Positions 1-64,000 are shown, counted from the stretch's first letter. The stretch: DNA of 64,000 bases from Candidatus Melainabacteria bacterium RIFCSPLOWO2_02_FULL_35_15 (GCA_001784585.1 MFRN01000035.1:42925-106924), one strand, 5' to 3'. Made by a program: numbers and translations. The notes: generated by a model not told the origin, from the sequence alone.

Positions 1-892
1 CTCTTAGTGCCTCTAAAGCAGCAGTAGTCAAATCATTTACTTCAATTAAACTACCACTGTCATCAGATGAAAACTCATCATTTATATCTGAATCAAGAGG
101 GACAAGAGCTTCAAATTCTTTTTCTGCTTCAACACTTACAACCCCTGCATCAACAGGATCAGTATCTGGTGCTGCCGAATCATCACCGGTAGTTTGTGCC
201 AGTAATTTTCTATTCTTCTTAGTAGTAGTATTGTTTGATGGAAGTTTCTGAGCTCTTACTTCTGTAAAGAATGCACCGTTATTACTTGTGGTTACTGATT
301 TATCTGAGATTTTATCTCCGCCTAAGTCTTCTACGGATACCACACCTGTTGTTTTTGTCTTAGCAGTACCTACAACAAGTGCCGGTGGTTCATATGTAAA
401 TGCATCGGTAGTAATGTTTAAGTCGCTGCCGTCAGATATTTTTAATTTATATTGATCACCGGGGAGTGAACTGGGTGAAACAGTAATTCCTGACTGGTTA
501 GTAATAGAAAATAAATTTACGACCAGGAACTTGCCGGATTTTTTCTTTAGTTTTTTGCTCTGTAATGTAACAGATTCAGCTGGTACTGTATAAGTTTTGG
601 TGGAGTCTACTGTTGAAGTTAAAGTAACAGTAAGTTTACTTACACCAGATTTTCTGACTTTAGCTAACTGATCCGGCAGAAGAGCTACGTTAGCATCATC
701 AGCCGTTGGTATTAAAACACTACCATATATAATAGCTTCTCCATCGTTACTTAGTACTTGTGTACTGCTTGTTTTTGGTTTTCCTTTCTTTCCTTTTGCT
801 GCATAACATTCCTGAGCAGTTAAACACTCAGAAGATAATAATGCAAGAACTAAAAATATCGAAATAAATTTTCTCACTGTTTTTCCTCCCAT
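1..892 (-). CDS. Secreted cysteine-rich surface protein, paralog of the 1129..4647 gene. Partial: the N-terminal ~297 codons are in the window and the C-terminal part runs off the window start.
   Basis: Reverse-strand translation from ATG (complement of 890-892) gives MGGKTVRKFISIFLVLALL... with a signal peptide. It is collinear with the N-terminal ~300 aa of the 1172-aa protein downstream. DNA at 200-890 is near-identical by eye to 3960-4647. No stop codon occurs before position 1. Confidence 0.75.
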   Translation of the reverse strand, partial: MGGKTVRKFISIFLVLALLSSECLTAQECYAAKGKKGKPKTSSTQVLSNDGEAIIYGSVLIPTADDANVALLPDQLAKVRKSGVSKLTVTLTSTVDSTKTYTVPAESVTLQSKKLKKKSGKFLVVNLFSITNQSGITVSPSSLPGDQYKLKISDGSDLNITTDAFTYEPPALVVGTAKTKTTGVVSVEDLGGDKISDKSVTTSNNGAFFTEVRAQKLPSNNTTTKKNRKLLAQTTGDDSAAPDTDPVDAGVVSVEAEKEFEALVPLDSDINDEFSSDDSGSLIEVNDLTTAALEALR

Positions 893-1060
893 AAAAAACT
901 AATCCCCGATAGTGTAAGATTACTAAGATTTCTCTACCCTCAGGTGGGACAAATATCACACTGGCTAGCCCTGAATTTTTTTCATTTACAGGTGATACAC
1001 GAATATTTATTGGAAAAAATTTATTTTGTTTAGGGATAAATGTTATTCCATAACCTTACA

Positions 1061-1110
1061 AATAAAAAAAAGCCCTTTATTTTTTATAAAGGGCTTTTAA
1101 TTTTTTTTCT
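1061..1110. terminator. Bidirectional rho-independent terminator between the two tandem paralogs
   Basis: Perfect 12-bp stem AAAGCCCTTTAT (1069-1080) / ATAAAGGGCTTT (1086-1097) with a 5-nt loop. It is flanked by A-runs upstream and T-runs downstream, so it forms a hairpin plus U-tract on either strand. It lies just 3' of the minus-strand gene ending at 1129. Confidence 0.7.
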
Positions 1111-1128
1111 TAGATTATTTTAATTAAC

Positions 1129-4100
1129 CTAAGGGCAGGGGCTTCCAGTGGGTTTACAAGTATTACTTGCACTGCAGAAGAAACTCCCTGCCGGACAATT
1201 TTGTCCGCCGCCTGAAGAAGGGCATGTAATTTGACATGTGCCATCTGGGCATTTAGTTTGCCCGGCTGGACACGGACAAGCAGCTAGTGTTGTCTGACAT
1301 GAGTTATCGGGACATCTTATCGGAGTAGCTTGTGGGCAAGGGCATGTAATCTGACATGTACCATCTGAGCATTTAGTTTGCCCGGCTGGACACGGACAAG
1401 CAGCCAGTGTTGTCTGACATGAGTTATCGGGACATCTTATCGGAGTAGCTTGTGGGCATGTATCTCCGCCACCGCCACTACTGCTTGTACTAGTGCATGT
1501 AATTTGACATGTGCCATCTGAGCATTTAGTTTGCCCGGCCGGACACGGACAAGCAGCCAGTGTTACCTGACATGAGTTATCAGGACACATGATTGGAGTA
1601 GCTTGTGGGCATGTACCGCCACTGCTTGTACTGGTGCACTCAAGCTGTGTCACTTTGCAGCTTCCATCAGGACATCTTATTGGAGTAGCTTGCGGGCATG
1701 TGCCGCCACTGCTTGTGCTTGCACACTCAAGCTGTGTTACTCTGCAGCTTCCATCAGGACATCTTATTGGAGTAGTTTGTGGACATGTACCGCCACTGCT
1801 TGTACTGGTGCACTCAAGCTGTGTCACTTTGCAGCTTCCATCAGGACATCTTATTGGAGTAGTTTGCGGGCATGTGCCGCCACTGCTTGTGCTTGCACAC
1901 TCAAGCTGTGTTACTCTGCAGCTTCCATCTGGACACTTGATTGGTTTGTCTTGTGGACATGTAGTTGATCCACATTCAGTTTGATTAAATACACACTTGC
2001 CATCAGGACACTTAAATTGTCCTAGTGGACATGCGCCACCACTGCTTGTGCTGGTGCACTCAAGCTGTGTTACTCTGCAGCTTCCATCTGGACACTTGAT
2101 TGGTTTGTCCGGTGGACAAGGACCACCGCCGATGCATTTTTGAGTAACAGGATCAAATTTCTGATCAGGTGGACATTCTCCTTTGCCACATTCTGCCTGA
2201 GAAGGTTTACATAAACCATCCGGACACTTTACAGGTTTATCTGGTGGGCATTGTCCACCGCCAAAGCCACCGCCAAAACATGGTTTACACTCTGGAGGAA
2301 TATCTCCAGTTGATCCGCCGAAACCAGAAGGTTGCGTACCGCCTGGCGTTTGTTCAAGAAGTTTTCTTACATATTGGCTGCATGAGGCAGGGCAATTGTC
2401 CTGGCCGCCTTTTCCTTTTTTACAACCTCCGCCTTCATCTCTGACAAGTCCTTGTCCAAATTTTTCACAAATTGGTAAACAAGCTTCTTGTCCATTTGAA
2501 AGTTTTCCTGGTTCATACTTATCAGGATCAGGGCATGATTTCTTACAACTTTCTACTGCAACATCAGTAGCAACCTTGTCAGAACCAAAATTAGCTGTTA
2601 AATCTTTACAAAGACAACTACGTAAGTCACCTCCAAGTGGAATTGGTCCAGGGCCACCAAATCCTCCCATACCACTACCAAAGCCGCCAAATTGTTGTGC
2701 AGCAAATGTTGTGCTTGTACAGCAACCTTTAGTAACTATGCCAGAACCAAAATCACAAACAGGCCTGCCACTTTTAGCGTCACATGTTTGATGGCACTTA
2801 CATACTTTACAATCCTGAGGAAATCCAAAACCGCCACCAGGGGCACCAGGACCACTGGGACCACCAGGGGTACCAGGACCGCCAGGGCCACCAGCAGTTG
2901 ATCCGCCAAATGTTTGTTCTAAGCCTGTAAATGAAGGTTTTCCAAACTGACTTTCACAATCTTTATGACAACGGGTTAGTACACAGAGTTGTCTGGCTAT
3001 GTCGTTTGGAGTAGTTGGCGCACTTTCACCAGGAGGAAAAAATCCACCCTGTAGTTTAGAAGGAACACAGAATTTTTTACCATTACCTGCATCACCAATA
3101 GCCCAGTCAGGACCAGGGTTTGTCGGGTCAGGAATACATTCAGAAGCTGGTACTCCGTCTTTTGCATCTATTTCAAAGCAGAATAAATCTCTTGGCGGTT
3201 TTTTTACAAAACATTGACCAGGGCCGCCCGGAGTGCTACCTGGTGACGGGCCAGATACTTGTGCTAATCGAGTTATTGGTCCTGGGCCAGCGGGGCCTCC
3301 TTGTGGGCCGCCACAAACACCAAATGGCTGAACACAATTTTTTAGAATGCTTGCAAACTTAGTACATTCTGGCGGAGGACAAACTGGTTTAGGACCTTTA
3401 GCATTTGGCAGTACAAACTTTTCATATACATCACAGGGACTGCCTTTTTCTTCTCCTTTGGTAGCATGCTTACAATAAACTTCTGCTATTTTTTCCAGAG
3501 GCAGTTTCTCAATGAATTCCTTTCCTTCAAAGTTACAAACACTAAAATATGTAGACTTAACATCATTTCCTAGTGCTGCATCAGGTTTATCACAACGATT
3601 TGCAAGCAATTTAACATCCGGACATGCAGCAGAAGGTGTAGGTAAACCACCACTGCTTGAAGTTGATGTGCCACCTGTAATATCATCTAATTTTTGTTTT
3701 ACTGCCTGATCGGCAATTTCGTTAAGTGCTTCTTCATCTCCTTCTGCTGCTGCTTTTAAATAATCGAGCTCTTGAGTCGTCTCTTCTGTTACTTCAATAG
3801 CTTCATTTTCTGAGATTGCTTCATTTGCGTCCGGGTCAGTGCTAAGAGGGACCAGTGCTTCTAGTTCTGCATCTTTATCCTCATCAATGTTTACAGCAAC
3901 AACTCCCGGTTCTGTATCATCTTCGAGTAAAGTATTACTTTCATCTTCAGTTTGTGCTGACAGTTTTCTATTCTTAGTAGTAGTAGTGTTTGAAGGAAGA
4001 TTTTTTGCCCTTACTTCTGTAAAGAATGCACCGTTATTACTTGTGATAACTGACTTATCTGAAATCATATCTCCTTCAAGATCTTCTACTGTTACTACAC

Positions 4101-4647
4101 CTGTTGATTTTGTCTTAGCAGTACCAACAACAAGTGCAGGCGGTTCATATGTAAATGAACTGGTAGTAATATTTATATCTTTTCCATCGGAAATTGTTAG
4201 TTTATATTGATCACCGGGAAGTGAACTGGGTGAAACAGTAATTCCTGACTGGTTAGTAATAGAAAATAAATTTACGACCAGGAACTTACCGGATTTTTTC
4301 TTTAGTTTTCTGTTCTGTACTGTAACTGACTCTGTAGGTACTGTATAAGTTTTTGTGGAGTCTAATGCTGAAGTTAAAGTAACAGTAAGTTTACTTACAC
4401 CAGATTTTCTGACTTTTGCCAACTGATTCGGTGGAAGAGCTACGTTAGCATCATCAGCTGTAGGTATTAAAATACTTCCATATATGGTTTGCTCACCATC
4501 GTTACTAAATACCTGAATGCTAGCTGATGTTTTACCTTTCTTCCCTTTTGCACTTGTTTCATTTGTCGTACAAAATTCAAAAGAAATAAAAGCAAGTGCC
4601 ACAACAAAAAATATCAAAATAAATTTTTTCACAGTTTTTCCTCCCAT
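1129..4647 (-). CDS. Large secreted cysteine-rich tandem-repeat protein (1172 aa). It has a signal peptide, two predicted beta-sandwich N-terminal modules, an acidic linker, a Gly/Pro low-complexity Cys-rich region, and C-terminal 29-aa and 40-aa Cys repeats.
   Basis: ORF track gives 1172 aa. The N-terminus MGGKTVKKFILIFFVVALAFISF is hydrophobic. The C-terminal half contains the unit CPDGSCRVTQLECTSTSSGGTCPQTTPIR repeated about 8 times, then CPCPAGQTKCSDGTCQIT-type units. An upstream RBS GGAGG is present at 4649-4660 (complement). Confidence 0.85.
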   Translation of the reverse strand: MGGKTVKKFILIFFVVALAFISFEFCTTNETSAKGKKGKTSASIQVFSNDGEQTIYGSILIPTADDANVALPPNQLAKVRKSGVSKLTVTLTSALDSTKTYTVPTESVTVQNRKLKKKSGKFLVVNLFSITNQSGITVSPSSLPGDQYKLTISDGKDINITTSSFTYEPPALVVGTAKTKSTGVVTVEDLEGDMISDKSVITSNNGAFFTEVRAKNLPSNTTTTKNRKLSAQTEDESNTLLEDDTEPGVVAVNIDEDKDAELEALVPLSTDPDANEAISENEAIEVTEETTQELDYLKAAAEGDEEALNEIADQAVKQKLDDITGGTSTSSSGGLPTPSAACPDVKLLANRCDKPDAALGNDVKSTYFSVCNFEGKEFIEKLPLEKIAEVYCKHATKGEEKGSPCDVYEKFVLPNAKGPKPVCPPPECTKFASILKNCVQPFGVCGGPQGGPAGPGPITRLAQVSGPSPGSTPGGPGQCFVKKPPRDLFCFEIDAKDGVPASECIPDPTNPGPDWAIGDAGNGKKFCVPSKLQGGFFPPGESAPTTPNDIARQLCVLTRCHKDCESQFGKPSFTGLEQTFGGSTAGGPGGPGTPGGPSGPGAPGGGFGFPQDCKVCKCHQTCDAKSGRPVCDFGSGIVTKGCCTSTTFAAQQFGGFGSGMGGFGGPGPIPLGGDLRSCLCKDLTANFGSDKVATDVAVESCKKSCPDPDKYEPGKLSNGQEACLPICEKFGQGLVRDEGGGCKKGKGGQDNCPASCSQYVRKLLEQTPGGTQPSGFGGSTGDIPPECKPCFGGGFGGGQCPPDKPVKCPDGLCKPSQAECGKGECPPDQKFDPVTQKCIGGGPCPPDKPIKCPDGSCRVTQLECTSTSSGGACPLGQFKCPDGKCVFNQTECGSTTCPQDKPIKCPDGSCRVTQLECASTSSGGTCPQTTPIRCPDGSCKVTQLECTSTSSGGTCPQTTPIRCPDGSCRVTQLECASTSSGGTCPQATPIRCPDGSCKVTQLECTSTSSGGTCPQATPIMCPDNSCQVTLAACPCPAGQTKCSDGTCQITCTSTSSSGGGGDTCPQATPIRCPDNSCQTTLAACPCPAGQTKCSDGTCQITCPCPQATPIRCPDNSCQTTLAACPCPAGQTKCPDGTCQITCPSSGGGQNCPAGSFFCSASNTCKPTGSPCP
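1200..2110. repeat. Coding tandem DNA repeats inside the 1129..4647 gene: about 3 units of 120 bp (roughly 1226-1585) followed by about 6 units of 87 bp (roughly 1594-2110).
   Basis: The 87-bp units alternate between two variants (gtaccgccactgcttgtactggtgcactcaagctgtgtcactttgcag versus gtgccgccactgcttgtgcttgcacactcaagctgtgttactctgcag), giving a 174-bp higher-order repeat. Units differ by only a few substitutions. Confidence 0.85.
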
Positions 4648-4934
4648 AAAGAAAATATCTTTTATAATGCTAACCTCTTAACTGCTAATAAGTGAAATAA
4701 ATGTCACACAAGATACATACTATATAACGCGACATAAATGCTAACGCATATTATGTCGCTATTTTATGGCGGATCTTCATTGGCGTTCGGGTTGTCGAAG
4801 GACAACCCTCACTTGTAACATTACTTAGGTCGCTGCGTATATATAAAGATTTTCATTATGAGGGATACAGATAATTACTAAAAAGTATTAATTTTTTTGT
4901 CAATTTTAGAAATAAAAGGAACAAAAGCTTACGC

Positions 4935-4940
4935 TATAAT
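4935..4940 (+). promoter_or_regulatory. Putative -10 box (TATAAT) for the RNase P RNA gene
   Basis: A perfect TATAAT lies 5-7 nt upstream of the inferred P1 5' end at 4945. No good -35 hexamer is present at 17-bp spacing. Confidence 0.4.
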
Positions 4941-4944
4941 ACAT

Positions 4945-5366
4945 ATGAAGTTCCTCAAGCAGTTACGTTTTATTTATACATTTTATGCCAGGTTATTGGT
5001 AAGGAAAAATCTTGAAGGGATTTCTCCGGTATAAAGAAATGAGGAAAGTCCGGGCTCCATAGGGCTGGTTGCTTCGTAATGCGAAGTGCACGTAAGTGTG
5101 AGGAAAGTGCCACAGAAATGAAGACCGCCCCGTGAGATAATTTCATATCTCACGGGGTAAGGGTGCAACGGTGAGGTAAGAGCTCACCAGATTTTGCGGT
5201 GACGCAAGAACTAGGTAAACCCCGCTGAAGGTGCAAGGATAAGGTATAGGATTGAATCACAGTGGCCCGCTGCTCAATTCTGCCAAAGCCGCTTGAGGGT
5301 ATTGGTGACAATACTCCCAGATAGATAACTGCATAAACAAAACCCGGCTTATGAGGAACTTCATTC
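4945..5366 (+). ncRNA. rnpB: RNase P RNA, bacterial type A (M1 RNA)
   Basis: Universal P4 motifs GAGGAAAGTCCGGGCTCCATAGGGC (5041-5065) and ACAAAACCCGGCTTA (5336-5351) are present. A 13-bp P1 stem is formed by ATGAAGTTCCTCA (4945-4957) and TGAGGAACTTCAT (5352-5364), followed by a T-tract. Internal GNRA-type and conserved regions include GTAAGAGCTCACCAG. Length is about 420 nt. Confidence 0.9.
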
Positions 5367-5420
5367 TTTTTAATAACTTCAGGTACTCCATCAGCAAACC
5401 GGGCAGTCTATATAAAGGTA

Positions 5421-5478
5421 GCTCTGAGGAGCAACGTCACCGCCGCCAGAGGCGAGGCGGCAAGAGCCACCCGAGTAA
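5421..5478 (+). repeat. GC-rich hairpin element in the leader of the Nit-family gene
   Basis: A 58-nt GC-rich stretch (gaggagcaacgtcaccgccgccagaggcgaggcggcaagagccacccgag) sits in otherwise AT-rich DNA. It contains the stem GCCGCC/GGCGGC with an agaggcga loop. Confidence 0.4.
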
Positions 5479-5483
5479 TAACT

Positions 5484-6362
5484 ATGAATAAACTTAAAGT
5501 TGCTGCAGCTCAGATGTCAAGCGGGAGCAATAAAGAAAAAAATCTGGCACAGGCAAAAAAATTAATAACTTTAGCTGTAAGAAAAAAAGCAAGGTTTATT
5601 GTTCTGCCGGAGGTTTTTAATTATCGCGGAAATTTAAATGAAGCAGTTAAATTTGCTGAATCTGTTCCGGGATATTCTACAGATCTCATTTCACGGCTTG
5701 CAAAAAAATATAAGATCTGGATTTTAATTGGCAGTATGTTAGAAACTGCAGGGGCAGGTCGTGCCGCTCGTAAAACGAGCGGGCCTCGCTCACAAAGTGG
5801 GCGGGACCTGCCCTTTAATACATCAGTTTTAATTAACCCAAATGGAAAAATTGTTACAAAATACAGAAAGATACATTTATTTGACATCAGGTTAAAAGGA
5901 AAAGAAATCCTGGAGTCAGGCAGAAATCAGGCTGGTAAAAATCCAAAGTTAGCAAAGATTGAAAATATAAAAGCAGGGTTGAGTATTTGTTATGATTTAA
6001 GATTCCCGGAACTGTATCGTCATTATTCCAGAGCTGGTGCAAAAATTATTTGTATTCCCTCATCTTTTACCAGGCTTACAGGTGAAGCTCACTGGCATAC
6101 ACTTATAAAAGCAAGAGCAATAGAAAATCTCTCTTATGTAATAGCACCGAATCAGGCTGGAATCGGATCAGGTGGAATCAAAACTTACGGACACAGTTTG
6201 ATCGTGGATCCGTGGGGAAAGATTTTAGCTGAAGGACCGGCAAACGGTGAAACTGTTATATTTGCTGATATTGATCTGGAATACCTGAAGCAAGTTAGAA
6301 AAAATTTACCGGCACTGGAACATAGAAAAATATTTTGTTTACGAAATACGAACGACGAATGA
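5484..6362 (+). CDS. Carbon-nitrogen hydrolase (nitrilase/Nit superfamily amidohydrolase)
   Basis: The catalytic triad context is present: FIVLPE (Glu), YRKIHLFD (Lys) and ICYDLRFPE (Cys). Length is 292 aa. Confidence 0.85.
   Translation: MNKLKVAAAQMSSGSNKEKNLAQAKKLITLAVRKKARFIVLPEVFNYRGNLNEAVKFAESVPGYSTDLISRLAKKYKIWILIGSMLETAGAGRAARKTSGPRSQSGRDLPFNTSVLINPNGKIVTKYRKIHLFDIRLKGKEILESGRNQAGKNPKLAKIENIKAGLSICYDLRFPELYRHYSRAGAKIICIPSSFTRLTGEAHWHTLIKARAIENLSYVIAPNQAGIGSGGIKTYGHSLIVDPWGKILAEGPANGETVIFADIDLEYLKQVRKNLPALEHRKIFCLRNTNDE
5752..5815. repeat. GC-rich palindromic element inserted in-frame within the Nit hydrolase CDS
   Basis: Sequence ggcaggtcgtgccgctcgtaaaacgagcgggcctcgctcacaaagtgggcgggacctgcc has the inverted repeats GGCAGGTC...GACCTGCC and GAGCG-ggcc-tCGCTC. 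It encodes about 15-17 extra residues (TAGAGRAARKTSGPRSQSGRD) between the conserved GSMxE and FNTS motifs, relative to the usual Nit-family spacing. Confidence 0.6.
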
Positions 6363-6384
6363 CAAATGACGATATAATAACCCT

Positions 6385-7398
6385 GTGCCAAAAAAACGTT
6401 TACTCTCAGGAATCCGCCCTACAGGCTCGCTGCACATAGGACATTATTTAGGTGTGCTTAGAAACTGGGCTAAGTTACAAAATGAGCATGAATGTTTTTA
6501 CTTCATAGCTGACTGGCATACACTAACTACAAAATACAAAGATACAAATGAACTTCAGGGAGATATTTTAGAAGTAGCAAAAGATATTCTGGCTGGCGGA
6601 ATCGATCCAAATAAATCTACTCTCTATGTTCAGTCTGCAATTCCTGAAGTAGCAGAACTTCACCTTCTTTTAAGTATGGTTACTTATCAAAACTGGATTC
6701 ATAGGGATCCTACTTTAAAAGATATGGTAAGGATGCTTGCTGAAGATGAAGAAAAAGCAAAAGAAGAAGTTACGTATGGGCTTTTGGGTTATGTGGTCTT
6801 ACAAACGTCAGACATTTTAGGTGTGCTTGGTGAGCTGGTTCCGGTAGGAAAAGATCAGGTGGCACATCTCGAACTGAGCCGCGACATAGCAAGAAGATTT
6901 AATTTTATTTATAAAACAGACTTGTTTCCAGAGCCAAAAGCACTGCTTACTGAAACCCCATCTGTACCTGGCATTGATGGAAGAAAAATGAGTAAGTCTT
7001 ATGAAAATGATATTAAGCTTGTGGACAGTGAAGAAGCTACATCTAAAAAAGTTTTACAGATGATTACAGATCCAAAAAAGATAAAGAGAACTGATGCGGG
7101 AGAGCCGAAAGATTGTCAGGTAGCATATAAACACTATGAAATATTTGCAGATAAAAAAATACTCGATATAGTTCAGGATGAATGCAAAGGGGCAAAAATT
7201 GGCTGTGTGGATTGTAAGAAAAGACTATCCGGGATAATGAACAATTATTTCTGTGAAATTAGAAAAAAAAGAACAGCATTTAAAAATGATAAAGATATCC
7301 TGGAAATATTAGATGCAGGGAATAAACGGGCAAGGCAAGTTGTAAGATACACACTGGAAAAAGTTAGAGATGTTATGAAACTCAGGACGTGGGGTTAA
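6385..7398 (+). CDS. trpS: Tryptophanyl-tRNA synthetase
   Basis: The class I HIGH motif (GSLHIGHYLG) and KMSKS motif (GRKMSKS) are present. Length of 337 aa is typical of TrpRS. Confidence 0.85.
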   Translation: MPKKRLLSGIRPTGSLHIGHYLGVLRNWAKLQNEHECFYFIADWHTLTTKYKDTNELQGDILEVAKDILAGGIDPNKSTLYVQSAIPEVAELHLLLSMVTYQNWIHRDPTLKDMVRMLAEDEEKAKEEVTYGLLGYVVLQTSDILGVLGELVPVGKDQVAHLELSRDIARRFNFIYKTDLFPEPKALLTETPSVPGIDGRKMSKSYENDIKLVDSEEATSKKVLQMITDPKKIKRTDAGEPKDCQVAYKHYEIFADKKILDIVQDECKGAKIGCVDCKKRLSGIMNNYFCEIRKKRTAFKNDKDILEILDAGNKRARQVVRYTLEKVRDVMKLRTWG

Positions 7399-7414
7399 CT
7401 GCTAAAATACTTTT

Positions 7415-8248
7415 ATGCCTTTTACAGAAGAAAAATTAAATGAACTAAAAGAAATTACAAAAGACTTACGCAGATCAATTTTAAAAATGACTCATGCAGC
7501 AGCTTCAGGCCATCCCGGAGGCTCACTTTCAGCAGTCGAGATTTTAACTGTTTTGTATTTTGCCATTATGAAATATGATGCTAGAAATCCAAACTGGAAT
7601 GAGCGGGATCGAATGGTAATCAGCAAAGGACATTCAACACCGCTTGTTTACTCCATTCTGGCAAAAGCAGGATATTATAAAGGCGATGATCTTCTGACTT
7701 TTAGGCAGCTTGGCTCTCCATATCAGGGACATATCGATAGACTGAAAGCTCCGGGAATTGAAACATCTACAGGATCTCTGGGTCATGGAACATCGTTTGC
7801 TGTAGGTGCAGCACTTGGATGCAGACTGGATAAATTAAATAACAGGATCTACCTGCTTCAAAGTGACGGTGAACTTCAGGAAGGTTCTAGCTGGGAAGCT
7901 ATTATGTCAGCCAGTCATTATCACCTCGGGAATTTAACAGCAATAGTGGATAGAAACAGAATTCAACTTGACGGCTGGACAGAAGAGACACTGGCACTGG
8001 AACCCATAAATAAAAAGTTTGAAGCATTTGGCTGGCATGTACAGGAAACAGATGGTCACAATTTAAATCAAATTTATGATGCAATTTTAAAAACACATGA
8101 AATCGGTCCTAAAGAAAATAAACCATGTGTAATTATTGCTCACACTGTAAAAGGAAAAGGTGTTTCGTTTATGGAGGATCAGGTGAAGTGGCATGGCATA
8201 GCGCCTAACGATGATGAGCTAAAGAAAGCACTTCAAGAACTAGGCTAA
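7415..8248 (+). CDS. Transketolase, N-terminal subunit (split transketolase)
   Basis: The TPP-binding N-terminal transketolase region is present (HAAASGHPGGSLS, GHST, GSLGHG). Length is 277 aa. Confidence 0.85.
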   Translation: MPFTEEKLNELKEITKDLRRSILKMTHAAASGHPGGSLSAVEILTVLYFAIMKYDARNPNWNERDRMVISKGHSTPLVYSILAKAGYYKGDDLLTFRQLGSPYQGHIDRLKAPGIETSTGSLGHGTSFAVGAALGCRLDKLNNRIYLLQSDGELQEGSSWEAIMSASHYHLGNLTAIVDRNRIQLDGWTEETLALEPINKKFEAFGWHVQETDGHNLNQIYDAILKTHEIGPKENKPCVIIAHTVKGKGVSFMEDQVKWHGIAPNDDELKKALQELG

Positions 8249-8268
8249 AGAAAAGGAGAAGTAAAGAC

Positions 8269-9303
8269 ATGCCATGGCATGTCTCAACAAATATGGGAGT
8301 AACTAAAGATATGCCATGGCATGTCTCAAATATGGGAGCAACTGTGACAGAAAAAAAAGAATCAATTGCAACAAGAGTTGCCTATGGAAAAGCACTCCTT
8401 GAGCTTGGGAAAGAAAATCCAAACATTGTAGTACTTGATGCAGATCTTTCCGGTTCTACGCAAACCAAATTCTTTGCGAAGGAATTTCCGGAAAGATTTT
8501 TTAATATGGGAATTGCAGAGCAAAACATGATAGGTGTTGCAGCCGGGTTATCAAGTACTGGCAAGATTCCTTTTGCAAGCAGCTTTGCAATGTTTGCATG
8601 TGGTCGTGCCTGGGAGTTTGTCAGAAACTCTGTTTGTCACAATATGTTTAATGTAAAAATTTGTGCAACACATGCAGGATTAACTGTAGGTGAAGATGGC
8701 GGCTCTCATCAGATTATTGAAGATCTGGCTATTATGAGGGCAATACCGCACATGACAGTTATTGTTCCTGCTGACGCTACTGAAGCAAAACTTGCTACAA
8801 GAGCTATTGCCAGCTTTTTTGGTCCTGTTTATATGAGACTTGGAAGATCAAATGTGCCGGTTTTATTTGATGAAAAAAAATTTGAGTTTAAAATCGGAAA
8901 AGCACAAATTATAAAAAGCGGGATTGATGTTTCTGTTTTTGCCTGCGGAGTAATGGTGAGCAGAGCTCTCTGGGCAGCTGAAATTTTGCAAAATGAAGGA
9001 ATAAGTACAGAGATTATAAATGTTTCTACTATTAAACCTCTTGATAAAGAAACTATTTTAGCCAGTGTACAAAAAACAGGTTGTGCAGTTACATGCGAAG
9101 AACATAATATCCATGGGGGACTTGGTGATGCTATTGCCTCTGTACTTACTGAAAATCATCCTATACCTATGAAAAAAACTGGTGTTATGGATCAATTCGG
9201 GCAAAGCGGAAAAAGTGATGAACTTCTTGTTCATTATGGATTAACTAAAGAAAAAATTGCTGAGGCTGCCAGAGAAGTTATTAAAAGGAAGTTAATAAAT
9301 TAG
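8269..9303 (+). CDS. Transketolase, C-terminal subunit (split transketolase). The start is ambiguous because of a 42-bp tandem duplication at the 5' end.
   Basis: Conserved motifs ATRVAYGKALLELG...VVLDADLSGST and the pyrimidine-binding/C-terminal domains are present. An RBS AAGGAGA lies upstream of ATG 8269. Alternative starts occur at 8311 and 8332. Confidence 0.85.
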   Translation: MPWHVSTNMGVTKDMPWHVSNMGATVTEKKESIATRVAYGKALLELGKENPNIVVLDADLSGSTQTKFFAKEFPERFFNMGIAEQNMIGVAAGLSSTGKIPFASSFAMFACGRAWEFVRNSVCHNMFNVKICATHAGLTVGEDGGSHQIIEDLAIMRAIPHMTVIVPADATEAKLATRAIASFFGPVYMRLGRSNVPVLFDEKKFEFKIGKAQIIKSGIDVSVFACGVMVSRALWAAEILQNEGISTEIINVSTIKPLDKETILASVQKTGCAVTCEEHNIHGGLGDAIASVLTENHPIPMKKTGVMDQFGQSGKSDELLVHYGLTKEKIAEAAREVIKRKLIN

Positions 9304-9362
9304 CCCTATTAATAAGTCATTAACCGTACGGTTTAACCGCATGGTATAATACTTATAAAATC

Positions 9363-9623
9363 ATGAATAAACGGATCGGAAAACAAAAAGCAAAAGAAAC
9401 ACTCCCGAAGCTCCTTGATATGGTTAATAAAGGGCTTGGACCAATTGAAATCATTGATCAAAAAAAAGATGAAGCAGTTGCATATCTGATTTCACCGGAA
9501 GATTATAAAAAGAAATCCAGGAAAAAATCGTACGCTGGATTTTTAAAAGGAAAGCTTATAGTTTCTCCTGATTTTGATGAACCAGACTGGGAACTCATTA
9601 GATTAATTGAGAAATCAGAATGA
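9363..9623 (+). CDS. Phd/YefM-family type II antitoxin
   Basis: 86 aa. The pattern IGKQKAKETLPKLLDMVNKGLGPIEIIDQKKDEAVAYLISPEDY matches the Phd/YefM fold consensus. It overlaps the downstream PIN gene by 4 bp. Confidence 0.65.
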   Translation: MNKRIGKQKAKETLPKLLDMVNKGLGPIEIIDQKKDEAVAYLISPEDYKKKSRKKSYAGFLKGKLIVSPDFDEPDWELIRLIEKSE

Positions 9624-10039
9624 AGCTTTTTGTAATAGACACAAATATTTATATAGACTACATGCTGAAAGGAACAAATTGCTTTTCAAAATTAGTAAAC
9701 CATTTCTTTAAATTACTTGAGGTAAAAGAATGTATATTTTATGTGCCTGCAATATGCTTTTGGGAAATCAGCAGAAAAATTATTACCGGCAAATTAACCA
9801 TGCAAAAAAAATCTCCAGAGGAAGCATTATGGTTAATGCAAAAACCATTAGATAATGTGGAGGATTTTAGGGATTTACCGCTTACCCGGAAAGCAGCAGC
9901 TTTAGCATCTGGTTTTAGAGCTAAGCTGCCAGATCCATTTGATCAATTAATAGTTGCTTCGGCACTGGATGCAAATTTGCCTTTAATTACAAAAGATCAA
10001 AACATGCAAAAATCAGGATTAATACAAACTGTTTGGTAG
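9620..10039 (+). CDS. vapC: PIN-domain ribonuclease toxin (VapC-like)
   Basis: 139 aa. The N-terminus FVIDTNIYIDY carries the first acidic residue. Further acidic residues occur in FWEIS, DPFDQLIVASA and ITKDQ at typical PIN spacing. It is translationally coupled to the antitoxin. Confidence 0.75.
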   Translation: MKLFVIDTNIYIDYMLKGTNCFSKLVNHFFKLLEVKECIFYVPAICFWEISRKIITGKLTMQKKSPEEALWLMQKPLDNVEDFRDLPLTRKAAALASGFRAKLPDPFDQLIVASALDANLPLITKDQNMQKSGLIQTVW

Positions 10040-10040
10040 T

Positions 10041-10108
10041 ATGGAAAAAGTAAAGAAAAAATTGCTGAGGCTGCAAAAGAAATGATTAGAAGAAAACTTA
10101 AAGATTAA
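10041..10108 (+). pseudogene. Displaced, diverged duplicate of the transketolase C-subunit 3' end (gene remnant)
   Basis: Sequence atggaaaaagtaaagaaaaaattgctgaggctgcaaaagaaatgattagaagaaaacttaaagattaa resembles 9237-9303 (ggattaactaaagaaaaaattgctgaggctgccagagaagttattaaaaggaagttaataaattag). A 23-nt exact core aaagaaaaaattgctgaggctgc is shared. It ends with an in-frame stop at 10106-10108. Confidence 0.7.
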
Positions 10109-10252
10109 ATTTCTTTTCAGGGAAAACTCTAAATATTCTCCTCCTTTTAAATGAATTCTTGAGGCTTTTTGATATCTCTGTATTTATACGGGTAAAAAAG
10201 AATTGATATAAGAAATAAAAAAAGAGGGGGTTGGCTAAATATTTAAAATCTT

Positions 10253-11533
10253 TTGCCAATAAAAAATAATATGCCAGAAGGAATAAGTCCATTAAGTGGA
10301 AGAGTCGAAGCAAGATTTGACAGAGTTTTAGAAAACAGAGCAAGAGACATAAGTTCTGGACGTAGATTTACACCCCTTGGAGGAAATTATTATCAGACAT
10401 ATGAATATGATCCGGATGTTAATGGACAATATTTAAGAAGAGAAAATGGACCGTATATTTACAACACAGGTACAGGTAGAGGAAATAGATATATTCCCGG
10501 ACATGACATAAATTCTGACGGTACATTTACAAGAACATATTTATTACCCAGATCGCAGGCACCTGCTATCTCATACTTAAGCAGGCAGGATGCAATCAGG
10601 CATTTAAGTTTGCTTGAAAATCCAGATGGTACTTTTCGCAGACATGGATTTGTAGGAACTTATACAACAAGAAATGACGGAACAGTTTTCTATGGAGGTG
10701 GTTACCATCCAAATAATGGCAGACGGGTAGATCTTCCTCCACAAACTTATATTAATGGCAGATGGTATGAAGGTGATATAAGACCAGGTTCTATTCCGCA
10801 GCCTGGAGTTGGAGAAGTACAACCACGACCTGGAGCCGGAGGAGTACAACCGCAGCCTGGAGTCGGCGGAGTACAGCCACGACCTGGAGCCGGAGGAGTA
10901 CAACCGCAGCCTGGAGTTGGAAGAATACAACCGCAGCTGCCAAGAATAGAAGTACCACCAATAACAGCAGGTACAAACGGAAGGATAGCTTTACCTCCTG
11001 GAGTACGACTAACAAGAATAACAGCACCTGGAGCAACAGCATGGACAGAACCAGGTTCATATGAATATCAAGGTGGATTTAAAATGAATAAAAATGGCAG
11101 CTATACATTTGCTCCTGGAGCAGATCCATATCGGGCAAGCGGAACATATACATTGAGAACAAATGATGGAAGAGAGTTTCAATTACAGGTAAACTCACCA
11201 CCGCCAATTTCACAACCGCTACCGGTGGCTTCACCATCACGGTTTGACATTCATCAGGATCTTCGTGCATATCTGAGAGCTCTTGCAGGGGATTTTGGAG
11301 AAGAGCAGGGAGAAATAGAATTTATTCTTTCACAACTGGAGCAGGCAGCTACTCCGGGAGATAATGATCTTACAGAATTAATTCGTAGAAGAGATCCTTC
11401 ATTAAGTCAGGTAGTTTTGAATTTAGAACAGCTTGCAGGAATTCATACCAGACGCGGAGAAGCAGATCTGGCAGATCGAGCTAAGCAGCTTGCACAGTTG
11501 ATCCGGCCTTATGTACCAATACTGCCAGCATGA
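10253..11533 (+). CDS. Hypothetical protein with Gly/Pro-rich 26-aa tandem repeats (GVQPQPGVGGVQPRPGAG) and a GC-richer Ala/Leu/Arg-rich C-terminal region
   Basis: ORF of 426 aa with a 78-bp DNA repeat at about 10801-10940. No signal peptide. No recognisable catalytic motif. Confidence 0.55.
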   Translation: MPIKNNMPEGISPLSGRVEARFDRVLENRARDISSGRRFTPLGGNYYQTYEYDPDVNGQYLRRENGPYIYNTGTGRGNRYIPGHDINSDGTFTRTYLLPRSQAPAISYLSRQDAIRHLSLLENPDGTFRRHGFVGTYTTRNDGTVFYGGGYHPNNGRRVDLPPQTYINGRWYEGDIRPGSIPQPGVGEVQPRPGAGGVQPQPGVGGVQPRPGAGGVQPQPGVGRIQPQLPRIEVPPITAGTNGRIALPPGVRLTRITAPGATAWTEPGSYEYQGGFKMNKNGSYTFAPGADPYRASGTYTLRTNDGREFQLQVNSPPPISQPLPVASPSRFDIHQDLRAYLRALAGDFGEEQGEIEFILSQLEQAATPGDNDLTELIRRRDPSLSQVVLNLEQLAGIHTRRGEADLADRAKQLAQLIRPYVPILPA

Positions 11534-11540
11534 CCAAATA

Positions 11541-12074
11541 CTAATCAAATTTTATGCTCACCTTATGTTTTTCAGCCCAGGCTTTAAAATTGTCTAGGTT
11601 ATCATTAAATTGACCATCAAAAATTCCCCTGTTTATATCTTCTATTAATTTCTGTGCCTCTTGTTTATTTCGTGGTGTGTCAAGATTAAGCAGTGCAAGC
11701 AGTTCTTTATAAACATTCACTAATTTTTTTGCAGCAGTAGCAGGATCAGAAAAAGCATCTGTTGGGAGTTGCAAATGAAATTGCTTTGTTTGAAGTTCTG
11801 AAAAAAATCGTACATAATCTTTTACTAAGTTTTTGAACGGAGCAAAAGTCCTTTTTAATTCTGCTATTTCTCTTTTACTCGCAAGTTGTGCCAAAACCGG
11901 TCCTGTAACTTCTCTATTATCCAGAAATAACAAAAATCGTTCTTTAGCAGGCTCTCCGTCCTCTATCAAAGCTTGTTGAGCAAAATGATTGGCAAGAGTC
12001 CGTCTGTCTTCTACTCTTACAGCGTTATTGTTTGTAATTCTTTTGATTGCTGATAGTAATATAGGGGAAATCAT
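11541..12074 (-). CDS. Hypothetical protein
   Basis: 177-aa ORF, convergent with the 10253 gene. No recognisable motif. Confidence 0.5.
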   Translation of the reverse strand: MISPILLSAIKRITNNNAVRVEDRRTLANHFAQQALIEDGEPAKERFLLFLDNREVTGPVLAQLASKREIAELKRTFAPFKNLVKDYVRFFSELQTKQFHLQLPTDAFSDPATAAKKLVNVYKELLALLNLDTPRNKQEAQKLIEDINRGIFDGQFNDNLDNFKAWAEKHKVSIKFD

Positions 12075-12146
12075 AGTGTTTAATTTAATGTTAAAGGAAA
12101 GATGAGTATAAAATCAACCGGCAAAAATTAAAATATAATAAAATTT

Positions 12147-13340
12147 ATGAACAATTTCTTAATAAACCAAACACAAACTTTTAGATTTACGGAAGAACAG
12201 GAATTATTAAGAAAAACAATTCGTGAAGTAGCAGAAGAAAACTTTAAGGAAAAAGCCAGAGAAACAGATAAAACTCATAAATTTCCAAGAGAAAATTTTA
12301 ACTTGCTTGCAAAACTTGGAATTACAGGACTTATAATTCCTGAGAAATACGGCGGGAGCGAACTGGATTATATTTCATATGTAATAGCTATTAAAGAAAT
12401 TGCCAGAGTATGTGCTGTAACCAGTGTTATTCTGGGTGTGCATTCATCACTTTGTTCAATGCCGATTGTTAAATTTGGTTCGGAATGTTTAAAAGAAAAA
12501 TATCTTAGAAAACTTGCCTGCGGAGAACTGCTTGGGGCGTATTGTTTATCTGAACCGGGAAGCGGATCTGATGCAGCAGCAATGCAGACAAAAGCAGAAG
12601 ATAAAGGAAGTTATTTTATATTAAATGGGACAAAAGCATGGATTACAAATGGTTCTGAAGCAGATGTTTATATTGTTTTTGCTCAAACAAATCCTGATTT
12701 GAAGCATAAAGGAATCACTGCTTTTATTTTAGAAAAAAATATACAGGGTGTGTCTTTTGGAAAGCTGGAAGATAAGTTAGGCATAAGAGCAAGTGCGACA
12801 TGTCAGATGCACCTGGATAATGTAAAAGTGCCAGAAGAAAATTTGCTTGGCAATATCGGTGACGGTTTTAAAATTGCAATGTCGACACTGGACAGAGGAA
12901 GGATTGGAATTGCTGCGCAGGCATTAGGCATTGCACAGGCCAGTTATGACCTCGCCAGCTCATATGCAAAAGCCAGAGAAGCGTTTGGGCAAAAAATAAT
13001 TAACTTCCAGGCTATACAGTTTATGCTTGTTGAAATCGCTACTGAAATTGAAGCAGGTCAGCTTCTTACCTGTCAGGCAGCAAACATGTATGATCTGGGT
13101 TTGAAATTTACACGTCAGGCGGCAGAAGCAAAACTATTTTGTAGTGAGCTTGCGTCAAAGGCTGCAAATAAAGCAGTGCAGATTTTAGGCGGTTATGGTT
13201 ATACGACAGAATATGATGCCCAGCGTTACTTAAGAGATGCAAAAATTACTGAGATTTATGAAGGAACTTCTGAGATTCAGAGAATAGTTATTGCAGAGAA
13301 TATAATTAAAACGGGACTTACGCATATGTCATCTAACTAA
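12147..13340 (+). CDS. Acyl-CoA dehydrogenase (short-chain/butyryl-CoA dehydrogenase-like)
   Basis: 397 aa. Motifs YCLSEPGSGSDAAAM and the C-terminal TEIYEGTSEIQR are typical of the ACAD family. Confidence 0.85.
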   Translation: MNNFLINQTQTFRFTEEQELLRKTIREVAEENFKEKARETDKTHKFPRENFNLLAKLGITGLIIPEKYGGSELDYISYVIAIKEIARVCAVTSVILGVHSSLCSMPIVKFGSECLKEKYLRKLACGELLGAYCLSEPGSGSDAAAMQTKAEDKGSYFILNGTKAWITNGSEADVYIVFAQTNPDLKHKGITAFILEKNIQGVSFGKLEDKLGIRASATCQMHLDNVKVPEENLLGNIGDGFKIAMSTLDRGRIGIAAQALGIAQASYDLASSYAKAREAFGQKIINFQAIQFMLVEIATEIEAGQLLTCQAANMYDLGLKFTRQAAEAKLFCSELASKAANKAVQILGGYGYTTEYDAQRYLRDAKITEIYEGTSEIQRIVIAENIIKTGLTHMSSN

Positions 13341-13352
13341 ACTGGCGCGTCA

Positions 13353-13413
13353 GTGGCAATGTATTATTTGCAACATCCGAGTGTAAGCGAGGTGAGCAAA
13401 AATACATTGCCAC
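13353..13413. terminator. Long hairpin between convergent genes (putative bidirectional terminator)
   Basis: Perfect 13-bp inverted repeat GTGGCAATGTATT (13353-13365) / AATACATTGCCAC (13401-13413) with a 35-nt loop. It lies between the acyl-CoA dehydrogenase stop (13340) and the hydrolase stop (13466). Confidence 0.4.
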
Positions 13414-13465
13414 GGTTAAACAGCCAGTTTTAAATATGCTAACTTTGTGTAAGTCCTGTAAAGAA

Positions 13466-14281
13466 CTAGGATGAAAATTTAGAAGACAGAAATAGTTCTC
13501 TTAAGGTGTCATAGTATTCATCTGTGAAATATTGTGTAAGACTGTTATGTCCTGCACCATTGAGTATAATTAACTTTTTAGGTTCATTTGCAGCATCATA
13601 TAATTCATATGCCCATTTTACAGGCGCCATTCTGTCAGCACTTCCATGGCTTATTAATACAGGCACATTAATTTTTTTAATTAGATCCTTTAAATTAAAC
13701 AAATCATTTTTAACGACAAAATTTGGAATTAACGGGAAATGATAATGTGCCAGCTCTGTAAATGTTGTGAAAGAACTTTGAATTACTACAGGACCTGTTT
13801 TAACCTTTCTGGCAAGTTCAAGAGCAGGAGCACCTCCCATAGAGCGTCCGTACAATGAGATATCTTCTGGTTTGTAACCTCTATTTTTGATGAGATAGTC
13901 ATACATTGCAAAAGCATCTAAAACAATTCCCTGAAAAGTCGGACTTCCTGTACTTTTTCCATAACCTCTATAATCTGCAATTAAAAAATTTATCGGAATC
14001 TTTTCCTGAATTCGAAGCGGTGCTGAATACCATTTACTTACATTAAAGTCATTACCGTGGAAAAAAATTGCTACTTTGTCTGAATGTTTATTTGCTATTA
14101 AAAGATATCCATGTAATGTTTCACCGTCAAAAGTTTTTATATAAACCTCTTCGTGATTAACACGGGAAAGTTGGTTCAGTGAATATAGTTTTTTACTTGG
14201 AGACAATAAAAGATAGTCTCGCAGGATATGCTGTAAATTCCAGAAGCTGGAGGGTGGTATTTTCCTTATTGTAAAGGTCAT
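13466..14281 (-). CDS. Alpha/beta-hydrolase fold protein
   Basis: 271 aa. A GxSxG nucleophile elbow (GRSMGG) is present, with downstream SHGSAD and GAGHN providing the acid and His residues. Confidence 0.7.
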   Translation of the reverse strand: MTFTIRKIPPSSFWNLQHILRDYLLLSPSKKLYSLNQLSRVNHEEVYIKTFDGETLHGYLLIANKHSDKVAIFFHGNDFNVSKWYSAPLRIQEKIPINFLIADYRGYGKSTGSPTFQGIVLDAFAMYDYLIKNRGYKPEDISLYGRSMGGAPALELARKVKTGPVVIQSSFTTFTELAHYHFPLIPNFVVKNDLFNLKDLIKKINVPVLISHGSADRMAPVKWAYELYDAANEPKKLIILNGAGHNSLTQYFTDEYYDTLRELFLSSKFSS

Positions 14282-14353
14282 AATCTGGCTGACTTGTTTT
14301 AATTACATGACATTTTACTATATACTTGTATGTTCAGAGAAAAATCAGTATAA

Positions 14354-15403
14354 ATGCAGTCAAACATTCAAAATTTTCAAACTACTACTGAAATGTCTTA
14401 TGTAAATAATGATCAGGTGAAAAATAAAGCTGAATTATTGTTTTCAAAGCTGAAAGAATATTTAAAATCAATTAAGCCGGATGAGTCTTTGTTTTTTAAC
14501 AAAGGTGAAACAGTGTATATTCCGGATATTCATGGAGATTTTGTACATTTAATAGTTACATTATATAAGCATGGTGTTTCAGACTCTGATTTAAGTTTAA
14601 AGAGAGATTTCAAATATATTTTCTTAGGTGATTTTTATGACAGGGCTCCGGATGCAGATGTAATTGATTTTTGGTTGAATCTCCAGATAAAAAATAGTCT
14701 TGAGATTTATAGATTAGCCGGAAATCATGAAATGGCTTTTCTGGAAAGAAATGAAAAAGGTTACCCTGTAATATTTCCTTCTCAGGATTCTATAATAGAT
14801 GCTTCCAGTAATTTTAGAATTACAGGAGATTTAATAAAGTCTGTTGCAGAAGGAAATATTCTGGCAGCATATTCTGATGAAAATATATTATATGTCCACA
14901 GCTACATAATTAACGATGACTACAAAGAATTAGGATTAGAAACCAATTCAAATGTTTTTGATTTTGCAACTGCTTTAAACCAGCGATTTAAACAACATGG
15001 ACAGAATGCATACAATCTTTTTTTAAATTGTAAAAAAGAAAAAAAATATAACTGGAAAGAAATAATCAAACCGTTTAAAGATGATCCTTTGTTTGATATT
15101 TACAAAGGGAAAAATGACATAAATACTTCTTTTGTCTGGCGAAGGACAGGCTTACCGGCTTTAAATATTTATCCGGCAGAGCTTGATGTGGAAATTCCTG
15201 ATGATGTTTATCAGATAGTCGGACATACACCTGTTTTTTTATTTAATATTCCACAGAATCAGCATTTTACATGTCCTTTTGTTTTATCATCAAAAACTGG
15301 TACAGGAAAAATTCAGTTTAGCGATGTAGGAATCGGATATTACTACAAGAAAGATGATTTTGAAAGACCGGAAGTTGTGATTAAGAGATTAATGGCTACC
15401 TAA
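14354..15403 (+). CDS. PPP-family metallophosphoesterase (Ser/Thr phosphatase/ApaH-like)
   Basis: 349 aa. Signature motifs PDIHGD, LGDFYDRAP (GDxxDRG) and AGNHE (GNHE) are present in canonical order. Confidence 0.75.
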   Translation: MQSNIQNFQTTTEMSYVNNDQVKNKAELLFSKLKEYLKSIKPDESLFFNKGETVYIPDIHGDFVHLIVTLYKHGVSDSDLSLKRDFKYIFLGDFYDRAPDADVIDFWLNLQIKNSLEIYRLAGNHEMAFLERNEKGYPVIFPSQDSIIDASSNFRITGDLIKSVAEGNILAAYSDENILYVHSYIINDDYKELGLETNSNVFDFATALNQRFKQHGQNAYNLFLNCKKEKKYNWKEIIKPFKDDPLFDIYKGKNDINTSFVWRRTGLPALNIYPAELDVEIPDDVYQIVGHTPVFLFNIPQNQHFTCPFVLSSKTGTGKIQFSDVGIGYYYKKDDFERPEVVIKRLMAT

Positions 15404-15762
15404 AAATAATTCCATTTTATCTGAAAACTAAGCAGCAAAGCCTTTTCAGCTTGTTTCATTTTTTCGTCTGATATCTTGCCTAATCTTTTAGCAAATCTGG
15501 CTATATCTGTTGTTTTGATTTGATTAAAAAGTGCCATTGATTTATTTCTCAAGCCACCTTCTCCTTTTTCTAATACAACTGCAAAAGGCCAGCTTTCTTT
15601 AATAGTACTTGTTACTGGTGCAATCATTGTAGTCTGTAGTGTTTCATTTATCAAATCACTTTGCATAACAAGGCATGGCCTGGTCTTTTTAATTTCTTTA
15701 CCAATTGCAGGATCTAAATTCACTATCCAGATCTCGCCACGTTTTGGTTTTATATCTGCCAC
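15400..15762 (-). CDS. mazF: MazF/PemK-family endoribonuclease toxin
   Basis: 120 aa. RGEIWIVNLDPAIGKEIKKTRPCLVMQSD...IAPVTS matches the MazF/PemK consensus. Confidence 0.8.
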   Translation of the reverse strand: MADIKPKRGEIWIVNLDPAIGKEIKKTRPCLVMQSDLINETLQTTMIAPVTSTIKESWPFAVVLEKGEGGLRNKSMALFNQIKTTDIARFAKRLGKISDEKMKQAEKALLLSFQIKWNYF

Positions 15763-15984
15763 CTATTCGTCTTCCAGTGTAATATCCCAGTCTTTCAGCT
15801 CGTCCCAAAGTTCTTTACATTCTTTCATGTCACAAACAGCCTTTTTAATTATCTTAGCTTCTTCTTCTTCTTTTGCTTTTCTAAGAGCTTCTGCTACAAA
15901 GGCTGCTTGATTTTCTTTGGATTGCAAATAAAGTACTAAGTCAACAGGTAAAGTAAAAGTTGCTTTTTTTGAATTTGAGTTCAT
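15763..15984 (-). CDS. Cognate antitoxin of the MazF-like toxin (small acidic C-terminus, RHH/MazE-like)
   Basis: 73 aa, immediately upstream and abutting the toxin gene. The C-terminus is acidic (ELWDELKDWDITLEDE). An upstream region at 16020-16060 carries the palindrome ACCATAT-taaag-ATATGGT and an ATATGGTTA direct repeat (putative operator). Confidence 0.6.
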   Translation of the reverse strand: MNSNSKKATFTLPVDLVLYLQSKENQAAFVAEALRKAKEEEEAKIIKKAVCDMKECKELWDELKDWDITLEDE

Positions 15985-16116
15985 ATTGATTCTGTCCTGG
16001 TTTTAAAACAATAATACTATACCATATTAAAGATATGGTTAAACTATATGGTTAATAATCTATTTAAAGGTATCCCTATAGTTTCTAACAATAAACCAGG
16101 TTGTGATTTTTTTAAT

Positions 16117-17169
16117 CTAAACACGGGTCATAGTCTTAATCTCATCACCAAAGAAAACTTTAGTTTGGTTATAAAGTTCTTTATCAACTGTTTTTAATGT
16201 ACCTACTGCATCTTTTACATCTACATCGACAATTTTATTTCCCTGAAGAGATACCATTCTTCCAAATTTTTTCTGGTGAACAAGATCCACTGCTTTTAAT
16301 CCATATCTTGTACCAAGTACCCTGTCAAAAGCAGTGGGAGAGCCGCCTCTTTGAATATGCCCGAGTGACATTGCTCGGGTTTCAAAATCTGTTTTTTCTT
16401 CAAGAGCCTTTGCAAGCCTGTCTCCAATCCCGCCAAGTTTTACATGTCCAAAAGCATCTTTTTCCTGACCTTTTAAAATTTCTTCATCTGAAAATTTTGC
16501 ACCTTCTGCAATTACAATTACCGCATAGCCTGCTTCTTTTTTCCTGAGTTTAATTGCTTCTGCAACCTTATTAATATCAAATGCTTCTTCAGGAATTAAA
16601 ATATAATCAGCAGCACCTGCAATTCCTCCCATAGTTGCTATCCATCCTGCATGACGGCCCATTACTTCAAGCACAAGAACACGATCATGCGACTTGGCTG
16701 TGGTGTGCAGCCTGTCTACTGCATCACAGACTATTGAAAGCGCAGTGTCAAAACCAAAAGTCTGATCTGTCGCATTCAGGTCATTATCAATTGTTTTTGG
16801 CACGCAAATAATAGGAGCCTTAAAATCCTTAAAGAGCTTATAAGCTACACCACAGGTATCTTCTCCGCCAACGGCAATCAATGCCTCTATTTTATTTAAC
16901 TTTAAGTTATCAATTACTTTTTGAGGGCCGCCCTCTGTTTTATAAGGGTTTGTACGGGAGCTTTTTATGATAGTCCCGCCCTGATTAAAAATTCCTTCAG
17001 CATCAGAAAGTGCAAGCGGCATTATTAAATTATTTATCGGACCTTTCCAGCCGTATAAATATCCAAAAACCTCATCCTCATATTTTTTAATTGCCTGAAA
17101 TAAAACTGCTCTGATAACGTTATTAAGCCCTGGACAATCACCACCCCCGGTTAAAATTGCTAAACGCAT
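16117..17169 (-). CDS. pfkA: 6-phosphofructokinase (ATP- or PPi-dependent)
   Basis: 350 aa. MRLAILTGGGDCPGLNNVIRAV, PKTIDNDL and MGRHAGW motifs are present. Confidence 0.85.
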   Translation of the reverse strand: MRLAILTGGGDCPGLNNVIRAVLFQAIKKYEDEVFGYLYGWKGPINNLIMPLALSDAEGIFNQGGTIIKSSRTNPYKTEGGPQKVIDNLKLNKIEALIAVGGEDTCGVAYKLFKDFKAPIICVPKTIDNDLNATDQTFGFDTALSIVCDAVDRLHTTAKSHDRVLVLEVMGRHAGWIATMGGIAGAADYILIPEEAFDINKVAEAIKLRKKEAGYAVIVIAEGAKFSDEEILKGQEKDAFGHVKLGGIGDRLAKALEEKTDFETRAMSLGHIQRGGSPTAFDRVLGTRYGLKAVDLVHQKKFGRMVSLQGNKIVDVDVKDAVGTLKTVDKELYNQTKVFFGDEIKTMTRV

Positions 17170-17302
17170 AAAACATCCTCCTTAAAACAAACGTTATATA
17201 TCATATCAAACCTATATGGGTTTTCTATGTTTCCCTTCTTAACCAGTTAACAATATAATATAGGGTACAATGTAGTTAGCTGTAGTTAATCGTAGTAAAA
17301 TC

Positions 17303-17719
17303 ATGGCAAAATCAAATCCAATAAATATCAGATTAGAATTACCGGTCCTGAATGAAATAAAAAATCTGGCCAAAGCTCTGCACCTTCCTTTGAGTATGGT
17401 GCTTAATAGGCTTATTGCTGAAGCTCTTAGAATGTTTCAGTGCCCGGGTATTATTTTTACAAATAGTCCTTCCGGCAGAAGGAGAGCTACAGTAGCTGGT
17501 TCCGGGCTTGACGTATGGGAAATGATAAGTATTTGTAAAAGTTATAACAAAAATTATAAGAAAGTTCTTAAAGATTATCCTTTAACTGAAATACAATTAA
17601 ATGCAGCTTTGAATTATTATGAGCATTATAAAAATGAGATTGATCAGGAAGTAAAACAAAATGATGAAGCTGAAGAGTTTGCAAGTTCAAGTAAATTAGT
17701 TACTAAGTTCAGTATTTAA
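17303..17719 (+). CDS. DUF433-family protein (putative antitoxin) with an N-terminal RHH-like segment
   Basis: 138 aa. PGIIFTNSPSGRRRATVAGSGLDVWEMI...YPLTEIQLNAALNYY matches the DUF433 consensus. Confidence 0.6.
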   Translation: MAKSNPINIRLELPVLNEIKNLAKALHLPLSMVLNRLIAEALRMFQCPGIIFTNSPSGRRRATVAGSGLDVWEMISICKSYNKNYKKVLKDYPLTEIQLNAALNYYEHYKNEIDQEVKQNDEAEEFASSSKLVTKFSI

Positions 17720-17721
17720 TC

Positions 17722-18075
17722 ATGAAGCTCTACCTTGACGAAAACATTTCACCACTTGTTGCTAAAAAACTTAGAGAAAAAGGATTTGATGTAATATCAG
17801 TGCACGAAAACAATACCCGGTCAAAAAGTGATATTGAACAGTTTGAACTTGCCATAAGAGAAAAAAGGGCCATAGTTACATATGATGTTATAGATTTTAC
17901 AGACTTAGCAAAAGGATATATTGCAAAGGTAAAACCGCATTCCGGGATAATTTTAGTAAGTAATAAAACCATTCCGCAGGGAAATTCGAAAAAACTTGCC
18001 GTTTCACTGGAAAAATTATTACACCATAAAGAAAAAGATTTTTTAGAGAACAGAATTGTGTATTTAACAAAATAA
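17722..18075 (+). CDS. DUF5615-family protein (Mut7-C/PIN-like putative toxin) paired with DUF433
   Basis: 117 aa. The N-terminus MKLYLDENISPLVAKKLREKGFDVISV matches DUF5615. The gene starts 3 bp after the DUF433 stop. Confidence 0.6.
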   Translation: MKLYLDENISPLVAKKLREKGFDVISVHENNTRSKSDIEQFELAIREKRAIVTYDVIDFTDLAKGYIAKVKPHSGIILVSNKTIPQGNSKKLAVSLEKLLHHKEKDFLENRIVYLTK

Positions 18076-19356
18076 GGTGTTGTCAAGCAGCCACTTCCAG
18101 AGAGGAATAAAACTGATTTTTGTCTTTTTTACTGTAACTTTTTTTTCGGTATCCCAGGTAATAATAGAAAGGTTTTTGCAATTAAGTTCTTCGCTGGCTT
18201 CTAAGAGAGAATTAATTTCTCTTTTTTCAGTATAAGGATCTTTAACATCATATGAAACCTGAATTAACTCTTTGATTTTTATACCTTTTTTCAACACAAA
18301 ATCAACTTCTTTTTGGTTTCTTGTTTTGTAATAAAAGAGATTCATATTAAGTTTACAACCTCTGTTTAAAAGTTCTATGAAGATTAGATTTTCAATAAGC
18401 TTGCCATAATTTTTAGAAGACTGAAATGCCTTTGCTTCAATAAAACCATTGTCAATCAGATAAATTTTCTTTGAGGCATTTATCTGTTCTTTTACTTTGT
18501 TTGAATATCTGTTCAGAGTAAAAGAAATATATGCTTCGCTTAAATATGATAGATAATTTTGAGCAGTATGTGTACTGTTAAAACCAAGAATATTTTTCAG
18601 CTTTGTATAACTTAACTCCTGACAAAAGTTTGATGCAGTATAGACGGACAGATCATACATTTTTTGTGTAAATCTTACATTGTATCTTTTAACTATATCT
18701 TTCAATAAAATAGCTTCATATAAAGTGTTTAAATATTGTTTTGGTTCAAAGTTTTTCAGAGTAACTTCAGGAAATCCTCCATGCAGGTTGTATTCACTTA
18801 AATAATTTAATATTTCACCTTTAATTTCAGGCAAATTAAATTCCTTTTTTGCAACAGAAACCTTTTTTGCAGTTAAAAATTCTCTAAAGCTGAATGGAAA
18901 TATTTCAACTGAAATATATCTTCCGGTTAATGATGTAGATAATTCTTTACTTAGCAGCTTTGCATTTGATCCGGTAAGAACGAGATTATAGCCCCTTCTC
19001 TGCAGCTTGTTTACAAACAGCTCCCAGTTTTTCAGGTTCTGGATTTCATCAAAAAAAATATATTTAGTCTTTCCATAAACTTCAACAAGACTTTTAATAA
19101 TTTCATCTGTATCAGTTACATCTAAAAGTTTTTCATCGTCAAAATTCAAATATGCAAAATTTGCATCTTCAAGTAAAAGAAAAGAGAAAACGGATTTCCC
19201 TGCTCTTCTTGGTCCTGTAATAACTTTAATCAAATCTGAAGAAAGATTTTTTTTAAACCCGGTGATTTTTTCCCGTTTTATAAAATCCTTTAAGAGTGTT
19301 TGTTCTTTTTCTTTTTTTTGTTGAAGTATGATTTCTTGTAGCATAGTATACTGCAC
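18064..19356 (-). CDS. AAA+ superfamily ATPase with C-terminal DUF4143 (COG1373-like)
   Basis: 430 aa. Walker A ITGPRRAGKS and Walker B IFFDEIQ are present. The domain organisation is typical of the ATPase/DUF4143 family. Confidence 0.7.
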   Translation of the reverse strand: MQYTMLQEIILQQKKEKEQTLLKDFIKREKITGFKKNLSSDLIKVITGPRRAGKSVFSFLLLEDANFAYLNFDDEKLLDVTDTDEIIKSLVEVYGKTKYIFFDEIQNLKNWELFVNKLQRRGYNLVLTGSNAKLLSKELSTSLTGRYISVEIFPFSFREFLTAKKVSVAKKEFNLPEIKGEILNYLSEYNLHGGFPEVTLKNFEPKQYLNTLYEAILLKDIVKRYNVRFTQKMYDLSVYTASNFCQELSYTKLKNILGFNSTHTAQNYLSYLSEAYISFTLNRYSNKVKEQINASKKIYLIDNGFIEAKAFQSSKNYGKLIENLIFIELLNRGCKLNMNLFYYKTRNQKEVDFVLKKGIKIKELIQVSYDVKDPYTEKREINSLLEASEELNCKNLSIITWDTEKKVTVKKTKISFIPLWKWLLDNTLFC

Positions 19357-19539
19357 AAAAATTGCCTTTTTTGTGCAGTATGATTAATTTAATGTATAAA
19401 AAGGAATAAGTCAAGCCAGGCTGGCTAAATTGTATAGTATAGTACTTTTACGAGTTGTTTAGGATGAATTTATGGGTCAGAATCCTCCACTACATCAAAA
19501 GGTTTAGATATACAGGGTTATCCCTGATTATATCATCAC

Positions 19540-19572
19540 TCAAAACAAAAACCCCTCTTTTTAGGAGGGGCT
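19540..19572 (-). terminator. Rho-independent terminator of the 19604..20179 gene
   Basis: On the minus strand the hairpin CCCCTC(C)-loop-GGAGGGG is followed by TTTTTGTTTTG. Confidence 0.6.
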
Positions 19573-19603
19573 TTTGCAAGGAGGAGGATGAGGAGTTTAT
19601 GTT

Positions 19604-20179
19604 TTAAACATTAACTCTCACGCCGTCAAGGAACCTGTGAAACTTATTTAGAAGTTCCAGAATCACTTCTTTATGACCATGAGTGCTGACTTCGCCATCC
19701 GGGTGTAGCCAGACAAGACCTTCTTTTATCTCATTATTTTCTGGAATCCATGCCTGAAAAATAATTCCGCCAATTTGTTTTTGATCTATGGAGTAAATAG
19801 ATCCTTCTTTCCCCATAACAGTGCTTATCCTGTTACCGTTTGGTCTTAGTTCTACAAAATGTTTTAAGTAACCTTCCTGATTATAAAAATAAATTATTTC
19901 TGTCTTGTCTTCCCTTACTTCGTGGCTTGATGGTAAACCGGTACTATCCTTTGAAATATGATAAAGTTTTGTACCGTTTGCTCTTTCTTCAATTGCTAAA
20001 CTCCTGCCTTCTTCATCTTTTGTAAAAACAATCTTTGTTCCCTCAGCAGTAGTCTTTATCTCGATTTTATTACCTTCCGGATCGCTTATATAAACTGACT
20101 CGCCGCTAAGATGCCTTAACTGAACCAATGCCGGCACTATTTCTGTTAATTCATTGGTATTTTTGCTTAATTCTATCAT
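19604..20179 (-). CDS. Hypothetical protein
   Basis: 191-aa ORF with its own terminator. No recognisable motif. Confidence 0.5.
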   Translation of the reverse strand: MIELSKNTNELTEIVPALVQLRHLSGESVYISDPEGNKIEIKTTAEGTKIVFTKDEEGRSLAIEERANGTKLYHISKDSTGLPSSHEVREDKTEIIYFYNQEGYLKHFVELRPNGNRISTVMGKEGSIYSIDQKQIGGIIFQAWIPENNEIKEGLVWLHPDGEVSTHGHKEVILELLNKFHRFLDGVRVNV

Positions 20180-20286
20180 TTATTTTTCCCCGTTTCTTCC
20201 TTCACTAAATATAAAGATCAAGTCAGGGTAATTTTGATAGTAAATAAAGCTAAGTTTTTTAAATAATACTTTTAACCAGTTCTTAA

Positions 20287-20317
20287 TGTTGCCAACATTA
20301 AAAAAAATTTATCTTTC
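20287..20317. repeat. 31-bp direct repeat, copy 1, flanking ORF6N cassette 1
   Basis: tgttgccaacattaaaaaaaatttatctttc is identical to 20926-20956. It contains the palindrome AATGTTG-c-CAACATT. Confidence 0.85.
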
Positions 20318-20324
20318 GATCAAT

Positions 20325-20831
20325 TTAAAAACCAATTCTTTTTCTTGATTTTACTTCAGGTTCTGTCAAACGTTTTATTGCCTCAAATACTATTTGAAAT
20401 TGGTTATCGTATTTTTTCTCTATCTCTTCAATCTTTTTTCTTAGGTCTTTATTACTTTCAATCATTTCCCGAAGCTTTGTGAAGGTTCTCATTATCTGAA
20501 TATTTACATTAATAGCCATTTCGCTGTTTAAAACAGTTGAGAGCATAGCAACACCCTGCTCGGTGAAAGCATATGGTAATGAAGTGGAATGTTTTAGTCT
20601 CTTGAACCGATCACAATTTGTGATCAGTTCATCCCTTTCATGTATAGTAAGCTGAAACATGAAATCTTCAGGGAAACGCTTAATATTTCTTTTAACTGAT
20701 TGATTTAAAGTTCTGGTTTCAACTTCATATAGGTTTGCCAGATCTACATCGATCATGACTTTTTTACCTCGTATTAAGAGAATCCTTTTTTCAATTTTTT
20801 CAACTGGTATTAAAGTTGTATTCATATTCAA
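20325..20831 (-). CDS. ORF6N-domain protein (phage/mobile-element-associated DNA-binding family)
   Basis: 168 aa. The VMIDVDLANLYEVETRTLNQSVKRNIKRFPEDFMFQLT and YAFTEQGVAMLS motifs are present. It is paralogous to 62474..63010. Confidence 0.7.
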   Translation of the reverse strand: MNMNTTLIPVEKIEKRILLIRGKKVMIDVDLANLYEVETRTLNQSVKRNIKRFPEDFMFQLTIHERDELITNCDRFKRLKHSTSLPYAFTEQGVAMLSTVLNSEMAINVNIQIMRTFTKLREMIESNKDLRKKIEEIEKKYDNQFQIVFEAIKRLTEPEVKSRKRIGF

Positions 20832-20908
20832 TTACTGATGCCTCTCTAGAGATAGCCACAATTTGTAACCAGTCCATTTTAGTCATAGTTAGATATTTAT
20901 GCAACTTT

Positions 20909-20923
20909 GTAACCCACGGTTAC
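20909..20923. promoter_or_regulatory. Palindromic putative operator GTAACC-CAC-GGTTAC upstream of the ORF6N gene. Imperfect copies lie at 20960-20974 and 20990-21004, and a half-site at 20865-20870.
   Basis: Perfect inverted hexamers GTAACC/GGTTAC separated by 3 nt. The same motif occurs upstream of the second ORF6N paralog at 63030-63044. Confidence 0.5.
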
Positions 20924-20925
20924 AT

Positions 20926-20956
20926 TGTTGCCAACATTAAAAAAAATTTATCTTTC
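20926..20956. repeat. 31-bp direct repeat, copy 2, flanking ORF6N cassette 1
   Basis: Identical to 20287-20317. Confidence 0.85.
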
Positions 20957-21085
20957 AATGTAACCTGCGGTATCAAAAGTATAACGAATGTAACTCTGGG
21001 TATCATATTACGAATTGCGAAAAGATCAAACATTCAGTAAATTATTTATTCACTTACGAGACAGTCCCCTGAAAGAAAAACCAAA

Positions 21086-22732
21086 ATGCAAAGCAATCTC
21101 ATTCGACTCGCAATACTCCTTGCCATGATACTTACAGTCACGACTCCTGTTGACTGTCATTCCAAAGATATATGGCGGTTTCTGTATCAGCCTCGTCAGC
21201 GGGTTGTAAAAACAATTGGCATATATAAAGATCAGATTTTCACTGGTACAGGAAATGGAGTTTTAGTCAGTAATGATAAAGGAAAAACATGGAATGATTT
21301 TGGTACAAATCAACTTTTAAAAGACAGCAGCGGTCTTTCATCTGTAAACTGGATTTATATTGACGGAGAAAATAAAAAGATTTATATTACTACAAATTTC
21401 GGTGCTTACTATTCTGATATAGCTAAGCCGGACTGGCACAGGTTCTTTGAAAATGTAAAAACTGAATCAAATGAAGTCAATTCTTTAACCGTAGATAAAA
21501 ATGAGGTCTACCTGAGTACTAATGACGGCTTTTGGATTTGTAACTTAAACCTTGGGAGCTGTGAAAGATTAAATCAGGGATTGGATCCCGATAATATTTC
21601 AGGAAACTTTCAGATTCTTTACGCATTAAAAATTAGTAATGAGTTGTATTTGGCAGCTTCAAACGGAATTTATAAACTTGATCACAGTAGAGCATCCTGG
21701 CACAATCTTTCGGAAGGAATCTACAGACTCCCTGACGGGAAAATAAATGCCAGGCATTTGCTTCTAAATAAAGGAAATATTTGGGCTGCATGCGGAACAG
21801 GTATTTATAAAAGTACAGATGGCGGGGAATTATGGAAAAATGTATCAGACGGAATCGGAAAAAATTCCGAAGGGTTTCAGGGAGCATTTTATCTTTTTCA
21901 ATCCGGAGATACTTTGTATTCTGCAACTGAAAATGGAATCTATTTTTATAGTGCAGAAAATGATTCATGGAATAATTTAACTTCTGGTATTAGAACGAAA
22001 GAAAATTCAAAAAATGTTTACTGGTTAGCACAGGTTGATAGTGATTTATATGCTGCTACTGATGAAGGCTTATTTGTTTTACAGGAACCAAAACAAGAAG
22101 AGCAAAATAGTAAATTAATCCTGAAAGGAAAAGTAGAAACTGATTTTGCAAACCTGGGAGAGCTGGAACCTGGTGTTATTGAAGTGCAAAAACAAGCATT
22201 AAAGTTTGCATCGTTACCTACAAATAATGATTATAAAAGATACAGACTGCAGGCAAGATTAAGAAATATTGTTCCAAGGCTTGGTGTAGATTTAAATACC
22301 ACAGGGACAAGTACAAATTATTATCAGATTGATAAAGGAATTTCAGCCAAGTCCTCGCTTAGTAATGATTTTAATGCAGATAAAACAAACAGATACCAGT
22401 ATGACGGAAGGGCATTTAAGCAGCTTTCAGTCCTGTGGAATACCAATCAGCTTTTTTATGATGATGAAATTAAAGATATATTGAGTCAGGCCAGATTAAC
22501 AGCAAATCTAAAAGAAAATCTTTTAGATGATGTAACCAGAATTTATTTTCAAAGAAGAAGACTGCAGCTGGAAAATTTAGTTTCTCCACCGAAAGATCAG
22601 ATAAGCAAGCTGTCTGCAGATCTTCAAATAGCTGAATTTACCGGTCAGCTTGACTCCAGGACAGGCGGCTGGTTTACAAAAGAAACTGAAAGAAGGAAAA
22701 GGCTGCAGGTAAATAATGCAAAATCACAATAA
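21086..22732 (+). CDS. Secreted beta-propeller protein with BNR/Asp-box-like repeats and a C-terminal coiled region
   Basis: 548 aa with a signal peptide MQSNLIRLAILLAMILTVTTPV. It carries repeated S/T-x-D-x-G-x-T/S-W motifs (SNDKGKTWND, STDGGELWKN, AENDSWNN, DHSRASWHN). Confidence 0.65.
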   Translation: MQSNLIRLAILLAMILTVTTPVDCHSKDIWRFLYQPRQRVVKTIGIYKDQIFTGTGNGVLVSNDKGKTWNDFGTNQLLKDSSGLSSVNWIYIDGENKKIYITTNFGAYYSDIAKPDWHRFFENVKTESNEVNSLTVDKNEVYLSTNDGFWICNLNLGSCERLNQGLDPDNISGNFQILYALKISNELYLAASNGIYKLDHSRASWHNLSEGIYRLPDGKINARHLLLNKGNIWAACGTGIYKSTDGGELWKNVSDGIGKNSEGFQGAFYLFQSGDTLYSATENGIYFYSAENDSWNNLTSGIRTKENSKNVYWLAQVDSDLYAATDEGLFVLQEPKQEEQNSKLILKGKVETDFANLGELEPGVIEVQKQALKFASLPTNNDYKRYRLQARLRNIVPRLGVDLNTTGTSTNYYQIDKGISAKSSLSNDFNADKTNRYQYDGRAFKQLSVLWNTNQLFYDDEIKDILSQARLTANLKENLLDDVTRIYFQRRRLQLENLVSPPKDQISKLSADLQIAEFTGQLDSRTGGWFTKETERRKRLQVNNAKSQ

Positions 22733-25133
22733 AATTATTTTTGTATTCCTTCTTTTGGTAGTAAGTTTTTTATTTTTGAAGGCACTGGCTTTTGTTATTC
22801 CCGATTTTGAAATTATTGGTAAAGATCCTGAAATTACAGAGATAGAAACAAATTTTCTGATCCCCGGGCAGAAGGTGAAAATTTACGGTAAAAACTTTTT
22901 TGAGACACCAAGATCTGCAAATAAAATCTGGATTAACAGTTATCCGGTCAGAGTTTTAAAAAGCGAAAAGAATTTTTTAGAAGTAATTGTTCCTAAGATT
23001 CCTCTCGGTAAGGGGAGGATAAGATTATATACAAATTATTTAGGATATAAAAGTAAAGAAACGTTTTACCCAAACGATAAAAGTAAATTAATAACAGTTA
23101 CATTTAATGGACCGGTACTTCAAAATACAGATACTGTTTCTGTAATCCCGGGCAGACGATTACTGATTTACGGAAAGTTTAATAAGAATAATCTGCTGTT
23201 TTGTAAAATTAATAATTATGAAATAAAATCAAAACCAGTCTCAGATGAAATTGTTGAGCTGTATCTGCCGGATTTATTACCACCGGGTCCATTTAGAATA
23301 AATTCTTTTTACAGGAAATATATTAAAGGCAGGGAATATATTGACTCTGCCCCTGGTAATAATTTGATTTTATTTAATGCGGAGAATGGCTTGCCGAACC
23401 GGATAAAAATAGTCTTACCGGAAAATAAACTTGATTCTGCCAATAAAGAATATCCTTACAGAGTTGAGTTAAGCTTTAGTAACTTTTTACAAACAGTCGA
23501 TATTACAAATTTTTCTAAGGTTGAATTAGCTTCCGGAGATGCATTTGATCTTGATACAGGAAAAAATATCCTGAGGCTTAAAAATACCGGATATGCTAAG
23601 TTAAAAGCTTCTTTTATATGGGTACCGGAAAATCTGCTCTTTAGTGATGAGATTACCGTTGTCTCTGAACTTCCCGGAAAACCTGATTTTGCAGAAGTTA
23701 TAATAAATGAGATTTTCCCGTTTCCCTCAGGTATTATTCCTGCTACTGATGCCAATATGAACGGTTTTGCAAGATCTGATGAAGATGAGTTTATTGAACT
23801 TAAAAATATTGCAAAGGAAAGATTCAATATTTCAGGATGTAGATTATTTACCGGAGAAAATAAAACAGCCTGTTATGAATTTTCTGAAAATACGGTTATT
23901 GAACCAGATAAATATTTGGTTGTTTTCGGAGAGCAGGCAAAGAATAAAAACCTGAATTTGATCAATACAGGAACTACTGTCGAATTTGTATGTGATGAGA
24001 TGACAATTGATTATACAGGCTACTCTCCGGGTAAAAGCGGTGATCCTTCCTGGCAAAGAAAAAGTGACTTAAGTGGTTTTGAAAAACATCCTGTTAGTTT
24101 GTTTTCTCCCGGAGGTCCACCGGCAAATTTAAATCAAAACACAACAGTACAAAATACTCCTGCACCTGCACCAGTCTTAATTACTGATTCAGTCAGTGAA
24201 TCTGTTCCGTTAACACTAAGAGAAATTTCAGTGTTACCTGTTGAATTGTTGTTTCAGGATCAAACTCCACAGCAGCTTTATGTAACCGGTGTGTATACAA
24301 ATGGAGAAAATAAAGAAATTACAAGTGAATCTGTTTACAAAATAACAGGTGGAGACAATGTAATTAAAGTTAATTCAGGCGGTCTTGTCTCCCCGTTTTC
24401 AAATGGTAGCGCCACAATAGAGATTGCATATCAGGATAAAACCATTGAAGTAATAGCAAATGTAAATCTTCTCAGCAAAGTTCAGCCTAAACAGCTGGTT
24501 ATAAATGAAGTGCTTGCAGCACCTACAGTTGATGTAAATAAGGATGGTATTTTTAAAAGCGATCAGGATGAATTTATTGAAGTGGTTAATATTTCCGGCG
24601 CAGCGTCAGATATAAGCGGATTACTTATTTCAGACAATACAAAGATTAGGCATACTGTACCTCCTGGTACTATTCTCCAAAACCTTGAATCTGTTGTAAT
24701 TTTTGGCGGAGGAAGTACAAATACTTTTTCTGATGTGCTTAAATCCCAGACTGCAAATACCGGAAGCCTGGGTTTAAACAATAGCGGAGCTGAGCAGGTT
24801 ACAGTTTCTACCAGTGACAATAAAATTATTGATCAGGTTTTATTTGATAACAATAATCTTCAGGGGGTTTCGCTAAATAGAACCGGTGATTTAAGTTTTA
24901 ATTTACTTAATCCACACGATAAGTTTTTAAAAGCTGTTGGCAAATATTCCCCGGGAATGAGAATTGACGGAACTTCTTTTACCTTATCTCCACAAGAAGG
25001 AGCAGATCTTTTAAAAGGTTCTTCATCTTCATCAAGCAGCTCATCATCGGGCAGTAGTTCTTCCAGCAGCAGTTCTTCCAGCAGCAGTTCTTCTGGTTCT
25101 GCTACATCATCTTCTTCCAGCAGCGGATTTTAA
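22716..25133 (+). CDS. Secreted/membrane-anchored protein with two lamin-tail domains (LTD), a Big_2-like Ig domain and a C-terminal poly-serine tail
   Basis: 805 aa with an N-terminal hydrophobic segment. LTD signatures IINEIFPFPSG...DEDEFIELKNI...ISGCRL and VINEVLAAPTVDVNKDG...DQDEFIEVVNISG...ISGLLISDN are present. The C-terminal ~50 residues are almost entirely Ser. It overlaps the upstream gene by 17 bp. Confidence 0.65.
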   Translation: MQNHNKIIFVFLLLVVSFLFLKALAFVIPDFEIIGKDPEITEIETNFLIPGQKVKIYGKNFFETPRSANKIWINSYPVRVLKSEKNFLEVIVPKIPLGKGRIRLYTNYLGYKSKETFYPNDKSKLITVTFNGPVLQNTDTVSVIPGRRLLIYGKFNKNNLLFCKINNYEIKSKPVSDEIVELYLPDLLPPGPFRINSFYRKYIKGREYIDSAPGNNLILFNAENGLPNRIKIVLPENKLDSANKEYPYRVELSFSNFLQTVDITNFSKVELASGDAFDLDTGKNILRLKNTGYAKLKASFIWVPENLLFSDEITVVSELPGKPDFAEVIINEIFPFPSGIIPATDANMNGFARSDEDEFIELKNIAKERFNISGCRLFTGENKTACYEFSENTVIEPDKYLVVFGEQAKNKNLNLINTGTTVEFVCDEMTIDYTGYSPGKSGDPSWQRKSDLSGFEKHPVSLFSPGGPPANLNQNTTVQNTPAPAPVLITDSVSESVPLTLREISVLPVELLFQDQTPQQLYVTGVYTNGENKEITSESVYKITGGDNVIKVNSGGLVSPFSNGSATIEIAYQDKTIEVIANVNLLSKVQPKQLVINEVLAAPTVDVNKDGIFKSDQDEFIEVVNISGAASDISGLLISDNTKIRHTVPPGTILQNLESVVIFGGGSTNTFSDVLKSQTANTGSLGLNNSGAEQVTVSTSDNKIIDQVLFDNNNLQGVSLNRTGDLSFNLLNPHDKFLKAVGKYSPGMRIDGTSFTLSPQEGADLLKGSSSSSSSSSSGSSSSSSSSSSSSSSGSATSSSSSSGF

Positions 25134-25322
25134 TTAATGAAGGTAATCCGGTTAGTCTAGTACAAATAGTTGATTTAAGTAGTAAACAGTACAAGCCCTG
25201 AATTGTTCAGGTTTACTTCTATATTTTTTTTGATTGAGTTTACCGAACATTGAATTAGGTCATCCTGGGATTTTTATCCCAGGAATAAATACCTAAGAAA
25301 CAGCAAAAACAAGGAGTATCTC

Positions 25323-25937
25323 ATGTTATATTACAGACCTTTACTTTTAATAGCACTTTTTCTTTTATTTAATATTAAACCCTCATTAGCAATGGTAAGT
25401 GATGCTTATCCTTTACCAGTACCAGTTTGTGGAGATGGAATTATAATTACTCCGGATGAAGGATGTGATGATGTAAACACTGTGTCTGGAGACGGTTGTT
25501 CAGAGACCTGCCAGGTTGAAACTTCTGCTCCGGTTTGTCCTAATGGAATAGTAGAATCAGATGAACAGTGCGATGATAATAATAATACTGAAGAAGACGG
25601 TTGTTCATCACTCTGTATCAGTGAAGTATGCGGTGATGGCACTCTTCAAAGTAGCCTCGGTGAAGAATGTGATGATGGAAATACTGTAAATGGAGATACA
25701 TGTACTTCTTTGTGTATAACTGATACAGACGGAGATGGAGCAGGCGATGTGGTTGATAACTGTCAAGGCGTTTCGAACCCGGATCAAGCAGATACAGATG
25801 GTGATAGTTTAGGTGATGCTTGTGATACTCCTCTGGTATCTGAATGTGGAAATAACCAGTTAGAACAACCAGAAGAATGTGATGATGGAAATCTTACAGA
25901 TGGTGATGGCTGCTCTTCAGCATGCCAGTGGGAATAA
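25323..25937 (+). CDS. Secreted cysteine-rich repeat protein (CxxDDGNxxxGDGCSxxC-type repeats) with thrombospondin type 3-like Ca-binding repeats
   Basis: 204 aa with a signal peptide. There are 4 copies of the C..GDG....E.CDDGN...GD.C...C unit. A D-rich DTDGDGAGDVVDNCQGVSNPDQADTDGDSLGDACD segment is present. Confidence 0.65.
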   Translation: MLYYRPLLLIALFLLFNIKPSLAMVSDAYPLPVPVCGDGIIITPDEGCDDVNTVSGDGCSETCQVETSAPVCPNGIVESDEQCDDNNNTEEDGCSSLCISEVCGDGTLQSSLGEECDDGNTVNGDTCTSLCITDTDGDGAGDVVDNCQGVSNPDQADTDGDSLGDACDTPLVSECGNNQLEQPEECDDGNLTDGDGCSSACQWE

Positions 25938-25938
25938 C

Positions 25939-28332
25939 TTAAATAATAAACTTCTCAAGCTTTAATTCAACCGGAGAATTTTCTGCGGCAAGCTCAAAGC
26001 CAGTAATTACTCTTGCCTGACCTCTAAGTAAGGTTCTCGAAAATTGCCGCAAAGCTTCTTCTGCAGAAATAATTCTTTGTTCAATATTATCAAGATTAGA
26101 TATTTCAGGATTTGAGTCATTTGCAATATCTTTTAACTCCTGTAAATTATTTCTTAGTGGTTGAACAGTCTGTGCACATCTGTTCTTTACCCGGTTATAC
26201 ATCCATTGCCAGCACTTAACAACATAACCTGAGTTTCGTCTGGCACCAGGATGATTTCCGGTAACATTTAAAGCAGGCATACCACCTGGTCTGTTAGCAG
26301 TTAAGAGCATTGCTATTTTTCCATTAGATGCAACAGTAGTTATAACTTCTGGTCCAATAATTTCTAAGGGAGAACATTGACGAAACGTAGGATATTCTGT
26401 AACCGGTAATTCAAGATCTCTGGCTGGAATAATCTTAAAATAGTCATCTCCAAAAATGTCTTTTAATTCATTTGTTAAACTGGAAGTTATCTCATTAGGA
26501 GTATCTGAAATCTGTCCCTGTGAAATTGCATAATGTGACCAAAGTGACCTAAAGCTATTTTGAAAATGTCCTACCACTCTGGTTTGCTCTCTCAATCCAT
26601 ATAAATGCCGGCTTAATGCAGCCCTGTCAATCTGACGATTAAAATACTCATCAAACATTCTTAAAACCCGATTTAATTCATCTTTCTGTGGATCATTTTT
26701 AAGTCTTGTTTGAAGGTCTGTTCTGAATAACCCAGCCTCTCTTCTTAATATTTCATCAGATGGCGGAGGCTCAATATATAAAGCCATTCTTTTAAAAACA
26801 GCCTTATTCCAGTTTCTAATTAAAGTATTAGCATCAAGTGAAGCATTTAAATCAACACACATTTCTTGTCTTGCCTGTTGGCAGGCATCAGGAAAGAATT
26901 TTATATAAAGATCAATAATATTATTCACCCTTCTTTTTAAATGCTGAACTCTTTCCTCTTCCAGGTGTGACAAATAAATATTTCTTCCGACTATTCCGGC
27001 AGGAATTAATACAGCAGCAATTCCTCCTGTAATCATTACAGTTTTATTAAAGAAGCGTCTACTAATAACCTTTTGTGCTTCGATCTCAGCCACCCTCAGA
27101 CATTCATTTTCTAAAGCAGTTTTGCATATTGTTAGAACTTTTTCTTTAGTCTTTGCACAGATATCGTCAACAGTAATTTTTGGTGATATATCAGTTTTAC
27201 CGCTTTCAGAATTGCCAGATCTTCTTAAACTTACTGAAGTGCCCTGATTAGGCAAGTCATTTGTTTGTGTCTTGGTTTTTAGTTCTCCTTTTTTATCTGT
27301 AATTTTATAATTACCGGAAATCTTTTGCATACTTTTCCGGCGCTGGTCATGAGCCTTTGCCATATCTGCCTTTAACTTATTACTTAACTCGTTTCTGATT
27401 TCAGCTAATTTACTTAGTAAGAAATTTTGTTCATGTTCTTCAATGCCAAGTATTTTTCTGGCATTTTCAATCTTAGCTCTTTGAACTATTTCAGGTAAAA
27501 CACGCATTGCAGCAAGAAGGGTTTCCGGTGAATTTTTAATTTCATGGAGCAGATAATCAATAAATCTGTTATATTTACGGTCTGTAGAACCATTTACTTC
27601 CTGTACTTTTGCCGTACTTAAAGTATGCACTAATACTCTTTGCCCGTTTCCTAAGTAGCTAAGCAGTTTTTCTACTGCTTCATTATCCTTACTTCTCATC
27701 TTATTCAGAAATTTCAAAACATTTCTGCTGACTGTCAGCTCACAGGGAGTCCCTGGACAATTTTGAGGACCCAGCAAATCTTTTGTTAAATCCTGAGGCA
27801 GAGAGTCTAGTCCTTCAGCTACGAACTCTAAAAATAATTCTTCTCCGTTAACACACAGGTTTTTTCTAAAAGCTTCTATATATGCGGTTGTATCTCCATG
27901 AAAAATCTCATCAATAACAGTTTCTCTTTCTTCCACAATTTTTTTTGCTTCTTTATGTGTACCTTGCGGATATTTAAAGTTTCCTATCTTACTTTTATCC
28001 AGGATTCCTTTAAGAAAATCTTTTCCATCAAGAAATCCAATGCTATGTAATGCATTCTTTTCTAATCGCTCTACTAAGGTTTGCTCTGATTTTGCATCTC
28101 TCCAAAAACCATACAAAGGTATATCTAACAAGTAACTAAGTTTTGTTCTGCTGCCTGGAGCATCAACCAGTCTGGTTCTAAATAATTTAGACAATTCAGT
28201 GCTGTTGCCAGGTTCAGTACATGATCCATCGTTAGCAGGGATATTAACTGAAGTATTATCAGCACTCTCAACAGGTCTTTTCCAAATAAAAGGCGTACAA
28301 ATAGTTTTAAATACTTTTTTAACTAAAGACAT
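25939..28332 (-). CDS. Large hypothetical protein (797 aa) with no recognisable domain and one central hydrophobic segment
   Basis: Long uninterrupted ORF, divergent from the Ser/Thr kinase gene. Central TM-like segment VMITGGIAAVLIPAGIVG. Confidence 0.55.
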   Translation of the reverse strand: MSLVKKVFKTICTPFIWKRPVESADNTSVNIPANDGSCTEPGNSTELSKLFRTRLVDAPGSRTKLSYLLDIPLYGFWRDAKSEQTLVERLEKNALHSIGFLDGKDFLKGILDKSKIGNFKYPQGTHKEAKKIVEERETVIDEIFHGDTTAYIEAFRKNLCVNGEELFLEFVAEGLDSLPQDLTKDLLGPQNCPGTPCELTVSRNVLKFLNKMRSKDNEAVEKLLSYLGNGQRVLVHTLSTAKVQEVNGSTDRKYNRFIDYLLHEIKNSPETLLAAMRVLPEIVQRAKIENARKILGIEEHEQNFLLSKLAEIRNELSNKLKADMAKAHDQRRKSMQKISGNYKITDKKGELKTKTQTNDLPNQGTSVSLRRSGNSESGKTDISPKITVDDICAKTKEKVLTICKTALENECLRVAEIEAQKVISRRFFNKTVMITGGIAAVLIPAGIVGRNIYLSHLEEERVQHLKRRVNNIIDLYIKFFPDACQQARQEMCVDLNASLDANTLIRNWNKAVFKRMALYIEPPPSDEILRREAGLFRTDLQTRLKNDPQKDELNRVLRMFDEYFNRQIDRAALSRHLYGLREQTRVVGHFQNSFRSLWSHYAISQGQISDTPNEITSSLTNELKDIFGDDYFKIIPARDLELPVTEYPTFRQCSPLEIIGPEVITTVASNGKIAMLLTANRPGGMPALNVTGNHPGARRNSGYVVKCWQWMYNRVKNRCAQTVQPLRNNLQELKDIANDSNPEISNLDNIEQRIISAEEALRQFSRTLLRGQARVITGFELAAENSPVELKLEKFII

Positions 28333-28570
28333 AGTGATCCAAAAAGTGTTAAATCATAAATTCAGGTGATCTTACTTAGATTACCAAAACAAAATATGTA
28401 ACTAAAGTAGCTGAGATTAAAAAAAAATTAATATATTCATAAATGTTACGAAATAAGGTTAATAAAAGTGATCCAATAAGCTACAGGTTAAGAAATTAAG
28501 TTAAGAAACAAAGCTAATTCTTTAAATAAATTTCTTAAATGATTTATACTTGTAAACTATTAGAGGACTT

Positions 28571-29725
28571 ATGGGTGACTCGTTAACAATAAAACCAGTG
28601 CTGGCAAACGGGCCAACTGCAAAACTTTCTGGTCCGCCAGATAATGGACAAAAAGAAACAGTCCCGCCAATAAACAATCAGGCTGCTATAATTCCTCTAT
28701 TAGAAAGATCGGGGGTTCCAACAAGTGCTTATGTACCGTCTCCCGATACAACAAGTGATTTTCTTCTAGTCTCAGATTCAGGCAAGGTTTTTACTATGCC
28801 AGTTTTTCCAAATGGAAAAGAAATTTCCGGAATAAAAGGAAATTACACTATTATTGAAAGAGTTGGAATTGGCGGAGTAGGAGAAGTATATAAAGCAAAA
28901 AACAATGATACCGGAGAATTTGCGGCTGTAAAAGTAGTAAGCCTGGAAAACCGGCACAACCCTGTAGTGGTTGCACGTTTTCTTAAAGAGATTGAAATAA
29001 CAAACAGACTACAGCACCCCGGTATAATAAGGATTATAGATCTGGAAAAAACAGATGGCAAAAATGATCAGGAACATCCGCCTTGTTTTTTAGTAATGCC
29101 ATATATTGAGGGCGGGTCGCTTGAGCAGGAATTAAAAAAGAATCACAAAATAAATCCAATTGATGTAGTGAAAATTGCTATTGGAATTTCTGATGCTTTA
29201 GATCATGCGCACAGACAAAGGCCTTCAATATTACATCGTGATATTAAACCAGGAAATATTATGCTCGATGATAAAGGTAATCCAATTCTTGTAGATTTTA
29301 ATATTGGTTCAATTGAAGATGCCTCTACAATAAATCCAACTGGTCAGGAACTGCCCAAAACATATCATTATATGTCGCCTGAACAAGCCAGAGGTATTGG
29401 GAAAGAGCAATTACCTCCTGCTACAGATCTGTTTTCTTTAGGATCTACAATGTTTCATTTAGTAACCGGAGAGTATCCTTTTACCGGAGATAAGCCTGGA
29501 ATAGTATCAACCAGAATTCAGGATCCTTTTGATTATCCAAAATTGCCTCATGAAATTAATCCAGAGGTACCTCTGGAATTAAGTGTACTAATTATGGATA
29601 TTATGGCTAAGGATTACCAGGATAGAGAAGATATGTTTCCCCAGGGAGCTCTTAGTGTTAAACAAAGATTATGCTGGATACTAAGCGATATGGAAAAAGA
29701 TAAATCAACTAGCGTAGCAGCTTAA
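28571..29725 (+). CDS. Hanks-type Ser/Thr protein kinase with an ~90-aa N-terminal extension
   Basis: 384 aa. Gly-loop GIGGVGEVYKA, VAIK-like AVKVV, catalytic loop HRDIKPGNIML, DFN in place of DFG, and MSPEQ (APE-like) are present. Confidence 0.8.
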   Translation: MGDSLTIKPVLANGPTAKLSGPPDNGQKETVPPINNQAAIIPLLERSGVPTSAYVPSPDTTSDFLLVSDSGKVFTMPVFPNGKEISGIKGNYTIIERVGIGGVGEVYKAKNNDTGEFAAVKVVSLENRHNPVVVARFLKEIEITNRLQHPGIIRIIDLEKTDGKNDQEHPPCFLVMPYIEGGSLEQELKKNHKINPIDVVKIAIGISDALDHAHRQRPSILHRDIKPGNIMLDDKGNPILVDFNIGSIEDASTINPTGQELPKTYHYMSPEQARGIGKEQLPPATDLFSLGSTMFHLVTGEYPFTGDKPGIVSTRIQDPFDYPKLPHEINPEVPLELSVLIMDIMAKDYQDREDMFPQGALSVKQRLCWILSDMEKDKSTSVAA

Positions 29726-29849
29726 TTTTATGGGCAGTAGAGGTGTTCGCACCAGCATACTTAATTACAAAGAGCATTTGTTTATTCTGTGATTATAGGG
29801 AAATTATTTAAACAAAGGAAAAAGTTAAGACAGTTTTTGACAAGGTTTT

Positions 29850-31004
29850 CTATTTAAAAATCTTATTTATTCCATCTTGCCAATAATAGCATTGTATACC
29901 ATCAATTAACTTAGATTTTTTATCTTTGGATAAAACAAGCGCTTCAGATTTAGAAATGTCATTTATAAATTGCTTTAAAGTTTTAACTGCTCTATCATCA
30001 ATATTATCACTAGATTTTATCTCAATAAGCAGAGTTGTTTTACCAGGTCTCTCAACAATAAGATCAATTTCAGCATGATCTTTTGTTAGCAAGTATGAGA
30101 GTTTAAAATCCTTTTTAAAATATAGATTTAGTCTGTAAATTTCAGAAATAACCCAGTGTTCAAAAGATTTTCCATAAGCGTAAGTGTTTGGTAAGACGGT
30201 TTGAGTTAAAGTATTACATAGTGCTCTTTTAACTCCAGAATCAAAAAAGTAAAATTTAGGACTTTGACGTTGCTGTTTTCTGATAGACTTATGATAAGGT
30301 TCTAACAAAAACCCAAGTAATGTATCTTCTAAAATTTGATAGTAAGATTGGACTGTTTTAGTATCAGCTCCAACATCGCGTGCAATGTTAGTAAAATTAA
30401 CAATTTCACAATTGGATTGTGCTGAAATTTCTAAAAATTTTCTAAAAGGATCTAACTTTCTAATTATATGCTCTGCCCATATTTCTTCCTTTAAATAGGT
30501 TTGAGCATAGCTTCGCAGATATTCTTGCTTTTCTTTATCTGCTTTCAAATGAAAAATTTCTGGTAAACTACCCCAGTTTAAACAATGATTTAAATCAAAT
30601 TCTTTCTTTAGCTCAAGTGAGGTCATGGGATGCATGTAATTTACAAAAGCTCTTCCTGCTAATAAATTTGCACTTCCATATTTTAATTTTCTTGCACTTG
30701 AGCCGGTTAAAGCAAACCTTATATTTGTTGTTTCAATAAGGTGATGAACAATATCTAAAAGTTTAGGTACTTTTTGAACTTCATCGATAACAACCCAAGA
30801 TATCTTTTCCTTTGACATAATTTGTTCTTTAAAACTATTAGGTCGCTTTGAAAGTTCATCTTCTAGCTGTGGATCCAGCAAATCAAACCATAAAGTATTT
30901 TTTTTTGCAAAGAGCTGTTTTAAGAAGGTGGATTTTCCAGTGCCTCTTGCTCCAAAAAGAAAGAAGCTTCTTGATAAAGTTGGTTTGATTAGTCGTTGGA
31001 ACAT
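29850..31004 (-). CDS. AAA+ superfamily ATPase with DUF4143 (paralog of 18064..19356)
   Basis: 384 aa. Walker A LFGARGTGKSTF and Walker B VVIDEVQ are present. Domain order matches the other copy. Confidence 0.7.
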   Translation of the reverse strand: MFQRLIKPTLSRSFFLFGARGTGKSTFLKQLFAKKNTLWFDLLDPQLEDELSKRPNSFKEQIMSKEKISWVVIDEVQKVPKLLDIVHHLIETTNIRFALTGSSARKLKYGSANLLAGRAFVNYMHPMTSLELKKEFDLNHCLNWGSLPEIFHLKADKEKQEYLRSYAQTYLKEEIWAEHIIRKLDPFRKFLEISAQSNCEIVNFTNIARDVGADTKTVQSYYQILEDTLLGFLLEPYHKSIRKQQRQSPKFYFFDSGVKRALCNTLTQTVLPNTYAYGKSFEHWVISEIYRLNLYFKKDFKLSYLLTKDHAEIDLIVERPGKTTLLIEIKSSDNIDDRAVKTLKQFINDISKSEALVLSKDKKSKLIDGIQCYYWQDGINKIFK

Positions 31005-31113
31005 GCTCCATAAGTATCGGATAAATATGGAGTATTGTCAAGCATCAATTTACATTTTAAATCAGCGTTTTGCATGGTATAATGCTGTCATAGACAACGA
31101 TTTATAGGGTAAA

Positions 31114-31293
31114 ATGTATAAACGAGAAATAAAAGCCAGCGCTAATCCTTCTTTAAGCAGTTTGAAAGGATTAAAATCATTTTTAGATATTGATTCAAAA
31201 GCAAAACTAATCTGTGCTTCCCGTGTAACAAAAAGATATGTAGATAGTGGCATTACGTTTATTCCATGGCAGGAACTGTTTGAGCTTTTATAA
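31114..31293 (+). CDS. Small hypothetical ORF (59 aa), not in the supplied ORF track
   Basis: An extended -10 TGgTATAAT lies at 31075-31083 and an AGGG RBS about 7 nt before ATG 31114. It translates to MYKREIKASANPSLSSLKGLKSFLDIDSKAKLICASRVTKRYVDSGITFIPWQELFELL. It overlaps the opposite-strand 63-aa track ORF. Confidence 0.25.
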   Translation: MYKREIKASANPSLSSLKGLKSFLDIDSKAKLICASRVTKRYVDSGITFIPWQELFELL

Positions 31294-31346
31294 AATTGAT
31301 AATGATTCTTCTTTATGTTGGCAATAAAAGCTTATCCAGACTTGTA

Positions 31347-32909
31347 TTAACCATACTCCTTAAAGTTCTTTTCAAACATTTCCATTAGTTCTTTTGCTTT
31401 TTTATCATAAGCAGCAGGATCTTTCCAGGTGTTTTTTGGCTGTAAAATTTCAGCAGGTACTCCCGGGCATAAAACAGGAATATTAACTCCGAAAATAGGA
31501 TCTGTTTTAGTTTCAATATTTTTTAAACTGCCGTCAAGAACTGCTTTTATCATGGCTCGTGTAAGAGGAAGCTTCATTCTGCTTCCTGTGCCATATGGTC
31601 CGCCGCTCCAGCCTGTATTTATAAGCCAGACATCAACACTGTGGTTTTTAATTTTCTCACCCAGAAGTTTTGCATAGATCTGCGGGTGAAGAGCCATAAA
31701 AGGCCCTCCAAAACAAGGACTGAATGTAGCCTGTGGCTCGGTAATCCCACGTTCAGTTCCGGCTACTTTTGCAGTATAACCAGAAATAAAGTGATACATT
31801 GCCTGCTCAAATGTAAGCTTTGAAATGGGGGGGAGTACTCCGAATGCATCACAGGTAAGCATAATTATATTTTTTGGATGACCGGCTGTTCCTTTTAATG
31901 TCATATTTGGAATAAATGAAACAGGATAGGAGCCTCTTGTATTTTCAGTAATTGAATCACTGTTTAAGTCTATTTCCCGTGTAAGAGGATCTATGACTAC
32001 ATTTTCAAGCATAGTGCCAAACCGCTTTGTGGTTTCATAAATCTCCGGTTCTGTTTTTTCTGAAAGTTTTATTACTTTTGCATAACAGCCGCCTTCAAAA
32101 TTAAATACACCGTGATCACTCCAGCCGTGCTCGTCATCACCAATTAAGGTTCTGTCAGGATCGGCAGAAAGAGTAGTTTTCCCGGTTCCTGATAAACCAA
32201 AAAATATTGCTGTGTCGTTTTCATCTTTTCCGTAATTTGCTGATGCATGCATGGGCATTATGCCTTTTTGTGGAAGGAGATAGTTCATAACTGAGAACAT
32301 GGATTTTTTAATTTCACCGGCATAAGATGTCCCGCCAATTAAAATTAATTTTTCCTTAAAGTTTAAAACAATAAATGTACCTGAGTTAGTGCCATGAACT
32401 TTAGGATCAGCATTTAAAGAAGGTGCATGTAAAACAGTAAACTCAGGAGTAAAGTTTTCAAGTTTCTTTAGATCATTTTCCTGAATAAACATAGTACCTG
32501 CAAAAAATGCTCCGATAGCACGTTCTGATATTATCCGTAAGGTTATTCTGTACCTGTCATCTGCTCCTACATAACAATCTTTAACAAATAAATCTTTTCT
32601 TTGCAAGTGTTCAAGAATAAGTTTTTTAAGTTGGATAAATTTTTCTTCATCAATTGGCTGGTTAATTTTTCCCCACCAGACTTTATCAGCAGTCACCGAA
32701 TCTTTAACGATGAACTTATCTTTTGGGGATCGTCCGGTAAATGGGGAGGTGTTTACTACTATGGGACCATATTTACCAGTCAGTCCTTCGTTTCTGTTTA
32801 TAGCTTCTTCATATAATGCTGGTGTTGAAAGATTCCAGTAAATTTTTCCGTGAGGCTTAACTCCAAAACTTTCTAAACTTTTATTTTTTTCTATTAATGT
32901 TGATTTCAT
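31347..32909 (-). CDS. pckA: Phosphoenolpyruvate carboxykinase (ATP)
   Basis: Motifs FTGRSPKDKFIV, GGTSYAGEIKKS and the kinase-1a FFGLSGTGKTTLS are present. The track ORF starts at 32957, but by homology the start is probably the internal Met MKSTLIEK at 32909. Confidence 0.85.
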   Translation of the reverse strand: MKSTLIEKNKSLESFGVKPHGKIYWNLSTPALYEEAINRNEGLTGKYGPIVVNTSPFTGRSPKDKFIVKDSVTADKVWWGKINQPIDEEKFIQLKKLILEHLQRKDLFVKDCYVGADDRYRITLRIISERAIGAFFAGTMFIQENDLKKLENFTPEFTVLHAPSLNADPKVHGTNSGTFIVLNFKEKLILIGGTSYAGEIKKSMFSVMNYLLPQKGIMPMHASANYGKDENDTAIFFGLSGTGKTTLSADPDRTLIGDDEHGWSDHGVFNFEGGCYAKVIKLSEKTEPEIYETTKRFGTMLENVVIDPLTREIDLNSDSITENTRGSYPVSFIPNMTLKGTAGHPKNIIMLTCDAFGVLPPISKLTFEQAMYHFISGYTAKVAGTERGITEPQATFSPCFGGPFMALHPQIYAKLLGEKIKNHSVDVWLINTGWSGGPYGTGSRMKLPLTRAMIKAVLDGSLKNIETKTDPIFGVNIPVLCPGVPAEILQPKNTWKDPAAYDKKAKELMEMFEKNFKEYG

Positions 32910-32964
32910 ATGTTTCTCCCTGAACATATTTAATATTATAACTAAAAATGCTATCATTTTAAAT

Positions 32965-34209
32965 ATGCCGATTCTTGTTCAAAAATTTGGTGGTACATCT
33001 GTTCGGGACGCTATTTGTATAAAGCGTGTAGCAAAAATTTCCACTGATGCACAAAAAGCTGGCTATCAAGTAGTAGTAGTAGTCTCTGCTATGGGAGATA
33101 CCACTGATAATTTAATTGATCTCGCCTGTGACGTTACACACAAACCAGATCCCAGAGAATATGATCTCTTACTTTCTACAGGCGAACAAATCAGTATTCC
33201 TCTTGTAGCAATGGCTATTCATGCACTTAGTACTAAAGCTATCTCACAGACAGGGTTACAGGTAGGAATAATGACTGAAGACAGGCATGGTAAAGCACGA
33301 ATAACAGAAATTAAAACAGCAAAAATAAAAAAATATTTGTCAGAAGGAAATATTGTAGTAGTAGCTGGTTTTCAGGGAATTAGCGAATCAACCGGAGAAA
33401 TTACTACACTTGGTCGCGGAGGATCAGATACTACTGCAGTAGCACTTGCAGTAGCACTTGGAGCTGAGCGTTGTGATATTTATACAGATGTGGAAGGAGT
33501 GTTTACAACTGATCCTGAAATAGTAAAGGATGCTACAAGATTAAAATATATTTCATATGAAGAAATGCTTGAGCTGGCAAGCTTAGGAGCAGGGATATTA
33601 CATCCAAGATCTGTAGAAATTGCTAAAAATTATAATATGCCTATGCGGGTTAGGAGTAGCTTTAAACCCCAGGATGAGGGTACACTAATAAAAGGAGTTA
33701 AAGAAATGGAGTTAAATAATCCTGTGAGCGGAGTTGCATTAGATGAATCTCAGGCAAGAATAGCAATAACTGGTGTACCTGATAAACCAGGTATTGCAGC
33801 AAAAGTTTTTGAATCTCTGGCTAAAAAAAATATCAGCGTTGATATGATCGTCCAATCCACAAGCAAAGATGGAATAAATGAAATAGCATTTACTGTAGAT
33901 AAAGATACTGTAGATGAGTCCACAAAAGCTACAAAAGAAATTGCAAAAGATATAAGTGCCACTGGTGTAACGGCTGATACAAATATTGCAAAGGTTTCAA
34001 TAGTCGGTGCTGGAATGATAGGCCGTCCAGGTATTGCAGCAGCCATGTTTAAAGCTCTTGCAGATTCAGGTATAAATATTCAGATGATTTCAACCAGTGA
34101 AATAAAAGTCAGTTGTGTTATAGATGCAAAAGATGGAGATAAAGCAATTCGTGCTATTCACAAAGTATTTGAACTGGACAAACTAAATAAAGAAAGGCAG
34201 AAGGTTTAA
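32965..34209 (+). CDS. lysC: Aspartate kinase
   Basis: 414 aa. The N-terminus ILVQKFGGTSV is present, with two C-terminal ACT domains. Confidence 0.85.
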   Translation: MPILVQKFGGTSVRDAICIKRVAKISTDAQKAGYQVVVVVSAMGDTTDNLIDLACDVTHKPDPREYDLLLSTGEQISIPLVAMAIHALSTKAISQTGLQVGIMTEDRHGKARITEIKTAKIKKYLSEGNIVVVAGFQGISESTGEITTLGRGGSDTTAVALAVALGAERCDIYTDVEGVFTTDPEIVKDATRLKYISYEEMLELASLGAGILHPRSVEIAKNYNMPMRVRSSFKPQDEGTLIKGVKEMELNNPVSGVALDESQARIAITGVPDKPGIAAKVFESLAKKNISVDMIVQSTSKDGINEIAFTVDKDTVDESTKATKEIAKDISATGVTADTNIAKVSIVGAGMIGRPGIAAAMFKALADSGINIQMISTSEIKVSCVIDAKDGDKAIRAIHKVFELDKLNKERQKV

Positions 34210-34327
34210 TAATATTAGGAAAGGTGGATAAGTTTTCCCATTTGTCTTTCCAGGATTTAATAACAATCGGATATTTCTTCCCCCATTGCTCATGAGTACA
34301 AGCTCCAGCAAGATAAAAAATTTGTAA

Positions 34328-35314
34328 CTAAGAAACTATAATCAAATTTCTTGTCCTTTTCTCAACCCATTCTTTATTATTTTTATACCAGTTAATTGTT
34401 TCATCCAGTGCTTCTTCAAAATTATATTTCTTTTTCCAGCCAAGTTTCGTTTGAATCTTTGTAGAATCCATTGCATATCTTCTGTCATGTCCTGGCCTGT
34501 CTTTTACAAAATTAATTAAACTTTCTGGTTTGTTAAGTCTCTTAAGTATAGATTTTGTAAGCTGTAAATTATTTAATTCACAGCTTCCACCGACGTTATA
34601 GACTTCACCAGTTTGCCCTTTTTCTAAAACCAGTTTTATTGCTTGGCAAAAATCATTTACATAAATCCAGTCTCTTACATTTAAACCATCGCCATAAACA
34701 GGTACTTTTTTATCCTCCAGGGCAAGTGAAATAAAATATGGAATTACTTTTTCAGGGTATTGGTATGGACCGAAATTATTTGAACACCTTATTATTAGCG
34801 AGTTTAAATTATAAGTTTCATGATATGCCCTGACTAAGTGATCTGCCCCTGCTTTACTGGCTGAGTAGGGGCTGTTAGGCTTTATAGGACTTTCTTCAGT
34901 GAACTTATGAGGTATTTCTATAGAACCGTAAACCTCATCTGTACTGATTTGTATATATTTATTCAGGTTTTGTTTTAAAGCTGCTTCTAAAAGCACATGT
35001 GTTCCCACAATATTTGTATCGATAAATGGCTGTGCTGAATGAATGCTTCTGTCTACATGGGTTTCAGCAGCAAAGTTTATTATACAGTCAGGGTTATATT
35101 TTTTTATTAGGCTTTCAATAAAATCATAGTCCTGAATATTGCCTTTAAAATACTGATAATTTTTTCTGCCTTCAATATCTTTCAGATTATCTAATCCACC
35201 AGCATAAGTTTGGGCATCAATGTTTGTAATAAATAAATCATTGCCACAAGACAAAATATACCTGATGAAATTAGATCCGATGAATCCTAGTCCGCCTGTT
35301 ACAATGATGTGCAT
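34328..35314 (-). CDS. rfbB: dTDP-glucose 4,6-dehydratase-like NAD-dependent sugar dehydratase/epimerase
   Basis: 328 aa. Rossmann GGLGFIGSNF and catalytic YSASKAGADHLVRAY are present. Confidence 0.75.
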   Translation of the reverse strand: MHIIVTGGLGFIGSNFIRYILSCGNDLFITNIDAQTYAGGLDNLKDIEGRKNYQYFKGNIQDYDFIESLIKKYNPDCIINFAAETHVDRSIHSAQPFIDTNIVGTHVLLEAALKQNLNKYIQISTDEVYGSIEIPHKFTEESPIKPNSPYSASKAGADHLVRAYHETYNLNSLIIRCSNNFGPYQYPEKVIPYFISLALEDKKVPVYGDGLNVRDWIYVNDFCQAIKLVLEKGQTGEVYNVGGSCELNNLQLTKSILKRLNKPESLINFVKDRPGHDRRYAMDSTKIQTKLGWKKKYNFEEALDETINWYKNNKEWVEKRTRNLIIVS

Positions 35315-36399
35315 TTAGTGTCATCTCCTATAACATATTTTATCTTTAGCTTTCTGATTCCGTTTAATTCTTCCGGATTCATTCTTGCAAACCTAACCTC
35401 TACATTTTTCCCCAGAACACTGTCTGTAATAGATGGAGGTAGATTTATAAGTTTGGTTTGATCACGGATTATTGAGTTTTCAATCTTTATATTTTCCATA
35501 TAAACACTATTACCAATGCTGACATAAGGGCCGATTTTACAGTGTTTCACCATAGAGCCTCTGGCAATAATTACTGGTCCGGTAATCTCCGAATCTTCAA
35601 TAATTACACCTTCTTCTATGATAATCTTTCCTTTGATTTTTACTGAGTCATTCATTTTTGAATCAATACAATTTGAGATACCATTAAGCAATGCCTGGTT
35701 ACCTTTTAACATATTTTCCGGGGTCCCGATATCATACCACCAGCTTTTTATAAGATAGTATTCTACCGGCCTATCTTGCTGAATTAAAAAATCTACTGCA
35801 TCAGTGATTTCAAGTTCATTTCTGTAACTTGGTTTTATATTTGCAATAGCGTAAAAGATTGAAGGTCGAAAAAAATAAATTCCACTAAGACAGAGATTTG
35901 ACTTAGGCTCCTGGGGCTTTTCAACAAGTTTTAAAACTTTTCCGTTTGATATTTCTGCTATTCCATAGGCTCTTGGATCTTCTATTTCTTTTAAGAGAAC
36001 CAGGCTCTCTGGTTTGTTTTTTATAAATTGTTCATGTGCTTTTTTTAGTTCACCTTTATTGATTAAAATATCTCCTAAAAACATTAGAAACGGAGCATCA
36101 TTCATATGCATGCTTGTAAGCTGGACTGCATGTGCTAACCCAAGAGGCTTGTCCTGAAAAACAAAATCAAACTGAAAATATTTTGAATGTTCTGAGTTTA
36201 TTAATTCTTCTCTGACTTTATGTCCGTATTCTTCACTTACCACTATACAAACTAATTTTACAGGTGTTTCTTCTTTTATTAAATCCAGAATGTGAAAAAG
36301 AGTTGGTCTGTTTGCTACAGGTAAAAGTTGTTTTGTAGTTGTATTTGTAAGCGGTGCTAATCTTTGTCCTGAGCCACCGCTTAGTATTACTGCTTTCAT
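35299..36399 (-). CDS. Sugar-1-phosphate nucleotidyltransferase (glucose-1-phosphate thymidylyl/uridylyltransferase-like) with a C-terminal left-handed beta-helix
   Basis: 366 aa. The N-terminus MKAVILSGGSGQRLAPLTNTTTKQLLPV is present. C-terminal hexapeptide repeats follow. Confidence 0.75.
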   Translation of the reverse strand: MKAVILSGGSGQRLAPLTNTTTKQLLPVANRPTLFHILDLIKEETPVKLVCIVVSEEYGHKVREELINSEHSKYFQFDFVFQDKPLGLAHAVQLTSMHMNDAPFLMFLGDILINKGELKKAHEQFIKNKPESLVLLKEIEDPRAYGIAEISNGKVLKLVEKPQEPKSNLCLSGIYFFRPSIFYAIANIKPSYRNELEITDAVDFLIQQDRPVEYYLIKSWWYDIGTPENMLKGNQALLNGISNCIDSKMNDSVKIKGKIIIEEGVIIEDSEITGPVIIARGSMVKHCKIGPYVSIGNSVYMENIKIENSIIRDQTKLINLPPSITDSVLGKNVEVRFARMNPEELNGIRKLKIKYVIGDDTKCTSL

Positions 36400-36453
36400 A
36401 GTTATAAATATACAATGTAATACGAATGATCTGTGTTAAATCATCTTAGCAAT

Positions 36454-37296
36454 TCAATCGATTTTTTTCGCAACCACGAAATGCCCTATGGTATCTCTTA
36501 GGCTTCCAAATAACTGATCCAGGGTTAAAAAAAGTATATTGATAATTGGTATAAGGATAATTGCTAATAAGATTAACGGTGATTTGTAAACAGCGTACAT
36601 AATACTTTTCCCAAGATCTTCTGATTTTTTTCCTGATAAAAGATTAAAAATATTTTTTACATGATTTAAATCAAAAAGTAAAATCATTGCATTACACAAT
36701 GCCTGACCGACTAAAGCAAAAGATCTCCCGATTCCATTCATATAAATAATTTCAAATCCTAATTCGCTAATTTTTTCTTTTAAGATATACTTTGTAAAGC
36801 GGAGATAGTCATGTGGTTCTTCATGCAGATGCCAGTACTGGGGGATTGAGATTATAAAAATCCCATTGATTTTTAAAATTCTTTTAAATTCTTTTAATAC
36901 CTCAAATGGCTCTGAAACATGTTCAAGAACTGAGAACGAAATTATAGTGTCAATCGAATTATTTAAAGCACTTATCTCAGGAAGTTCAGACAGATAATCA
37001 TATTTAACATTTTCTTTAGCTGCTTCCGGATGTTCATGTTTTAAATATTGTTCTATATGTTGCAAAAAATAATTTTGAAACGGAGACGAACCGCATCCCA
37101 CATCCAGAAGTATTCCTTTGGAATATGAAGCATTTTTTTTAATTTCTTTTATCAGATAATAATAAGAAAGAAAACAATAGTTAAATATAGAAAGATTAAT
37201 TTTATTGCTTTGCCTGAGAGCATTTTCTCTCAGGTTTTCTATTACTTGTTTGGGTTTTTCTTTTGTAAGTGGCATAGAAATTAGGTTTAACAGCAT
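36454..37296 (-). CDS. Class I SAM-dependent methyltransferase
   Basis: 280 aa with motif I LLDVGCGSSPF. Confidence 0.6.
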   Translation of the reverse strand: MLLNLISMPLTKEKPKQVIENLRENALRQSNKINLSIFNYCFLSYYYLIKEIKKNASYSKGILLDVGCGSSPFQNYFLQHIEQYLKHEHPEAAKENVKYDYLSELPEISALNNSIDTIISFSVLEHVSEPFEVLKEFKRILKINGIFIISIPQYWHLHEEPHDYLRFTKYILKEKISELGFEIIYMNGIGRSFALVGQALCNAMILLFDLNHVKNIFNLLSGKKSEDLGKSIMYAVYKSPLILLAIILIPIINILFLTLDQLFGSLRDTIGHFVVAKKID

Positions 37297-37386
37297 TTAT
37301 TTTATCATTAATGCTATATGTCATTGTGAGCAAAAGCGGGCAATCTCACAACACTGACACTGTCTGTCAGATTAAATCCTGGTTTT

Positions 37387-38193
37387 TCAAATATACACAA
37401 ATAAACACCTGTCTAATTTAGCATAATCTTTTATAATTTCAAAATTATTAAAGCCATTTTTTCTCAGGAGAAATTTTAAATCGCTGACAAGCAGCGGGTC
37501 AATTTCAAATGCTAATAGTTTTATATCACAACATTTTTTTACTAATTCAACAATCCTCTTGTAATAAATCAAACCTGTTTTATTTTCTTTTGATCCATGT
37601 AATGCAATCTTTGGTTCATGAAGACAGATTTCTGGTTTTAATTTTTGCATTTCATTTAGTTTTACATAGGGAGGATTTGAAATAATTAAATCGAATTTTC
37701 GGCTTTGCAATAATTTTTCAAAACATTTGGAAAAAATATCACAAATTTTAAAATCAATTTTATCTTCTACATAATTTAATCTTGCGTTTTCACAAGCCAA
37801 ATCAATTATTTCTTTTTCAATGTCTATGGCTGTGATTTGTATATTAGGTATTAGTTTTGCCAAAGCAATTGCAATAATCCCTGAACCAGTGCCGATATCA
37901 AGAGCTACTATTTCCGGCTGGGCATACTTCTGTAATTTTTTTATTGTCTCTTCTGTCAAAATTTCTGTTTCTGGCCTTGGAATTAAAACCTTTTTATTCA
38001 CCTTAACTTCAAAATCCATAAAATACGCTTTGCCAAGAATATATTGAACAGGAATTCTTTTCTTAATTCTTTCTTTTACAAGCAATTTTATTTTTTCTTT
38101 ATCCTTAATCTCGGACTCAAGAATTGATATTTCTTTTTTTGCTTCGTTTTCTTCAATGCCGGCAACAATCAGTTCATTAATAAGGTTTTTCAT
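37387..38193 (-). CDS. prmC: Release-factor glutamine N5-methyltransferase (HemK/PrmC family)
   Basis: 268 aa. ALDIGTGSGIIAIALA and the NPPY motif (ISNPPYV) are present. Confidence 0.75.
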   Translation of the reverse strand: MKNLINELIVAGIEENEAKKEISILESEIKDKEKIKLLVKERIKKRIPVQYILGKAYFMDFEVKVNKKVLIPRPETEILTEETIKKLQKYAQPEIVALDIGTGSGIIAIALAKLIPNIQITAIDIEKEIIDLACENARLNYVEDKIDFKICDIFSKCFEKLLQSRKFDLIISNPPYVKLNEMQKLKPEICLHEPKIALHGSKENKTGLIYYKRIVELVKKCCDIKLLAFEIDPLLVSDLKFLLRKNGFNNFEIIKDYAKLDRCLFVYI

Positions 38194-38879
38194 TATTTTC
38201 TAACCAAAATTACAAAATGGTCATCATAAGGATCGTCCAAATTTTTTCTTATTGCTTTAATTTCAGTATGTGAAAGCTCTATGTGCCTGTTTGTATGAAG
38301 CTTTTTAAATAATGATACAGAGCAAAGGTGAAAACCGATTTTTTTAAGCAGCTTTTTAACATAAAAATCTCTATAACCCCATGTCTTAATACCTATTTTA
38401 CTGATGTATTGCTGCTTCGGACTTTTGCCATCGTAATCAGTAGAACTTAAATTATCAAATAAAGTAAAAGCAAAATATCCTCCGGACTTTAATATCTTTT
38501 TTATATTAAAAATTACTTTATCCGGATCTTTTGCATAGTCCATGACACCTGAGCTAATTACAAAATCAAATTTTTCCCTTCCAAATTTTTTAACCAGGCT
38601 TACATCCTGGCTCATCTTAAATACTTTGAATTTTGCTTTACATCTGGATTTCAAAAAAACTTTTGCTTCTTTAAGAGAAGCTTCATTTATATCAAATCCA
38701 ATAATATTTAAATAAGGTTGTTTTTTAAGTAAATATTTTGTTACCCCGCCTTTTCCAATGCCTATTTCAAGAATGGTATTATTCTTTTTAATTTTGTTTA
38801 AAATTAATCTTGCTACGGGTTTCTGTCCGCACCAGTAAGTTTCATCTGGTATCCTATATTTTTTATTTAATGCGCCCAA
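38193..38879 (-). CDS. Class I SAM-dependent methyltransferase
   Basis: 228 aa with motif I LEIGIGKGGVTKYL. Confidence 0.55.
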   Translation of the reverse strand: MGALNKKYRIPDETYWCGQKPVARLILNKIKKNNTILEIGIGKGGVTKYLLKKQPYLNIIGFDINEASLKEAKVFLKSRCKAKFKVFKMSQDVSLVKKFGREKFDFVISSGVMDYAKDPDKVIFNIKKILKSGGYFAFTLFDNLSSTDYDGKSPKQQYISKIGIKTWGYRDFYVKKLLKKIGFHLCSVSLFKKLHTNRHIELSHTEIKAIRKNLDDPYDDHFVILVRK

Positions 38880-39228
38880 AATCGTCCTCTAATCTAACGA
38901 TATCGTCTTCACCAAAATACGTTCCAGTTTGAACTTCAATTACCTCGGCAGTATCACCTCCGATATTTTCTATTCTGTGAAGTATTCCAATCGGCACAGA
39001 AATGGTTTCACCATAAGAATAAATTTTTTCATGTTTATCAACAGTAATTTTTAATTCCCCTTTAACAACTGTCCAGGTTTCATTTCTTTTATTATGATAT
39101 TGAAGACTAAATCTCTTTTTTGGATTTATTATCAGTTTTTTTACCTTGTACTTTGCCTCATTAAGTAAAATGACATATCCACCCCATGGACGCTCTTCTA
39201 ACTTTAGTAATTCATTTAATTTACTCAT
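38863..39228 (-). CDS. Cupin-domain protein (mannose-6-phosphate isomerase type II C-terminal-like)
   Basis: 121 aa. The small barrel motifs WGGYVIL and LQYHNKRNETWTVVKGEL are present. Confidence 0.55.
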   Translation of the reverse strand: MSKLNELLKLEERPWGGYVILLNEAKYKVKKLIINPKKRFSLQYHNKRNETWTVVKGELKITVDKHEKIYSYGETISVPIGILHRIENIGGDTAEVIEVQTGTYFGEDDIVRLEDDFGRIK

Positions 39229-39269
39229 TTAAATAATTGTAGCGCATGTTAGAATTCGCCATATAGTTT

Positions 39270-40421
39270 ATGGATAGGATATACGACTGCATTATCGTTG
39301 GCGCAGGACCTGCTGGTGGAGCAGCTGCTTATCACCTGGCAAAAGATGGACATAAAGTTTTAGTTATTGAAAAAGAATCTCTCCCCCGCTATAAACCATG
39401 CGGCGGGGGAGTATCGCCAGTTATTAGAAAATGGTTTGATTTTGATTTTAGTCCTGTTATTTCTCAAAAGATAAGAGCTTTTAGATATACATGGTGCGGA
39501 GATGATCCTGTAGATATCGAACTTAAATTAAAAGAACCTCTCTGGATGGTAAGAAGAAATGAATTTGATTTTTATATTATTAAACAGGCACAAAAACTTG
39601 GCGCTGAGTTACAGGATAAGACCGAAGTGATTGGGATTCAATTCAAAGATAATCTCTGGCATGTTGAGGCAATTCATGAATTGCCTCAGCAAATAAGAGT
39701 TGAAAAAGCTTTTTACTTAATTGCCTGTGATGGAGCTAAAGGTCCAATAGCTAATTTTTTAGGTTTTAAAAACAGAAAACATATTATCGGCGGCGCTATT
39801 GAAGCTGAAGCTTCTGTAAAAGTTAATAATAGTTCAACAGCTCATTTTGAATTTGGAATGGTAAAAAACGGTTATCTCTGGAATTTTCCAAAAATCGACG
39901 GATATTCTTTAGGAATAGGAATATTTAAAAACAATCAAAAACAAAATTTAAAATCCATTGTAAGTAAATATTCAAAAATATTTGATATTGATTTTAATAC
40001 TACAAAACAATACGGGCATCCGATTTCACTTTGGAGCGGGAATCAAATACTTCACACCAAAAATGAAAGAGCTATTCTGGCTGGTGAGGCTGCTTGTGTA
40101 GTCGATCCGCTTACTGCAGAAGGAATCAGACCATCAATCTTTACAGGACTAAAAGCTGCAGAAGCTGTAAGTAAAGCACTTTCAGAAGATACCTCTGCTA
40201 TTAAAAATTACACAAAAATTATCCATAAAGAAATTGGCACTGATATGAAGATAGCAAATAATTTATCGAAAATACTGTACAGATTCCCAGATATTTGCTA
40301 TAAAAAAATTTTAAAAAGACAGTCAGCTACAAATATAATGGCAAAAATTTTATGCGGAGAGATGAGATATAGTGATATTAAAAAAGAGACCTTTGAACAT
40401 TTGACTAAAATGTTTTTTTAA
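39270..40421 (+). CDS. FAD-dependent oxidoreductase of the geranylgeranyl reductase family
   Basis: 383 aa. The N-terminal dinucleotide fold YDCIIVGAGPAGGAAAYHLAKDGHKVLVIEKE is present. Confidence 0.65.
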   Translation: MDRIYDCIIVGAGPAGGAAAYHLAKDGHKVLVIEKESLPRYKPCGGGVSPVIRKWFDFDFSPVISQKIRAFRYTWCGDDPVDIELKLKEPLWMVRRNEFDFYIIKQAQKLGAELQDKTEVIGIQFKDNLWHVEAIHELPQQIRVEKAFYLIACDGAKGPIANFLGFKNRKHIIGGAIEAEASVKVNNSSTAHFEFGMVKNGYLWNFPKIDGYSLGIGIFKNNQKQNLKSIVSKYSKIFDIDFNTTKQYGHPISLWSGNQILHTKNERAILAGEAACVVDPLTAEGIRPSIFTGLKAAEAVSKALSEDTSAIKNYTKIIHKEIGTDMKIANNLSKILYRFPDICYKKILKRQSATNIMAKILCGEMRYSDIKKETFEHLTKMFF

Positions 40422-41344
40422 GCTGTTTGAAAAACATCCTTATATAAATTTGTTTTCTCAACAATATCTTTTAATCTCTTATTCCAGTTATCTAACTCCA
40501 TTCTCAGTAAAGAATTACCAAGCAATAACCACAGGAGTTTTAAATAAATCGAGCCTTCATCAATTTCAAGTGTGTTCTCAATAACAATTTCATTTTCACA
40601 TGGTAAGATTGCCCAGGTATTTATGCCGTTTAAAATCGGGTTAGAGAATGAGATTTCAATCTTATTTGATTCATTTTTGTTTATCCTGCACTGAAAACTG
40701 CCTAAGAGTGGCAGGGTAAAAGTGAATTCATTTTTTCCATTTAAAAGATCGATTTTTATAAAGGGGGATAACCAGAGAGAGAACTTATTTAAATCCTGAA
40801 ATAATGAATTAATTTCATTTATGTCGGCTTCAATCATTATGTAGCTTCTGATGGCAAAAAGATCCTTAAAGTTATTTTTTTTCTGATTTGAAGTTAATTG
40901 TAAATTCTTATATAAAACATTCTTAAATCTAAAATGTTTTATCAAGGCCTCAATATAAAAGAAAAGGGAGAGAATCAGGCTAAGCGCAGGTAAATTAAAG
41001 TGGTTATATAAAGAAAAATCAAACTTTTCTCTCAGCAGGGTACTATTTTCACCATCATCTATAAAATATATTGTTTGTGTTCCTTTTATTAGTCCGCTTA
41101 AATCAAAAACAATTTTTTTATCAGGAATTATTTCTTTTACAGTTACAAAAAACTGAAGTAAATCAAGAAAGGCACATTTTAGTGAAAAACATGTGTTTGT
41201 ATCGATATTTAAATTTGGTGATTGAAAATTTTCAATTGTAAAAAACGGAGAAACACATTTCTTAAAAGTACTAATCTCCAGGAAGTATTTAAAAACCTCT
41301 TTTTGAGGGAGTTCCATCCTTGAAAAAATGTCAATAGTAGCCAT
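40418..41344 (-). CDS. Hypothetical protein
   Basis: 308-aa ORF. No recognisable motif. Confidence 0.45.
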   Translation of the reverse strand: MATIDIFSRMELPQKEVFKYFLEISTFKKCVSPFFTIENFQSPNLNIDTNTCFSLKCAFLDLLQFFVTVKEIIPDKKIVFDLSGLIKGTQTIYFIDDGENSTLLREKFDFSLYNHFNLPALSLILSLFFYIEALIKHFRFKNVLYKNLQLTSNQKKNNFKDLFAIRSYIMIEADINEINSLFQDLNKFSLWLSPFIKIDLLNGKNEFTFTLPLLGSFQCRINKNESNKIEISFSNPILNGINTWAILPCENEIVIENTLEIDEGSIYLKLLWLLLGNSLLRMELDNWNKRLKDIVEKTNLYKDVFQTA

Positions 41345-41542
41345 AAAGCATTATCTTAAGACATTAATTATATTATTACGCTAATAAATCCAGTGTAAAA
41401 CATAACTTTCGTAAGAAATATTAGAAAAATTTAATGTGTTAAGAAAAATATTTACGGCAATTTGAACAATTCTTTATTAACCTATACTGTGTAGCTTCTG
41501 TTCTTGTTTAAAAGGATCTGAGTTTATCTTAGGCTATAAAAC

Positions 41543-42472
41543 ATGCACAAGTATTTTATAAAAAAAGAAAAAAGATTCTGGACAAATTTTGTTAACAATT
41601 TAATGAGTCAAATATTTTTTCTTAGTGCATTTATAGCAGTAGTCTCGCTGTTCTTAATAACAATTTATGTCTTTTATAACGGTATTCAGATATTTAAAAC
41701 AGTTCCTGTAAAAGATTTTATTTTTGGATCTGAATGGGAACCGGTAACCAGAAAACTTTTTGGTATATTCCCGATGATTATTACTTCATTTTATGTAACT
41801 ATAGGTGCATTAATATTAAGTGCACCATTAGGAATAGCCTGTGCTGTTTTTCTGGCTGAAATTGCACCTTTATATGCACAGCAAATTATAAGGCCCGCTG
41901 TCCAGCTTTTAGCAGGAATACCATCAGTAATTTTTGGGCTTTTTGGATTAGCATTTATAGTTCCTTTGATTCAAACTTTTACTGAAGTTGCAGGGCTTTC
42001 AATTTTAGCTGCAATAATTATTCTTTCCATAATGATTTTACCTACAATAATCAGTATTTCCGAGGATGCTATCAGAGCTGTTCCAAAAGAATTAAAAGAA
42101 AGCAGCATTGCACTTGGTACTACAAAATGGCAGACAATTTATGGGGCCATTCTGCCAGCAAGCTCATCAGGATTAATGACAGCAACTGCTCTTTCACTGG
42201 GAAGGGCCTTTGGTGAAGCCATGGCAGTAAAGATGATAATTGGAAATACCCAGACAATGCCTGATTTTTCTCCTGATACATTATTTGGACTCTTAAGTCT
42301 GGCGAGGACACTAACCACAAATATAATTGGTGACATTGAATATGCTGTACCTGGACCACATTTACAGTCTTTATTTGCAACAGGAGCAATATTATTTGTT
42401 TTTATTATTCTTACAAACACGGTTTATTATTTATTTCTGAAAAAAGCTTATGGTGTAAGAAGGGCACAATAA
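41543..42472 (+). CDS. pstC: Phosphate ABC transporter permease PstC
   Basis: 309 aa with multiple TM segments. The EAA-like loop KELKESSIALGTTKWQTIYGAILP is present. Confidence 0.8.
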   Translation: MHKYFIKKEKRFWTNFVNNLMSQIFFLSAFIAVVSLFLITIYVFYNGIQIFKTVPVKDFIFGSEWEPVTRKLFGIFPMIITSFYVTIGALILSAPLGIACAVFLAEIAPLYAQQIIRPAVQLLAGIPSVIFGLFGLAFIVPLIQTFTEVAGLSILAAIIILSIMILPTIISISEDAIRAVPKELKESSIALGTTKWQTIYGAILPASSSGLMTATALSLGRAFGEAMAVKMIIGNTQTMPDFSPDTLFGLLSLARTLTTNIIGDIEYAVPGPHLQSLFATGAILFVFIILTNTVYYLFLKKAYGVRRAQ

Positions 42473-42475
42473 TTT

Positions 42476-43372
42476 ATGAAGATTGAATTTGAAAAGGGAA
42501 ATGTAGCAAAAATTCAAATGGAGCAAAATATTGCTCTTGGCACATTGTGGTTTTCCGGATGGTTAATTGTAGCAGTGCTCATTTTTATTATTGGTTATAT
42601 TTTTTATTTTGGTTTACCGACTGCTCTGTCTTTTCAATATTTATTTACTCCTCCTGAAGGTGGCAGATATGATACAGGAGGAATTTTATATCAATCCATT
42701 GCAACACTTTATTTAATTTTTGGCGCAATACTAGTAGCAGCACCAATTGGAATATTTGCAGCAATTTATCTTACAGAGTATGCGCCACAAAACACTATTA
42801 CAAAGTTAATAGGATTTGCAATTGAAAATCTGGCAGGCATTCCTTCTATTATTTATGGGCTTTTTGGCCTGGCATTTTTTGTAATATTTTTAAAATTTGA
42901 ATATTCATTGTTTGCAGGTGCACTGACAGTAGCTATAATGGTTTTACCTGTAATAATCAGGACATCAGAAGAAGCGTTGCTTTCAGTACCACAAAGGCTA
43001 AGGCAGAGCAGTTTAGCTCTTGGTGTAAACAAATGGCAGACAATTTCAAACGTAGTTTTACCATCTGCATTCCCGGGAATACTTACCGGCATTTTGCTTA
43101 GTATTGGAAGAATAATCGGTGAGTCAGCCATTTTAATCCTTGCAGCAGGAGGAAGCATTACAGCCATGCCAAGTCTTTTATCAAGTGATTATCCGTTTTT
43201 TCTGCCGGACTCAGCCAGAACTTTAGCTGTTCATCTTTATTACCAGGCGACAAGTTACGATTCACGGGGAAAAGCTTTTGCTACAGGTGTAGTTCTGATT
43301 TTCATAATATTGTTTTTAAACTTCAGTATTAATCAAATTTCAAAGAGTTACAGAAAAAGGTTTGTAAGATAG
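42476..43372 (+). CDS. pstA: Phosphate ABC transporter permease PstA
   Basis: 298 aa. The EAA-like loop RLRQSSLALGVNKWQTISNVVLP is present. It lies directly downstream of pstC. Confidence 0.8.
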   Translation: MKIEFEKGNVAKIQMEQNIALGTLWFSGWLIVAVLIFIIGYIFYFGLPTALSFQYLFTPPEGGRYDTGGILYQSIATLYLIFGAILVAAPIGIFAAIYLTEYAPQNTITKLIGFAIENLAGIPSIIYGLFGLAFFVIFLKFEYSLFAGALTVAIMVLPVIIRTSEEALLSVPQRLRQSSLALGVNKWQTISNVVLPSAFPGILTGILLSIGRIIGESAILILAAGGSITAMPSLLSSDYPFFLPDSARTLAVHLYYQATSYDSRGKAFATGVVLIFIILFLNFSINQISKSYRKRFVR

Positions 43373-43446
43373 CGATAGCCCTAATAGAGGCGTGATTAAT
43401 TACGTTTCTAGTAGGGTACATTTAAATCATATAATCCTAAAATGAG

Positions 43447-43884
43447 GTGACTGCCATGCGTGCTAAAGACGTTATGAATACTGAGATTTTTGTTTTGCAT
43501 GAAACTGATGATATACTCCAGGCTTCAAATTTTATGAAGAAGGAAAGAATTAGAAATCTGCCTGTGGTAGATGAAAGAAACAAATTAATCGGATTAGTTA
43601 CTCTTAGAGAAATAGTAGATGCTTTAGCTAATGGAAAAAAGAATATAACAATAGGTGACATAATGATTAGAGAAGTTAAAGCTATCGGGCCGGATACACC
43701 GCTAAAAGGTGCTATTGAGGTAATGATTATAAATAAGTTTGGAAGTATGCCTGTCGTAGACAGTAACAGAAAACTTTTAGGTATGATATCTGAGCTGGAT
43801 TTACTAAAGAAGCTTTATTCTATGTCCGATATGCCTGACGATTTTTACAGAGCTGAAGAAAAGAAAAAAAGTTTTCAGTTTTAA
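43447..43884 (+). CDS. CBS-domain pair protein
   Basis: 145 aa with two CBS motifs (NLPVVDERNKLIGLVT and SMPVVDSNRKLLGMIS). Confidence 0.7.
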   Translation: MTAMRAKDVMNTEIFVLHETDDILQASNFMKKERIRNLPVVDERNKLIGLVTLREIVDALANGKKNITIGDIMIREVKAIGPDTPLKGAIEVMIINKFGSMPVVDSNRKLLGMISELDLLKKLYSMSDMPDDFYRAEEKKKSFQF

Positions 43885-43888
43885 CTTT

Positions 43889-44761
43889 TTATTTTAATGC
43901 CTCAACCCCGCCTACAATTTCTGAAAGCTCCTGTGTAATTGCAGCCTGGCGGGCTTTGTTATAGACAATAGTGAGTTTATCAATTAACTCTTTTGCATTT
44001 TTTGTAGCATTTGACATGGCATTCATACGGCTGGCTAACTCACTACATGATGCTTCAAGCAGTGCATGATAAATAATGTTACTTAAATACAAAGGAAGTA
44101 AACTGCCAAGGACCATATCTAATGTCGGTTCAAATAAAATCTCTGAAGGTTGCTTATTTCCGGAAGAAGTATCCGGAATAATCGGCAAAAACTGTTTTGT
44201 ATAAACTTCATTTCTAAGCATAGAAATAAAATCTGTCCCGATTATTTCTACCTGATCAACTGTTTTATTTAAAAAAGCATTTTCAGCACTTCCTGCTATA
44301 AGATTTGCCAGTTCAATATTTGGAATAGCAGGTAACTGAGTAAAATTATCCAGTATTTCCACTCTAGTTCTCTTAAAAAAATTATTTGCTTTGTTTCCAA
44401 TTGTAATTAATTTTAGTTTTACTCCGGATTTTTCAAGTTCAATAATCCTTCGCATAGCTTTTTTAAGAATGTTTGTGTTATAGCTGCCACATAAGCCTCT
44501 GTCAGAACTAATTACAATAATTCCAACAGATTTTACCAGTCTTTCACGCATTAGAGGAATTTCATTTTTGTCAAGTGAAGAAATAGAAACTACTGCTTTA
44601 TGTATAAAGTTAATAATTTGCTGGGTATATGGCCTTGAATTTAAAACCCTGATCTGCGCTCTTCTTACTTTACTTGCAGCAACAAGTTTCATTGCCTGAG
44701 TAATTTTTTGGGTACTCTTTATTGATTTAATTCTTACTTTTATATGTTTTAGGTTAGGCAT
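43889..44761 (-). CDS. atpG: F-type ATP synthase gamma subunit
   Basis: 290 aa. The N-terminus MPNLKHIKVRIKSIKSTQKITQAMKLVAASKVRRAQ and the C-terminal QELSEIVGG are typical of AtpG. Confidence 0.85.
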   Translation of the reverse strand: MPNLKHIKVRIKSIKSTQKITQAMKLVAASKVRRAQIRVLNSRPYTQQIINFIHKAVVSISSLDKNEIPLMRERLVKSVGIIVISSDRGLCGSYNTNILKKAMRRIIELEKSGVKLKLITIGNKANNFFKRTRVEILDNFTQLPAIPNIELANLIAGSAENAFLNKTVDQVEIIGTDFISMLRNEVYTKQFLPIIPDTSSGNKQPSEILFEPTLDMVLGSLLPLYLSNIIYHALLEASCSELASRMNAMSNATKNAKELIDKLTIVYNKARQAAITQELSEIVGGVEALK

Positions 44762-44773
44762 ATTTTTCTATCC

Positions 44774-44804
44774 GCAACACAATTTTCTAATAAAATTGTG
44801 TTGC
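44774..44804. promoter_or_regulatory. Perfect 12-bp inverted repeat immediately upstream of the atpG start codon
   Basis: GCAACACAATTT (44774-44785) - 7-nt spacer - AAATTGTGTTGC (44793-44804), 13 nt upstream of the ATG on the minus strand. A second hairpin, GGTTTTGCCGA/TCGGACAAAACC, lies at 44846-44873. Confidence 0.4.
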
Positions 44805-44970
44805 TTTGCAGAGTGCTCCTAGTCTACTTAATTTATCGTCATCCAGGTTTTGCCGAACAAGTCGGACAAAACCTTTCTCTGTTAATTTTGTTATTCCAGT
44901 CAGGTTACATACTATTTTTTCCTTGTTAATATTAACATAACAATATGTTATAAAATAATCCTGTAATTGT

Positions 44971-46113
44971 ATGAACTTAATTAAATCAAATTTTTTCTTT
45001 TTCTGTTTTATGTTTCTTGCTTCATGTTTCTTTTCTTCTGTCCTGTCCCAAATAAATGAAACCACAATTGACCCTGCAAAAAAATATGAGGATTTAATTA
45101 AATCTCAAGATGCTCCTAAAATTCAGGAACCTGTTGTCACCCCCCACGCTCAGTCTGCTGCAGAAGAAAAACAGGATGAATTAATTTTACTTCTGCCAAA
45201 ACTTGATCCAGCTTTATATACCGACTGGAATACACCGGATAAGCCTGTTATATGGACAGAGGGAAATCCTGCTTTGGATTTTTCACAGGGAAATCAGGAA
45301 TTATTTAATGAATTAAAATTAGAAAAAATTTTAAAGCAAACTTATACAAAAGAAAATCATATTGTTGATGTGTTAATTTATAAGTTTAAGGATTTCACAG
45401 GAGCATACAGTGCTTATACAGTACTACATAGCGGTGCTACTACAAAATTAAAAGTAGGGAAAAATGCAAGTGAATCAGATAAACTTGTTAATTTCTGGAG
45501 GGGAAATTACTTTATTGACATCCACACAAATGCTGAAAATGACAGTGTTGCAAAAGAATTTATTATTCTTGCAAGCCAGGATATTTCAAAAAATCTACAA
45601 ACAGAGCAAATGCCTCCTGTTGTAGCCATCCAGCTCCCTGCTTTAAACAGAGTTCAGGGAACTGAAAAATATTGTCTTGGTTCTGTATGTTGTAAAAAAT
45701 ATTTCACCGGGAATACAATAGATTTTGATCTTTTCAATCTTAGTGAATCAGGAGGAATCATAACTGCGCAGTACCAGGAAGATAATTCAAAAGATAAGGA
45801 AAGAATATCTCTTATTCTTTCCCGGTATATTACAAAAGAAAGTGCACAAGCAGTATTTGCTTCCTTTAAAGAATATTTTGAAAAGCAAAAGCTGGCAAAC
45901 AAAGAAATGGAGATTGATTTTGATATTGATGATTCAACCTTAAAAATTAAAAATCAGAAAAATAACTATACAATGTTAAAACAAAGGGGGAATCTACTGG
46001 CTATTGCATATAACATAATGAACAAAAAATCAGGCAAGCAGGTACTGGCACTGATCCCATGGCCTATAGAAATTGCAAAACCGATAAATACTATTACTGA
46101 TACTGAGAAATAA
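44971..46113 (+). CDS. Secreted hypothetical protein
   Basis: 380 aa with signal peptide MNLIKSNFFFFCFMFLASCFFSSVLSQ. Confidence 0.55.
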   Translation: MNLIKSNFFFFCFMFLASCFFSSVLSQINETTIDPAKKYEDLIKSQDAPKIQEPVVTPHAQSAAEEKQDELILLLPKLDPALYTDWNTPDKPVIWTEGNPALDFSQGNQELFNELKLEKILKQTYTKENHIVDVLIYKFKDFTGAYSAYTVLHSGATTKLKVGKNASESDKLVNFWRGNYFIDIHTNAENDSVAKEFIILASQDISKNLQTEQMPPVVAIQLPALNRVQGTEKYCLGSVCCKKYFTGNTIDFDLFNLSESGGIITAQYQEDNSKDKERISLILSRYITKESAQAVFASFKEYFEKQKLANKEMEIDFDIDDSTLKIKNQKNNYTMLKQRGNLLAIAYNIMNKKSGKQVLALIPWPIEIAKPINTITDTEK

Positions 46114-46136
46114 GGTACAATTTAAAAAGATAAGAA

Positions 46137-47993
46137 ATGACATTAACAGAAGAAAAAAAAGAAAAAAAAATAGAAACTCTGGAAGAGGCCACTATAAGAT
46201 TTGCAGGTGATTCCGGGGATGGAATGCAGTTAACCGGCGGACAGTTTACAAATGCCACAGCAATTGTAGGTAATGATTTAAGCACATTGCCTGACTTTCC
46301 GGCAGAAATCAGGGCACCGGCTGGATCACTTGCAGGAGTAAGTGCATTTCAAATTCACTTTAGCAGTAAAGAAATTCATACACCGGGAGATATTCTTGAT
46401 GTGCTTGTAGCTATGAACCCCGCTGCACTTAAAACAAGTTTAAAAGATTTAAAACCAGGTGGAATGCTTATAGTAAACACAGATGCATTTACTGAAACAA
46501 ACTTAAAAAAAGCAGGCTATGAAGAAAATCCCCTTGAAGCTGAAATAAATCAAAAATATCAGGTTTTTCCAATTGAAATTTCCAGGCTTACCCAGCTTGC
46601 TCTTGAAGACATGAATCTTCCGGGAAAAGTAGTCGATCGTTCAAAGAATTTGTTTGCTCTTGGTCTTATGTACTGGCTTTATACCAGACCTATGGATACT
46701 ACTATTGACTGGTTAAAGAAAAAATTTTCAAAAGATCCTGTGATTTTAGAAGCAAACTTAAAAGTGTTAAAAGCCGGATATCATTATGGTGAAACTACTG
46801 AAACATTTATTTCAAATTATGAAATAAAACATGCAAAACTTCTTCCTGGCAAATACAGAAATATAACCGGAAATGAGGCTACTGTTTTAGGTTTAGTTGC
46901 TGCACATGAGTTAACTGGTTTAACAATGTTTTTGGGCAGTTATCCTATTACTCCTGCCAGTGATATTTTGCATGAACTTTCAAAATATAAAAACTTGGGA
47001 ATAAGGACATTTCAGGCCGAAGATGAGATAGCTGCTATCGGAGCTGCTATTGGAGCAAGTTTTGCAGGTGGACTTGGTGTTACTACCACCAGCGGTCCTG
47101 GGATTTGCTTAAAATCAGAATTTACAGGACTGGCTATTAAAACAGAATTACCGCTGATTATTTGTGATATTCAAAGGGGAGGGCCAAGCACCGGATTACC
47201 TACAAAGACAGAACAGGGAGATTTGTTACAAGTAATGTTTGGCAGAACCTCTGAAAGTCCTATCCCAATTCTTGCAGCAGCAACTCCTGGTGATTGTTTT
47301 GAAACTATGATTGAAGCTGTAAGAATTGCAGTAAAGTATATGACACCTGTATTTTTTATGTCCGATGGTTATCTGGCTAATGGTTCAGAACCATGGAGAA
47401 TCCCTCAGATAAATACCCTTCCAAAAATTGAAGTTAAATTCAGAAAAGAAGCTGATGGCTTTTATCCCTACCTTCGCAATCCGGATACCTTAGCCAGGCC
47501 ATGGGCGCTACCAGGAACACCAGGACTAGAGCATGTAATCACAGGGGTTGAGACAGAACAAATCACAGGAAAAATCTGTTATGATCCACAAAACCATGAT
47601 GCAATGATAAAAATCCGTGCAAAGAGAATTGCACAGATTGAAAATGATATCCCGGACATAAAAACTATATTCGGAGAATCAAAAGGAGATTTATTAATCC
47701 TGGGATGGGGAAGCACCTTAGGTTCTATAAATGCTGCCTGTGAACAACTTTTAAAACAAGGATATAAAGTAGCAAACGCTCACTTAAGATACTTAAACCC
47801 TTTTCCAAAAAATCTTGGTGAGTTCTTAAAAAACTATAAAAAGATTTTAATTCCTGAAATTAATCTTGGACAATTACGATTATTAATAAGAGCTAAATAT
47901 TTAATTGATGCACAGGGATTTAACATAGTAGGTGGTCAGCCGCTTAAAGTTAACGGTATAGTCGAAGCTGCCACAAAGTTATTAAAAGCATAG
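46137..47993 (+). CDS. 2-oxoacid:ferredoxin oxidoreductase, fused gamma/alpha subunit
   Basis: 618 aa. The N-terminal gamma-like region GDSGDGMQLTGGQF precedes the alpha catalytic domain. It is adjacent to the TPP-binding beta subunit. Confidence 0.8.
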   Translation: MTLTEEKKEKKIETLEEATIRFAGDSGDGMQLTGGQFTNATAIVGNDLSTLPDFPAEIRAPAGSLAGVSAFQIHFSSKEIHTPGDILDVLVAMNPAALKTSLKDLKPGGMLIVNTDAFTETNLKKAGYEENPLEAEINQKYQVFPIEISRLTQLALEDMNLPGKVVDRSKNLFALGLMYWLYTRPMDTTIDWLKKKFSKDPVILEANLKVLKAGYHYGETTETFISNYEIKHAKLLPGKYRNITGNEATVLGLVAAHELTGLTMFLGSYPITPASDILHELSKYKNLGIRTFQAEDEIAAIGAAIGASFAGGLGVTTTSGPGICLKSEFTGLAIKTELPLIICDIQRGGPSTGLPTKTEQGDLLQVMFGRTSESPIPILAAATPGDCFETMIEAVRIAVKYMTPVFFMSDGYLANGSEPWRIPQINTLPKIEVKFRKEADGFYPYLRNPDTLARPWALPGTPGLEHVITGVETEQITGKICYDPQNHDAMIKIRAKRIAQIENDIPDIKTIFGESKGDLLILGWGSTLGSINAACEQLLKQGYKVANAHLRYLNPFPKNLGEFLKNYKKILIPEINLGQLRLLIRAKYLIDAQGFNIVGGQPLKVNGIVEAATKLLKA

Positions 47994-48004
47994 CAGGATA
48001 AAAT

Positions 48005-49042
48005 ATGGCAATAAGTAATCAATCGCAATACACAAAAGCAGACTTTGAATCAGCAAACGATATTCGCTGGTGCCCGGGATGTGGCGACTATGCGATTTTA
48101 TCTGCTGTTCAAGGTGTGGTGCCAGCACTTGGTATTCCAAAAGAAAAATTTGTTTTTATATCCGGCATTGGCTGTTCAAGCAGATTTCCACATTATATGA
48201 GTTGTTATGGTTTTCATACTATTCATGGAAGAGCACTTACTGTAGCTACAGGAGTTAAGTCAATAAACCCGGATCTCTCAGTCTGGGTAATTACCGGCGA
48301 TGGAGACGGACTTAGCATAGGCGGAAATCACCTTATACATGCTATACGCAGAAATCAGGATTTTAAAATTCTTTTATTTAACAACAGAATCTATGGTTTA
48401 ACAAAAGGGCAGTATTCTCCTACATCTGAACTTGGAAAGAAAACAAAATCCACTCCATACGGTTCGATCGATAATCCTATTAATCCTGCTTCTGTAGCAA
48501 TTGCCAGTGGTGCTACTTTTGTAGCAAGAACAGTTGATAAAAATGTCAAACACATGATGGAGGTTTTAAAGAAAGCAGCAGCACATAAAGGAACAGCGTT
48601 TATTGAAATCTACCAGAACTGTTTAGTTTTTAATGATAATGCATTTGAAGGCTTTACCAAGAAAGATGTTAAAGATGATCACTCTGTATACATCGAACAT
48701 GGTAAGCCACTTATCTTTGGAAAAAATCATGACAAAGCAATTAAACTAAATGGTTTTCATCCTGAAGTAATTAATGCTGCAAATGGAAATATAAAAGAAA
48801 CACTTGTTCATAATGAGCATGCTGATGACCGGGGACTGGCTTATGTGCTTGGTCAGATGGGTGTGGAAAACGAAGGACTTCCGGTAGCATTTGGAGTCTT
48901 AAGACAAATTGAGCAGCCTACCTATCAGGAGCGTTTATTTGAACAGGAAAAATTAGCAAAAGAAAAAAGTTTAAGTGGTGGCTTGCCGCAGCAAACCCTT
49001 GAACAAATTTTAAATGCAGGTGATACGTGGATGGTAAAATAA
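48005..49042 (+). CDS. 2-oxoacid:ferredoxin oxidoreductase, beta (TPP-binding) subunit
   Basis: 345 aa. The N-terminal Cys cluster WCPGCGDY and the TPP motif GDGDG...N are present. Confidence 0.8.
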   Translation: MAISNQSQYTKADFESANDIRWCPGCGDYAILSAVQGVVPALGIPKEKFVFISGIGCSSRFPHYMSCYGFHTIHGRALTVATGVKSINPDLSVWVITGDGDGLSIGGNHLIHAIRRNQDFKILLFNNRIYGLTKGQYSPTSELGKKTKSTPYGSIDNPINPASVAIASGATFVARTVDKNVKHMMEVLKKAAAHKGTAFIEIYQNCLVFNDNAFEGFTKKDVKDDHSVYIEHGKPLIFGKNHDKAIKLNGFHPEVINAANGNIKETLVHNEHADDRGLAYVLGQMGVENEGLPVAFGVLRQIEQPTYQERLFEQEKLAKEKSLSGGLPQQTLEQILNAGDTWMVK

Positions 49043-51126
49043 AAATTTTAAAATCACTCCGAAATATTTTATTCATAATTCTTTTTTTAATAAGTCAGGG
49101 AATCTTTTTTAAATCTCAGGCAGCCTTTGATATTCGTGGTGTAGAATTATTTAAAGACAATACTATTTGTATAACCAGAGCAGGCAGTACAACGCCTGAA
49201 GGATTAAATCTCTCAAATTTCACAGTTACTACTGAAAGCGTTCAGTCAAAAATCAGCTCAAGCGGTTCACTGTGTGCACCTCCTCCGTTTTTTACCGGTG
49301 GAACAATATTAACTACTATAAGTGGAATAAAGACTCAGGCTGATCCTACAGTACAAAGCCTGGGAAGGGGAATTTTAATTTCAGAAATTGCAGGTACAGA
49401 TGGTTTATCAAGCTCCGGAGATCCGTCAGGATTCAGCTCGCTGGTTACCAGATTAGGTGGTTTGACATCAACAATATTTGAAATCAGTCTGCCTGATGGT
49501 TGCGATGTAATAGATGACGATGATGATATAGCAGGTTCAAGCAGTGACCTTTCCACTATTAATGACTTTTCATTTCCAACCTGCCACTCTACTACAGGTT
49601 TAACCGTAGCCTGTAATGCAATCAGTAATTTACTAACAGCAGCTACCGGATTAGCTCAAGCTACCAGCACAAGCCCGGCAAAAATTCGCTTCACGATTTC
49701 AGAATTTAATAGTTTTGCAGATGCCAGTATGATTGATTCGATTTTAATCAGACTAGATTCTCAGGATATTTTTTGTCCAAACAATACAGGGAATTTTTTG
49801 ACAGTAACTATAGCTGCAAAAAATGCAATTAACAATCCAACTGTTACAGAAATAATTGGCAGTGCAAATATTGGCACCCCCATGCAGGCTGCAAAACTTT
49901 CTTATGCTACTGAAACTGTTACTTCAGTTAAAGGAGAAATATCTACAAACGAAACAGGAGTTACTCCGGCTTTAGCAGGCAGTACTACTACAGCAAATAC
50001 AGTACAAATAGAAGAGCTTAATAACGAATCAATCCCTGTAGGCGGTCAATCATCACCTACTATAATAAATCCATCAGTTGCCACTTCTACCGCAAATAAT
50101 GCAGTTAATATCTGGCTTATTCCTTCTGTCTCAAGTTTATTTTCTGCTCCACCTGTAACCAGTGACATTACTTTTTCTGATAATTCATTTGTAGTCAGTG
50201 CAGCGCCTTATATTGTCATGAACAATACGGACGATTCAAATGCTCCGTTTGGAACTCTTGTAATTCCCATCAGGCAAAACTCTTCAGGAAGTGATCCTGC
50301 CACAGTAAAAACTACCATTAAAATTAATAACCTTATTCTAAACAGTGATGCTGCAGCATTAAAAGATAGTACTGTATCGCTTTCTTTTTTTGAACCTGTT
50401 TCAGGAGCTATAGTAAACACACCCGGAACTTTATCTATACTAAGTTCTGCTACAAGTTTAACTAATCCGCGGAATTTTTCTTCTTTTGCACCATTGTCCA
50501 CAAGAGCAGTTGCACAGAATGCAATAATCGATGGTGCTGCAAATGATGGAACCGGAGCAAATCAGGTAATAACCAATGCTGACATAGCTGCATTAACTGC
50601 CAGAGATACAGTACTTGGAACTCCGCAGATTACAGATTTTACAAAGATAATTTCTTCTGTAACTACAGTTGACCCAAGCAAAGTTAATATCACAAATTCC
50701 AACTCTGTTTTAACAATTACAGGCGATAAAGGGGCTTCAATTGGTGGAGCCAAAATTAAAATAGATTCACCTGCAGGCAGTGAAGCTGCTTCTTTTGATT
50801 CTGTAACTGTTACAAGTAAGAGTGACGGATCATTTAATGCAAAACTTAAAGCAGACTTTTCAAAAGGTGCTGTAACTGTTAATTTAAAACAAACTGTAAG
50901 TACTACAGACAGCAAAACTACTACAAAATCAGTTTTACAAGAAGGAAGCAGTTCTTCATGTGAAAAAACTGTCTGTGGATGCACAAATACAAACTGCACA
51001 CCAAATATAACCTCTGTTTTAACATTTGTCGAAAATAACGGTGGCTTAGCTCAGATAGTAACCAGTGGCGGGGCATTGCTTCAGGAAATAATTACTTCTG
51101 CAAAGAAGGCACTAGGATTAAGTTAA
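49027..51126 (+). CDS. Secreted Ser/Thr-rich low-complexity protein (putative surface protein)
   Basis: 699 aa with a signal peptide. It is S/T/A/N-rich throughout. It overlaps the OFOR beta gene by 16 bp and abuts glmS. Confidence 0.55.
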   Translation: MDGKIKILKSLRNILFIILFLISQGIFFKSQAAFDIRGVELFKDNTICITRAGSTTPEGLNLSNFTVTTESVQSKISSSGSLCAPPPFFTGGTILTTISGIKTQADPTVQSLGRGILISEIAGTDGLSSSGDPSGFSSLVTRLGGLTSTIFEISLPDGCDVIDDDDDIAGSSSDLSTINDFSFPTCHSTTGLTVACNAISNLLTAATGLAQATSTSPAKIRFTISEFNSFADASMIDSILIRLDSQDIFCPNNTGNFLTVTIAAKNAINNPTVTEIIGSANIGTPMQAAKLSYATETVTSVKGEISTNETGVTPALAGSTTTANTVQIEELNNESIPVGGQSSPTIINPSVATSTANNAVNIWLIPSVSSLFSAPPVTSDITFSDNSFVVSAAPYIVMNNTDDSNAPFGTLVIPIRQNSSGSDPATVKTTIKINNLILNSDAAALKDSTVSLSFFEPVSGAIVNTPGTLSILSSATSLTNPRNFSSFAPLSTRAVAQNAIIDGAANDGTGANQVITNADIAALTARDTVLGTPQITDFTKIISSVTTVDPSKVNITNSNSVLTITGDKGASIGGAKIKIDSPAGSEAASFDSVTVTSKSDGSFNAKLKADFSKGAVTVNLKQTVSTTDSKTTTKSVLQEGSSSSCEKTVCGCTNTNCTPNITSVLTFVENNGGLAQIVTSGGALLQEIITSAKKALGLS

Positions 51127-51129
51127 AAA

Positions 51130-52983
51130 ATGTGCGGAATTATAGGATACGTTGGAGATAAAGAAATTGTACCCCTTTTACTTAAAGGTCTTCAGTGTCT
51201 TGAGTATCGTGGGTATGATTCAGCAGGAATTGCAATTCATAGAGGACATAATTTAAATGTCATTAAAACAATTGGAAAAATTTCAAATTTAGAAGAAGTT
51301 ATAAAAAATAAAACTGAATATAATGGAAAAAACGGTCATATTAATTGTGGAATAGGACACACCAGATGGGCGACTCATGGAGAGCCATCTGATGTAAATG
51401 CACATCCACATTTTGACACTGAAGAAAAAATAGCAGTTGTCCACAATGGAATAATTAGAAATTATCAGGAAATAAAAGAGAAATTAACACATCACGGCCT
51501 TACTTTTGTAACCCAGACTGATACTGAAGTAATAGTTCAGCTAATAAGCCGGAACTTAAAGAAAACAAAGTCTGCCGTGGAAGCTATTTCCAAATCTGTA
51601 AACGAACTTGAAGGCAGTTACGCAATTGCTATTTTATTTAAAGGTGAATCAGACAAAATATATGCTGTTCGTAAAGAAGCGCCTCTTGTAATTGGAATAG
51701 GAAATGGTGAAAACTTTGTAGCCAGTGATATTCCTACTTTATCCCAGTTTGTAGATAAAGTTATAAGACTTAATGACAATGAAATTACAATCGTTACAAA
51801 AAACAATGTTGAATTTTATAACTTAAGCGGAGAAAAAATAAAAAAAGAACCGCAAATAATAACAAAGACAAAAGATATTCTGGATAAAAAAGGATTTAAG
51901 CATTATCTGGCCAAAGAAATAAACGAACAAGCTGAAGTTATTTCAAATCTTTTAAAAGATTTTTTACCTGGCGCAGGAAAACCTGTTCAGTTTGATTGCT
52001 TAAAATTTGATCCGTCATTTTTAAAAAATATAGATCGGGTTTTAATCCTGGCCTGTGGAACTGCTTACCATGCCGGATTAACAGCTAAATATATTCTGGA
52101 AACTTTAACTTCAATTCCTGTTGAGGTTCAGTTTTCAAGTGAATTTATAACTGCAAGTCCGCTATTAACAAAAAAATCTCTTGTAATAGGGATAAGCCAA
52201 TCCGGTGAAACAGCAGATACACTGGCTGCCATAAAAAAAGCAGTTTCAACAGGTGCTACATTATTAGGGATTACAAACAGGGCAGATTCAGCACTGGCTG
52301 ACTTGGCAAAAGAACATTTAATTCTTAGTAAAGCAGGTGTTGAAATAAGTGTAGCTGCTACCAAAACATTTACTGCACAGCTCACTGTATTGTATTTGCT
52401 GGCTGTTTATATTTCAGAAGTTCAAGGATTGAGAAGAGCAGAGATTCAATCAATTAAACAAGAACTTAGAGAACTGCCGCAGCTTGTTGATCAAGCACTG
52501 CTTAGAGCAGAATACTATCAGGAACAGATTATAAAATATGCAAACAAACGTGATTTTGTTTTTATAGGTCGTGGGGTAAATTATCCTATTGCACTTGAAG
52601 CTGCCTTAAAACTAAAAGAACTAAGTTATATCCATGCCAGTGGTTACGCATCAGGTGAAATGAAACACGGGCCAATTGCAGTCCTTGACCCGAATGTACC
52701 TGTAGTTTCAATTTGTGTCCCTGGAGAAACCTATGATCGTGTTATTCAAAACAGTCTTGAAGCCAAAAGCAGAAAAGCTCCAATGATTGCAGTAGCAGTA
52801 GATGGAGATAAAAAAGCTGACAGTATCTTTGACACTGTTTTGCACATTCCGCAGATTTCAGAAATTATAAGCCCGTTTCTAGTAGTAATTCCACTTCAAT
52901 TTTTAGCTTATTACATAGCAGAAGCTCTCGGGCAGGATATTGATCAACCGAGGAATTTGGCGAAGTCAGTGACGGTAGAGTAA
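51130..52983 (+). CDS. glmS: Glutamine--fructose-6-phosphate aminotransferase
   Basis: 617 aa. The N-terminal nucleophile MCGIIGY is present, with two SIS domains and a C-terminal KSVTVE. Confidence 0.9.
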   Translation: MCGIIGYVGDKEIVPLLLKGLQCLEYRGYDSAGIAIHRGHNLNVIKTIGKISNLEEVIKNKTEYNGKNGHINCGIGHTRWATHGEPSDVNAHPHFDTEEKIAVVHNGIIRNYQEIKEKLTHHGLTFVTQTDTEVIVQLISRNLKKTKSAVEAISKSVNELEGSYAIAILFKGESDKIYAVRKEAPLVIGIGNGENFVASDIPTLSQFVDKVIRLNDNEITIVTKNNVEFYNLSGEKIKKEPQIITKTKDILDKKGFKHYLAKEINEQAEVISNLLKDFLPGAGKPVQFDCLKFDPSFLKNIDRVLILACGTAYHAGLTAKYILETLTSIPVEVQFSSEFITASPLLTKKSLVIGISQSGETADTLAAIKKAVSTGATLLGITNRADSALADLAKEHLILSKAGVEISVAATKTFTAQLTVLYLLAVYISEVQGLRRAEIQSIKQELRELPQLVDQALLRAEYYQEQIIKYANKRDFVFIGRGVNYPIALEAALKLKELSYIHASGYASGEMKHGPIAVLDPNVPVVSICVPGETYDRVIQNSLEAKSRKAPMIAVAVDGDKKADSIFDTVLHIPQISEIISPFLVVIPLQFLAYYIAEALGQDIDQPRNLAKSVTVE

Positions 52984-53004
52984 ACAGTAAGATATAATAT
53001 TCTT

Positions 53005-54054
53005 ATGTTCAATGACCTTTTACTAAAAGCCTTAAATAAAGAAATTGTCCCGCGCCCGCCTGTCTGGTTAATGAGACAGGCTGGAAGATATTTACCTGAA
53101 TATCAGAAAATCAGATCGCAGGTTAGCTTTTTAGATCTCTGTAATAATTCCGAACTTGCAGCAGAAGTCAGCCTTCAGCCATATGAAAGATTTAAAATGG
53201 ATGCTGTAATTGTCTTTTCAGATATTTTACTTCCAGTTCAAAAGATGGGATTAGAGTTAGAGTTCACTGATGAGGGTCCCAGGATTAATAATTTAATTTC
53301 AAATATTTCTGATATTAAAAAACTTCAAATCCCGATGGCAAATGAAGAAACCTATCCTACATTAACTGCCATAAATATGCTTAGAAAAGAAGTCGGCGAA
53401 AAGATTCCAGTTATCGGGTTTAGCGGGGCTCCATGGACTTTGTTTTGTTATATGATGGAAGGTTACAGTTCAAATAATTTTAACAAAGCAAAAACATTTC
53501 TTTATACAAATTCACAGGCATCACATCAGCTTTTAAATAAAATCACAAATACACTGTTTCTTTATCTGACTATGCAGGTAAATTCCGGCGCACATGTTCT
53601 TCAGATATTTGACACATGGGCAGGAGTCTTATCACAGGAAGATTACAGAACCTTTGCACTTCCATACCTAAGGCAATTAATCAGCGATTTAATGCCACTT
53701 AAAGTCCCGATTATTCTATATACAAATAACTCTCACCATCTGTTATCGAAAATTTCCACCTTAAAGATTGCTGCACTAAGTCTGGACTGGAGATGTAACC
53801 TCCAGGAAGTCAGGGATAGTTTTGGTACAAGTCTTGGCTTGCAGGGAAATTTAGATCCGGGGATTTTACTTACGAATCAGACAATAGTTCGTGAAAAAAC
53901 AAAAGCCCTGATTCAGTCCATTAAAAACTGGCAGACAGGTTATATTTGTAATCTTGGGCATGGTATTTTACCTCAAACCCCCGTTGAAAATGTACACGCT
54001 ATGTTAGATACAGTTTTTGAAATTGCAAATGAACCAGCTTATGTTAACCAGTGA
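53005..54054 (+). CDS. hemE: Uroporphyrinogen decarboxylase
   Basis: 349 aa. The N-terminal PPVWLMRQAGRYLPEY motif is present. Confidence 0.85.
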   Translation: MFNDLLLKALNKEIVPRPPVWLMRQAGRYLPEYQKIRSQVSFLDLCNNSELAAEVSLQPYERFKMDAVIVFSDILLPVQKMGLELEFTDEGPRINNLISNISDIKKLQIPMANEETYPTLTAINMLRKEVGEKIPVIGFSGAPWTLFCYMMEGYSSNNFNKAKTFLYTNSQASHQLLNKITNTLFLYLTMQVNSGAHVLQIFDTWAGVLSQEDYRTFALPYLRQLISDLMPLKVPIILYTNNSHHLLSKISTLKIAALSLDWRCNLQEVRDSFGTSLGLQGNLDPGILLTNQTIVREKTKALIQSIKNWQTGYICNLGHGILPQTPVENVHAMLDTVFEIANEPAYVNQ

Positions 54055-55408
54055 TTTATTAGAAAAATATTCTGTAAATGTCCCACGCTATACAAGCTAT
54101 CCACCAGCACCAGAATGGTCAGAAGATTTTAAAGCAGAAGATTTTTTATGTGCAAATGACCTGGCAAATAAAAATAAAACCCCTGTTTCTCTTTATTTTC
54201 ATCTTCCGTTTTGTGAAAGCCGGTGTTACTTTTGTGCATGTAATGTGGTAATTAGTAAAAAAAAATCCATTGTAAACACTTACCTGGAACATATTAAAAA
54301 AGAAATTTCCAGCCTGGGAAACCTGATAAATCAAAATAGATCTGTAGAACAAATTCACTTTGGAGGAGGGACACCAACCTATTTTAATCCGGATGAATTA
54401 AAAGAGTTATTTAATGCAATAAAAGGAAACTTTAATATTTCAAAAACATGTGAAGCCGGGGTAGAAGTAGACCCACGAGTAACTACATTCGATCATCTGA
54501 AAACATTGTCAGAGCTTGGTTTTAACAGGATTAGTATGGGCATTCAGGATTTTGATCCAAGAGTTCAGGAGACTATTAACCGCATTCAGTCATTTGAAGA
54601 AACAAAAAAAATATTTGAATATTCAAGGAATCTGGGTTTTGAATCTATCAATGCAGATTTAATTTACGGTTTACCTTTTCAGACAATAGATCGTTTTAAA
54701 AGAACTATTGATCTGATTTTTCAGTTAGATCCGGAGCGAATAGCATTCTTTCATTACGCTCATTTGCCACAGCTTTTAAATCATCAGGATAAATTCATCC
54801 CGGGAAATATTCTGCCATCCTCATCTGAGAAAATAGAAATTTTTCAATATGCTGTTAAAACATTAACTGATAACGGTTATGTTTTTATAGGCTTGGATCA
54901 CTTTGCAAAACCACATGATGAATTAACACAAGCCAGGAAAAACAAAACACTTCACAGAAACTTTCAGGGTTATACGACTAAGTCAGGGTGTGACTTATAC
55001 GGACTTGGAATTACTGCTATAAGTAATGTCCAGAATACCCTTTCCCAGAATATAAAAAAAATAAATCCATACTATGAAACAATTGATTTTAATAAAATGC
55101 CTCTATTTAGAGGATTTGTATTAAATAATGATGACCTCTTAAGAAGAGAAATAATAATGAAAATTCTCTGCCATGGAATTATTATAAAATCTGAGATAGA
55201 AGAGAAATATGATATTAATTTTGACAGGTATTTTGCATTTGAAATAAAGAAATTAAAAGAATTAGAAAAAGACAGACTGATTCTCAATTCTAAAATTATT
55301 GAAGTAACAAGTTCAGGACAATATTTCTTAAGAAATATTGCCTGTATATTTGATTATTATTTACAAAGGAAAGATGGAAAACAAAAGGTTTATTCAAAAT
55401 CAATATAA
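54017..55408 (+). CDS. hemN: Oxygen-independent coproporphyrinogen III oxidase (radical SAM)
   Basis: 463 aa. The radical-SAM cluster CESRCYFCAC and the HemN C-terminal domain are present. Confidence 0.8.
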   Translation: MKLQMNQLMLTSDLLEKYSVNVPRYTSYPPAPEWSEDFKAEDFLCANDLANKNKTPVSLYFHLPFCESRCYFCACNVVISKKKSIVNTYLEHIKKEISSLGNLINQNRSVEQIHFGGGTPTYFNPDELKELFNAIKGNFNISKTCEAGVEVDPRVTTFDHLKTLSELGFNRISMGIQDFDPRVQETINRIQSFEETKKIFEYSRNLGFESINADLIYGLPFQTIDRFKRTIDLIFQLDPERIAFFHYAHLPQLLNHQDKFIPGNILPSSSEKIEIFQYAVKTLTDNGYVFIGLDHFAKPHDELTQARKNKTLHRNFQGYTTKSGCDLYGLGITAISNVQNTLSQNIKKINPYYETIDFNKMPLFRGFVLNNDDLLRREIIMKILCHGIIIKSEIEEKYDINFDRYFAFEIKKLKELEKDRLILNSKIIEVTSSGQYFLRNIACIFDYYLQRKDGKQKVYSKSI

Positions 55409-56408
55409 AATTGCAGTTCTCCTTGTCAATTTCGGAGGCCCTGACAGTTTACGCTCAGTAAAACCATTTCTTTATAATTTATTTTCCGATCCAACAGTAC
55501 TAAACTTTCCATTTATAAATCTATACAGAAGCCCTTTTGCCTGGCTAATCTCAAATATAAGAGACCGGGCTTCCAGAAAAATGTATAAAAGAATTGGTGG
55601 TATGAGTCCATTAATTCCTATAACCTATCTTCAGGCTGAAAAACTTCAAAATTTGTTTGGTAAAAATGAGCTTCCCGTTGATGTATTTATTGGTTTTCGT
55701 TATTGTAAACCCTTTATTGAAGACACTTTAAATGAAATATCTTCAGGTAAATATGAAAAACTGGTTATACTTCCTTTATATCCGCAATACTCATACACTA
55801 CAACTGGTTCTGTAGAGCTAATCATAGAGAGATGGTTAAAAAGAAATGACTTAAATAGTACAAAATTACACTTCATAAAACAGTGGCACACTGATGAAGA
55901 TTATATTGAATCGTATGCAAGACTAATCAACAATTCACTTTTAAACCTGGATTTGCGAAGTACAGAAATAATTTTCAGTGCACATAGCATTCCTGTTTTT
56001 AACATAGAAAACAAAGACCCATATCAAAAACAAATCATTGAAACTGCCAATTTAATAATTACTAAACTAGGCTGGAAAAAAAAATGGCACATTGGTTACC
56101 AGAGCAAGCTTGGTCCTGTAACATGGCTTGAACCATCTACCGGTAGGGTAATAGAACAAATAGCTCAAAGAAATAAAAATACAAACATATTAGTAGTGCC
56201 TGTTAGCTTTGTATGTGAACATGTAGAAACCATTTTTGAAATCGGAGTGTTATATAAAGAAATAGCAAATAAGCTTGAGATCAAGACATTTGCACGGATA
56301 CCAGCCTTAAACACTGACAAATATTTAATACAAGCCTTGTATAATCAAGTAGTTGGTTGTCTGGAAAATAATAATGTAAGCATCAAAAACTTGCTACTTT
56401 TAAAATAA
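55374..56408 (+). CDS. hemH: Ferrochelatase
   Basis: The N-terminus IAVLLVNFGGPDS is typical. The start is placed at ATG 55374, which has an AAGGAAAG RBS, rather than the track start 55338. Confidence 0.75.
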   Translation: MENKRFIQNQYKIAVLLVNFGGPDSLRSVKPFLYNLFSDPTVLNFPFINLYRSPFAWLISNIRDRASRKMYKRIGGMSPLIPITYLQAEKLQNLFGKNELPVDVFIGFRYCKPFIEDTLNEISSGKYEKLVILPLYPQYSYTTTGSVELIIERWLKRNDLNSTKLHFIKQWHTDEDYIESYARLINNSLLNLDLRSTEIIFSAHSIPVFNIENKDPYQKQIIETANLIITKLGWKKKWHIGYQSKLGPVTWLEPSTGRVIEQIAQRNKNTNILVVPVSFVCEHVETIFEIGVLYKEIANKLEIKTFARIPALNTDKYLIQALYNQVVGCLENNNVSIKNLLLLK

Positions 56409-56420
56409 ATTTCTTACGAA

Positions 56421-64000: not shown

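Follow-up and report, generated by a model that had tools for sequence, protein, structure and literature searches.

Among the described systems closest to the locus analysed here are integrase-less islets, such as CIME-type elements and the cargo remnants of tycheposons, which are left at att sites or mobilised through them, and the gene cassettes of integrons, which are usually promoterless and carry an attC site (an imperfect palindrome of ~57-141 bp). In the Xer system, dif sites and pdif modules (IMEX) span 28 bp in an 11-6-11 organisation, formed by a XerC arm, a 6-bp centre and a XerD arm, and the core overlap regions of recombinases measure 6-8 bp. As for the duplication of target DNA, it typically covers 2-14 bp in the case of DDE transposons. 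Among Cas1-family integrases, casposons duplicate ~14-15 bp, whereas the integration of CRISPR spacers doubles the ~30-bp repeat; LINE-type retrotransposition leaves target duplications of variable length. Phage morons, in turn, usually come with their own terminator and without a target duplication.

The locus carries a single gene, which encodes an ORF6N-domain protein and is assigned from its sequence to PDC-S05, a candidate single-gene family of phage defence that comprises ORF6N and RhuM-like proteins. The protein matches the corresponding PADLOC profile (PDLC04856) over its full length, with an E value of 2e-62 (positions 1-173 of 177), and studies on PDC-S05 have dealt with the gene solely as a candidate for defence. 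A representative of PDC-S05 protected Escherichia coli against T7, T5 and T4, and one representative cut the plating of T7 and T5 by ~1000-fold (preprint 10.1101/2024.09.26.614923). The tested representative is described as a RhuM-domain protein, and for this reason its function may not transfer to the protein analysed here. Beyond domain listings, no paper was found on ORF6N mobility, target duplications, cassette ends or palindromes.

In the whole stretch of DNA that was analysed (64,000 nt, referred to as the window), exact matching finds the 31-mer TGTTGCCAACATTAAAAAAAATTTATCTTTC, whose core is AAANTTTTTTTAATGTTGGCAACA, identically at 20287..20317 and 20926..20956, just as the preliminary description had reported. 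A third copy is absent from the 64 kb even when up to 3 mismatches are allowed, and 100 dinucleotide-preserving shuffles gave 0 matches to the 31-mer, which upholds the earlier judgement that a duplication of 31 bp is unlikely by chance; with one mismatch allowed, the repeat extends to 34 nt. All of the 10 contigs obtained from independent groundwater assemblies and samples show the same repeat-ORF6N-repeat arrangement, so the pair of repeats is not an assembly artefact. The copy on the stop side of the gene (20287..20317) carries one SNP in 7 of these 10 population contigs, which means that the repeat is 30/31 in most strains. Samples from Rifle and other groundwater in which the species occurs include ERZ27254842, ERZ28563641 and JGI 3300025311.

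The two copies enclose a segment of 608 bp (20318..20925, minus strand), referred to here as the cassette, which related Melainabacteria lack in the orthologous spacer. It comprises a terminal palindrome (P1), a leader of 100 nt, the ORF6N gene and 7 nt past the stop codon. The gene occupies 20325..20825 on the minus strand and encodes 166 aa from its ATG, with an alternative TTG start at 20831. P1 (TGTAACC-N3-GGTTACA, 20908..20924) forms the 5' edge of the cassette, and its extended form, GCAACAATGTAACC-GTG-GGTTACAAAGTTGC, runs 5 nt into the repeat. Further in, the leader holds an operator-like site (GGTTACAAATTGTGGCT, 20854..20870, minus strand) that is identical at 18/21 positions to a near-perfect palindrome in the coding region of the gene (TGAACCGATCACAA-T-TTGTGATCAGTTCA, 20603..20631), which lies at around residue 70, encodes the peptide ELITNCDRF and is found family-wide. 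It had been proposed that only the ORF6N gene and an upstream region with several palindromes lie between the repeats. The gene does lie there, together with a single upstream palindrome, P1; the two others, TGTAACCTGCGGTATCA and TGTAACTCTGGGTATCA (20959..21005, individually 20959-20975 and 20989-21005), are host P1-like sites located outside the insert and kept in relatives that lack ORF6N.

The ends of the cassette can be placed by comparison with related cassettes at three other loci (L102, L265 and L267). DNA homology with them begins at TGTAACCGTGGGTTACA, 1 nt from the promoter-side repeat, where P1 is identical at 17/17 positions in all four cassettes, and it stops at TAAAT(T)GATC, within 1 nt of the stop-side repeat. 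Past these ends, no significant similarity was found between the flanks of the cassettes (p 0.17-0.8), and global homology between the host spacer and the cassette leader is not significant (p 0.25). Related ORF6N genes, whose products are 75-81% identical, occupy unrelated contexts: upstream of the DNA-ligase region (ligA) in L102 and L265, at a different location in L267, next to a HEPN/NTase pair in L100 and next to a dethiobiotin-synthase-like gene in L101.

The insert consists of one gene, and no recombinase or integrase domain was found among the called genes within ±10 kb. No terminal inverted repeats pair both ends of this cassette or of the second one described below, and no attC-like palindrome was found at the 3' side, where the host repeat follows the stop codon at a distance of 7 nt. 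A search of positions 19000-22000 against Rfam gave only a match to IS009 below threshold (18 bits, against a threshold of 117 bits). No terminator was found after ORF6N, and matches of the promoter and terminator scan were no more frequent than in shuffled sequence. Since ORF6N is co-oriented with the downstream neighbour, a gene of 191 aa, read-through transcription of the latter may occur. Other neighbours are typical of defence islands, namely an AAA_14/DUF4143 ATPase assigned to PDC-S01 by PADLOC and a PIN-like toxin pair; no direct repeat was found surrounding this nearby insertion of PDC-S01 and toxin-antitoxin genes.

The ORF6N protein matches Pfam PF10543 with an E value of 6e-32 (positions 2-86 of 86), and an identical protein is listed in NCBI under Candidatus Melainabacteria bacterium RIFCSPLOWO2_02_FULL_35_15; exact look-up returned no record for the 168-aa product of the TTG start or for P0002, a 96% identical relative. 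The protein of the window lacks a tail of ~20 aa that is present in its closest relatives (P0002-P0008). In the AF2 model, a winged-helix domain is accompanied by C-terminal helices, and a nuclease or recombinase fold is absent. Comparison of PDB chains with the family profile gave nothing below an E value of 0.15, and Foldseek against the PDB nothing below 0.7. The protein thus models as a winged-helix DNA binder, which probably binds the palindromes of the cassette and regulates its own expression.

Evidence for an insertion comes from relatives in which the site is empty. The 191-aa gene is specific to Melainabacteria (79 homologues), and it served to collect a set of contigs (L093-L095, L096-L098 and L099) whose orthologues of this protein are 72-83% identical, so that these sites come from other species and not from the same population. 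In all of them a propeller-like gene is followed, after a spacer of 236-311 bp, by the 191-aa gene and then by PFK, with ORF6N absent. Once one 31-mer and the 608 bp are removed, the spacer of the window measures 267 bp and aligns colinearly with those of the relatives. The search for sites with a single copy of the repeat, which the preliminary description had put forward as a check, gave a positive result in L099, whose spacer holds one homologous 31-mer (GAAAGATAAAAAAAATTTAATGTTGGTAAGG, 23/31 identical) with both flanks matching: on one side GATACC..GTTACATT, as in the flank of the promoter-side copy, and on the other TTAAGAA.GGTTAA, as in the flank of the stop-side copy. In the window, the outer flank of the promoter-side copy at 20926..20956 (GATACCGCAGGTTACATT, gene strand) is colinear with the empty sites, and the right-hand host flank of the stop-side copy (TTAAGAACTGG, gene strand), which continues as host sequence up to the 191-aa gene, is colinear with L093, L096 and L099.

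At the level of sequence, this comparison shows that the 608-bp cassette was acquired horizontally and inserted between two housekeeping-type genes, the propeller-like gene and the 191-aa gene; the insertion step itself we infer, because the same species has yielded neither a donor molecule nor a circular junction, and no polymorphism for the empty allele. The locus had been read before as a small integrase-less insertion with either a long target-site duplication or an att-like site. The insertion stands, and between the two options the alignments favour a host target of 31 bp duplicated at insertion over an att-like segment of identity, given that related cassettes with the same ends occupy unrelated flanks. 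Another part of that description did not survive: a 7-1-7 palindrome had been seen inside the repeat and taken as a possible binding site for a recombinase or a repressor. The repeat itself contains only a 5-1-5 palindrome (TGTTGcCAACA), and a 9-1-9 form (TTAATGTTGcCAACATTAA) exists at the left copy only, where it borrows host flank. Being partly flank and not kept in the empty site of L099, the palindrome gives no indication of a recombinase site.

A second ORF6N cassette of very similar size lies in the same window, 42 kb from the first (62461..63071, minus strand; 611 bp against 608 bp; Pfam ORF6N E 3.6e-34), and the repeats of the two, a 23-mer and a 31-mer, are unrelated. Its coding sequence (62474-62995, minus strand) was found by searching for both palindromes, P1 being located at 63029-63045 and the intragenic palindrome at 62775-62801. 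The 23-bp copies match exactly (0 expected by chance) and occupy 62438..62460 on the stop side and 63072..63094 on the promoter side, where the expressed DUF4127 gene takes its final codons from the repeat (..PWQRAFEVE-INY*). On the stop side the frame reads ..WQRAFEVEIRVV (WQRAFEVE-IRVV) and terminates in a stop codon that overlaps the one of the convergent gap-like gene; owing to this overlap, the stop-side 23-mer probably represents the 3' end that DUF4127 had before the insertion displaced it. Homologues of DUF4127 vary at their C-termini (..EVEIDINVL, ..EVEVKLN, ..EIELEVI), and by these the ancestral copy is ambiguous. The closest locus fetched for the second cassette is at most 68% identical at the amino-acid level.

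Flanking repeats are also found elsewhere in the family. A total of 240 ORF6N loci were gathered from GTDB genomes, IMG/VR and metagenomes, and the 200 unique ones were compared by local alignment of the 400 nt upstream of the gene with the 400 nt downstream. A score of at least 40 was reached in direct orientation by 24/200 unique loci (12%) and in inverted orientation by 1/200, against 3/533 (0.6%) of the control windows; since these controls were displaced windows, the enrichment could extend to small accessory genes other than ORF6N. The repeats consist of local host sequence of 14-150 bp. In L032, they correspond to the 5' part of a ComF-like gene (~117-130 bp), with the ORF6N stop codon itself within the host repeat, while in L068, where ORF6N sits between hsdM and hsdS, they comprise 94 bp from the end of hsdM and the start of hsdS. 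The 3' parts of tRNA-Leu and tRNA-Lys are repeated in L014 and L227, respectively, and gene ends with terminators in L213 and L215. In L022 the repeat is the 3' end of a split CarB gene (130 bp), and 19 of the 24 differences between its copies fall at third codon positions, a sign that they may have evolved as coding DNA in separate genomes. The stop-side repeat often begins 0-11 nt past the stop codon.

Several genomes contain tandem ORF6N arrays. In L018 and L059, the leaders are identical and the genes have diverged, and in L048 three ORF6N genes are separated by 12-nt spacers. ORF6N relatives are spread over many phyla at 50-83% identity and the genes are common in viral contigs (184 matches), in which the P1 17-mer gave 8 matches, none adjoining an ORF6N gene. 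No conserved end motif was found across the family, P1 being limited to one subfamily.

The palindrome inside the gene recurs across the family. In 176 of the 225 unique ORF6N genes (78%), the best 12+12 palindrome has a score of 11-12 out of 12, a value that only 6/225 genes (2.7%) reach after shuffling of synonymous codons. It lies at around residue 70 in 97% of the genes, with the consensus GGTCRCAAWTTGYGACC, and its arms co-vary while the encoded peptide differs (LRSQFVTS, VVANCDHL, LITNCDRF, LRFHFGTS). Perfect palindromes of the same type are present 19-211 nt (mostly ~39 nt) upstream of ~35/212 genes. The simplest reading, inferred from these sequences, is that the intragenic and upstream palindromes would form a pair of sites for a dimeric protein, used for autoregulation. 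A hairpin in the mRNA was considered as well and discarded: mismatched arm pairs on the sense strand were G.T in 34 cases, A.C in 62 and other in 91, which gives no support from wobble pairing.

Set against the described systems, the cassette is similar to CIME-type elements and tycheposon remnants in being a small recombinase-less cargo between direct repeats of the target, and some ORF6N loci use tRNA 3' ends. Unlike them, its repeat is host spacer that differs for each related cassette, and it extends from the promoter to the stop codon without leftovers of other element genes, no cognate integrase being seen within ±10 kb. Integron cassettes share with it the one-gene unit of ~0.6 kb, the absence of a recombinase inside and, in some genomes, the tight arrays (L048). 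However, the ORF6N cassette has no attC, ending 7 nt past the stop codon; it brings its own conserved 100-nt leader and operator-like sites; no intI or attI lies nearby; and the flanking repeat is a 31-bp target and not a GTTRRRY core. In contrast to insertion sequences, transposons and MITEs, which make fixed duplications of 2-14 bp, it shows neither terminal inverted repeats nor an enzyme fold, and its duplications measure 31 and 23 bp in the window, the range in the family being 14-150 bp. A site-specific integrative element would have an integrase inside or beside it and a constant att core; here no integrase lies within ±10 kb, and the flanks of the cassettes with identical ends in L102/L265 and L267 are unrelated to the 31-mer. 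The palindrome of the 31-mer likewise departs from pdif modules, having a 1-nt centre (5-1-5, or 9-1-9 with flank) and being absent from the empty site of L099.

A target duplication of tens of base pairs recalls insertions by Cas1-family enzymes and LINEs, but with ORF6N the length is not fixed and no Cas1 or reverse transcriptase is associated; moreover, the unit includes upstream regulatory DNA and is thus not a copy of an mRNA. Finally, the cassette is moron-like as a self-contained transcription unit between host genes and in the same orientation, of a gene common in viral contigs; unlike morons, it has no terminator and is flanked by a long duplication. The event is an integrase-less acquisition of an islet, unusual for its very long duplication, its ends defined to the base pair, its recurrence across the family and the conserved intragenic palindrome.

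According to these data, the preferred account, to which a probability of about three in four is given, is that a self-contained cassette was acquired horizontally and inserted in trans, with 31 bp of host DNA duplicated. That the insertion would have been performed in trans follows from the lack of a recombinase and of inverted terminal repeats in the cassette. The particular mechanism, an illegitimate insertion assisted by microhomology, is put forward tentatively, its chance of being correct falling somewhat short of even. In one possible route, replication would switch template into donor DNA and then back, and re-entry 31 nt behind the exit point would produce the 31-bp duplication; a template switch that re-enters behind its exit point is not known as an established way for bacteria to gain genes. 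In the other, a widely staggered break would be filled in. Either route would give target duplications of variable length, and those observed are of 31 and 23 bp in the window and 14-150 bp elsewhere in the family. The sequence GCAAC, where the extended P1 overlaps the repeat, may represent a junction microhomology of 5 nt. Apparently, the same process would also account for the second cassette and its 23-bp duplication, and for ORF6N insertions across many further phyla. The lack of an end motif common to the family argues against a dedicated transposase, and both this enzyme and an att site borne by the element are disfavoured by the absence of an enzyme, inverted repeats and an end motif, by the unrelated flanks and by the variable lengths. 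Other observations point away from the preferred route: diverged repeats with synonymous differences and the use of tRNA 3' ends are the classic signature of att sites of the integrase type, or else of lateral transfer at a later time, rather than of a simple duplication in place. The P1-like sites of the host that adjoin the insertion point hint at a site preference, which is unexpected for a random illegitimate insertion.

These same observations speak for an unlikely alternative, in which the cassette is an integrase-less circle mobilisable in cis, the 31-mer is att-like, and a tyrosine integrase or Xer acting in trans, or RecA (Campbell-type), recombines the 31-mer of the chromosome with that of the circle to leave one copy on each side. 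The circular junction would then read ..TAAATTGATC + 31-mer + ATGTAACC.. and the family repeats of 14-150 bp derived from tRNA 3' parts (L014, L227) or gene ends would resemble attL and attR. The mainly synonymous divergence in L022 would be that of integrase-borne islands, the arrays with identical leaders and diverged genes (L018, L059) would come from repeated integration of circles through shared segments, and the P1-like palindromes beside the target would also fit. Nevertheless, no integrase lies within ±10 kb, the 31-mer is not element-borne, since cassettes with the same ends (L102/L265 and L267) are found in unrelated flanks, and the two cassettes of this genome have unrelated repeats. 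The palindrome of the 31-mer, which has a 1-nt spacer in place of an overlap region of 6-8 bp, is not kept in L099, and for identity at all 31/31 positions in an AT-rich spacer that evolves fast the donor would have to be conspecific. The P1-like sites would also suit an improbable scenario in which the gene mobilises itself, wholly or in part, ORF6N acting on its own palindromes (P1, leader and intragenic) to direct insertion near similar sites with long, variable duplications. Such a scenario would account for flanking repeats being strongly enriched around ORF6N genes, for two independent events in one 64-kb window, for the sharp 5' end at P1 in four cassettes, for an intragenic palindrome that 78% of 225 genes possess, when shuffling of synonymous codons leaves it in 2.7%, and for the very broad spread over phyla at 50-83% identity. 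It has to contend with a protein model made of a winged-helix fold and helices without a nuclease or recombinase fold, with the absence of a family-wide end motif (P1 being confined to one subfamily), with 3' ends that vary and sometimes truncate the gene (L032, and the gene of the window without its tail of ~20 aa), and with the 88% of loci that have no repeat.

A broader version of this thinking, which is doubtful at present, holds that ORF6N genes of the PDC-S05 type constitute an unrecognised class of minimal mobile cassettes, each a single DNA-binding gene with its own palindromes, with co-oriented insertion into spacers and gene ends, long variable duplications and a presence in many phyla, whose insertion would be directed by ORF6N or would exploit the palindromes. 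Under this reading, the intragenic palindrome would be kept at the cost of amino-acid changes, and the palindromes could stall replication and so promote template switches. As to the view that no insertion took place at all and that the 31-mer is a locally duplicated promoter or operator module or a dispersed intergenic repeat, the repeat is indeed AT-rich and has a TTGGCA motif, in promoter-like territory. This view is very hard to reconcile with empty sites that hold one homologous copy and lack ORF6N, with only two copies in 64 kb even at up to 3 mismatches, with a promoter scan whose matches do not exceed those in shuffled sequence, and with repeat edges that are also the edges of homology to foreign cassettes, and it is considered extremely improbable.

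The preferred account, a cassette acquired horizontally and inserted in trans, bears on the question of how single-gene defence systems without a recombinase move and reach the so-called islands. An occupied and an empty site with boundaries defined to the base pair, a second event within 64 kb and a family statistic of 12% turn it into a testable question. Long and variable target duplications fit neither the usual rules of transposons nor those of integrons, and the intragenic palindrome offers a concrete cis-element to be tested for binding, regulation or recombination. If general, the process would allow small genes to settle in operons and at gene ends while leaving these intact, since the duplication rebuilds the gene end that was interrupted.

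A second ORF6N cassette lies on the minus strand of the window at 62438-63094, repeats included, where an insert of 611 bp with its CDS at 62474-62995 lies between two exact copies of a 23-bp direct repeat. It has entered a DUF4127 gene at the 3' end, and the displaced end of that gene overlaps the stop codon of a convergent gap-like gene. Host-derived direct repeats, of 40-130 bp each, also accompany ORF6N insertions in loci of other phyla. In these loci the ORF6N gene is found between hsdM and hsdS (L068, 3825-4633), within a ComF-like gene (L032, 3676-4651), after a split CarB gene (L022, 3868-4677), after a tRNA-Leu (L014, 3806-4713), and after a tRNA-Lys (L227, 654-1712). The two repeat copies of L022 differ mainly at third codon positions.

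In other loci, ORF6N genes that have diverged from each other form tandem arrays of two or three (L048, 1053-2672; L018, 3882-5104; L059, 3583-5450; and L021). The genes of the L048 array are separated by spacers of only 12 nt. In the L018 and L059 arrays near-identical upstream regions contrast with strongly diverged genes.

Most ORF6N genes contain, within the coding sequence, a near-perfect palindrome of ~25 bp around residue 70 (consensus GGTCRCAAWTTGYGACC). Among the 225 ORF6N genes counted in loci L013-L263, it is present in 78%, compared with 2.7% after synonymous-codon shuffling, and both of its arms vary in concert as the encoded peptide varies. The two genes of the window carry it at 20603-20631 and 62775-62801. 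No description of this palindrome was found in the literature searched.

Regarding the C terminus of the product of the first cassette, the nearest relatives (P0002-P0008, 80-96% identical) show an extension of ~20 aa (YVADEEIKNLKNFKGI.FYD) that is absent from the window protein. Since the end of the window gene (at 20325) resembles instead that of the 166-aa forms P0015 and P0023, this gene may be a recombinant or a shortened form.

Next to the first cassette, ~2.3 kb (17170-19603) separate the terminator of the 191-aa gene from PFK, a spacer which in relatives measures only 258-391 bp. Encoded in this segment are an ATPase of the PDC-S01 type (AAA_14/DUF4143) and, together with a 138-aa partner, a DUF5615/PIN-like toxin. 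No direct repeat was found flanking it, so this region is a small, variable islet that took up genes on two or more separate occasions.

A scan of the whole window for repeats also revealed tandem repeats, some of 87-120 bp and others of 27 bp (1218-2127 and 10796-10957), whose units are Pro/Gly-rich and look like coding sequence. It further showed a duplication that has since diverged (216-898 and 3971-4653; ~87% identity, spacing of 3755 bp).

The propeller-like 548-aa gene is followed, in an apparent operon kept in relatives, by a gene (22716-25133) whose 805-aa product has two lamin-tail (LTD) domains and a long poly-serine tract at its end. The host spacer at 20959-21020, which directly adjoins the insertion point, contains two TGTAACC-N3-GGTATCA-type sites and one GCAATTCGTAA motif, all similar to the palindromes of the cassette and kept in relatives devoid of ORF6N. 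These sites could reflect a preference for certain targets, or they could belong to a host promoter that is controlled in the ORF6N manner.
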